NCBI GenBank assembly: GCA_039585915.1
Contig: JBDGUZ010000016.1
Coordinates: 1-44,065 of the forward strand
DNA from: Gemmatimonadota bacterium
GTDB lineage: Bacteria > Gemmatimonadota > Gemmatimonadetes > Palauibacterales > Palauibacteraceae
Reading direction: 5' to 3'
DNA: 44,065 nt
A program made the translations under genes and the position numbers. The notes beneath the pieces are model-generated. The model was given only the letters and a program-made list of their open reading frames with translations. It was not told the DNA's origin and did no database searches. Below, in pieces: positions 1 to 44,065 of this stretch (within the stretch, counting starts at the first letter, position 1; the number at the start of each line of letters is the position of its first letter).

Positions 1-2112
1 CGCTCTGTGATTCTACAGGCGTTTCAGTGGGCGATCGACCCGGATGGGAATCCGTCTACCAACGATGCGCCGGACGTGATCAACGGAAGCTGGGGGTTCG
101 AGCCGGGTACTGGTGATATCGATGCCTGCACCGACCTGATTTACGATGCGGTCGATGCGGCCGAGGCGGCTGGAATCGCAGTTCTGTTCGCGGCCGGCAA
201 CTTCGGACCCGCCACCGGTTCGGTAGCGGCCCCGGCGGCACGTGACGACCCAAATCTCCACAGCTTCGGTGTCGGAGCGACGGCCGGAGTCGAGCCCTCG
301 ATAGTCGTGGCTGATTTCAGCGGTCGGGGGCCCTCTCCGTGCGCGGGCGGCATCAAGCCCGATGTGGCGGCTCCCGGAACCGTTCCGGAGGTGATTGCCT
401 CGAGCGACAACAGTGCCCGACTGACGGGCCGCGCGGTACAGGGAACGTCTTTTTCGGTGGCGCAGGCATCCGGGACTATCGCTCTTCTACGCCAGTTAAA
501 TCCAAGTGATAGCCCGGAAGAGTTAAAGCAAATTCTAATGCAAACGGCCCGTGACCTGGGTCCACTCGGTCCCGACAACGACACGGGTTCCGGGCTGATT
601 GATGTGCCTGCTGCCGTATCTCGGGTCGGAGCGTCGTTCGCGGGCCCGTTGCTTCAACTCGCGAGCGCGTTCGCGGTCGACGACGGAATCGTGATCCGCA
701 TCCGGAACCGGGCGTCCGAGACATGGCCCGGCGGCAGCATCAGTCTGCAACCGGCGCCTGGAGGCGGTAGTGAAGCGCTGGCCGAGGGATCAGTTCCGCC
801 GATCCGACCTTCTGGTACGCTGGTTATCGAGATTCCCCTCGTTCTGGCGTCCGACGCGTCCGCCCTGGCGGTGACACTTCACGACCCGGACGGCACGACC
901 GTTCTCAGCCGCCTGATGTTGCTCGTGCCGCCGAACGTATTCGGTGGGTTCGTGCTGGAGGACGGTGGCCTCAGGGCGGGTGCGAACGACTTCGGCCGCC
1001 TGGGCCGGGTAGCCGCGACTTCCGGATTCGAGTGGCAGGGCGTAGAGTTGCTGACCGCTGGTGGGCTCGGGGTCGCGGCGGCCGGCAGGGTGTCGGATGG
1101 GTTCTTCGTCACCACGCTGGGACGGTCCGACCAGAAGGACATGCCGGCGGCGATCGACACGGATTGGGCCCCTCAACGAGCCCTCACGTCGGTGGATGGG
1201 ACGAGCGCCGGGATGGTGTATGACGATTTCGACGCGCTCATCCCTCTGCAACTCGAAGTTCGGTCAGAGCTCGAGGCCACGGATCGGAACGCTGTCGGGG
1301 CCCTTACCGTCACCACATACATCTCGAATCGATCCAGTTCGACGATTTCCGACCTGACTCCGGCCTTGCTCGCTGATTGGGATCTTGCCGGGGGAGAGAC
1401 TGTCCGCTGGTCCACCCAGCTGTCCGCCCTGGTCGCAGAGTCCCGAAGCGGAGAAGGCCCCCTGGCGATCCTCGCCGGAGACGCTCTGACCGTGTCCGCC
1501 TCTGACGTTCCGCTCGGCCTCCCGGGTCCCACCGGATTCTACGACGAGGACAGCGGAGTCCTGTGGGATGTGTTTACCGAATCCGCCAAGCTCCTCCTGA
1601 TAGAAGGCGGAACTGATCCCGGGTTCCCGGGCGCCGCCACGGCGACGGATCGGGCAGCACTGATCGCACTCGAGCCGGTCTCGGTACCGGCCGGGGGAGA
1701 AGTGGCAGCCCGCTTCTGGCTCCTGGCAGCGGACGACGAGGGCTCTGCGGCGACACGGCTGGCAGAGCTGCGGGCAGAGCCGATCGATCCACCCAACGGT
1801 GGAGCAGATGGATTCGTCGTCGATCCCCCATATCCGAATCCCCTCAAGGTCGGAGAGGGGATCATGCGATTCCCGGTGGAAATCCCGGCTGAGTCGATCG
1901 GACCCGGTGGTTCACTCGTGCTCGAAATCTACGATCTGGCGGGACGCCTGCTGTACAGGCAGAGGGAGAGCGTGACCCCGGCGGGGTCCGCGCCGCTGCT
2001 GACCTGGGATGGACTCCTGGACGGAGGCCGCCCGGCTGCGGCAGGTGTCTACATGTACGTGGTTACCCTGGACGGCGATACACGAACCGGACGCCTGATC
2101 CTGGTTCGCTGA
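1..2112 (+). CDS. S8 (subtilisin-family) serine peptidase with C-terminal FlgD-Ig/secretion-CTD-like domain, 5' truncated by the window
   Basis: VINGSWG, oxyanion motif FAAGNFG, FSGRGP, KPDVAAPG, catalytic-Ser motif GTSFS, GxGLID; C-terminal PYPNP...IYDLAGR...WDG...AAGVY. The catalytic Asp and His lie upstream of the window. Confidence 0.85.
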   Translation, partial: RSVILQAFQWAIDPDGNPSTNDAPDVINGSWGFEPGTGDIDACTDLIYDAVDAAEAAGIAVLFAAGNFGPATGSVAAPAARDDPNLHSFGVGATAGVEPSIVVADFSGRGPSPCAGGIKPDVAAPGTVPEVIASSDNSARLTGRAVQGTSFSVAQASGTIALLRQLNPSDSPEELKQILMQTARDLGPLGPDNDTGSGLIDVPAAVSRVGASFAGPLLQLASAFAVDDGIVIRIRNRASETWPGGSISLQPAPGGGSEALAEGSVPPIRPSGTLVIEIPLVLASDASALAVTLHDPDGTTVLSRLMLLVPPNVFGGFVLEDGGLRAGANDFGRLGRVAATSGFEWQGVELLTAGGLGVAAAGRVSDGFFVTTLGRSDQKDMPAAIDTDWAPQRALTSVDGTSAGMVYDDFDALIPLQLEVRSELEATDRNAVGALTVTTYISNRSSSTISDLTPALLADWDLAGGETVRWSTQLSALVAESRSGEGPLAILAGDALTVSASDVPLGLPGPTGFYDEDSGVLWDVFTESAKLLLIEGGTDPGFPGAATATDRAALIALEPVSVPAGGEVAARFWLLAADDEGSAATRLAELRAEPIDPPNGGADGFVVDPPYPNPLKVGEGIMRFPVEIPAESIGPGGSLVLEIYDLAGRLLYRQRESVTPAGSAPLLTWDGLLDGGRPAAAGVYMYVVTLDGDTRTGRLILVR

Positions 2113-2177
2113 ACCGGCGCGAATGCGCCGTATCGGGAGCGGATCCCCGTCCCCCCTGTCGAGTGGAGGTAGACGGA

Positions 2178-3731
2178 ATGCGTAACACTGGTTGGAAGCA
2201 CGCGGCCCTCGCGGCGGTCCTGATTCTCGCATCAGTGTCCGCGGGCGTGTCCCAGGTGGCCGGTGAACTGGTAGACCTGGACGATGTGGCGGCGATTCGG
2301 GCCGAAGGGCTCGAGAATTCGCACATGCAGCCGCTGGCGCACCACCTGACCGACGTCATCGGTCCCCGGCTGACCGGCTCGCCCGGAATGCGCGAGGCCA
2401 ACGACTGGACGGCCAGCATGTTCTCCGAATGGGGACTGGCAAACGTGACCGTAGAGTCGTGGGGCGAGTTCGGTCGCGGCTGGCGGGAGGTGTCGTACTC
2501 CGGCCGCATGGTGGAACCGTATGCCCAGCCCCTCAACGCCCGGGCGAGGGCGTGGACCGGGAGCACCGAGGGCACGGTTCAGGGTCCTGCGATCGTACTC
2601 ACTGCGGAAGGCGCTGATGAACTCCTGGCACAGGTCGAGGCGCAGAAAGAGCAGCTGGCTGGCGCGATCGTGCTGACCGCCGCACCGACGGTGTCAGAGC
2701 TCGACTTCGAGCCAGCCGCGCTGCGCTCATCGCTCGATGACCTGCTCGGAGAGCCGGAGGAGCGTCCCGATCGACCGGCAATGACGCCGGAGGAGCGGGA
2801 AAAGAGAATTGCGGAGTGGCGTGCCCGCCGGGAGGCGATGCAGGCGGTTTCGGCAGTGCTCCACGAAGCGGGAATCGCGGCGCGGCTCATCCCGTCCTCC
2901 AGGCCCTACCAGCTGATCAGGGGTGGTGGTGACATGGCTGGCCGGAACGCGGCGAACCCGGAGCCGGCGCCGACGCTCGTCGTGTCTCAAGAGCACTACG
3001 CTCAGATCCACAGGCTGGTCAGCGGGGGCACTCCCGTGGAGCTGGAGCTCCAGGTCGAGAACGAGTTCTTCTCCGACGACCTGAACAGCTACAACACACT
3101 CGCCGACATCCCTGGCGGTGATCTGGCCGATCAATTCGTGATGATCGGTGGACACCTGGACTCGTGGCACTACGGGACCGGCGGCACGGACAACGGGGCC
3201 GGCTCCCTCGTGATGATGGAGGCGATGCGCATCCTGAAATCGCTCGGACAAACTCCGCGTCGCACGATCCGTATCGCGCTGTGGAGCGGCGAGGAGCAGG
3301 GACTGCTCGGATCACGTGGCTGGGTGGAGGATCACCCCGAGCTTCACGATCGGATTTCCGCGTACCTGAACGTCGATAACGGCACCGGTCGGATTCGCGG
3401 GATCTGGGATCAGTCGAACGAAAAGGTGATTCCAATCTTCGAGCAGACGCTGTGGCCATTCAGGGACCTCGGCGTTGTCGCAGTCAAGCACGGCAATACG
3501 GGCGGGACAGACCATCTCGCGTTCGACGCGGTCGGGATCCCGGGATTCAACTTCATCCAGGATCCAATCGTGTACGGAACACGCACGCATCACACGGCCG
3601 CGGACACGTACGAGCGGCTATTGCTGGATGACCTGCGACAGGCGGCGGTAGTAGTCGCTGCCACGGCCTGGCACCTGGCGAATCGAGACGAAATGGTACC
3701 TCGGAAAGAAGTGCCCGAGGCCGCTGAGTAG
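2178..3731 (+). CDS. M28-family metallopeptidase (carboxypeptidase Q-like, PA-domain type), secreted
   Basis: GGAGG RBS at 2165-2169 before ATG 2178; signal peptide; IGPRLTGS, GGHLDSWH, GTDNGAG, WSGEEQGLLGS, NVDNG, GGTDH, THHT zinc-ligand motifs. Confidence 0.9.
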   Translation: MRNTGWKHAALAAVLILASVSAGVSQVAGELVDLDDVAAIRAEGLENSHMQPLAHHLTDVIGPRLTGSPGMREANDWTASMFSEWGLANVTVESWGEFGRGWREVSYSGRMVEPYAQPLNARARAWTGSTEGTVQGPAIVLTAEGADELLAQVEAQKEQLAGAIVLTAAPTVSELDFEPAALRSSLDDLLGEPEERPDRPAMTPEEREKRIAEWRARREAMQAVSAVLHEAGIAARLIPSSRPYQLIRGGGDMAGRNAANPEPAPTLVVSQEHYAQIHRLVSGGTPVELELQVENEFFSDDLNSYNTLADIPGGDLADQFVMIGGHLDSWHYGTGGTDNGAGSLVMMEAMRILKSLGQTPRRTIRIALWSGEEQGLLGSRGWVEDHPELHDRISAYLNVDNGTGRIRGIWDQSNEKVIPIFEQTLWPFRDLGVVAVKHGNTGGTDHLAFDAVGIPGFNFIQDPIVYGTRTHHTAADTYERLLLDDLRQAAVVVAATAWHLANRDEMVPRKEVPEAAE

Positions 3732-3752
3732 GATCGACGACGGGCCCGGCGC

Positions 3753-5564
3753 TCATGGAGCGTCGGGCCCATCGTCTTTCATCTGCCGGACCCGGTCCGG
3801 ATCCGGCTCCACGAACAGCGTCTTCACCCGGTCGGGGACCACGGCTCCCGGCGGTGACTTCCGGGGTTTCCGTACATACTTCCTGCGCGTCCAGTCTACC
3901 GCGACCATCCCGCTCGAGCGGGCTTCGCTGTACTCCGCGGCCACGATTGCAGCGTCCCTCAGATCCGTCTCCGGCGGATTCTGCTCCCGGTCACCCCAGC
4001 GGAGGATCACATGAGCGCCGTGAGCCTGGCGCGCGTGCAACCAGATATCGTCAGGCGCCGAATGGCGGAACGTAAGAGCATCGTTGGCACGTGCGGAGCG
4101 GCCGACCCGGATCTCGAGTCCGCGCGACGAGACGAGTCGGCGGTAGGGGAGGTGGGATCCGGGCGCACCGGGCTTCCGGGTCAACGGCCCGACGGCCGTG
4201 CGGCCACCCGCGAGAAGCCACAGCTGGTCGGTCGGACCGGATTCCGCGAGCACGGATAGCGCGTCTTCGAGTTCGGACTCTTTCGAGCGTGCGGCGGCAA
4301 TACGGGCAGGCAGCTCGCGCTCCGCCCTCTCCCGGCGTCGGGCCCGTCTGAAGTAGCTATCGGCGTTCGCCACGGCGTCGCTGGCGGGATCCAGTGGAAT
4401 CCGCCGCTCCATTCCGTCGAAGCCCACGACAACCGCTTCCGGGTCCCCGCGCCGGATCCGGCCCTTGTTCATCAGCAGGAGCTGCCCGGCAGAGCGCAGC
4501 ACATCCGATTCGTCCCCCTGATCGAATTGCCGCTGGAGCGCGAGGCGACGCTTGCGAGCCCGGCGCCCGCGGCTCCGGAGAGCAGCTTCGAGTCGCTCGG
4601 CCTCTCCTCCCTGAAGGCTGCTTGATTCTGAAACTCCTGATCGAGAGGGGGCCTCGCCCGTGGGCTGGAGGGACCCGGAAGAACGCTCGCCGGGCCGGAG
4701 TCCGTCCCCTGCCAGCGACGCGGCCATCGCATGGAGAAGCGATTCACACGTTTCCGCCCCAGACTCATCCAGATCGAGAGGGTACGGTTGCAGGGAAGTG
4801 CCCCTCACCAAGGTCCACGCGTGAAAGCCGCTATCCAGGCCTGGCTCGCCACTCCCGGCAGACCGAAGGGATTCGAGGCGAGTCAGGGCTGAAAGCGCAT
4901 CCTGTTCGGTCGTGTGATCGGACCCGAGCACGTATCCAACGTTCAGCCGGCTCACCCAGGCGGCGTCACGAAGCAACGCTCGTGCGCGCTCGCCGTCCTC
5001 CTGTCGTGTCCACCACTGCTCCCAGCTTTCCGGGCCGGGCTTCGAGGCGCTCCACAGCCTTCCACCCTCCGGTGGGCGGTATTCGGAGTCCGGATACAGC
5101 AGACGATCGCCTGCCCGGCGTGGCCAGACAACGGCCCGGACCACGCCTGCCGACACGAGGAGGGCGTTCCACTGGTTCGTATGTAGCTCGAACACCAGGG
5201 ATTCCGGTTCGCGGTCTTCGGCTTTCGGCTGGTCGGTCGGAGACCTGTCGAGCGGCAACAGGTGGATCACGATCCGCCGTTCGTCAGGTCCGGCGGTCAC
5301 GTCAATGATCTGTACCGCCCGCCGCAGAATTCCCCGGCCTCGTGCGCGCCGGACCTTTCCGCGGGGCTCCCCGGCCCGGAGCAGCACATGCCCTGCAGCT
5401 GGATGAAGCATCCAGAGGAGTTGCTCGCCGCCATTGAACACTGCCCTGACCTGCCGGGCTCCCGCTTCAAAGTGCAACTCCTCGACGCGGCGGCCACCGA
5501 GTGTCCTCGCGAGTTCGCCTGCGAGCGCGCCGACGAGGACGGAGTCGTATCGGATCGGCATCAT
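3753..5564 (-). CDS. rqcH: NFACT-family protein (Rqc2/RqcH, FbpA-like ribosome quality-control factor)
   Basis: N-terminal NFACT-N (LVFELHTNQWNALL), coiled-coil IPLDP...NADSYF, C-terminal NFACT-R (VGRSARANDALTF, DIWLHAR..HGAHVIL, VDWTRRKYVRKP). Confidence 0.85.
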   Translation of the reverse strand: MMPIRYDSVLVGALAGELARTLGGRRVEELHFEAGARQVRAVFNGGEQLLWMLHPAAGHVLLRAGEPRGKVRRARGRGILRRAVQIIDVTAGPDERRIVIHLLPLDRSPTDQPKAEDREPESLVFELHTNQWNALLVSAGVVRAVVWPRRAGDRLLYPDSEYRPPEGGRLWSASKPGPESWEQWWTRQEDGERARALLRDAAWVSRLNVGYVLGSDHTTEQDALSALTRLESLRSAGSGEPGLDSGFHAWTLVRGTSLQPYPLDLDESGAETCESLLHAMAASLAGDGLRPGERSSGSLQPTGEAPSRSGVSESSSLQGGEAERLEAALRSRGRRARKRRLALQRQFDQGDESDVLRSAGQLLLMNKGRIRRGDPEAVVVGFDGMERRIPLDPASDAVANADSYFRRARRRERAERELPARIAAARSKESELEDALSVLAESGPTDQLWLLAGGRTAVGPLTRKPGAPGSHLPYRRLVSSRGLEIRVGRSARANDALTFRHSAPDDIWLHARQAHGAHVILRWGDREQNPPETDLRDAAIVAAEYSEARSSGMVAVDWTRRKYVRKPRKSPPGAVVPDRVKTLFVEPDPDRVRQMKDDGPDAP

Positions 5565-5639
5565 TCTCCAGTTGCACGGGATTCCTCCGACCGGCGTGCC
5601 GCCGGCCCGCGGCGCGTTCGCGCGTCAGGCGCCACAACC

Positions 5640-5660
5640 TATATTCCGAATTCTTCGGGA
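5640..5660 (+). promoter_or_regulatory. Possible -10 element (TATATT) followed by a short hairpin in the rqcH/yqeK divergent region
   Basis: TATATT at 5640-5645 in an AT-rich patch, overlapping the inverted repeat TTCCGAA-TTC-TTCGGGA; no convincing -35. Confidence 0.3.
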
Positions 5661-5699
5661 TCAGAACAACATCGGGGAGCGCAGGGGCAGAGAACGAAC

Positions 5700-6275
5700 G
5701 TGGTGACGGAACTTCATCCTCTCATCGAAGCGGCGGGGCAGACGGGTGCATTGCCGGACTGGGCCGTGTGCCGACCGGGTCGCAGGGCGCACGCGGCGCG
5801 TGTGGCGGATCTCCTTTCCGACTGGGCGACTGCCATGGGACTGGGAGAGGGCGAGATCGTCCGCTGGAAGGCCGCCGGCCACCTTCACGACGCGCTCAAG
5901 GATGCGCCCGTGCCGGATCTCGTGTCGCTGGTGGATTCAGGTTGGCCCGATCCGCTGCTCCATGCCCCTGCCTGCGCGGCGCGCCTGCGCGAGGATGGCG
6001 TGACCGACGAGGAGCTGCTGCTCGCGATCACATACCATTCGACCGGTCATCCCGAGTTCGGTTTGCTCGGGGAGTTCCTATATATGGCCGATTTTCTCGA
6101 TCCGGGACGCCGGTTTCTGGCCTCCGAGCGGGAGGAACTCAGGGGACGCCTTCCGACTGGTCGGAATGCGGTGCTGCTCGAGATTCTGCGGCTGCGGATC
6201 ACCAGGCTGCTGGATCATCGAACGCTGGTGTTACCCGATTCGCTCTCGCTGTGGAACCGGGTCGTGGCCCCGTGA
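5700..6275 (+). CDS. yqeK: HD-domain phosphohydrolase, YqeK-like (putative Ap4A hydrolase)
   Basis: RRAH...V, AGHLHDALK, LHAPACA, AITYHSTG, LYMADFLDPGR match the YqeK pattern. Start reassigned to GTG 5700 or 5703. Confidence 0.75.
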   Translation: MVTELHPLIEAAGQTGALPDWAVCRPGRRAHAARVADLLSDWATAMGLGEGEIVRWKAAGHLHDALKDAPVPDLVSLVDSGWPDPLLHAPACAARLREDGVTDEELLLAITYHSTGHPEFGLLGEFLYMADFLDPGRRFLASEREELRGRLPTGRNAVLLEILRLRITRLLDHRTLVLPDSLSLWNRVVAP

Positions 6276-6745
6276 ACGACAGGGCCCGGCTGGGACTCGT
6301 CCTCGGCCTGGTGCTGGTCGTGGGCGCACTGGGCGCCTCGTTCCTGCTCGAATTCCGATCTGCGCCGGAGACTCCCGACGGGCCGCCTGCGGCTCCTGCG
6401 GCCCCTGCCGACATTCCGTTCGACGAGCAGCAGCAGCGGATCCGTGTGGAGGTATTGAATGGAGCGGGTGACGCGGGTGCCGCCGCGCGGATCACGGAGG
6501 CGTTGCGCGACTCCGGGTTCGACGTAAAGACGTATGGTAACGCTGCACGGTTCGACTACGAGCGAACCGTTGTGCTGGATCGCTCCGGGCGACCGGGTGC
6601 GGCGGGGGCCGTGGCGGCCGCTCTGCACGGGGCCGAGGTACGGGAACGGCTCGATCCGGAGCTGTAGCTCGACGCGACCGTCATCCTCGGCGATGACTGG
6701 CTCGAGCTCGTCGCGGACACGCCTGTCACGGACGCGCCTCGCTGA
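6272..6745 (+). CDS. Membrane-anchored LytR C-terminal-domain protein, interrupted by in-frame TAG at 6665-6667
   Basis: GTG overlaps the yqeK stop (GTGA); N-terminal TM helix; RIRVEVLNGAG..GAA...LRDSGFDV..YGNA. The frame continues after the TAG as LDATVILGDDW, the typical domain end, to TGA 6743-6745. Confidence 0.8.
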
Positions 6746-7826
6746 TATCCCGCTCGAGTCGGAGCTGCCCGCACGCGGCAGCGATGTCGCGACCACGCGG
6801 CGTGCGTACGGCCGCGGGAATCCCACCGGATTCGAGAACGGAGAGGAAATCGTCGATCCGTTCACGCGGGCTCGGTACCCAGGATCTTCCCGGTATCGGA
6901 TTGTAGGGAATCAGGTTCACGTAGCTCGAGATTCCCTGCAGTCTCGAAACGAGTTCCCGTGCCAGCTCCGCACTGTCGTTGACCCCGTCGATCATCGCGT
7001 ACTCGAACGACACGCGTCGGGCCTTACGGGCCTGGTACTCACGAACGGCGGCCAGAAGTTCGTCGAGCGGATATCGACGCTCGACAGGCATGAGCTCCCG
7101 GCGCAGCTGCGGGTCTGCCGAATGTAGAGACACCGCGAGACGGAACGGCTCGGGCCTCCCGGCGAGCGCCTGAATTCCCGGTATCAGTCCCACGGTCGAG
7201 ACCGTGATCCGGCGGGCCCCGAACTTGAAACCGGCGTTCAGCACCGTCAGGGACTCGAGCACCGGATCGAGGTTCGCGAACGGTTCTCCCATTCCCATGT
7301 ACACGACGTTGGCGATGGCCCTTCCAAACGCCTCGACGGAGACTCGATCGGCGTCGCGGTACTGTTCGACGATCTCCGCAGTCCTGAGCTGCCGGGTGAA
7401 GCCGAGGTCTCCAGTGGCGCAGAACCGGCACCCGAGTGCGCATCCGGCCTGCGAGGAGAGACAGAGGGTCACCCGATCATCGGTCGGGATCAGGACGGAT
7501 TCAACCTGTTCGCCGTCACCCAGGCGCCACAGGTGCTTGATTGTCCCATCGGTCGATCGGGCCTCCAACGAGCGGGCCGCGGACGACAGACAGAACTTTG
7601 ACTCGAGGCGATCGCGGAGTGCCGCAGGGAGATCGGTCATGTCCGAAAACGACACCACGCGTCTGCCCCAGGCCCAGGACAGAACCTGCTCGACGCGATA
7701 CTCCGGCTGATCCCATTCGCGCAGACTGTCACGCAGAATCGTGCGGGCAAGTTCCGGCGTCATGCCCAGCAGCTCGGCCCGGTCGCCGGTCGTCGTCTCC
7801 CGGATTTCCTCTGCCCCACGGTTCAC
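6726..7826 (-). CDS. rlmN: Dual-specificity 23S rRNA/tRNA m2A methyltransferase RlmN (radical SAM)
   Basis: VESVLIP, TLCLSSQAGCALGCRFC (CxxxCxxC), MGMGEP, LAVSLH, IAAACGQL. Confidence 0.97.
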   Translation of the reverse strand: MNRGAEEIRETTTGDRAELLGMTPELARTILRDSLREWDQPEYRVEQVLSWAWGRRVVSFSDMTDLPAALRDRLESKFCLSSAARSLEARSTDGTIKHLWRLGDGEQVESVLIPTDDRVTLCLSSQAGCALGCRFCATGDLGFTRQLRTAEIVEQYRDADRVSVEAFGRAIANVVYMGMGEPFANLDPVLESLTVLNAGFKFGARRITVSTVGLIPGIQALAGRPEPFRLAVSLHSADPQLRRELMPVERRYPLDELLAAVREYQARKARRVSFEYAMIDGVNDSAELARELVSRLQGISSYVNLIPYNPIPGRSWVPSPRERIDDFLSVLESGGIPAAVRTPRGRDIAAACGQLRLERDISEARP

Positions 7827-7952
7827 CCTGCCTCACCTCCACTCAGTGGTTTTCTTGCTGGTCGGCCTGCGATTCGGATATCTTCATCCTTTCCGGCGCG
7901 CCGGCCGCCGTGGATACGAAGATAGCGGTGGAACCGTTCCCTTCGGAGGTCG

Positions 7953-8444
7953 TTGATCATTACCAGTTCCCTCGGCCCGGATCACACGATCGCGGATCTG
8001 CTCGCTCCCGAACAGATCCGGGTTCCGCTCGCCTCACGGGTAAAGAGCGACGTCCTGTATGAGCTCAGCGGGATTCTCGCCGCGCGGGCGGGCATTCCGG
8101 ACCAGACCGCCGAGATATACAGGGCCGTTGAGCGCCGCGAGGCGGTGCTCAGCACCGGTATCGGCAACGGAGTCGCCATTCCTCATGCGAAGAGTCCTGT
8201 GCTGCAGGCGATGACAATGGCCGTCGGCACGACCTCGGATCCAATCGACTTCGACTCCCTCGATGGAGGCCCGGTTCGCCTCGTGTGGATGCTCGCGGGA
8301 CCCGAACGAACGACTGGACTCCACGTGCGCACCCTCGCTCGGATCAGTGGACTGCTGCGCGTCGAGATGGTCCGCACCGGACTGATCGCCGCGGCGAGCC
8401 CGGAAGAGTTTCTCACGCGCGTCGCCGAAGCTGAGCGCGATTGA
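7953..8444 (+). CDS. ptsN: PTS EIIA (Ntr/fructose-type) domain protein
   Basis: RE...STGIGNGVAIPHAK phospho-His motif, DFDSLDGGPV, H..TLARIS; GGAGGT RBS before TTG. Confidence 0.85.
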   Translation: MIITSSLGPDHTIADLLAPEQIRVPLASRVKSDVLYELSGILAARAGIPDQTAEIYRAVERREAVLSTGIGNGVAIPHAKSPVLQAMTMAVGTTSDPIDFDSLDGGPVRLVWMLAGPERTTGLHVRTLARISGLLRVEMVRTGLIAAASPEEFLTRVAEAERD

Positions 8445-8914
8445 GACCGGCTTTCCCGAGCTCGACCGTCCGGCCGCGGGAGGATCGCCGGGAATCCCGA
8501 GTGGCCGCGGGGGTGTGGGCGCTCATCATTCTCGCCGCCACCAGTGTGCCGGCTCCCGACATTCGCGCCGAACTACCCCATTGGGCCGACAAGGTCGTTC
8601 ACTTCACGCTCTACTTCGTTCTCGGCGTCCTTGTCGCCCGGGCATTCCTGCCGCCTGCGCCGGTCCCGGCGGAGGCGATCGCCGATGGGCGCATCGGAAA
8701 ACGGAGACACACCTGCTGGCTCGTTCTCGCGCTGCTCGCCATCTTCGCAGGAGCGGACGAGTTGCATCAACACTGGATTCGTGGTCGGATGCCGTCCTGG
8801 GCGGACTGGATTGCCGATGTCCTGGGGGCGGGGATCGGAATCGCGATCGGAACACATATTCGCAGGTCGAAACCGAGACCTGATGCGGGAATCGACCGGG
8901 AGACGAACCGTTGA
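8441..8914 (+). CDS. VanZ-family membrane protein
   Basis: DKVVHFTLY, DELHQHWIRGR...DWIADVLG signature; start overlaps the upstream stop. Confidence 0.85.
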   Translation: MRPAFPSSTVRPREDRRESRVAAGVWALIILAATSVPAPDIRAELPHWADKVVHFTLYFVLGVLVARAFLPPAPVPAEAIADGRIGKRRHTCWLVLALLAIFAGADELHQHWIRGRMPSWADWIADVLGAGIGIAIGTHIRRSKPRPDAGIDRETNR

Positions 8915-10710
8915 TCGAATCGGAGCGGGCGGTACCGGGCGCGACGGCCTGGAGAGAAGTCCCGTGCGGACTGGTCGGACCGGAGCATGTAGGCCGGGCC
9001 GTGCACCTCGCAGGTTGGGTTCACAGGCGGCGGGACCTGGGAGGAGTAGTATTTCTCCACCTGCGGGATCGAACCGGTCTCGTGCAGCTCGCATTCAACC
9101 CGGACTGGACCTCGGTTGAAGCGATGGAACTCCTCGGCGATCTCAACCCGGAGGATGTCCTGGCTGTCGAGGGCACCGTCGAAGCCCGGCCGGAGGATGC
9201 GGTGAATCCCGATATGACGACCGGCTCGGTCGAGATGCGGGTCACGGCCATCCGGCGATTGTCAGAATCCGCGGCGCTGCCGATCCTCGTCGCTGTACCA
9301 CCGGAGGAAGACCTTCCGTCGGAGGAGCTTCGGCTCCGGAATCGGGTGCTGGATCTGAGGCGGCCCGAGATGCAAAGGAATTTTGCGGTTCGTCACCGGG
9401 CGACAAACGCCGCCCGGCAAGCCCTGTCCGATGAGGGGTTCCTGGAGGTCGAGACTCCCTTCCTCACCCGAAAAACGCCGGAGGGGGCGAGAGACTACAT
9501 CGTTCCGAGCCGGGTCCACCCTGGAGAGTTCTACGCCCTGCCGCAGTCGCCACAGCTCTACAAGCAGTTGCTGATGGTCGCGGGATTTGACCGTTACTTC
9601 CAGATCGCCCGCTGTCTGCGCGATGAGGACCTGCGGGCCGATCGTCAGCCGGAGTTCACGCAAGTCGATGTCGAGATGGCATTCGTCGATGAAGACGATG
9701 TGTTCGGAGTGGCCGAGAGGATGCTGGTCCGCATGTTCTCCGAGGCGACCGGCGTCGAAGTGGAGAAACCCTTTCCTCGAATGACATATGCCGACGCGCT
9801 CGAGAAGTACGGCACGGACAAGCCGGACCTGAGGATTCCGTGGGAGATCCAGGACTTCACGGAAGGTCTTTCGGGTCTGGGCTTCGGGATCGTGGACGGA
9901 GTCAGGGATGCCGGTGGACGAGTCCGCGGTTTCGTCGTCCCGGGTGGAGTATCCCTGTCGCGGGCGCGACTCGACGTCGCGAACGAAACGGCCAGACAGC
10001 AGGGTGCCAAGGGTGCCCTGTGGCTGAAGCGGAATGACGAAGGATGGTCCGGCCCCCCCGCCCGGTTCCTCGCGGGGGAGGCGGGAGCGGCGCTGGCTTC
10101 CACTCACGCGATCGAACCGGGCGACCTCGTGATTCTGGTCGCTGGACCGGACTCGGAAACGTCCCCAGCGCTGGACGCCCTCCGGCGGGCAATCGGCGAC
10201 GAGCTGGGGGCGTTAGAAGATCGACTGTGCTGGACGTGGGTTACTGAGTTCCCGCTGTTCGAACGGGACCCGGAGACTGGTCGCCCGATGGCGAGCCACC
10301 ACCCGTTTACGATGCCGGACGAGACGGACCCGAAGAAGCTGGTCTCGGATCCGTTTTCCGTCGGCTCGCGGGCGTACGATCTCGTCCTCAACGGAACGGA
10401 ATTGTGCAGCGGGAGCATCCGTTGCCACGTCCCGGAACTCCAGCGAGCGATTCTGCGGGTCCTGGGTATGGAAGAGGAGGATATTGAGACGCGGTTCGGA
10501 TTCCTGCTCGAAGCGTTCCGGTACGGCGTTCCGCCGCACGGTGGATTCGCGATGGGCCTCGACCGGCTCGTGGCGTTGCTTGTCGGAACGACCTCGATCA
10601 GGGAAGTGATCGCGTTTCCGAAGACTACGGCGGCCCGCGGACTGCTCGAAGGTGCTCCGTCGGCTGTTGACGCGTCGGAGCTGGCCGTCCTCGGGCTGCG
10701 GTTCGAATGA
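8911..10710 (+). CDS. aspS: Aspartate--tRNA ligase (bacterial type with GAD domain)
   Basis: GWVHRRRDLGG, LRDRTG, TPEGARDY, ALPQSPQLYKQ, RDEDLRADRQPEFTQ, HHPFT, GSIR, PPHGG...GLDR, REVIAFPK. Confidence 0.98.
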   Translation: MIESERAVPGATAWREVPCGLVGPEHVGRAVHLAGWVHRRRDLGGVVFLHLRDRTGLVQLAFNPDWTSVEAMELLGDLNPEDVLAVEGTVEARPEDAVNPDMTTGSVEMRVTAIRRLSESAALPILVAVPPEEDLPSEELRLRNRVLDLRRPEMQRNFAVRHRATNAARQALSDEGFLEVETPFLTRKTPEGARDYIVPSRVHPGEFYALPQSPQLYKQLLMVAGFDRYFQIARCLRDEDLRADRQPEFTQVDVEMAFVDEDDVFGVAERMLVRMFSEATGVEVEKPFPRMTYADALEKYGTDKPDLRIPWEIQDFTEGLSGLGFGIVDGVRDAGGRVRGFVVPGGVSLSRARLDVANETARQQGAKGALWLKRNDEGWSGPPARFLAGEAGAALASTHAIEPGDLVILVAGPDSETSPALDALRRAIGDELGALEDRLCWTWVTEFPLFERDPETGRPMASHHPFTMPDETDPKKLVSDPFSVGSRAYDLVLNGTELCSGSIRCHVPELQRAILRVLGMEEEDIETRFGFLLEAFRYGVPPHGGFAMGLDRLVALLVGTTSIREVIAFPKTTAARGLLEGAPSAVDASELAVLGLRFE

Positions 10711-10759
10711 CTGCGGCTCGCATGACAGCAGCTCGAAATCCCGGCCCGGACAGGCATTG

Positions 10760-11736
10760 ATGAGCGAAGATACAGGACAGACGACAGCGGAGCCGCTCGA
10801 CGCGCCAGTGATCCAGCATCGGATCCCGGCGGCTGGAGCGGACCCTCTGATTCTCGCCGGCGTCAACGACGGACACCTGAAGTCCCTGGCCCGGCTCGGC
10901 GACTGTCGGAAGCTGTCGAGCGCTGCACGCCGGTGGCGCAACGCATGATCCGTCTCGCGCGCCTGCAGCGGCCGTTCGACACGGCCGATGTGGAGAGGTT
11001 CTTCCACGAGGCCGAGACTCAACCGGCCCAGCTCGGTGTGGACGCGGAGGAAGAGACGATAGCCCTTCCCGGAGCCCGCAAGGTCATCCGGCCGAAGTCC
11101 ACCGGGCAGCGCGACTATCTCACGTCGATCCGGGAGCACGACATCGCGATTGGCATCGGACCGGCCGGGACGGGAAAGACCTACCTGGCGGTGGCGATGG
11201 CCGTGGACGCCCTGATGCGGAAGCGCGTCCGCCGGATCATTCTCACCCGCCCGGCAGTCGAGGCCGGCGAGGCGCTCGGTTTTCTTCCGGGCGACATTCG
11301 AGAAAAGGTGGACCCGTACCTGCGACCGCTGTATGACGCACTTGAAGACATGATGCCACCCGAACGGGTGCGGAAGACGATCGAGGAACACGTGATCGAG
11401 GTCGCGCCGCTGGCGTACATGAGGGGACGCACGCTGTCCGACGCCTTCCTGATCCTGGACGAAGCGCAGAATGCCACGACTGCGCAGATGAAGATGTTCC
11501 TTACCCGGCTCGGGTTGAATTCGAAGACCGTGATTACCGGAGACAAGACGCAGATCGACCTCGCGAGGCCTGAGGAGTCGGGCCTTCTCGACATTGAGCG
11601 GGTTCTGTCCGACGTGGAGGGGATTTCGTTCGTCTACCTGGACGAGACCGACGTCGTGCGGCACCGCCTGGTGAAGGACATCATCCGTGCCTATGCGGTG
11701 CGTGATGGGGCCGGCGATTCGGGAGACCGGTCTTGA
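10760..11736 (+). CDS. phoH: PhoH-family ATPase (YbeZ-like), split by a frameshift near 10909 as sequenced
   Basis: The N-terminus MSED...[14 protein letters not shown] is in one frame. The ATPase core ([45 protein letters not shown]) is in another frame, ORF 10933-11736. Confidence 0.9.
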
Positions 11737-14078
11737 GCGCCCGGTTCCGCGAGACCTGGCGAGACACCATTCGGGCCGTCGATCGACGACCCGGAGACAG
11801 CTGGCGGGACCGCGCGGCGCACCATGGGGCTCGCGGATTGCTGGTCCTGCTGCTTGCGGCTTTGCTTCCGTTCCTGTTTCCGCGCTCACCGCTTCCGGAG
11901 GCCGTGACGCTCAGCGCAGGTGCCGTGGCGGACCAGGACGTGATCGCCGCTTTCGAGTTCCTGGTTTCGAAACCGTCGTCGCGGCTTGCCGCGGAGCGGG
12001 CAGAATCGGAGCGGGTCGTGGCGCCAGTGTACAGCCTCGAACCGGAAGCAGCAGACTCGGCCAGGGCACTCACCCGGATCTTCTTCGAGGGAGTCGACTC
12101 CACGTTCGCCGCGTCCGAGGCTGATCGCACTGCGTATTTTTTTGACCAGTACGGCTTTGAGCTCACCGAGGAGCAGGAGGAGTTCCTGGCAGTCGAGGAG
12201 GAACGCAATTCGCTTCGCGCTGCCCTCGACCGAGCCTACGCGGAACTGCTCCCGCGCGGCGTGGCGCCGATCCTCGACGTCCCCGGTCCGGCTCCCGCGG
12301 TGGTAATCGTACGAACCCCCGACGGAGATCGACGGATTCCGAGGGATTCGCTGCGGACGGTCGGTGGGTTTCTGGAGGAGGCACTGGCTTTCGCTCCGAC
12401 CGATCTCTCGCTGGCCGGATTTCAGCTATACCAGAATCTGTTGTTCCGATTCACCGTTCCCAGCCTCCGGTTCGATCCCGAGGCAACGGGGTTCGCCCGG
12501 GGGCAGGCCCGAGCCGCCGTCGATACCACGTTCGGTACGGTGCTCGAGGGAGAGCGGATCATTGCGGCCCACGAGCGCGTGTCGGAGCGCCAGTTGCTGC
12601 GCCTGCAGGCCTACAACGAGGCCCTGGCCGAACGGGGGGTCGCGAGTCTCGGGAGTCGCCGCCGGACTGCGGTCGGCAGCTTCCTCTTCGGTACGCTGAT
12701 GCTGGGCCTGTTCGGTGCCGTCCTGCTGTTGTTTCGGCCGATCATCTATCGGGATGCGCGAAACTACCTGCTGGTGCTGGGCCTGGTGGCGCTCGGCCTG
12801 ATCGGCGCCAGCGTAATCTATCGGGTAGAGTTTCCGCCGGAACTCGTGCCGATCGTGTTAATGGCGATTCCGCTGGCCGCCCTGTGGGATGGCCTCGTGT
12901 CACTGATCGCCGTCGTCGTCACCTCCGTCCTTCTCGCGGGCCTGACCGAGCTGAATGCACTGTACTACCCGTTCGTTCTCCTGGCGGCCGGCGCGGTCGG
13001 AGCGCTGGGCGTTCGCGGCCTGCGCAAACGGACCCACGGCTGGATTCTGATCGCGGCGATTACCGGAGCGTATCTGGTGGCGGGGTTCTCGGTCGGACTC
13101 CTGGAGTCTCTGCCGCTGCGGATCCCGGCGGAGACGGCTGCCTGGGGACTCGTCGCAGCAACTCTGTACACGTTCCTCGCGCTCGGCGCCGCGGTCCCGC
13201 TGCTGGAGAAGGTCACCGGGATCAGCACAGATCAGACATTGCTAGAGCTATCGGATCTTAATGCGCCACTCCTCAGGGAGTTATCACGCAAAGCGCCGGG
13301 TACCTACGCACACTCGATCAGTGGGGCGAATCTGGCGGAGGCAGCGTGCCTGTCCGTCGGGGCCAACGCGCTTCTCGCCCGTGCCGGCGTGTACTATCAC
13401 GATGTCGGGAAGATGGAGAACCCACAGTTCTTCGTGGAGAATCAGCCCAAGGGGCGCAATCCCCACGATCGGCTGCCCCCGGCACGGAGCGCAGCCATCA
13501 TCAGGGACCACGTGCGTGATGGTCTCCGGATCGCAGCGGAGCACAGACTGCCCCCGTTCATTCACGACTGCATCCGGGAGCATCACGGCACGAGCGTGAT
13601 CTCGTACTTTCTCGACAAGGCGAGGAGCGAGAGCCCGGATGCCGACATCGATTCCGGCGACTTTGCCTACCCGGGACCGAAGCCCCAGACGCGGGAGACA
13701 GCGATCGTCATGCTCGCCGATGGAATCGAGTCGGCCACCAGGGTTCTACAGGACCCGACCCCGGAGCGGATCCGGGCGACGATCGACGCGATCGTCCAGG
13801 CCCGAATCGACGAAGGACAGCTCGACCAGTGTCCACTGACGCTGCGGGACCTGGAGCGCACGAAGGACTCGTTCGCGCGGATCCTGATCGGGATGTACCA
13901 CCGGAGGATCGAATATCCATCGGGCGTGAAGGCGCGAGAGGAGATCCTGGCGGCGGACAGCAGGTCGGGCGGCGGTGCGCAGCGGCAGGTAGAGGTCGAT
14001 GCGGAAGATCGTTCCCGGATTACGGAGTCGAGGACCGAGCAGGTCGGACCGGGCTTGTCAAGTGACTCCTCCTCCTGA
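11733..14078 (+). CDS. 7TM-HD (HDIG) membrane phosphohydrolase, PgpH/YqfF-like
   Basis: Large extracytoplasmic domain, multiple TM helices, LLELSD...LL....[43 protein letters not shown]; lies between phoH and ybeY. Confidence 0.9.
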
Positions 14079-14544
14079 GGTCAAAGGCGAGAGTTCGCGG
14101 CCGCCTGGTGCGACCATTCATCTGAACGGGCTCGAGTCGTGGCCCGATCTGGTGGACGCACGGGGCTCGATGATCGATGCGGCGCGTACGGCGCTCGGCA
14201 CGGACCCGCGGCTCGTCCAGGGTGAGCTTTCGATTACCCTCGTAGATGACTCAGAGATGACGCGCCTGAACGGTGAGTGGCTGAACCAGGCCGGCTCGAC
14301 CGACGTGATCGCATTCTCGCTCGGCTCGGCCGAATCGGCCCTGGGAGACGTTTACATTGCGCCGGATACAGCCGGCAGAAACGCCTCCCGGCTCGGCGTC
14401 GATCTGACGGAAGAGATCCTCCGACTCGTCATTCACGGGACTCTTCACGTCATCGGTTACGATCACCCGGATGGTCCCGACCGCGATTCCTCGGAAATGT
14501 ACCGGGTGCAGGAAGAGTTGCTTCGGGGTCTGGAAGTCCGCTAG
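14062..14544 (+). CDS. ybeY: rRNA maturation endoribonuclease YbeY
   Basis: TDVIAF, LGDVYI, LVIHGTLHVIGYDH (H3xH5xH zinc motif). Start uncertain; GTG 14062 chosen. Confidence 0.92.
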   Translation: MTPPPEVKGESSRPPGATIHLNGLESWPDLVDARGSMIDAARTALGTDPRLVQGELSITLVDDSEMTRLNGEWLNQAGSTDVIAFSLGSAESALGDVYIAPDTAGRNASRLGVDLTEEILRLVIHGTLHVIGYDHPDGPDRDSSEMYRVQEELLRGLEVR

Positions 14545-14596
14545 CCTGTCCGGGCTCGCACCCCTCATCCACCTGCCGGGTCCAGGAGTCGGACGA

Positions 14597-15214
14597 ATGA
14601 GACAATTCCTGCACAGACTCCGGCGTTACTTCGTCACCGGTCTGATCGTAATCGCGCCGGTCGGCGTTACGGCTTACGTCCTCGCATGGATGTTTCAGCG
14701 CCTGGATCCGATTCTCGGTCGTTACCTGCCTGCCCTGGGAGTGCGACAGATTCCAGGTCTCGGCCTAGTCGCCCTCGCCGTGATCGTCGTGTTCATCGGC
14801 TGGACGTCGCAGATCGCGATCGGGAGACGGATCCTGTACTGGTGGAATACCGGACTCGCGAAGCTCCCGTTCGCACGTCGCATTTACTCCTCGTCTTCGC
14901 AAATCGTCCAGTCCGTGCTCGACCGTGAGGAGAAGTTGTTTCAGCACTGCACGTTGATCGAATTCCCCGGACCGGGGAAATGGGCGCTCGGATTCGAGAC
15001 CGCATCTTCGCCGGCCGAGATCGAGGAGATCACAGGTGAGCCGTCGGTGACCGTGTTCCTTCCGACCGCTCCGAACCCGACCTCCGGGTTCCTTCTTGTT
15101 CTTCCCAGACGCAGCGTGCACCGGCTGGCCCTGAGCGTCGAGGATGGGCTCAAGCTCGTCCTCTCCGTCGGAGTCGCCACTCCGACCATGCCGACCGCGG
15201 AGGTTGAACGATGA
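14597..15214 (+). CDS. DUF502-family membrane protein
   Basis: AGGAG RBS; YFVTGL...P..T, IPGLGL, KLPF.R.IY, IEFP, VFLPTAPNPTSGFL, SVEDGLKLVLS.G. Confidence 0.9.
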   Translation: MRQFLHRLRRYFVTGLIVIAPVGVTAYVLAWMFQRLDPILGRYLPALGVRQIPGLGLVALAVIVVFIGWTSQIAIGRRILYWWNTGLAKLPFARRIYSSSSQIVQSVLDREEKLFQHCTLIEFPGPGKWALGFETASSPAEIEEITGEPSVTVFLPTAPNPTSGFLLVLPRRSVHRLALSVEDGLKLVLSVGVATPTMPTAEVER

Positions 15215-16569
15215 CCGAATCGCTGGATCGGATTGGGGCAATCACGCAACGGGTCAGGGAATTGCTCGCGCGCGAAGACGGTGATTCACTGCGGCTGTAT
15301 CTCGACGACCTGCACGGAAGCGATGTCGCGGACCTGATCGAGGCGCTCGAACCGGACCAGCGGGTGGCGCTGGTCGAGTTCCTTCCCGCGGAACTCGCGG
15401 CCGATGCGCTCGCCGAGATGGAGGACGTCGAGAAGCCCGGTGAGCTTCTCATTCAGCTCGAGCCGGATCGGATCGGGGAGATCGTCGATGAGATGGCCGA
15501 CGATGACGCCGCGGACATCATCGGCGACCTCGAGCCCGAGGATCAGGCCAGGGTGCTGTCGTCGGTTTCCGCGCCGGATGCGACGGAGATTCAAGAACTC
15601 CTGAGCTACCCGGAGGAATCGGCCGGCGGCATCATGACGCACGATGTCCTGGCGGTCGGCTCAGCTCTGAGCGCGGCCCAGGCGATCGACGAACTCCGAC
15701 GCCAGGCCCAGGAGGACATCGACTTTTACACGATCTTCGTGACAGACCCGGGTGGAGTTCTGCAGGGGGTGGTCTCGCTCCAGGACCTCGTGGTCTCAGA
15801 ACCCGATCTGCCGATTTCGGAGATCACGGAAGAACCTGCGGCCGTGGCGCAGGTGGAAATGGACCAGGAGGACGTCGGCCGGTCGCTGTCGCGCTATAAC
15901 CTTCCATCGATCGGTGTCGTAGATGAGGAGGGCCGCCTGGTAGGCCAGATCACGTTTGACGATGTGATCGACGTGATCGAGGCCGAGACGACGGAGGATA
16001 TCCTCCGCTTCGCCGCCGTGTCGGACGAGGAGGAGGTCCGGGGATCGACGCTGGACGCGATCCGTAGCCGGCTTCCGTGGCTCCTGTTGAATCTCGGTAC
16101 TGCTTCGATCGGCGCGTCCGTCGTGTGGCGCTACCAGGGAACGATCGAGGCCCTGGTCCTTCTGGCAGTCGTGATGCCGATCGTCGCCGGACTGGGCGGC
16201 AATGCGGGAACCCAGGCCCTGGCAGTGACGATCCGCCGAATCGCGGTGTCCGACGAGTCCCTGTCGCGACGCTGGGGCGTTGTTCGCAAGGAAGCGCTGG
16301 TCGGCCTGCTGAACGGCCTGGTAGTCGGACTCGTCGCGGCGGTCGCCGGCCATTTCCTGTTCGAAGCGGGTATCCGCTTCGGAACTGTCGTATTGCTGGC
16401 CATGTGGGGCAATATGGTCGTCGCCTCGTTCGCCGGAGCGTTCATCCCGATCTTTCTGGAGAGCATGGGCGTCGATCCGGCCGTTGCATCGTCCGTATTC
16501 GTAACGGCTCTTACCGACCTGTCCGGCTTCATGCTGCTGCTTGGGCTCGCCTCGGCGGTACTGCTCTAA
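15211..16569 (+). CDS. mgtE: Magnesium transporter MgtE
   Basis: Acidic N-domain, YPEESAGGIMT, CBS pair, ITFDDVID, RLPWL, GGNAGTQ, DPAVASSVFVTALTD. Confidence 0.96.
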   Translation: MTESLDRIGAITQRVRELLAREDGDSLRLYLDDLHGSDVADLIEALEPDQRVALVEFLPAELAADALAEMEDVEKPGELLIQLEPDRIGEIVDEMADDDAADIIGDLEPEDQARVLSSVSAPDATEIQELLSYPEESAGGIMTHDVLAVGSALSAAQAIDELRRQAQEDIDFYTIFVTDPGGVLQGVVSLQDLVVSEPDLPISEITEEPAAVAQVEMDQEDVGRSLSRYNLPSIGVVDEEGRLVGQITFDDVIDVIEAETTEDILRFAAVSDEEEVRGSTLDAIRSRLPWLLLNLGTASIGASVVWRYQGTIEALVLLAVVMPIVAGLGGNAGTQALAVTIRRIAVSDESLSRRWGVVRKEALVGLLNGLVVGLVAAVAGHFLFEAGIRFGTVVLLAMWGNMVVASFAGAFIPIFLESMGVDPAVASSVFVTALTDLSGFMLLLGLASAVLL

Positions 16570-16767
16570 TTCGTATGCCGGGGAGAATTCGCGAATCGAG
16601 TTCGACACGAGGATCCGAGGCCGGATCCAGACAGGAACCGAACCATGGGTAAATGGTAGCGATAGTGATTGGGGAAGAGTCGCTATGAGGCGCCACCTGG
16701 CTCGATCTGTGCATCGGCAGGAAAACCGTCCCCGATCGACTGTCTGGCTGAAGAGGAGTACATGCGG

Positions 16768-18513
16768 ATGACGGTTTCGCGTTCAGCGGCTGCCATATGG
16801 CTCATACCGATTCTCGCCGCGTGCGGAGCGGACTCACCGGGTCCGACAGCGTCACCGGGTTTGCCTGAATGCAACACCGTGCATCTGGTTCCAGGAGAGG
16901 ACGTGATCTTCGAGGGATCTGCCGCCGTCAGTTGCATCGACATTCCGGCCTACGAGGCGCGCAGCCAGTACGAAGTCGTGGTCACCACGATGGCCCAGAC
17001 ACTGGGCTTCAGCCCGATGGAACTCAGGTTGACGCCGAATGGAACTCCAGGCGCGACCACCCCGATCCTGACCAGATTCACGGATCCCATTGGGACCGGG
17101 TCCGGGCCGGACATTATGGATTCGGCCTGGCGCGCGGGTCAGACCACACTGGATGCAGAACTGAGGCAGCTCGAGCGGTCGATCCTGCCGCAGATCCGTT
17201 CGTCCGCGACCGCTACGAGAGCCAGCCTGTTCAGCGTGCCGCTCGTCGGAGACACCTTGAGGTACCGGTTCACTTGCGTGGACAGAAAAGAATTCCCCGA
17301 CACGCCGAGCTCGATACTCGGCGAGGTCCGCCACGTGAGTCGGCGCGCCGTGATCGTGGAAGACCGGAGCTCGGCCGGCGAATTCAGTTCGGCCGATTAC
17401 GCTGAGATCGCACAGGCGTTCGACGACGTGATCTACGACATGAACGTGAAGTACTTCGGCAGTCCTCGGGACATCGACGCGAACGGGGGGCGCATCGTCC
17501 TGCTGTACACGCGCGGCGTGAACCAGATGTCGACCGACTACAAGGTCAGCTTCATCGCCGGTTTCACGTGTCCGCTCGACCTCGGCGCGTCCTCCGGAAA
17601 TCAGGCGGAGATGTTCTATCTGATGGTGCCGGACCCGGATGGGCTGTTCACTGAATCTCCGAACGACGCAATCAGCACGGAACAGGTCAGACGCATCACC
17701 GACAACACGGTCGCGCACGAATTGCAGCATCTGATAAACGCGCAGAGCGGAAACGGCGGTGCCCAGGACGTGTGGCTGAACGAAGGCCTGTCGCACCTTG
17801 CCGAGGAGGTGGTTGGCCACGCGGTGAATGGATTCGCACCCGGAACGGCTCTCGGGGCGGACGATCTGCTCGGCACGCAGGCGAAGATCGACGCATTCAA
17901 CAAGTACTACCTCAACAACTGGTACAACCTGAGCCAGTACCTGGACGCTCCGGGAGACACTGCAGCGCTATTGAACTCTTCGGACCCACTGAACTACAAC
18001 ACCTTTCGTATGCGCGGCGCGGCCTGGAGCTTCCTTCGTTATCTGCTCGACCGGTACGAGGATGGGACCGAGGGAGAGTCAGCTCTTACCAGGGCTCTGG
18101 TGCAGTCGTCGGCTGGTGACTCTCGAGACGCGATCACCGGGGTCTTCGGCTCGCCATTCGATCGGCTGGCCACGCAGTGGTCGACGATGCTGGTCTCATC
18201 CGACCGATCTGACGTTGAGCCCTCGATGGAGTTACAACTTCCGTCCTACAGAGTTCGCGACGTATTCGAATCGAGAATCGGCGACGCGGTAAATCCGCCG
18301 TCCGGAGGATACCCGCTTCTGCCGGTGAAGCGGGACCTGGGCTACGACGCGACTCTGGATGCTGAGTTGTTCAGCGCAACGGGTCTGTACGTCGAGTTGA
18401 ATGCCGCAGGAACAGGGGCTGGGACGCGCCTGGAGCTGGTGAGCCCGGCAGAAAAGGGGGGCATGCTCGACTCGAGCGTGGAACCGAGACTGCAGATCCT
18501 TCGAGTCCGCTGA
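16768..18513 (+). CDS. Lipoprotein, putative zinc metallopeptidase (HExxH...E; M30/neutral-protease-like)
   Basis: GAGGAG RBS 9 nt before ATG 16768; lipobox LAAC; FG.P.DID.NG.I..L, TVAHELQHLIN, WLNEGLSHLAEE. Confidence 0.7.
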   Translation: MTVSRSAAAIWLIPILAACGADSPGPTASPGLPECNTVHLVPGEDVIFEGSAAVSCIDIPAYEARSQYEVVVTTMAQTLGFSPMELRLTPNGTPGATTPILTRFTDPIGTGSGPDIMDSAWRAGQTTLDAELRQLERSILPQIRSSATATRASLFSVPLVGDTLRYRFTCVDRKEFPDTPSSILGEVRHVSRRAVIVEDRSSAGEFSSADYAEIAQAFDDVIYDMNVKYFGSPRDIDANGGRIVLLYTRGVNQMSTDYKVSFIAGFTCPLDLGASSGNQAEMFYLMVPDPDGLFTESPNDAISTEQVRRITDNTVAHELQHLINAQSGNGGAQDVWLNEGLSHLAEEVVGHAVNGFAPGTALGADDLLGTQAKIDAFNKYYLNNWYNLSQYLDAPGDTAALLNSSDPLNYNTFRMRGAAWSFLRYLLDRYEDGTEGESALTRALVQSSAGDSRDAITGVFGSPFDRLATQWSTMLVSSDRSDVEPSMELQLPSYRVRDVFESRIGDAVNPPSGGYPLLPVKRDLGYDATLDAELFSATGLYVELNAAGTGAGTRLELVSPAEKGGMLDSSVEPRLQILRVR

Positions 18514-18568
18514 CTGCCTGAATCAAACTGCTTGCTCCGACCGACTCCCGCCGGCAGTTTCGGTCGGT

Positions 18569-19681
18569 ATGAATGATCCAGCCCGGGCGGCCCTCACGCC
18601 CTCCCAGCAGAGCCTCGTGGAGAAATTTCACGCTCGCCAGCTTCTCGCTCTGTCGCGCTGCATCTCGCTGGTAGAAAACCACCGCCCCGGATTCGAATCC
18701 GTGCTCGAAGAACTGCATGACGGAGTCGGATCCGCCCGCCGCGTGGGAATCACAGGCCCACCCGGCGCCGGGAAATCGACGCTCACGGCGGCTCTCGGTC
18801 GCGCTTATCGAGACCGGGGACTCACAGTGGGGATCATCGCGGTCGATCCCAGCAGCCCGTTCACGGGAGGTGCGCTGCTCGGAGATCGGGTCCGTATGGA
18901 CGATCTGGCCACGGAGGACGGGATCTTCATCCGGTCAATGGCGAGTCGCGGTTCACACGGCGGACTGGCCGCAGCGACGCGCGAGGTGGCCGATCTGCTC
19001 GATGCGTTCGGATTCGACCGGATCCTCCTCGAAACGGTCGGTGTGGGGCAGTCGGAGCTGGAGGTCGCGTCCTCGGCGGATTCGACGCTGGTCGTCCTCG
19101 TACCCGAGTCGGGAGACGGGATTCAGGCGATGAAAGCCGGCCTGATGGAGGTGGCGGATTTGTTTTGCGTCAACAAGGCGGATCGGCCCGGAGCGGACCG
19201 GCTGAAGAAGGAAATCGAAGTCGTTCTCACACTCCGTACCGGCTCCGCCTCCAGCCGTGTTCCCGGCCATCACGGCGTGGATCTTTCCTCGATCGCGGCA
19301 GGTCGAACTACGGACAGTTCTCCGATCCCGGAGTCCGTATCCGGCGCACAGGAATCGGAGGCTGCCCGGGCGTGGGTCGTCCCGGTTCTCAAGTGCGTCG
19401 CGTCAACGGGCGACGGTGTCCTGGAGATCGCTGCAGGCCTGGACAGTCACTTCGCCTGGCTGGAGTCCACGGGGCGACTGGAGTCGAATCGTCGCGAACA
19501 GGCGATGGAGCATGCTCGCCTGGTGCTCGAACGAACGGTGGGTCGTCGCGCGATGGATGCCTGGACCACGTGGGTGGAAATGGCTGGCCACGACCCGGTG
19601 GCTGGGCGGAGGTCACCGTACGCGATCAGCAGGGAGGTGTACGGGAGCTTGTGGCCGGATTCGGACAGTATGCCGGATTGA
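18569..19681 (+). CDS. meaB: MeaB/ArgK GTPase chaperone of B12-dependent acyl-CoA mutase
   Basis: GITGPPGAGKST, AVDPSSPFTGGALLGDRVRM, FIRSMASRG, ETVGVGQSE, GDGIQAMKAG, NKAD. Confidence 0.96.
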   Translation: MNDPARAALTPSQQSLVEKFHARQLLALSRCISLVENHRPGFESVLEELHDGVGSARRVGITGPPGAGKSTLTAALGRAYRDRGLTVGIIAVDPSSPFTGGALLGDRVRMDDLATEDGIFIRSMASRGSHGGLAAATREVADLLDAFGFDRILLETVGVGQSELEVASSADSTLVVLVPESGDGIQAMKAGLMEVADLFCVNKADRPGADRLKKEIEVVLTLRTGSASSRVPGHHGVDLSSIAAGRTTDSSPIPESVSGAQESEAARAWVVPVLKCVASTGDGVLEIAAGLDSHFAWLESTGRLESNRREQAMEHARLVLERTVGRRAMDAWTTWVEMAGHDPVAGRRSPYAISREVYGSLWPDSDSMPD

Positions 19682-19712
19682 GCGAATCCTCTCCGGTGCT
19701 GGGTCGGCCTCA

Positions 19713-19732
19713 TCGAATTGTCGTATATTCGA
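19713..19732 (+). promoter_or_regulatory. Candidate -10 (TATATT 19724-19729) overlapped by palindrome TCGAAT-N8-ATTCGA upstream of the mutase gene
   Basis: Read directly from the 85-nt meaB-mutase intergenic region. Confidence 0.35.
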
Positions 19733-19766
19733 CCGGCGGACGTTCACGAACAGGGGAAGGTCGAGC

Positions 19767-21488
19767 ATGAGTCACGTACTGGATCGTGATACGGCGGAAG
19801 CGCTGCAGGCGGAGGTCGAGCGCCGCAAGGCTGAGCTCGCCGAGCTGGAGCACAGGCTCAGGAGCTGGACGGCCGGCTACGAGGCGACCCCGAAGCGTGA
19901 CGACACGGACTTCACGACTGTTTCGGGCAGGCCGATCGGGCCGCTGTACACGCCGCTGGACACGCGGGATGACGAGTATCTGCGGGACCTGGGTCTTCCA
20001 GGCGAGTATCCGTTTACGCGGGGTCCATATCAGACGATGTACCGTACGCGCTTGTGGACGATGCGGTTGTTCTCGGGCTTCGCGACTGCCGAGGAAACCA
20101 ACCAGCGGTACAAGTTTCTGCTCGAGAGGGGCCAGACCGGGCTCTCGGTGGCGTTCGATTTTCCGACGTTGATGGGCTATGACTCGGACGATCCGATGTC
20201 CGAGGGCGAGGTAGGAAAGTGCGGCGTGGCGATCTCCAGCCTCGCAGACATGGAGACCCTGTTCGACGGGATTCCCCTCGATCGCGTTTCCGTGTCGATG
20301 ACGATCAACGGTCCGGCCATCATGCTGTACTGCTTCCTCCTCGCCACGGCTGAGAAGCAGGGTGTGTCGTTCGACAGGGTGCGGGGGACGATCCAGAACG
20401 ACATCCTCAAGGAGTACATGGCGCAGCACGCGTGGATCTATCCGCCCGAGCCGGCGCTGAAGATCATCGGCGACGTCTTCGAGTGGTCCGCAGAGAACGC
20501 TCCCGGGTTCAACACGATCTCGATCAGCGGCTATCACATCCGGGAGGCCGGCGCGACTGCGGGCCAGGAACTCGCGTACACGCTGAAGAACGGCTTCACG
20601 TACGTGGAGCACGGCATCGAACGCGGTCTCGACGTAGACGAGTTCGCGCCGCGGCTCTCCTTCTTCTGGGATGTGCACAACGATTTCTTCGAGGAAATAG
20701 CAAAATTCCGCGCGGGACGGCGGATCTGGGCCCGGCACATGCGCGACATCTACGGAGCGAAGCAGCCAGCCAGCTGGAGGCTGCGCACGCACGCGCAGAC
20801 GGCCGGCGTGACGCTGACCGCCCAGCAGCCGTACAACAACGTCGCGCGCGTCGCGTACCAGGGTTTGGCGGCCGTGCTCGGCGGAACGCAGTCGCTGCAC
20901 ACGAACGCGCTCGACGAGACCCTGGCGTTGCCGACAGAGCATGCCGTCCGAATCGCCCTGCGAACGCAGCAGATTCTTGCGTACGAGACGGGCGTCGCGA
21001 ATACGATCGACCCACTCGCAGGCTCATACTTCATCGAAAATCTGACAGACGAGCTGGAGGAAGAGGCCGAGCAGATCTTCGCGGAAATCGATGACCTCGG
21101 CGGAGTCGTCGCGGGGATCGAGGGTGGGTACTTCCAGAGCCGGATCGCCAGCTCCGCCCACCGGTTCCAGGCCGAGCTCGAATCAGGGCACCGCCTGATC
21201 GTGGGAGTCAACGCGTTCGAGGAGGCCGACGAAGATCACGGCCTCGAGATCCTGCGGATCGATGAGTCCGCCGGCCTGACGCAGCGCCGTCGCCTGACGC
21301 AGCTGCGCGAGGCGCGCGACGCGGACCGGGTCCACGACACGCTGGAGGCGCTCACGGCGGCCGCAAAGCGGGATGACAACCTGGTTCCACCGATGCTGGA
21401 AGCGGTCCGGGCCTACGCCACGCTCGGCGAAATCCGGCAGTCGCTGGAAGACGTGTACGGACGCTTCAAGGAGCCCGTGTCGTTCTGA
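19767..21488 (+). CDS. B12-dependent acyl-CoA mutase, large substrate-binding subunit; isobutyryl-CoA-mutase-type specificity residues
   Basis: PGEYPFTRGPY..MY, WTMRLFSGF, GLSVAFD.PT..GYDSD, TIQNDILKEYMAQ, ISISGYHIREAG, HAQT, GGTQSLHTN. ATG 19767 follows a GGGGAAGG purine-rich tract. Confidence 0.93.
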   Translation: MSHVLDRDTAEALQAEVERRKAELAELEHRLRSWTAGYEATPKRDDTDFTTVSGRPIGPLYTPLDTRDDEYLRDLGLPGEYPFTRGPYQTMYRTRLWTMRLFSGFATAEETNQRYKFLLERGQTGLSVAFDFPTLMGYDSDDPMSEGEVGKCGVAISSLADMETLFDGIPLDRVSVSMTINGPAIMLYCFLLATAEKQGVSFDRVRGTIQNDILKEYMAQHAWIYPPEPALKIIGDVFEWSAENAPGFNTISISGYHIREAGATAGQELAYTLKNGFTYVEHGIERGLDVDEFAPRLSFFWDVHNDFFEEIAKFRAGRRIWARHMRDIYGAKQPASWRLRTHAQTAGVTLTAQQPYNNVARVAYQGLAAVLGGTQSLHTNALDETLALPTEHAVRIALRTQQILAYETGVANTIDPLAGSYFIENLTDELEEEAEQIFAEIDDLGGVVAGIEGGYFQSRIASSAHRFQAELESGHRLIVGVNAFEEADEDHGLEILRIDESAGLTQRRRLTQLREARDADRVHDTLEALTAAAKRDDNLVPPMLEAVRAYATLGEIRQSLEDVYGRFKEPVSF

Positions 21489-21517
21489 GCCCCGGCGACG
21501 CGCCAGGACCGGGGCTC
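21487..21517 (+). other. GC-rich hairpin between the mutase large and small subunit genes (mRNA stability element or weak terminator)
   Basis: GAGCCCCGG (21487-21495) pairs with CCGGGGCTC (21509-21517); no U-tract. Confidence 0.35.
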
Positions 21518-21620
21518 CCGCGAGGGTGGTCGGGGCCGCTCGGAGCCTGAAAACGTCTATTCGCCCGATCCGGAACCGGAACCGGCGGGACGAGTGGAAA
21601 CCACGAGCCAGAGCATTCCC

Positions 21621-22040
21621 ATGAGCGAGAAGAAGATCCGCGTCCTCGTCGCCAAACCAGGCCTGGACGGGCACGATCGTGGAGCGAAGGTGATCGCCGC
21701 GGCCCTGCGTGATGCGGGCATGGAGGTGATCTATACCGGCCTGCACCAGACCCCCGAGAAGATCGCGGCAACCGCTCTGCAGGAGGATGTGGACGTGGTT
21801 GCCCTGTCCATCCTGTCCGGTGCGCACATGACCCTGTTTCCCAGAGTGCAGTCACTCCTTGCCGAAAACGGAATGAATGACGTGCTTGTCACCGGCGGCG
21901 GCATCATCCCGGCCGAGGACATCGACTCGCTGCGCGAGCTGGGTGTCGGGGAGCTGTTCGGCCCGGGCACGCCCACCGCGGCTGCGGTCGAGTACATCCG
22001 CTCGTGGTACGATGACAGCGACCGGAGCAGGGAAGACTGA
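21621..22040 (+). CDS. Cobalamin-binding small subunit of acyl-CoA mutase
   Basis: [17 protein letters not shown] (DxHxxG), SILSGAH, GGGIIP, FGPGTP. Confidence 0.95.
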
Positions 22041-23654
22041 TGCCGTACACCGCGTCACGTATGCGGCAGGCCGTCGACGAGCTCCGCCCGCTCGAGGAGC
22101 AGTTGCGCCAGGGTGGGGGAGCGGCGCGGATCGAGAAGCAACACTCGCAGGGCAAGCTCACGGCGCGGGAGAGGATCGAACGCCTGATCGATCCCGGCGG
22201 AGGATTCCTGGAGATCGGGCTCCTCGTCGCATGGGATCAGTACGACGGGCAGGCGCCCGCTGCAGGCGTCGTGACGGGGATCGGAGAGGTTTCGGGACGG
22301 GTCGTTGTGATCGTGGCGAACGATGCCACCGTGAAGGCGGGGAGTTGGTGGCCCGAGACGATTACCAAGATCCTGCGCGCGCAGGAGATCGCGATGCGCA
22401 GCCGGGTGCCGATCCTCTATCTCGTAGATTCAGCAGGTGTGAACCTTCCGTACCAGGGCGGCGTGTTTCCCGGCAAGTACGGCGCGAGCCGGATCTTCTA
22501 TTACAATTCGATCATGCGGCGCTACCTGGATGTGCCGCAGCTCTCAGCCGTGATGGGTCCGTGTATCGCCGGCGGCGCCTATCTCCCGGCCCTGTCGGAC
22601 TCGATCGTGATGGTCGACGGAACGAGCTTCATGGGGCTCGGCGGACCCAACCTGGTGAAGGGTGCGACGGGCCAGGACGTGGATTCCGAGGAGCTGGGGG
22701 GAGCCCGGACCCACAACGTGATCAGCGGTGTCGCGCACTTCGAGGTAGCCGACGACCTGGAGTGCATCGAGAAGCTGCGGGACCTGGTCGCCGACCTGCC
22801 GCGACCGAAACTGCTGCCCCCGACCGATGAGCCCAGGGAGCCCGGGCGCTCGGCCGAAGACGTGTACGACCTGATGCCTGCCGACCATCGGCAGCCGTAT
22901 GACGTCAGGGCGCTCCTCGATTCGTTTCTCGACGAAGGGCAGTTCGATGAGTTCCAGGCCGGTTTCGCCCCGGAGATGCTGACGGCGGCGGCACGCCTGC
23001 GAGGTCGACGTGTCGGCGTAATCGCGAACCGGCGGGCCATGTACAAGGACCCCGCGGGCGGGCCGCCGAAGTTCGGCGGCATCGTGTACGCGGACAGCGC
23101 GGAGAAAGTCGCCTACTTCATGGATATGTGCGACCGCCAGAAAATGCCGTTGCTGTTCGTGCAGGACGTGAGCGGCTTCATGGTCGGCGTGGAGGCGGAG
23201 CACTCGGGAATCATCCGGGCCGGAGCTCGGATGGTGGAGTCCATGGCCGTTGCCCGCGTTCCGAAGATCGTGCTGACGACCAATCATGCGAAGTGGCGCC
23301 GGATACTACGCCATGGCCGGGCAGGGTTTCGATCCGGATTTCATCTTCACCTGGCCCACCGGGCGCATGGGTGTGATGGAGGGTGAGTCGGCGGTGCGGG
23401 CGATCTTCGGCCGGAAAATCGACCAGGCCGCGGAAGCCGGGGAGGAGCTCGATTCGGATACGGTCGAAGCGATCGAGCACACCCGCGCCGAGTACGAGAA
23501 GCAGCTCGACGCGACGTACGCGGCGGCCCGCGGATTCGTAGACGCGATCATCGTTCCGGAAGACACGCGTGACGTACTCGACCTGGCCATGCGCTGCTCG
23601 CTCGAGAACCCGGCGCCGCATGTCGGCACTTTTACCCTGAGAGACGACGCGTGA
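22040..23654 (+). CDS. Acyl-CoA carboxylase carboxyltransferase (beta) subunit, MccB/LiuB/AtuC-like; +1 frameshift at 23291-23292 as sequenced
   Basis: GKLTARERI..L.D, ANDATVKAG, LVDSAG, GPCIAGGAY, QDVSGFMVG..AE..GIIR.GA. Removing one A restores NHASGAGYYAMAG and the C-terminal YAAARGFVDAII.P..TR. Confidence 0.9.
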
Positions 23655-23691
23655 ACGACCGCGGTGGCCCACTCAGGTCCAGGAGAGGCCG

Positions 23692-25077
23692 ATGAGCAAG
23701 CGCATCGTGCGTGTGGCTTCGGGCCAGGGCTTCTGGGGAGACTGGCAGGAAGCCCCGAAGCTGCAGGTCCGGACCGGCGAGATCGACTACCTGATGCTCG
23801 ACTACCTGGCCGAGATCACGATGTCGATCCTTCAGAAGCAGACCGCACGGGATCCCTCGGCAGGTTATGCGCGGGACTTCGTGCCGCTGATCGCGGGACT
23901 CGCCCCGGAGCTGCTGGGCCGTGGGATCCGGGTCGTCAGCAACGCAGGCGGAGTGAATCCAGACGGATGCCGTCGGGCCCTGTTCGACACCCTGGACTCG
24001 ATTCCGACCTCGCGTCCGCTGCGGGTGGCGGTCGTGTCCGGCGACGATCTTATGGACCGGCTCGACTCGCTGCTCGACGAAGGTCACGAGCTGCGGAACA
24101 TGGAGACCGGCGAGCCGCTGTCGACCGTTCGGGAGCGAGTACAGAGCGCCAACGCCTACATCGGGGCCGGCCCGATCATCGAGGCGCTGCGTATGGACGC
24201 CGACGTAGTGATCACGGGCCGATCGACCGACACGGCACTCACTTACGCGCCGCTGATCCACGAGCACGGTTGGGCGGCGGACGACTGGGACAGGATAGCG
24301 GCAGGCGTCGTGGCCGGGCATATCAACGAGTGCGGAGCCCAGGCCACCGGCGGCAACACGCTGTTCGACTGGCGGAGCGTGGATCTGGCGGCTCCCGGCT
24401 ACCCGATCATCGAGATGGCCGCAGACGGCTCGTTCGTCGTCACCAAGCATGCTGAACTCGGCGGCAGGGTGACGTGGGCTACGGTCACCGAGCAGCTCGT
24501 GTACGAAATGGGCGACCCTGTCGAGTACATCACGCCCGACTGCATCGCTGACTTCTCGACCATCCGATTGCGTGACCTGGGAGAGGATCGAGTCGCGATC
24601 TCCGGTGTTCGGGGACGCGAGAGAACCGGAATGCTCAAGGTGTCTATCGCCTACAGGGACGGGTGGAAGGCGACCGGCAGTCTCGTGTATGCCGCCCCGG
24701 ATGCGCTCGACAAGGCGATTCGGGCGGATGAGATCCTCCGTGCGCGACTCGAACACCTGGGATTGCAATTCGATGAGATCCGCACCGAGTACATCGGCGC
24801 CGGCGCCTGCTCCGGCCGTGGTCCGGACGTGTTGCCGGAAGCCGTTCGGCAGGGTTTGCCAGAGGTGGAGTTGCGCGTCGGAGCCCGCTCCGCCGACCGA
24901 GCGGCCGTCGACCGGTTCACTCGTGAACTGGCGCCACTGATCCTCGCGGGTCCACCGTCGGTCACCGGATTCGCGGCGGGCCGACCGCGCGTGCAGGAGA
25001 TCATGGCCTACTGGCCGGCACTGATCGATCGGAATGCAGTCGAACAGAACCTCGAGGTCGAGGTGAGCCACGCATGA
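23692..25077 (+). CDS. Acyclic terpene utilization AtuA-family protein (DUF1446), N-terminal part
   Basis: GQGFWGD, DYL.LDYLAEITM, NAGGVNP, VSGDDL, SANAYIGA, ADVVITGR.TD, AGH..ECGAQATGGN, EQLVYE.GDP..Y.TPD. Confidence 0.9.
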   Translation: MSKRIVRVASGQGFWGDWQEAPKLQVRTGEIDYLMLDYLAEITMSILQKQTARDPSAGYARDFVPLIAGLAPELLGRGIRVVSNAGGVNPDGCRRALFDTLDSIPTSRPLRVAVVSGDDLMDRLDSLLDEGHELRNMETGEPLSTVRERVQSANAYIGAGPIIEALRMDADVVITGRSTDTALTYAPLIHEHGWAADDWDRIAAGVVAGHINECGAQATGGNTLFDWRSVDLAAPGYPIIEMAADGSFVVTKHAELGGRVTWATVTEQLVYEMGDPVEYITPDCIADFSTIRLRDLGEDRVAISGVRGRERTGMLKVSIAYRDGWKATGSLVYAAPDALDKAIRADEILRARLEHLGLQFDEIRTEYIGAGACSGRGPDVLPEAVRQGLPEVELRVGARSADRAAVDRFTRELAPLILAGPPSVTGFAAGRPRVQEIMAYWPALIDRNAVEQNLEVEVSHA

Positions 25078-25466
25078 GAATTCGACTGGAACGCATCGCG
25101 ATCGCGAGATCGGGAGACAAGGGAGACGCGGCAAACGTGGGCGTCATCGCCCTGATCGAGGACGCCTGGCCGATCCTCGTGCGCGAGGTGACCGAGGCCC
25201 GGGTCAGCGAGCACTTCGCGGCCGTGTGCCGGGGGCGGGTAGACCGGTTCGAGCTCCCGAACCTCGGGGCCCTGAATTTCCTGCTACATGAATCACTCGG
25301 CGGAGGCGGAACGGTATCGCTGATGCTGGACGCCCAGGGAAAGACGTTTGCGTCGTCGCTGCTCGAGCTGGAGATCGACGCCTCGGAAGAGATCGTCTCG
25401 TTGTGCGACCGGGTCCGGACGGGTGAGCTTCCCGGTCGGGGATCCGGAAGCCCGGATTTGCGCTGA
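25074..25466 (+). CDS. AtuA-related small protein (stand-alone AtuA C-terminal-type domain)
   Basis: ARSGDKGD.ANVGV, RFELPNL.ALNFLL...LGGGG..SL..DAQGK; ATGA-coupled to the upstream gene. Confidence 0.85.
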   Translation: MRIRLERIAIARSGDKGDAANVGVIALIEDAWPILVREVTEARVSEHFAAVCRGRVDRFELPNLGALNFLLHESLGGGGTVSLMLDAQGKTFASSLLELEIDASEEIVSLCDRVRTGELPGRGSGSPDLR

Positions 25467-25491
25467 ACCGAGAAGGCCCCGGGAGGCACGC

Positions 25492-26265
25492 GTGCAGGAA
25501 CTCGTACGGAACGAAGTCGACGGCAAGTCCGGAATCGCACGGATCATCCTTGATCGTCCCGATCGCCGGAACGCGCTCAGCGCCGGGCTGGTGGCGGAGT
25601 TGATGGACTCGCTGGCGATGGCGGATGCGGATGACCGGATCCGGGTCGTGGCGCTCTCGGGCGCGGGACCCGACTTCTGCGCCGGCGCCGACCTGGCGGA
25701 GATCCAGGAGGCCGTTGAGCAGGGCGTGCTTGCAAGCCTCGTCGATGCGGAATCCCTCGGAGAGCTGTTCCTGCTTGTGCGACGCATGGACACGCCCGTC
25801 GTTGCCGTCGTGCATGGAAGAGCCCTCGCCGGGGGCTGCGGCCTCGCCACCGCATGCGACATGGTGCTGGCAGCATCGGACGCGCGATTCGGTTATCCGG
25901 AGGTACGGCTCGGGTTCGTCCCGGCGATGGTGATGGCGATACTCCGCCGGTCCGTGGGCGAGAAGCGAGCTTTCGAGCTCATCGCACTCGGAGATACGAT
26001 CGAGGCGGATGCCGCGGAGGCGATCGGCCTGGTGAACAGGGTCTTCCCGGCCGACAGATTCGAGGCAGACGTGAATGAGTTCCTGCGGGAACTTTCATCT
26101 CGCAGCGCATCGGCCGTCAGTCTCGGTAAGCGCTTGCTGTACCAGATCGATGGCGCGAGCTTCGAGGCTGCGATCCGGGCGGGGGCACAGGTGAACGCCC
26201 TGGCCCGACTCACGGACGACTGTCAGGAAGGGATCAGTGCGTTCCTCGACCGTCGTGGAACGTGA
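25492..26265 (+). CDS. Enoyl-CoA hydratase/isomerase, methylglutaconyl-CoA hydratase (LiuC/AtuE)-like
   Basis: GGAGG RBS then GTG; RP..RNAL, FCAGADL, AGGCGL..ACD (Gly at the first catalytic Glu site), PEVRLG. Confidence 0.85.
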   Translation: MQELVRNEVDGKSGIARIILDRPDRRNALSAGLVAELMDSLAMADADDRIRVVALSGAGPDFCAGADLAEIQEAVEQGVLASLVDAESLGELFLLVRRMDTPVVAVVHGRALAGGCGLATACDMVLAASDARFGYPEVRLGFVPAMVMAILRRSVGEKRAFELIALGDTIEADAAEAIGLVNRVFPADRFEADVNEFLRELSSRSASAVSLGKRLLYQIDGASFEAAIRAGAQVNALARLTDDCQEGISAFLDRRGT

Positions 26266-26286
26266 CCGGACGGCGATAGTGAACCG

Positions 26287-27012
26287 GTGGCCGGGTCCGA
26301 ATCAGGACAGGCCGCCCCAGACAGGAATCGAACCATGCAGGGCGAGGCAAGACCAACGGTAAATCCCGCCGGCCGGGGACTCGACGGAACTGCGGTCATA
26401 CTGCTGACAGTGACGATCGTGCTCGGACTGGCCGGGGCGCGTCTGCTGATCTCCGGTGGACGCAGTGCGATCACAGGCGGAATACTGCTCCTGATCGGGG
26501 CACTTGCCGCAGAGGCAGTCGCTTTCGGCGGCCGAGCCTGGGGCCCGGAAGTAGAGGGCTCCCTGGACCTGAGCTCGCGACTCGGACTCGGGGTACTCGG
26601 GGGCATGCTGGCCGGCTTGTTTCACGCCATCCTCACCCTGTCGGCTGGCTGGACAGGCCTCGCCGCGCTTCTCGGATCAGGGATCGACGTGCAGCTCTCG
26701 GCGGCCGACTGGGGTGTCCGCCTGCTGCATGGTGTCGCGTGGGGGTTTCTGCTTGGACTCGCCTGGCGACTGATCCCGGGCGCGGACTTCGTGGGCAAGG
26801 GCCTGGTGTTCAGTCTCGTGGTCAGCGCCTACGTGCTGTTGATACGGTTTCCATTCTTCGTGGGGGTGGGCTTCCTCGGGATCGAGTTCGGCGTGTTCAC
26901 TTCGGTCCTTGTGCTGGTCGGCAACGCCTTGGCCGCCGTGCTGGCCGCGGGCGTGATCGCTTGGGGAGCGCGGAGCCCGGATCGACCCGTCAGTCAACCT
27001 CTCGTTCGCTGA
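26287..27012 (+). CDS. Hypothetical multi-pass membrane protein
   Basis: About 6-7 hydrophobic Gly/Leu-rich segments. Start uncertain (26287 GTG or 26335 ATG). Confidence 0.65.
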   Translation: MAGSESGQAAPDRNRTMQGEARPTVNPAGRGLDGTAVILLTVTIVLGLAGARLLISGGRSAITGGILLLIGALAAEAVAFGGRAWGPEVEGSLDLSSRLGLGVLGGMLAGLFHAILTLSAGWTGLAALLGSGIDVQLSAADWGVRLLHGVAWGFLLGLAWRLIPGADFVGKGLVFSLVVSAYVLLIRFPFFVGVGFLGIEFGVFTSVLVLVGNALAAVLAAGVIAWGARSPDRPVSQPLVR

Positions 27013-27038
27013 GCGACCCTGGCAGTCCGCGGAGCGGG

Positions 27039-27239
27039 ATGGCGGACCGGAATTACCGTTACTGGCTCCGATTTCAGATCGGTCTGACCACAGCGGGGAT
27101 TCTGGCCTGGCTGGCTGGAGTCGCGATCGAGAACTCGTTTCTGTCTGGTTTCGGCACGGGAGTCATGGCATCGGCTCTTGCGATCCGGTTCCTGCGCGGG
27201 CGAAGACCCGGAGAGCCGTCCGGCGGCGACGGCGCCTGA
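27039..27239 (+). CDS. Small two-TM hypothetical membrane protein (66 aa)
   Basis: GGAG upstream of ATG 27039; MADRNYRYWLRFQIGLTTAGILAWLAGVAIENSFLSGFGTGVMASALAIRFLRGRR..., two hydrophobic helices with basic flanks. Confidence 0.6.
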   Translation: MADRNYRYWLRFQIGLTTAGILAWLAGVAIENSFLSGFGTGVMASALAIRFLRGRRPGEPSGGDGA

Positions 27240-27272
27240 CGCTCCTCCGGGCCACGTGACACGAAGTGCTTC

Positions 27273-27491
27273 CTAGACGGGCGCGTTGCAGCCGTCGAGG
27301 CAGCCCCTGTACAGGTGGATGCAGGGCTCGTCGTTACCGATCGGCGCCGCACCGGCCTGGCACAACACGCTGATCGTCTCGCAGTAAATCCTGCACAGTC
27401 TGCCGGCGGCCTCGGCTGCCGGCGCCTCGGCTGGTGCTGGAGGCAGCGACGCCAGGAGCAGCGCGACCCCGGTCAATAGACGGATTCTCAT
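27273..27491 (-). CDS. Secreted six-cysteine peptide B (72 aa)
   Basis: AGGAG RBS; Sec-type signal; C-x3-C-x6-C-x12-C-x6-C-x3-C; paralog of the adjacent peptide gene. Confidence 0.8.
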   Translation of the reverse strand: MRIRLLTGVALLLASLPPAPAEAPAAEAAGRLCRIYCETISVLCQAGAAPIGNDEPCIHLYRGCLDGCNAPV

Positions 27492-27510
27492 CGGATCTCC
27501 TCTCTCGTTG

Positions 27511-27729
27511 TCACAGGTATTTGTTCACGTTGCAACCGGCGAGGCAGCCGGCGATGTACAGATTGCACCGCCAGGAATCGATTTCGTCGCAATTCTCGGC
27601 AGCCTTTTCACCGCAATAGTCCGAACAGCTCACCTTCGCCTTCTCGGCCAACGCCTCCGGTGGAGCAGCGCCGGTTACGAAACCGGCGAGAGTCAATGCA
27701 GCCAGCGCCGCGGTCAGTCGTCTTCGCAT
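27511..27729 (-). CDS. Secreted six-cysteine peptide A (72 aa)
   Basis: GGGAG RBS; signal peptide ending in ALA; C-x3-C-x7-C-x7-C-x6-C-x3-C. Confidence 0.8.
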   Translation of the reverse strand: MRRRLTAALAALTLAGFVTGAAPPEALAEKAKVSCSDYCGEKAAENCDEIDSWRCNLYIAGCLAGCNVNKYL

Positions 27730-27787
27730 GAGATTCTCCCGTTGGGGAAATGGAATCGAGCCGCCCGTTCCGTCGCGTCAGGCGGCA

Positions 27788-28345
27788 TTAGGAACCCGCG
27801 TGTGTGCCGCGGGTGAGGGGCGCCGTCAGCAGAGTCCAGGTATCGTCCGGACTGAGTACTCCCTCACGTCGATCCAGCATCCGGCCGTCGACTCCGACCG
27901 TGAAGGCGGTCGGAACGACATGGATCCGCAACGCGGACAGGAATTCGGCCGTGTCCAGCGGCTGGAGGGTGATCATCCCCGGGAGCTCCCGGGCGGTCCA
28001 GGCGGCTGCCTCCGGGTCATTTCCGACAGACACGGCGATCAACCTGTAATCGGGGGAACGACTGAGCGCCTCCCTCCAGGCCGGCGTCGATCTCTCGCAC
28101 GCCGGGCAGGTCGTGAGGAAGGCGAGGACCGTCGCCGGGGCCAGGCTGACGAGGGTCAGGGTGTCACCGCTTGAGAGGTCCCGCAGCTGAATTTCGGCCG
28201 GCACCTGCTCGCCGGGATCGACGATTCGTCTCTCACGAAGGGCAGGCATGACTCGATCGCGAGCGACGAGTCCGACCGCGACCGCGAGGGCGACCACGGT
28301 CAATCCGTTCAGCATCCAGTCCATCGATCTTCGTCCCGAACCCAT
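27788..28345 (-). CDS. Membrane-anchored thioredoxin-fold thiol-disulfide oxidoreductase (TlpA/ResA-like, 185 aa)
   Basis: GGAGGA RBS 5 nt before ATG 28345; N-terminal TM; PGEQVP...L.DL, TTCPAC (CxxC), IAVSV, VVPT (cis-Pro loop), DGR....EG. Confidence 0.8.
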   Translation of the reverse strand: MGSGRRSMDWMLNGLTVVALAVAVGLVARDRVMPALRERRIVDPGEQVPAEIQLRDLSSGDTLTLVSLAPATVLAFLTTCPACERSTPAWREALSRSPDYRLIAVSVGNDPEAAAWTARELPGMITLQPLDTAEFLSALRIHVVPTAFTVGVDGRMLDRREGVLSPDDTWTLLTAPLTRGTHAGS

Positions 28346-28475
28346 TCTGCTCCTCCTCGGTCCCCGGATTGCCGGCGCGCTTCGACGGTCGGTCCCACCG
28401 GTCAACGTGTGTTCAACTGGGTCTGGCTTTGCGGCGGGATGATCGGTCCGTGACCGGCTCGTCGAGTGTGATGCC

Positions 28476-29759
28476 GTGAACAGCGTCGAATCGAACAACA
28501 GCGAAGGCCGGGCGGTTGACGAAGCGCTGCAGCGGCACTTCGGTCACGACAGTTTTCGTCCGGGCCAGGCAGCGGTCGTTGCAGCGATTCTGGCGGGTCG
28601 GGATGTTCTCGGGGTGCGCACCACGGGCTCTGGAAAGTCGCTCTGCTTCCAGCTCCCGGCCGTCATGTCATCGGGTCCGACCGTCGTGGTATCACCGCTC
28701 ATCGCACTGATGCGGGACCAGGTCGAGGGTCTCCGTCGCAGAGGCATTGATGCCGCCGCTCTCACGTCGGCGACCGATCGCTCGGAACGGGCCGATCTGC
28801 TCGAGCGCCTCGGGACGAGACCTCCGCGACTGCTGTACTTGTCGCCGGAGGGACTCGCGACTCACCAGATGCGTTCTCTGTCGGCGGAACTGCATCCAGC
28901 CCGCGTCGTGGTCGATGAGGCGCACTGCATCAGCGATTGGGGGCACGATTTCAGGCCCGAATACCGGAAGATCCTCCCGTGGCTCGTGTCAGCGGGCCGG
29001 CCTCCAGTGGCGGCGTTCACGGCTACCGCGACTCCCGGGACTCGGCGCGACATCGAGACCTGCCTCGGACTGCGTGACCCGGTCCGGTTCGTATCCTCCG
29101 TCAACCGTCCCAATCTCCGTTGGGAGGTGCAGGTGTCCGGCGAGCCCGGCCGCGCACTGTGGACCATCGAAACGGCCGTGGTTCAATCACTTCACGAGGG
29201 AGACGGAGCATCGGCGCTGATCTACGTCCTGTCCCGCTCGGGCACGGTTCGACTGGCCCACGCCCTCCGGTGCGGGGGAGCGCCGGCGGTGGCATACCAC
29301 GCGGGCATGGATCCGTCCATCAGGTCGCGTATTCAGGATGACTTCGCCCGGGGGAAGCATCGGGTGATGTGCGCGACAAGCGCGTTCGGCATGGGCGTAG
29401 ATCATCCCACCATTCGTCTCGTGTGCCACCTGGGGATGCCGGCGGCCCTCGAGGCGTACGTCCAGGAGGCCGGTCGAGCGGGACGGGACGGATATCCCGC
29501 GCGGTGCCTCCTGCTGCCGCTTCCGAGCGACGTTCGTCTTCACCGGTCACGGATCCGGTCGCAGCGGGGCATCGGTCGGACAACCGCGCCCGAACAGAGT
29601 GCATCCAGCAAGCGGATCGCGGTGCTCGCGCACCGGCGATTCCGCGCCATGCGCTCGTACGCGCATGGGCGAGAGTGCCGCCGCGCCGCGATCGCCCGAT
29701 ATTTTGGTGAACCTGAACCCGTGTGTACGGGTTGCGACCGTTGCGGATCCGGCGGTTGA
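28476..29759 (+). CDS. RecQ-family ATP-dependent DNA helicase, short form (helicase core plus Zn-binding module only)
   Basis: FG.DSFRPGQ, TGSGKSLCFQLP, VSPLIALMRDQV, VDEAHCISDWGHDFRPEY, TATAT, YHAG, ATSAFGMG.D, QEAGRAGRDG, CRR...YFGE...C.GCD.C. Confidence 0.92.
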   Translation: MNSVESNNSEGRAVDEALQRHFGHDSFRPGQAAVVAAILAGRDVLGVRTTGSGKSLCFQLPAVMSSGPTVVVSPLIALMRDQVEGLRRRGIDAAALTSATDRSERADLLERLGTRPPRLLYLSPEGLATHQMRSLSAELHPARVVVDEAHCISDWGHDFRPEYRKILPWLVSAGRPPVAAFTATATPGTRRDIETCLGLRDPVRFVSSVNRPNLRWEVQVSGEPGRALWTIETAVVQSLHEGDGASALIYVLSRSGTVRLAHALRCGGAPAVAYHAGMDPSIRSRIQDDFARGKHRVMCATSAFGMGVDHPTIRLVCHLGMPAALEAYVQEAGRAGRDGYPARCLLLPLPSDVRLHRSRIRSQRGIGRTTAPEQSASSKRIAVLAHRRFRAMRSYAHGRECRRAAIARYFGEPEPVCTGCDRCGSGG

Positions 29760-29865
29760 GAATCAGGCTGTGGTTGCTCCGGGCAACCCCGCAGCGGTTC
29801 CCGGTGGTCGGAATCTACGACGCCGCCTTGTGATGCGGCCCGAACTCGTCGAACAGGATGCACTC

Positions 29866-31071
29866 ATGCGAATTTTGTTTCTTTCTCGCCCCGCGCTTGC
29901 GTCGGGGGGATCGCTCGCCCTCGCGTTCTGCGCCGGTCTCCAGCTCACAGCGGGATCAGCCCGTGCCCAGGAGCCGACTCGTCTCGGATCACCAGAGGCG
30001 GTCGCGGCGGAGCCGCGCGGCTCCATATCGGGGATTCGGGTGCAGCAGGGAGGGGCCGTTCTCGTCGCCGACGGAGTGGAAGCTCGACTGGTCCGGCTGT
30101 CACCAGACCTGGCGGAGGCGACGGTCGTGGGTCGGGAGGGGCAGGGCCCGACCGAGTATCGGCAGCCCGACGGGCTGTTCGCGCTGCCCGGCGACTCGAC
30201 CCTGATGACGGACCTGGGCAACGGCCGGCTCGCGGTGCTGGCGCCGGACGGATCGATCGTCCGGACCGAACCGATCGCGCGGGATGGTGATAATGGCGGA
30301 ATGATGCTCGTAATGCCCCAAGCGACCGATGCGGAAGGGGGGATCTGGTTCGCGTCGAGAGGTGGTCCGCGCGTGAGTCTCGACGATTCCGTGCAGGTCC
30401 GCAGACTGGACCCGGCGACCGGGGAGTTGGAGACAGTGGCGCACCTGGCGCCGCCTCCGATGACGCGTTCGACGAGTGGAGGCGCAGCGAACATGGAGGA
30501 GCGGATCATGCCGATCCCGTTCGGCCCCGAAGACGCGTGGACGGTCGGACCGGGTGGCCTCGCAATCGTCCGGGCGGAGCCGTACCGCGTCGAACGCGTT
30601 CGGCCGGACGGATCCGTGATCATCGGGCCGGAAGTCGAGTGGGAACCCATTCCGGTCAAGAGCGCCGACCAGGAGGAATGGCTGGATGGCCAGACGGGGG
30701 GCCTGCAGGTGATGGTCTCCATGGAGAACGGTGCAAGGAATACGAGTTTCAGTCGTGGTGGCAGCCGTCCTCCGGGCATGGACGTGGACTCCTTCGATTG
30801 GCCCGAGACGAAACCCGCGATCTCCGCGCGCGGCGCCCGCGTAGACTCCGATGGACGGATCTGGGTGCGCCGGAACGTGAAGGCCGGTGAGCCGCCGCTG
30901 TTCGACGTATTCGGTGTCGACGGAGGCAGGTCGGGTCAGGTCGAGTTGCCACCGGACCGGACTCTCGTGGGGTTCTCGAGGGACTACGTCTACCTCGCTC
31001 GAACGGACGAGTTGGACTTCCGGTGGCTCGAGCGGTACGCGGTACCGACGATCGACGCCGGGGGGCGCTGA
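29866..31071 (+). CDS. Secreted six-bladed beta-propeller (NHL/TolB-like) protein
   Basis: Signal peptide ending ARA-Q; [43 protein letters not shown]. Confidence 0.65.
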
Positions 31072-31217
31072 GGCGGCGACGGACCGGGGCGTCCCGGTTT
31101 CCCGGCGCGGCCGAATCCGGTAATTTCCTGATCTCGTCGGGAGTTGGCCCGGGTCGTCTCCGACCCGGGCCGCATCGCCGGACAGACCACCCAGGGAGGC
31201 TTCGAGTTGGGGAGCGC

Positions 31218-32438
31218 ATGACCGATCTTGACCTGTACCTCGAAGACCATCATCACATGCTCCGCGACATGGTTCGGGAGTTCGCGGAAGAGGAAATCGG
31301 CCCGGTAGCCGCGCAGTTCGACGAGTCGGAAGACTTCCCGTGGAAATCCGGGAAGAAGATGGCGGAGCTGGGCCTGTTCGGGATCCCATTCCCTGAAGAG
31401 TATGGCGGTGCGGGGATGGACCTCATTTCCTCGGTGATCGTGTCCGAGGAGCTGGCTCGAGTAGACGCCGGTCATTCGATCATGGTCGGGGCCCACATTT
31501 CCCTGGCCGGAACTCCGCTGTATCGGTGGGGAACCGACGAGCAGAAGGCGACGTTTCTCAGGCCGCTCGCGAGCGGTGAGGTGTTGGGTGGTTTCGGCCT
31601 GACCGAGCCGGGTTCGGGCTCCGACGCGAGTGGCATGCACACAGTGGCGGAACTCAAGGGCGACCACTACGTGATCAACGGACAGAAGACGTGGATCACG
31701 CACGGTGGTGTCGGCGAGGTCTTTGTGCTGGCAGCGGTTACGACTCCGGGCGAAGGCAACCGTGGGGTCAGTGCATTCATCGTTACCAAGGAAACCTGCG
31801 ATCTCGAGCTGGTGAAACAGCTGGGTTTCGGACACAGCGACTCGCTGGTTCCGATGCCCGGGTTCTCGACCGGCCAGAAGCTCCGAAAGCTGGGGTGGAA
31901 CGCTTCAGATACGCGTGAACTCGTGCTCGACAACGTCGTGGTCCCGGTGGGGAACCTCATCGGCGAGGAGAACGAGGGGTTCAAGGTATTCCTCGACACC
32001 CTCGATGGAGGCAGGATCTCCATCGCGGCTCACGCCCTGGGAATCGCACAGGGAGCGCTCGAGGCGTCGCTTCGGTATACCGGAGAGCGAGTGCAATTCG
32101 GTCGTCCGATCAACAAGTTCCAGGGGATCCAGTTCAAACTGGCAGACATGGGCACGCGTATCCATGCGGCGCGCCTGATGACGTATCATGCCGCCTGGCT
32201 GAGGCAGACCGGTCGCCCGCACAAGAAAGAAGCGTCCATGGCCAAGCTGTTCGCGTCCGAAGCTGCGATGGACGTGACGATCGACGCAGTCCAGCTGCAC
32301 GGCGGATATGGCTACAGCAGAGAATACCCGGTCGAGAGGATGATGCGGGACGCGAAGATCACGGAAATCGGTGAAGGGACGAGCGAAATACAGCGAATCC
32401 TGATCGCCCGTGAGCTGCTTCGGGATCTCGAGCCCTGA
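31218..32438 (+). CDS. Acyl-CoA dehydrogenase (short/branched-chain type)
   Basis: GGAG RBS; [75 protein letters not shown]. Confidence 0.95.
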
Positions 32439-32573
32439 ACGTGGGAAGTGGTGTCCGAGCGGCACCGACCGTAGATTTGCCCGCGGGGCCGCGAGCCGGA
32501 CACGCCGCGGCCCTTTCGCTCAAGGGGCAAGCACGCTGAATTCTCCCCGCCGATTCGCGGGACCTGGATATCT

Positions 32574-34091
32574 ATGCGCAGGGAAATAGTGATCGACGCC
32601 GCCGGGTCAGAGACCCGAGTGGCGATTGTCGAAGACGGCAGGCTCGTCGAGCTCATGCACGAACGGGCCGAACAGGATCGGATGGTCGGCCACCTCTATC
32701 TTGGTCGGGTAGAGGCCGTGCTGCCGGGCATCCAGGCCGCTTTTGTCGATATCGGGACTGAAAAATCGGCGTTCCTGCACGTCTCGGATCTCGCGGAAGA
32801 GGTCGATGAGGAGAACGGGAACGGCAACAGCCGCCGGTCACGCCGTTACCCGCCGATTCAGGACCAGATCGAGCGTGGTCAGGAGATCCTCGTCCAGGTC
32901 ACCAAGGAGCCGATCGGCACCAAGGGGCCACGTGTCACGTCGCAGGTTTCCCTCCCGGGTCGTTTCGTGGTCTTCATTCCGGACAGCAGCCATGTCGGGG
33001 TGAGTCGGAAAATCGAGGACCGGGAGGAGCGGTCGCGTCTGCGGGTGGTGGCGCGGGAAGCGCTAGGAGACCGGTCAGGTGGCGTGATCGTCCGGACCGT
33101 CAGCGAGGAGCTGAATCGAAAGACGCTCGAGAAAGAACTCGCGACTCTCAGAAAGACGTACAGCAAGATCGAGCGCCGGGTTCAGAGCATGAAAGCGCCC
33201 GCCCTGGTTCACCAGGAGGAGGAGCTGACTTCCGGGATCATCCGCGACCTGTTCAGCGAGAATATCGATCTGCTGACTGTGAACGACGAGGAGTTGCACC
33301 ACGAGATCCGGTCCTATCTCGGGCAGGTGGGCCCGGAGCTTCTCGACAGGGTCCGGCAGTACGAAGGCGACACTCCGATCTTCGATCACTTCGGGCTCGA
33401 GGATGAGATCCGAGCCGCGTTCCACCGGCGAGTGGAATTGAAGTCCGGTGGACACATCGTGATCGAGCACACCGAAGCGCTCGTCTCGATCGACGTGAAC
33501 ACGGGCCGCTACACCGGTAAGAAGGACCCGGCGAAGACGATTCTGCGCACTAACTTAGACGCTGCGGGTGAGATCGCGCGGCAGCTCCGGCTGAGAGATA
33601 TCGGCGGGATCATCGTATGCGACTTCATAGACATGGATGAGAAGGAGGCACGCGAGAAGGTCCAGAACGAGATCAAGAGCTATCTCGGCCGGGACCGAGC
33701 TCGAACCAAGGTGTTCAGTATCTCGGATCTCGGGTTGCTCGAGATGAGCAGGCAGAGAGTTCGCCCAAGCCTCGTTCAGATGATGACCGAGCCCTGTACG
33801 AGTTGCGACGGTACGGGCCGCGTTCTGGCTCCGGAGACCGTAGTCCGGCGCATCGAACGCGCGCTGAGGCGGGCAAAATCCTTGGGAGAGAAGAGAGCGA
33901 TCACCATGCGGGTGCACCCGGAGGTCGCGCTCTACCTGCTGGAGCAGGAGCCCGAGTTCCTGCGCACGACGAGCCGCGAGAGCGGGATGGACTTGGATGT
34001 CAGGGACGATCCGCTGCTCGGGCACGACGAATATCGTCTGCTTGCCGCTCCGGCAGACACGGATGTCACGACTCACTACGGAATCGCCTGA
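32574..34091 (+). CDS. rng: Ribonuclease E/G family (RNase G-length, Rne/Rng)
   Basis: S1 domain (VLPGIQAAFVDIG, QVTKEPIGTKGPR), TEALVSIDVNTG, TNL.AA.EIARQLRLRDIGGIIVCDFIDM, Zn-link C..C.GTG. Confidence 0.93.
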   Translation: MRREIVIDAAGSETRVAIVEDGRLVELMHERAEQDRMVGHLYLGRVEAVLPGIQAAFVDIGTEKSAFLHVSDLAEEVDEENGNGNSRRSRRYPPIQDQIERGQEILVQVTKEPIGTKGPRVTSQVSLPGRFVVFIPDSSHVGVSRKIEDREERSRLRVVAREALGDRSGGVIVRTVSEELNRKTLEKELATLRKTYSKIERRVQSMKAPALVHQEEELTSGIIRDLFSENIDLLTVNDEELHHEIRSYLGQVGPELLDRVRQYEGDTPIFDHFGLEDEIRAAFHRRVELKSGGHIVIEHTEALVSIDVNTGRYTGKKDPAKTILRTNLDAAGEIARQLRLRDIGGIIVCDFIDMDEKEAREKVQNEIKSYLGRDRARTKVFSISDLGLLEMSRQRVRPSLVQMMTEPCTSCDGTGRVLAPETVVRRIERALRRAKSLGEKRAITMRVHPEVALYLLEQEPEFLRTTSRESGMDLDVRDDPLLGHDEYRLLAAPADTDVTTHYGIA

Positions 34092-34108
34092 TCCGCCGGA
34101 CTTCGGAA

Positions 34109-34137
34109 TTGACAGCAAGGCGTATCAACACTATCCT
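34109..34137 (+). promoter_or_regulatory. Sigma70-type promoter for rplU-rpmA
   Basis: Perfect -35 TTGACA (34109-34114), 17-nt spacer, -10 TATCCT (34132-34137), about 50 nt before the rplU ATG. Confidence 0.8.
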
Positions 34138-34185
34138 TTCGGGCTACGAATCGACGGAAAACACCTTGCCGGGAACACGAGACTG

Positions 34186-34854
34186 ATGTACGCGATATTC
34201 GAGGCGAAGGGAAAGCAGTTCCGCGCGGAGCCGGATATGACTCTTCTGGTACCGAGTCTGGACGCCGAGCCCGGTGAGCAGGTCACATTCGACCACGTCC
34301 TGCTGGCGGAACGTGACGATCAGGTGATCATCGGACAGCCGTCGCTCGAGGGCGCCTCGGTTGCTACCGAGGTCGTGCGCCACGGCCGCGGCGAGAAGAT
34401 CATCGTGTTCAAGATGAAGCGCCGGAAGGGCTACCGCCGGAAGCAGGGGCATCGCCAGGGCTTCACGGAGATCCGGATCGTGGATATCGACCTGGGGACC
34501 GGTCGCTCGGTCGAGCCGCCCTCGAAAGTCGAGAAGCCCAGGCCGAAAAAGGCAGCAGCGACCAGGGCACCAAGGAAGCCGGCCAGGGCGAAGAAAGCCT
34601 CCGATCCGGTCGAGGTCGTGGCACCGGTCGAAGTAGAGAAGGTCGAAGCCGATGCACCGGTCGTCGAGGCGGAACCGGCAGTGGTCGAGGAAGTTCCGAC
34701 CGAGGAGTCGTCTGCGGTGGACGCTACCGCTACGGCCCGCAGCTTGGCCGAGGAAAGCGGAATCGATCTCTCGACGCTCGAGGGAACGGGCAAGGGCGGC
34801 CGGATCCTGAAGTCCGATGTCGCGAAGGCGATCAAGGCACGAGAAGGGAAGTGA
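34186..34854 (+). CDS. rplU: 50S ribosomal protein bL21 with long linker and C-terminal E3-binding (PSBD-like) domain, 222 aa
   Basis: MYAIF...GKQF, HGRGEKIIVFKMKRRKGYRRKQGHRQ.FTEIRI..I, followed by about 120 extra residues ending ATATARSLAEESGIDLSTLEGTGKGGRILKSDV. Confidence 0.95.
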   Translation: MYAIFEAKGKQFRAEPDMTLLVPSLDAEPGEQVTFDHVLLAERDDQVIIGQPSLEGASVATEVVRHGRGEKIIVFKMKRRKGYRRKQGHRQGFTEIRIVDIDLGTGRSVEPPSKVEKPRPKKAAATRAPRKPARAKKASDPVEVVAPVEVEKVEADAPVVEAEPAVVEEVPTEESSAVDATATARSLAEESGIDLSTLEGTGKGGRILKSDVAKAIKAREGK

Positions 34855-34857
34855 GTC

Positions 34858-35112
34858 ATGGCGCATAAAAAGGGAGTCGGGTCGAGTCGCAACGGACGCG
34901 ACAGCAATCCGAATTATCTTGGCGTCAAGAAGTACGGCGGCCAGGTGGTGATCGCGGGGAACATCCTCGTCCGCCAGCGTGGCACGCGGATCCATCCCGG
35001 CCGCAACGTCGGGCGCGGACACGATGATACGCTGTTCGCCCTGGCGGACGGTGTCGTGACGTTCAGTAATCAGCGCGGTGGACGGAAGCTCGTCAGCGTT
35101 CTGCCCGCCTGA
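34858..35112 (+). CDS. rpmA: 50S ribosomal protein bL27
   Basis: [16 protein letters not shown]...[36 protein letters not shown]. Confidence 0.99.
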
Positions 35113-35133
35113 GGGATTCTTGCCCGGCGCAAC

Positions 35134-35171
35134 GAGGCCCCGGCCGATCCTCGATCGCCCGGGGCCTTCTT
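35134..35171. terminator. Long hairpin between convergent rpmA and crotonase genes, probable (possibly bidirectional) terminator
   Basis: GAGGCCCCGGCCGATC-CTC-GATCGCCCGGGGCCTT: 15 of 16 positions pair (one G-U, one mismatch); weak TTCTT tail on the + strand. Confidence 0.65.
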
Positions 35172-35214
35172 GCGTCCGGTTCAGTCGTTCACGGTCCCTG
35201 CCGCGAGCGACGGA

Positions 35215-35994
35215 TCAGGATCCGCGAAACTGCGGCTCCCGCTTGTCGAGGAACGCCCCGACGCCCTCATCCTTGTCGTCGGTCGCGAACAGCATGCCGA
35301 ACCAGGCCCGTTCGAATTTCAGACCCTCGTCCAGCGGCATCCGACGTGCGGCGAGAATCGTCTCTTTGGCTGCCTGAAGCGCGATCGGAGACCGACTGCC
35401 GATCGTCCGGGCCAGTGCTAGGGTCTCCTCCCGCAGTTTCTCGGGCGGGAAGACCTGCTCGACCAGGCCTATGCGTGCGGCTTCTTCTCCCCCGATCATC
35501 GCGCCACTCATGATCAGTCTCATTGCGTGTCCCTCGCCTACCAGCCGCGGGAGTCGCTGAGTGCCTCCGCCGCCGGGGATGATCCCCAGGTTGACTTCGG
35601 GTTGGCCCAGTCTGGCTCGCGAGGAAGCGATCCGCATGTCGCACGCCATGGCCAGCTCGCAACCGCCGCCCAGACAGAACCCGTTGATCATCGCGATGAT
35701 CGGTTTCGGGAACTCCTCCAGCAGGGAGTAGATGTTTCCGGCCTGCATCGAGCGATACTGTTCGACTGCGCGCGCATCCTTGAACTCGGCGATGTCGGCG
35801 CCGGCGATGAACGCTTTCTCTCCGGCCCCGGTGATCACTACGACCCGTACGTCGTCATCTGAGGCCAGCTGCCCGAACGTCTCGAACAGCGCCTTCCGGA
35901 CATCGCTGTTCAGCGCGTTCATCTTATCAGGCCGATTGACCGTGAGCAGGGCGATCCGCCCTTCCAGCTTCTCGACTATGAGCACTTCGCTCAT
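35215..35994 (-). CDS. Enoyl-CoA hydratase (crotonase/PaaF-like)
   Basis: NRPDKMNALN, AFIAGADI, GGGCELAMACD and GQPEVNLG; both catalytic Glu present. Confidence 0.92.
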   Translation of the reverse strand: MSEVLIVEKLEGRIALLTVNRPDKMNALNSDVRKALFETFGQLASDDDVRVVVITGAGEKAFIAGADIAEFKDARAVEQYRSMQAGNIYSLLEEFPKPIIAMINGFCLGGGCELAMACDMRIASSRARLGQPEVNLGIIPGGGGTQRLPRLVGEGHAMRLIMSGAMIGGEEAARIGLVEQVFPPEKLREETLALARTIGSRSPIALQAAKETILAARRMPLDEGLKFERAWFGMLFATDDKDEGVGAFLDKREPQFRGS

Positions 35995-36009
35995 GATGAG
36001 TTCCTTTCG

Positions 36010-36888
36010 TCAGTCCCAGCGATAGAAGCCCTGTCCGGACTTCTTTCCGAGTTTGCCTCCATCGACCATGCGCTCCAGCAGCTCCGGGGGACGGAACCGG
36101 TCTCCGCCGAGCGCCCGGTCCAGATACCGCGCGATCTCGAGCCTGACGTCCAGTCCCACGAGGTCCGTGAGTCGGAGCGGGCCCATCGGGTGTCGATACC
36201 CGAGCTCCATGGCCCTGTCGATGTCCGCCGGGGAAGCGACGTCCTCCTGCACCATTCGAATCGCTTCGAGTCCGAGGGCCACCCCGAGACGCGAGGACGC
36301 GAATCCGGGGCTGTCGCGGACGACGATCGGCTGCTTGCCGAGGCGCACCGCGAACGATCGGGCCTGCTCGACCACGCGCTCGGCCGTCCGGTCACCGCGC
36401 ACGACCTCGACCAGCGCCATGATGTGAACGGGGTTGAAGAAGTGAATGCCGACGACTCGCTCGGGCCCGGGCAGCGGCGCGGCGATCGCGGATATCGACA
36501 GTGAGGAGGTGTTGGACGCCAGCACGCAGTCTGTCGTGACCCCGGCGGCCGCCCGGTCCAGCAACTCCCGCTTGAGCTCGAGGCGTTCAGGGGCTGCCTC
36601 GATCACGAGTTGCGTATCGCTGACAGCGGCCCCGAGTCCCGACTCGAGCGTCAGGCGGTCCAGCGTCGCGTCCCGTTGCACGGGCTCGACTTTCCCGAGA
36701 TCAACGCCCCGGTCAAGGTTCCCTGCGATCTGCCCCCGGGCGCGCGAGAGTGCGTCCTCATCGATGTCGAACAGCCTCGTGTCGAGCCCGGCGGAGGCAC
36801 ACACCTGGGCGATTCCGTGACCCATGGTGCCGGCGCCGAGAACGGCCACACTCAGGATCGGACCGGGTTCGGGGTCGCAGCCCATCAC
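36010..36888 (-). CDS. 3-hydroxyacyl-CoA dehydrogenase (Hbd/PaaH-like)
   Basis: GAGTMGHGIA Rossmann motif, IEA.PE, ASNTSSLSI, GIHFFNP, PGF...R, HPMGPL.LTD.VGLD, LGKKSGQGFY. Confidence 0.95.
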   Translation of the reverse strand: MMGCDPEPGPILSVAVLGAGTMGHGIAQVCASAGLDTRLFDIDEDALSRARGQIAGNLDRGVDLGKVEPVQRDATLDRLTLESGLGAAVSDTQLVIEAAPERLELKRELLDRAAAGVTTDCVLASNTSSLSISAIAAPLPGPERVVGIHFFNPVHIMALVEVVRGDRTAERVVEQARSFAVRLGKQPIVVRDSPGFASSRLGVALGLEAIRMVQEDVASPADIDRAMELGYRHPMGPLRLTDLVGLDVRLEIARYLDRALGGDRFRPPELLERMVDGGKLGKKSGQGFYRWD

Positions 36889-37403
36889 TTGCTCTCAGGC
36901 GAGGATTCGGCCGGATAATCCCATGCGATCGGTTTTCGTCGAATGATCGCCATGGCCTCGAAGCCGAAGTCCTCGGCGAGGCGATTCGGCTCCTCTTCGA
37001 GTGCGCTGGTAAACACGCGAACCTCCGTAAGCTCCATCTCCCTCGCCCAGCGGTACGCGGCGTCCAGAAGTAGCCGCAGGTGTCCACGCCCCCTGGCCTC
37101 CGGCCTGACATACGGAGTCTGGAGACGCCCGAAACGGGGCGGGCTGAAGTACGACATGTTCTCCTCGACACAGCACGAGAGCATTCCATCCAGCCCACCG
37201 TCCGGTCGATCGATGACGAACACGGCCGAGTCAGGACCGCTGACATGGCGCTCGAACAACGAACGCCGGGCCTCGACTCCACCGGGAGGAATATTCCGGT
37301 AGGCGGGATTCTGTCGGCTGATCCGGATATAGTGGACCCACATCGCCGTGATCTCGTCCAGGTCTTCCGGCGTGGCTCTTCGAACCGTGCTGTCGCGCCT
37401 CAT
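36885..37403 (-). CDS. GNAT-family N-acetyltransferase
   Basis: VRRATPEDL, YVRPEARGRG (acetyl-CoA-binding motif A), FGF near the C-terminus; ATG overlaps the upstream stop (ATGA). Confidence 0.8.
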   Translation of the reverse strand: MRRDSTVRRATPEDLDEITAMWVHYIRISRQNPAYRNIPPGGVEARRSLFERHVSGPDSAVFVIDRPDGGLDGMLSCCVEENMSYFSPPRFGRLQTPYVRPEARGRGHLRLLLDAAYRWAREMELTEVRVFTSALEEEPNRLAEDFGFEAMAIIRRKPIAWDYPAESSPESK

Positions 37404-38188
37404 TCTCCGGCTCCAAATCGAGGTGACCGCTTCTCGATGAACGCCCTCGTTCCTTCGAGAGCGTCCGCCGAACGGAAGCACCGATTCTGCGCTTCCGCTT
37501 CATAGTCCAGCATTTCATCGAGCGTGGCTTCGTAACTGCGCTGGAGCGCCTGCTTCGCGAGGGCGAGAGCGAGGGAAGGTTTCGCGGCCAGGCGGCCGGC
37601 CCACTCCATAGTCATCGCCTCCAGCTCATCGTGGGGTACGACTCGATTCACCAGCCCGATCCGTTCGGCCTCGATCGCATCGATCATGTCGCCGAAAAAG
37701 AACAGCTCCGCGGCGCGGGCCCGACCGATCAGGCGGGGAAGCAACCAGGTGCCACCCCAGTCCGGGTGCAGTCCGATCCGGTTGAACGTCTGGCCGATCG
37801 AAGCTCGGTCCGAGGCGATTCGTAGATCACACGCGAGGGCGAGATTCGCTCCTCCGCCGGCCGCCGGCCCGTTCAGGGATCCGATGACTGGCTTGGGCAT
37901 GGAAGTGATGGCGCCGATCACCCGCCTGCCTGCGGTGACGAGAGCGTTCGCCTCTTCCAGTTCGCCACGCTCGAGCAGCCCGGCCAAATAACCCACGTCC
38001 GCCCCGGTGCAGAACGCCCGTCCCTTTCCGGTCACGATGACGACGCGAACGTCGTCCCGGCTCGCTACCTCCTCCAGGGTCATGCCGATCTCGTCACGCA
38101 TGGTGCCGAAGAATGCGTTGAGTTTCTCCGGCCGGTTCAGGGTCACGGTGCCGATCCCACCAGCGACGTGGAGGAGGACGTGCGTCAT
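37400..38188 (-). CDS. Enoyl-CoA hydratase/isomerase, PaaG-like
   Basis: [30 protein letters not shown] (no catalytic Glu), [11 protein letters not shown] (PaaG-type Asp). Start 38188 is ATGA-coupled to the thiolase. Confidence 0.85.
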
Positions 38189-39423
38189 GACGTCTGCTCT
38201 GCGTGGACGATCGTGGCGATTCCCTGTCCGACACCGACGCACATCGTGACGAGGCCGGTCCGGGCCCCACGACGTCTCATCTCGTGAACGAGAGTCGTCA
38301 GCAGCCTGGCGCCGGTGCAGCCCAGCGGGTGACCGAGCGCGATCGCCCCGCCGTTGACGTTCACCCGGGCCGGGTCCAGCCCGAGCTCGCGGATGCACGG
38401 GATCGCCTGGGCCGCGAACGCCTCGTTCAATTCGACGATGTCGATGTCGTCGATCGACAGGCCGGCACGCTGGAGCACCTTGCGAACCGCCGGGACCGGG
38501 CCGAGACCCATGCGTTGCGGCTCGACTCCGGCGACGGCCGTAGCGCCGATCCGGGCGAGCGGCTCCAGGTCGTATTCCCGCGCGGCGTCTCGACTCGCCA
38601 GCAGCAACGCCGCAGCACCATCGTTGATGCCGGAGGAGTTACCGGCCGTCACTGTGCCACCGGGCCGGAACGCGGGTCGAAGTCGTGCGAGTCCGTCCGC
38701 CGTGACGTCTGGTCTCGGGTGCTCGTCCTCCCGTACGACGATCGGATCGCCGCGTCGCTGAGGGACCTCCACCGGAACGATCTCTTCGTTGAACCGCCCT
38801 TCGTTCAGCGCCCTGGCGGCACGCCGCTGGCTTTCGAGCGCAAACGCGTCCTGCTCCTCCCGCGTGACCGGCGGCTCGCTGCCCGTGATTTCGGCAGTCT
38901 CTCCCAGCGACACGGTCCATTCCGAGGGCATCCGGGGGTTGATAAACCTCCACCCGATCGTCGTGTCAGCTGAGAGCGGGTCCATGCGGGCGAACCCGGT
39001 CTCCGGCTTGAGCGTCACCCACGGAGCCCTGGACATGCTCTCGACCCCGCCGGCGACGAACAGGTCGCCTTCTCCACACCTGATCGCGTGTGCCGCGCTG
39101 ACCACGGCCTGCAGTCCCGATCCGCACAGCCGGTTCACGGTCTGCCCCGCTACCTCGACGGGGAGACCCGCGAGCAGGGACGCCATGCGCGCCACGTTCC
39201 GGGTATCCTCGCCGGCCTGGTTCGCGCATCCCATCACCACGTCCTCGATCCGATCCGCCGGCACGCCCGTTCGATCGACGATTTCCCGAATCACGATGGC
39301 CAGCAGATCGTCCGGGCGGACCCTGGCGAGTGCGCCACCGTGGCGCCCGACGGGCGTGCGCAACGCCCCGCAGATCAGTGCATCGCGGGGACCCGGAGTG
39401 CTCGGCGCAGTCGGCGTGCTCAC
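38185..39423 (-). CDS. Acetyl-CoA C-acyltransferase (thiolase), PaaJ/PcaF 3-oxoadipyl-CoA thiolase-like
   Basis: [56 protein letters not shown]; GTG 39423 overlaps the ALDH stop. Confidence 0.93.
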
Positions 39424-40859
39424 TGCAGGCTCACCCAGACGCTCTTGGTCTGCGTGTATTCTTCGAGCGCCTGCCGCCCCAGGTCCCGGCCGAAGCCCGA
39501 GCTCTTGAATCCGCCGAACGGCGAGCCTGGATCGTACCGGTTGTAAGTGTTCACCCACACCGTGCCCGCCTTCACCGCGGCGGCGAACTGGTGCGCTTTG
39601 GCCACGTCACGGGTCCACACACCGGACGCGAGCCCGTAGATCGTGTCGTTCGCCTGCGCGATCGCGTCGTCGAGGTCCTCGAACGGAAGCGCCGCCAGCA
39701 CCGGCCCGAAGATCTCCTCACGGGCGATTCGCATCTCCGGCTCGACCTCATCGAACAGAGTCGCCTCGACGAAATATCCCCGCCCGTCCACCGTCGCGGC
39801 CTTTCCGCCGGCCAGGAGAGTCGCGCCCTCGGAGACACCGGAGGCGATGTACCCCAGAACTCGCTCGTGCTGGGTCTTCGAAACGAGCGGCCCGAGCCTG
39901 GTCGTCGCTTCCATCGGGTCGCCGATCGTAGTCTTCGCGGTTCGTCCGGCGAGCTTCTCGAGGAACTCATCCCGGATCGACTCCTGGACGAACAGCCGTG
40001 AGCCGGCCGCGCACACCTCGCCCTTGCCGTAGAAGATACCGGTGATCACGCCCCGGACCGCAGCTTCCAGGTCGGCGTCCGCGAACACGACGTGCGGAGA
40101 CTTTCCGCCGAGCTCGAGCGAAATCTTCTTCAGGGACCCGGCCGCCGTTTTCATCACGATCCGGCCGGTCTCGGTCGATCCGGTGAACGAGATCTTATCG
40201 ACTCCCGGATGCTCGACCAGGGCCTGTCCGGTTACCGGGCCACGGCCGGGAATGACATTCAGAACTCCCGGTGGGAATCCGGCCTCGAGGGCCAGTTCCC
40301 CCAGCAGCAGCGCCGTGAGAGGTGTTTCTTCAGCCGGTTTCAGGACCACCGTGTTCCCGCACGCCAGGGCCGGCGCGACTTTCCACGAGGCCAGGTTCAG
40401 CGGGAAATTCCACGGTACGATCGCACCGACTACTCCGAGCGGTTCGCGCCGAGTGTAGTTCAGGAACGGACCGGAGACCGGGATCACATCGCCGGCCAGC
40501 TTATCCGCCCACCCGGCGTAGTAGCGAAGGTTCGAGACCACGAACGGAATGTCGACTTTCGCGGACTCGAACAGCGGTTTGCCGTTATCCGACGTCTCGA
40601 CCCGGGCGATCGCCGGAAGATTCTGTTCGACGAGATCGGCGAGTCGCCACAGAAGCTCGGCTCGCCGGTGCACGTCCATGCCACGCCAGGCGGGGTCTTC
40701 GAACGCCTCGCGGGCGGACCCGACGGCTGCGTCGACCTCTGCGGGTCCCGCTTCCTCCACCAGGGCGATGACTTCTTCGGTCGCCGGGTTGATCGTCTCG
40801 AAGCGGTCGTGACCCTCGGTCCACGAGCCGCCGATCAACAGTTTCGTGCGCTGGTCCAT
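39420..40859 (-). CDS. NAD(P)-dependent aldehyde dehydrogenase
   Basis: [53 protein letters not shown]. Confidence 0.96.
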
Positions 40860-40886
40860 GTTCGGTCGGTTCCGGGCTGGAAGGGA

Positions 40887-40912
40887 GGGGCCGCGGCGGT
40901 TGCCACGGCCCC
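40887..40912 (-). other. Intra-operon GC-rich hairpin between the first crotonase and the ALDH gene
   Basis: Minus-strand RNA GGGGCCGUGGC-AACC-GCCGCGGCCCC (11 bp including one G-U), followed by UCCCUUCC. Confidence 0.5.
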
Positions 40913-40934
40913 GGATATCAGTCGAGTCGAAGCC

Positions 40935-41723
40935 CTACTGTCCGGTGAATTCCGGCGCGCGTTTCTCGATATAGGCGTTCAGGCCTTCGCGTGCATCGTC
41001 CCCCTGGAACAGCAGCTGCTGCAGCTCACGCTCGATTGCCAGTCCCTCTGAGAACGGGACCTCGACGCCGCTGCACACGGCCCGCTTGATACGGCCGACG
41101 GCCCGTGAGGCCTTGTTCGGCGGAACGAACTGTTTCGCATACTCCATCACGTCATCGAAGAAGTTGTCGGCCTCGAAGATCTTGTTGACGATTCCGAGGC
41201 TTGCCGCCTCCTCGAACTCGAAAGTCGAGCCCTCCACCATCACTTCGATCGCCTTCGACTTCCCGAGTAGCCGGCCGAGACGCTGCGTTCCGCCCGTTCC
41301 CGGGAGTACTCCAAGCGTCACCTCCGGCAGACCGATCTTGCCTCCGCCCTGCTTGGCGATTCGCAGATCTGCAGCGAGCGCAATCTCCAATCCGCCTCCC
41401 ACCGTGTGGCCGTTCAGCGCCGCGATCACGAGCTTCGGAGTCTGCTCGAGGCGGTTCAGCGCCTCGTTGGCGTGCAGGCAGAAGTAGTACTTGAAATACG
41501 GGTCGGAGGTCTGGAGCATCCGGATGTTCGCCCCGGCGCTGAAGAACTTCTCGCCGGCTCCGCGAATGACGATCACGTGTACGCTCTCATCGAATCGAGC
41601 CTTCACGATCGCCGCGTCCAGCTCCACCATCATTTCGTGCGTATACGTGTTCGCGGGTGGGTCATCCATCGTGAAAACCGCGACACCATCCTGCACCTCG
41701 TACCCGATCAGCTGCTCGGCCAT
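40935..41723 (-). CDS. Enoyl-CoA hydratase/isomerase family protein
   Basis: GGAGA RBS; DDPPANTY, FFSAGANI, GGGLEIALAAD, GLPEVTLGVLPGTGGTQRL. The true start is MAEQLIG at 41723; the upstream part of the listed 600-aa ORF is an antisense shadow of nfeD. Confidence 0.92.
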   Translation of the reverse strand: MAEQLIGYEVQDGVAVFTMDDPPANTYTHEMMVELDAAIVKARFDESVHVIVIRGAGEKFFSAGANIRMLQTSDPYFKYYFCLHANEALNRLEQTPKLVIAALNGHTVGGGLEIALAADLRIAKQGGGKIGLPEVTLGVLPGTGGTQRLGRLLGKSKAIEVMVEGSTFEFEEAASLGIVNKIFEADNFFDDVMEYAKQFVPPNKASRAVGRIKRAVCSGVEVPFSEGLAIERELQQLLFQGDDAREGLNAYIEKRAPEFTGQ

Positions 41724-41861
41724 CTTCGTCTCATCTCCCGGTCTGTTTCTGGGTCCACTCGAACGGCAACCAAAAAAGCTAGCGGCAGTCCGGATGGGAT
41801 GACAGGGTGGAGATCTTGCGGGCGATCGGCGAAGCCGTGCACCCGCCTGTCGGGCAACGTC

Positions 41862-41890
41862 TTGGGTCGATCGCCGCCGGGCGCTATCAT
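41862..41890 (+). promoter_or_regulatory. Candidate sigma70 promoter for nfeD-floA, possibly producing a leaderless mRNA
   Basis: TTGGGT (41862-41867), 17 nt, TATCAT (41885-41890); ATG 7 nt downstream. Confidence 0.45.
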
Positions 41891-41897
41891 TACAGGT

Positions 41898-43268
41898 ATG
41901 AAGACACATCCGCGACTGGTCGCTGGTGCTCTCGCCGCCGGGCTCGCTGCGACCGCGGTATCCACAGTCACGGCGGGCCTGCAGGTGTCTCAGGTCGTTG
42001 TTCGGATCCCTGTGACCGGGACCGTCGAGCTGGGACTCGCACCGTTCGTCGAGCGCAGTCTCGATGAGGCCGTGAGCAGCGGCGCCGCCCTCGCCGTGCT
42101 CGATATCGATACTCCGGGAGGCCGGATCGACGCTGCCTGGCAGATCGTCGATGCCGTGAAAGATGCCGGAATCCCCACCGCCGCGTACGTGAACCACCGG
42201 GCGCTGTCGGCCGGCGCGATGATCGCGCTCGCCGCCGACGAGGTCTACATGCGGCCCGGCTCGAGCCTCGGCGCGGCGACGCCGGTGGATTCGAAGGGGA
42301 ACAGAGCCTCCGAGAAGATGGTGAGCGCCATGCGGGCCGAGTTCCGGTCTCTGGCCGAGGAGCAGGGGTTTGATCCGCTGATCGGAGAGGCGATGGTGGA
42401 CGAGTCGGTGGAGATCGAGGGGCTCGTTTCCAGTGAGAAGCTCCTCACTCTCACGACCGAGGAAGCGATCGGCGCCGGAGTGGCAGACGCCAGCGTGGCC
42501 GACTGGACGGAATTGCTCGCGCTGACCGGGCTCGAAGGTGCCGCGACGGTCGACGTCCAACCCAACTGGGCCGAAGGGCTCGTCCGCCTGCTCACACACC
42601 CGCTCCTGGCTCCGATGCTGCTCAGCCTCGGATTCCTGGGTCTTCTGGTGGAGATCAAGACGCCGACGTTCGGGCTCGCCGGAGGGCTCGGGGTGCTGTT
42701 TCTCGCCGCTTTCTTCGGAGCACGGTGGCTGGTTCACCTCGCAGGGTTGGAGGAGATCCTTCTACTCGGCGCCGGTGTAGTCCTGGTAGCCCTGGAAGTG
42801 CTCGTCGTCCCCGGTGTAGGCGCCGCGGGAATTCTCGGAAGTCTCGCGATCCTGGCGAGTGTCACTCTCAGCATGCTAGGAAGCTATCCCACGATGAGTG
42901 AAGTCATCAGTGCACTTGGTATCCTGGCGGTCTCCCTGCTGGCTCTAGGGCTTCTCGCCTTCGGCGTGCTGCGCCACCTTCCACACAGCAAGGGAATGGC
43001 GGGGATCTTCCTCAAGCGCTCGACGAGTCGGGAAACGGGCTATCTGTCCGCGCCCGATTTGTCGGGAATGATTGGAGAATCGGGGACCGCTCTCACGGAC
43101 CTCCGACCATCCGGTACGGCCGGATTCGGAGACGACCGACTCGATGTCGTGACCGAAGGACCGTGGATCGAACAGGGAACGAAGGTCGTCGTAGTGCGCG
43201 ACGGAGTCTCGGGTCTCGTGGTACGCGAGCTTCCTACTGAATCGGAATCAGAGCCGCGTGAGTCGTAG
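41898..43268 (+). CDS. nfeD: NfeD-family membrane serine protease (long form, YqeZ-like)
   Basis: Signal/TM; [37 protein letters not shown]; TM bundle with E..TP.FG..G and E..V.PG.G..G; C-terminal OB-fold TDLRPSG. Confidence 0.9.
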
Positions 43269-43315
43269 TCGCGGCCCCGTCTGCGGTCCTCAGGCCCGCA
43301 AGGAGACACACTGTC

Positions 43316-44065
43316 ATGAATGACGCTACAGCGGTTGGAGCAATCTTCATCGCCATCATGGTTGTCCTCGGCATGCTGCTCGTCAGCTGGGCGGTACCGA
43401 TCCGGCTGTGGATCGAAGCCATGGCGAGCGGGGTCCACGTGGGACTCGGGAGCCTGGTCGGTATGCGGCTGAGAAAGGTAAGCCCGCCGGCGATCGTCCG
43501 GCCGCTGATCGCCGCCACGAAGGCCGGCCTGCACCTCGACGTGAACGAGTTCGAGGCCCACTATCTCGCGGGTGGCGACGTGGCCCGGGTGGCGAACGCG
43601 CTGATCTCGGCCGACAAGGCGAATATCGACCTCGGATTCGAGCAGGCGGCAGCGATCGACCTGGCGGGACGCGATGTGTTCGAAGCCGTGCAGGTCTCCG
43701 TGAACCCCAAAGTGATCGAGGTGCCGAAAGTCGCGGCAATGGCCAAGGACGGGATTCAGTTGATCGCGCTGGCGCGCGTTACCGTGCGCGCCAACATCAA
43801 CCGACTGGTCGGCGGCGCCGGTGAAGAGACGATTCTGGCGCGGGTCGGCGAGGGGATCGTCAGCACGATCGGATCGGCCAATTCCCACAAGGCCGTGCTC
43901 GAGAACCCCGACGCGATCTCGAAGACGGTTCTCGCCAAGGGGCTGGACAGCGGAACGGCGTTCGAAATCCTGTCGATCGACATTGCGGACGTGGATGTGG
44001 GCAAGAACATCGGCGCCGAGCTGCAGATCGACCAGGCGGAGGCCGACAAGCAGATCGCCCAGGCC
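43316..44065 (+). CDS. floA: Flotillin-like protein FloA (YqfA/UPF0365), 3' truncated by the window; absent from the ORF track
   Basis: AAGGAG RBS; my translation gives [15 protein letters not shown]...[75 protein letters not shown]. Confidence 0.95.

Follow-up and report, generated by a model that had tools for sequence, protein, structure and literature searches.

A paired family of six-cysteine mini-proteins encoded with a thioredoxin-like protein in Gemmatimonadota, and a proposed disulfide ladder

Results

The window, by which we mean the whole 44,065-nucleotide stretch of DNA that was analysed, carries a compact three-gene cassette on its minus strand. It encodes a thioredoxin-like protein, referred to below as the enzyme, followed by two small cysteine-rich proteins, miniA and miniB, and is preceded by a short direct repeat:

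28402..28417, minus strand: direct repeat GTTGA-N6-GTTGA with an 11-bp period, ~55 nt upstream of the enzyme ATG
27788..28345, minus strand: thioredoxin-like ORF, 185 aa from ATG, with GAGGAGGAG upstream
27511..27729, minus strand: miniA, 72 aa, with GGGAG upstream
27273..27491, minus strand: miniB, 72 aa, with GAGAGGAG upstream
26287..27012, plus strand: immediate neighbour (ORF list)
27023..27239, plus strand: immediate neighbour (ORF list)
28476..29759, plus strand: immediate neighbour (ORF list)

The ORF list and a reading of the minus strand give gaps of 58 nt between enzyme and miniA and 19 nt between miniA and miniB; with the immediate neighbours on the opposite strand, this agrees with an earlier note on this DNA, which had described a compact minus-strand unit of three genes. 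The same note's reading of the products, as a CPAC thioredoxin-fold protein with an N-terminal hydrophobic segment and two 72-aa precursors each with a Sec-type leader and six cysteines, is borne out by the ORF translation for the former and by sequences and alignments for the latter. The thioredoxin-like ORF also has an alternative, longer start, TTG at 28498. We prefer the ATG because of the alignment of orthologues and the position of the promoter-like repeat (28402..28417).

The GC content of the cassette is that of its surroundings. Pairwise dN/dS lies at 0.085-0.244 for miniA, at 0.02-0.236 for miniB and, for the enzyme, at 0.187-0.332, with a further value of 0.686 for one near-identical pair that has 14 differences. 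Invariance of the six cysteines in both miniA and miniB, together with the low dN/dS, places the cassette beyond chance, and as judged from these comparisons the three minus-strand ORFs are real genes under purifying selection.

The order enzyme, miniA, miniB on one strand is found in 39 of 41 loci, and the remaining two end at contig ends. These loci span two families of one Gemmatimonadota order, f1 and f2, whose flanking genes differ: enoyl-CoA hydratase, membrane protein and RecQ genes in f1, and genes for a DUF5916 protein, a beta-propeller and an ABC ATPase in f2. Across loci, the intergenic gaps measure -4 to 67 nt, except for a single gap of 179 nt; two of -110 nt (L019, L034) are artefacts of mis-picked enzyme starts. 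In two of three cassette-less relatives examined, the site between the gene for a 241-aa membrane protein and recQ is empty. The three families are alike in size and small, with 195 clusters for miniA, 89 for miniB and 84 for the enzyme (orthologues counted at E<=1e-5). The three genes thus form a dedicated, co-inherited unit, and the linkage of mini-protein homologues to a thioredoxin gene, which the earlier note had proposed from a single locus, holds in two families with unrelated flanks. Its statement that radical SAM enzymes, glycosyltransferases and C39 exporters are lacking was likewise upheld among the scanned neighbours in the window and at locus L018 (9 ORFs), and across 16 f2 loci the neighbour clusters that are conserved correspond to the genes scanned at L018. 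In f2, the second gene downstream encodes an ABC-type ATPase, with GldA and DrrA-type (ABC-2) models as its best matches, and the f2 ABC genes have no f1 counterpart. Neither an export system nor an immunity-like gene was found to be conserved with the cassette, and neither family keeps a metal-homeostasis gene beside it.

One candidate partner was considered and rejected. In f2, a six-bladed DUF5128-like beta-propeller of ~380 aa is encoded directly 3′ of miniB, and a homologous 490-aa propeller (hhalign 97.4%) lies two genes from the cassette in the window. Propellers of this family give 4-45 matches per genome, in f2 genomes the true orthologue of the window propeller sits at another site (E 1e-133 to 1e-140), and the best f1 matches of the f2 propeller are likewise away from the cassette; the number of matches and the location of the best counterparts in both families led us to discard it.

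MiniA consists of a leader of about residues 1-28 and a mature part of roughly 44 aa with the pattern C-x3-C-x7-C-x7-C-x6-C-x3-C, and miniB of a Sec-type leader and a mature part with the pattern C-x3-C-x6-C-x10-12-C-x6-C-x3-C. Without exception, 102 miniA sequences share the six cysteines, L63 and G65, and 89 miniB sequences the six cysteines, G63 and G67; a glycine just before each of the last two cysteines is invariant or nearly so in both. Cysteines are the only invariant polar residues, conserved His or Met being absent, and both mature peptides read as slightly acidic. A profile-profile match between the two families (probability 98.4%, E 8.1e-15) indicates that miniA and miniB are, by sequence, paralogues. 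Neither mini-protein matched any entry in Pfam, NCBIfam or PDB, including any metal-binding Pfam family, and no Pfam family was found among 195 miniA homologues. Searches for zf-Tim10_DDP or CHCH domains in 102 miniA, 89 miniB and 77 leader-removed sequences gave nothing at E<=0.1-1. DUF3551 was dismissed as a relative: at full length, 3 of 102 miniA and 11 of 89 miniB sequences gave sub-threshold matches, the best at E 0.007, whereas 0 of 77 did so once leaders were removed. Among 1.84 billion proteins, the mini-protein profile finds matches in no more than 33 representative clusters, and one 193-aa metagenomic protein contains two such hairpins in tandem. In the ESM Atlas the best scores, 0.85 and 0.87, were under the 0.9 lead level, with all clusters unnamed or uninformative, and literature searches brought up no published description of the family. 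The earlier suggestion that the peptides lie outside any characterised family therefore stands: the mini-protein family is new, although the kind of gene arrangement is already known.

The leaders, which were judged by reading sequences and alignments, are Sec-like: the N-terminus is short and basic, a hydrophobic stretch comes next and the end reads Ala-x-Ala. Tat export, and so the export of a pre-folded cofactor (Fe-S) protein, was rejected since the twin arginine is not conserved and KR, RIR and RP variants occur. Gemmatimonadota is a diderm phylum, and a Sec leader alone in such a host would take the peptides to the periplasm. With no exporter conserved alongside the cassette, their earlier description as extracellular finds no support.

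AF2 models predict that miniA and miniB are antiparallel helix-loop-helix hairpins, in which two helices are joined by a 6-residue loop. The helices span residues 35-46 and 53-71 in miniA (pLDDT 81-91 in the mature part) and 25-48 and 55-68 in miniB (pLDDT 93-96 in the mature part), and in the alignments their faces are hydrophobic. Cysteines fall at i, i+4 and i+11 on one helix face. When the proposed partners are paired along the alignment, the residue numbers in miniB (33+68, 37+64, 44+57) each sum to 101, and those in miniA to 101 (35+66, 39+62) or 102 (47+55); sums this nearly constant indicate an antiparallel cysteine register, as a ladder of disulfides requires. In f2, the miniB loop is very hydrophobic and miniA has an amphipathic tail. 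Foldseek searches of the PDB with either model gave no match at E<1, and the CHCH protein Mdm35, at rank 10 with E>4, was set aside as not meaningful. Prediction of a miniA-miniB complex, run without controls, scored 0.31 against a mark of 0.32.

The enzyme has a CPAC active site and a VVPT cis-Pro loop. In an alignment of 26 orthologues, C80, C83, W90, V144 and P145 are invariant, as are R31 and P34 in the juxtamembrane segment, and all 26 sequences have an N-terminal hydrophobic segment after basic residues. The window enzyme matches Pfam Redoxin at E 3.8e-4 and 20.7 bits, under the 26.6-bit cutoff, and the L018 orthologue has the same score; NCBIfam models for dsbE, ResA and StoA give 14-20 bits against cutoffs of 123-210, and the NCBIfam MauD model gives no match at E<=1. 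The nearest solved structures by profile are StoA, the MsrA/B thioredoxin domain and DsbE/CcmG/ResA (PDB, E 9.5e-8 to 1e-3). The enzyme thus shares the invariant CxxC, the cis-Pro loop and structure-profile matches with TlpA/ResA/DsbE-like proteins and falls short of the curated family threshold; by these sequence features it is a divergent TlpA/ResA/StoA-like thioredoxin, predicted to be membrane-anchored and to face the periplasm. VKOR and CcdA/DsbD-type genes are present in all five genomes checked, the CcdA/DsbD_TM genes lying away from the cassette, so that the periplasm should be able both to oxidise and to reduce.

The repeat upstream of the enzyme gene recurs: WTGA-N7-WTGA was found within 300 nt upstream of that gene in 36 of 38 loci, as against 2 of 1,727 control windows. 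Copies of this repeat are found ahead of lepB as well, in 20 of 29 loci, and ahead of recA in the source genome; on this ground we rejected it as an operon-specific operator. A search with the full f2 repeat and a -10-like box gave one occurrence each in three of four complete genomes, and the reversed control gave one match, in G055. We read the repeat, from its sequence and placement, as a promoter type of this lineage rather than as a cassette-specific element.

Discussion

Our analysis defines a cassette that may be a self-contained envelope operon. We propose that its two small products are hairpins of the periplasm, that three disulfides staple each of them, and that a dedicated oxidoreductase makes or proof-reads the resulting ladder, a proposal to which we give about even chances. 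Sec would export miniA and miniB, as their leaders suggest, and after leader cleavage the mature peptides of ~43 aa would fold as the predicted antiparallel helix-loop-helix. Three inter-helix disulfides per hairpin, C1-C6, C2-C5 and C3-C4, would then form the rungs, and the G-C-x-x-G-C motif, invariant on helix 2, would permit the very close helix packing that a ladder needs. The enzyme, predicted to be anchored in the membrane with its CxxC domain in the periplasm, would be the dedicated catalyst, introducing or isomerising three closely spaced disulfides that general VKOR-based oxidation would tend to mispair, and the stapled paralogues may work jointly in the periplasm or at the membrane surface. 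Cassette linkage, the invariant cysteines, the hairpin models, the cysteine register, a CxxC enzyme, the VKOR/CcdA context and the precedent of MauD (below) all favour the disulfide ladder. Weighing against it are the sub-cutoff Redoxin match and the company that the enzyme keeps: StoA, ResA, CcmG/DsbE and the MsrA/B thioredoxin domain mostly act as reductants supplied by CcdA/DsbD, and an enzyme that keeps cysteines reduced would fit these relatives at least as well as one that makes disulfides.

The main rival is thiolate metal binding, which we consider unlikely. The twelve cysteines would then remain reduced and hold Cu(I), Zn, Cd or Hg between the helices, with the TlpA-like enzyme, fed by CcdA, keeping them so; miniA and miniB might together form a four-helix bundle like a miniature copper storage protein. 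TlpA keeps ScoI and CoxB reduced, the enzyme's nearest characterised relatives are thioredoxins of reducing pathways, and CcdA/DsbD-type membrane proteins occur in each of the five genomes. The spacing of cysteines along one helix face also suits this reading, CxxxC motifs being known to line the core of Csp copper storage proteins, as do their standing as the only invariant polar residues and the use of Sec rather than Tat leaders, which is compatible with metal loading in the periplasm. However, the cassette has no conserved metal-homeostasis neighbour in f1 or f2, the mini-proteins match no Pfam metal-binding family, and neither His nor Met is conserved in them. Moreover, a 43-aa hairpin with a Gly/Ala/Cys interface would have little hydrophobic core without covalent staples, and the invariant glycines before cysteines suggest helices that approach more closely than in Cys-lined bundles. 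It is also conceivable, though very improbable, that the hairpins serve as a thiol-redox relay or buffer, cycling between dithiol and disulfide to ferry electrons from the enzyme to further proteins of the envelope or back, or to sense its redox state. The cassette brings together three redox elements of the CxxC or CxxxC type, the genomes carry membrane modules for oxidation (VKOR) and for reduction (CcdA/DsbD) at other sites, and invariance of R31 and P34 beside the membrane suggests a membrane partner for the enzyme; yet three rungs per hairpin would exceed what a relay needs, no conserved neighbour is fit to act as acceptor or donor, and we know of no precedent for 43-aa hairpins as redox carriers.

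A secreted two-peptide antimicrobial or toxin, with miniA and miniB as a disulfide-stabilised bacteriocin or alpha-hairpinin-like pair accompanied by its own folding enzyme, appears improbable to us. Two small paralogous genes side by side are reminiscent of the layout of two-peptide bacteriocin loci, but the leaders are Sec-type and not double-glycine, Sec in a diderm reaches the periplasm only, and no C39 peptidase, exporter or immunity-like gene is conserved. The ABC-type ATPase downstream in f2 would be in keeping with an exported peptide, although f1 has no counterpart of the f2 ABC genes. A twin C-x3-C helix-loop-helix defines plant alpha-hairpinin antimicrobial peptides (PMC11591084), and some bacteriocins are accompanied by dedicated thiol-disulfide oxidoreductases, as PedC is reported to accompany pediocin (PMC4919988). 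The acidity of the mature peptides, slight as it is, argues in the other direction, and vertical conservation across the order, with dN/dS of 0.02-0.24 and matching GC, would be unlike the mobile, fast-evolving loci typical of bacteriocins. Finally, and as the longest shot, a miniA/miniB hetero-oligomer of disulfide-stapled hairpins could be an independently evolved, periplasmic small-Tim-like chaperone that escorts hydrophobic envelope proteins, with the enzyme as a Mia40-like oxidase. Weak pointers in this direction are the paralogous pair, the twin C-x3-C motifs, the hydrophobic helix faces, the loop and tail in f2, and the 193-aa protein with tandem hairpins.

Whatever their function, these proteins constitute an undescribed bacterial mini-protein family with six invariant cysteines and a predicted helical hairpin fold, present as a paralogous pair tied to its own, probably periplasmic, thioredoxin, and both mini-proteins and the phylum Gemmatimonadota are poorly studied. 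If the disulfide ladder is correct, the cassette would serve as a small model system for oxidative folding by a substrate-dedicated enzyme in a VKOR-using diderm, and would yield a very small, probably hyper-stable peptide scaffold. Metal binding would instead make the pair a novel kind of thiolate buffer for metals in the periplasm, and a small-Tim-like chaperone would mean that bacteria had independently evolved an equivalent of the system in the mitochondrial intermembrane space.

Among known systems, the enzyme resembles TlpA, ResA, StoA and CcmG in its predicted N-terminal anchor, thioredoxin fold, CxxC, proline five residues past the second cysteine and cis-Pro loop. It differs from them in being linked to mini-proteins and not to genes for cytochrome c maturation, cytochrome oxidase or sporulation, and from ResA in lacking the Glu three residues after the CxxC, a residue that is important in ResA. 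Small Tims are twin C-x3-C helix-loop-helix proteins that form paralogous pairs, such as Tim9/Tim10, and are oxidised by a dedicated oxidoreductase, Mia40, in a periplasm-derived compartment; CHCH proteins are small Mia40-dependent helix-loop-helix proteins with twin Cx9C motifs. The mini-proteins share with these a small helix-loop-helix, here predicted, twin cysteine motifs, pairing of paralogues and a candidate oxidoreductase, here co-encoded. In contrast, they are half the size, would have three rungs instead of two, and lack long tentacle ends.

Sublancin, the example given in the earlier note, is co-encoded with BdbA/BdbB. The pediocin locus is reported to have its own thiol-disulfide oxidoreductase, PedC (PMC4919988). 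In both cases a small exported cysteine-containing peptide is encoded with a thioredoxin-like protein that acts as folding factor, an arrangement like that of our cassette. Those loci come from Gram-positive bacteria. Their leaders are of the double-glycine type or their peptides are glycosylated, and they include ABC exporters and immunity genes; no such feature is conserved with the cassette. Sec-like leaders, the lack of a C39 domain and an f2 ATPase without f1 counterpart also set it apart from class II two-peptide bacteriocins, and the adjacent radical SAM maturase of SCIFF, sactipeptide and ranthipeptide loci is absent from the neighbours in the window and at L018.

Plant alpha-hairpinins, which are antimicrobial or trypsin-inhibitor peptides, have the motif C-x3-C-x(4-20)-C-x3-C or a six-cysteine form, C-x3-C-x3-C-x(4-20)-C-x3-C-x3-C (PMC11591084). 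The mini-proteins resemble them in the helix-loop-helix predicted by AF2 and in the twin C-x3-C, but their overall pattern, C-x3-C-x6-7-C-x7-12-C-x6-C-x3-C, departs from the alpha-hairpinin motif, the third pair being 6-7 residues off and the C-x3-C motifs 22-27 apart. Sequence homology between the two was not detected, and, unlike alpha-hairpinins, the mini-proteins are bacterial, slightly acidic, carry Sec leaders and form a paralogous pair with a dedicated enzyme.

[quoted passage not shown] No MauE gene adjoins the cassette, in contrast to the mau cluster; weak MauE-like matches occur away from it in four of five genomes, with none in the source genome, which is 66% complete. The common theme is a CxxC thioredoxin-fold protein, membrane-associated in the case of MauD and predicted to be so in ours, co-encoded with a small cysteine-rich periplasmic protein (bioRxiv 10.64898/2026.03.05.709764), with the difference that the putative substrate of the Gemmatimonadota enzyme is not a quinone-cofactor subunit but two 43-aa hairpins of a new family.

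Results

Organization of the cassette

The genes at issue are a thioredoxin-like enzyme and two mini-proteins, miniA and miniB, and with their surroundings they are arranged in the window as follows.

27023..27239, plus strand: hydrophobic 72-aa ORF, converging on miniB across a 33-nt gap
27273..27491, minus strand: miniB, ORF of 72 aa
27511..27729, minus strand: miniA, ORF of 72 aa
27788..28345, minus strand: thioredoxin-like protein, ORF of 185 aa, its ATG start preceded by GAGGAGGAG
28402..28417, minus strand: direct repeat with an 11-bp period, WTGA-N7-WTGA, preceding the enzyme gene
28476..29759, plus strand: RecQ-family helicase, 427 aa, divergent from the cassette, with DEAD, Helicase_C and RecQ zinc-binding domains
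29599..31071, plus strand: six-bladed beta-propeller family member, weak DUF5128/NHL signals

The earlier note had described a compact three-gene minus-strand unit running against its neighbours, and our ORF list gives the same reading frames, the same gaps (58 and 19 nt, read on the minus strand) and immediate neighbours that are all on the plus strand. The cassette has the GC content of its surroundings (0.63-0.68), and the source is a 2.5-Mb metagenome-assembled genome that is 66% complete. The converging ORF is 56-62% identical across same-genus loci and belongs to no family; the helicase is short, ending after the RecQ zinc-binding domain and scoring below the full-length RecQ equivalog cutoff.

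Linkage, synteny and selection

With miniA as query, matches at E<1e-10 were found in 40 of 60 relatives' genomes, 19 of 36 in one family (f1) and 21 of 24 in a second family of the same order (f2). MiniB invariably follows miniA immediately downstream, and the order enzyme-miniA-miniB on a single strand, the linkage to a thioredoxin-fold gene on which the earlier note had staked its proposal, holds in 39 of 41 loci (40 fetched miniA loci and the window's own); in the other two the contig ends before miniB (L046) or before the enzyme gene (L049). Enzyme-miniA gaps range from -4 to 67 nt and miniA-miniB gaps from -4 to 55 nt, plus one of 179 nt; two values of -110 (L019, L034) are artefacts of an internal start picked by the script.

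The f1 loci share their entire neighbourhood in synteny (enoyl-CoA hydratase, 241-aa membrane protein, cassette, RecQ, beta-propeller), so linkage there is not independent evidence. None of these flanking genes was found at f2 loci, which are flanked by a DUF5916/CBM9 protein, a propeller, an ABC ATPase, Fur and others, and the cassette itself is unchanged despite the different flanks. Three f1 genomes without miniA were examined: in two (G023, G025) the genes for the hydratase, the membrane protein and RecQ adjoin one another, and just ~260-300 nt occupies the site that elsewhere holds the 1.1-kb cassette; in the third (G016) RecQ was not found within the fetched stretch. It follows from the two empty sites that the enzyme, miniA and miniB are gained or lost together.

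Pairwise dN/dS, calculated for equal-length sequences with unequal-length pairs left out, was 0.085-0.244 for miniA (7 pairs), 0.02-0.236 for miniB (7 pairs) and, over 6 pairs, 0.187-0.332 for the enzyme, apart from one near-identical pair with 14 differences at 0.686. The cassette genes are real and form one unit. At one locus of a same-genus genome (L003; G004:C538, 338-553, minus strand) the second codon of the miniA orthologue (89% identical) is TGA, beside an intact miniB and enzyme gene; a sequencing error, initiation at a downstream start or incipient decay of one of the paralogues could each explain it.

Several neighbours and signals were considered apart from the cassette. In 14-16 of 16 f2 loci (among L017-L050), the genes after miniB on the same strand encode a propeller, an ABC ATPase (GldA and DrrA types as best NCBIfam models), a family-less 249-aa protein, then Fur and a phosphoribosyltransferase, and L018 has an alkylmercury-lyase-like gene ~4 kb upstream; the f1 cassette is linked to none of them. 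The propellers, here and at L018:3864-5012 (minus strand), belong to a strongly expanded family of six-bladed proteins of ~380-490 aa with weak DUF5128/NHL signals, the common motif G-R-x-G-x-G-P-x-E-Y-R-x-P and 4-45 matches per genome (10 genomes searched), and we rejected them as partners: they are chance neighbours from a large paralogous family. The repeat WTGA-N7-WTGA lies upstream of the cassette in 36 of 38 loci (among L004-L050) versus 2 of 1,727 control windows. As it also precedes lepB (20 of 29 loci, L059-L079) and, in the window's own genome, recA, we rejected it as a private operator. An nAnnnT box, TAGACT in f2, follows 9-12 nt later, neither repeat standing at the canonical 17-nt distance from this -10-like box, and repeat and box may represent an unusual promoter type of this lineage.

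The encoded proteins

Alignment of 26 enzyme orthologues revealed an N-terminal hydrophobic helix. Invariant positions include a juxtamembrane R and P, the CxxC (mostly CPAC) and a Trp; a Pro stands five residues beyond the CxxC, and the cis-Pro loop reads V-P. By profile, the best solved relatives were StoA (E 9.5e-8), the Neisseria MsrA/B thioredoxin domain, a Thermus thiol-disulfide isomerase, DsbE/CcmG, ResA and DsbF. From this alignment and these relatives, we predict the enzyme to be a divergent member of the TlpA/ResA-like extracytoplasmic thioredoxins, one scoring below curated thresholds. VKOR and CcdA/DsbD-type genes occur in all five genomes of the order checked, that of the window included, weak MauE-like matches in four, away from the cassette, and DsbB was not found in any of the five; in these five genomes no VKOR, CcdA/DsbD-type or MauE-like gene adjoins it.

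To judge from profile comparison, miniA and miniB are paralogues: pairwise BLASTP aligned only the GCLxGCN motif, and profile-profile comparison gave 98.4% probability (E 8.1e-15, 69 columns), with the leaders contributing part of the signal. Both leaders run from a short basic N-terminus through a stretch rich in Leu and Ala to an Ala-x-Ala-like end, and since the alignments contain no conserved twin-Arg we read them as Sec-type rather than Tat-type. Six cysteines are invariant in each mature part, spaced C-x3-C-x7-C-x7-C-x6-C-x3-C in miniA and C-x3-C-x6-C-x10-12-C-x6-C-x3-C in miniB, the last two held in an invariant or near-invariant G-C-x-x-G-C. Structure prediction, which the earlier note had proposed, returned a helix-loop-helix for each (AF2; miniA helices 35-46 and 53-71, pLDDT 81-91; miniB helices 25-48 and 55-68, pLDDT 93-96). 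Adding the residue numbers of paired cysteines, from the outermost pair through the middle to the innermost, gives 101 for every pair in miniB and 101, 101 and 102 in miniA, as in the register of an antiparallel ladder.

Neither mini-protein is accounted for by a known family, and membership of an already characterised family, which the earlier note had named as fatal to its proposal, was not encountered: Pfam and NCBIfam gave no match above threshold, Foldseek against the PDB none at E<1 with either model, and the ESM Atlas none at >=0.9. Recurrent sub-threshold matches to DUF3551 vanished once leaders were removed.

Distribution

A profile scan of 301 genomes across the phylum, scoring the best 20 candidates per genome, placed miniA in at least six, including the window's own, all in f1 or f2, and in none of 276 genomes of ten other families (f3-f12). 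One well-sampled f1 genus yielded a single marginal match (E 8.1e-4) among 16 genomes. A 5.8-billion-protein collection contained 195 miniA clusters and, with the 8,000 best candidates scored in each case, at least 89 miniB and at least 84 enzyme clusters. The mini-protein clusters carried no Pfam family and were named "hypothetical protein" at source, the enzyme also "thioredoxin family" or "TlpA family protein disulfide reductase"; all named taxa were Gemmatimonadota, apart from a single 1.5-kb contig, labelled Gammaproteobacteria, that bears a partial miniA.

A second profile, built from the mature domains of both paralogues, was run with no limit on length over all 1.84 billion representatives and matched 33 proteins at E<=1e-3, nearly all of 66-91 aa. 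The three exceptions were two long Cys-repeat proteins, aligned over short stretches only, and P0235, a 193-aa singleton on a 657-nt metagenomic contig with two six-Cys hairpin domains in tandem, each ending GCLAGC. P0235 has no obvious leader and a different composition, rich in K/N/S; it could represent a fused relative that belongs to a different lineage.

Discussion

Our proposal starts from co-inheritance of the three genes, an invariant cysteine register, a predicted hairpin and an intact active site. Both precursors would be exported by Sec, each mature peptide would fold into a hairpin whose helices are stapled by three inter-helix disulfides, and the dedicated, probably membrane-tethered thioredoxin would form or proof-read this ladder. 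We consider this joint reading about evenly balanced between right and wrong; the disulfides, the catalytic direction and whatever miniA and miniB may do together are what we infer.

The main rival casts the enzyme as a TlpA-like reductase and has the cysteines remain as reduced thiols that bind soft metals. The enzyme's relatives do favour a reductase role; no metal gene lies near the cassette, however, and the helix interface consists of Gly and Cys only, so that we think soft-metal binding improbable. Less likely still is a two-peptide antimicrobial released from the cell. Gemmatimonadota is a diderm phylum, in which Sec leaders deliver to the periplasm only; neither an exporter nor an immunity gene is conserved with the cassette, and its inheritance is vertical and slowly evolving.

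Pairing a Cys-rich exported substrate with a dedicated thioredoxin is an arrangement of known kind. What is new, as far as our searches extend, is the substrate family, the paired six-Cys hairpin architecture and the restriction to one Gemmatimonadota order; no prior account of the mini-protein family was found in the literature searched or in any family library. [quoted passage not shown]
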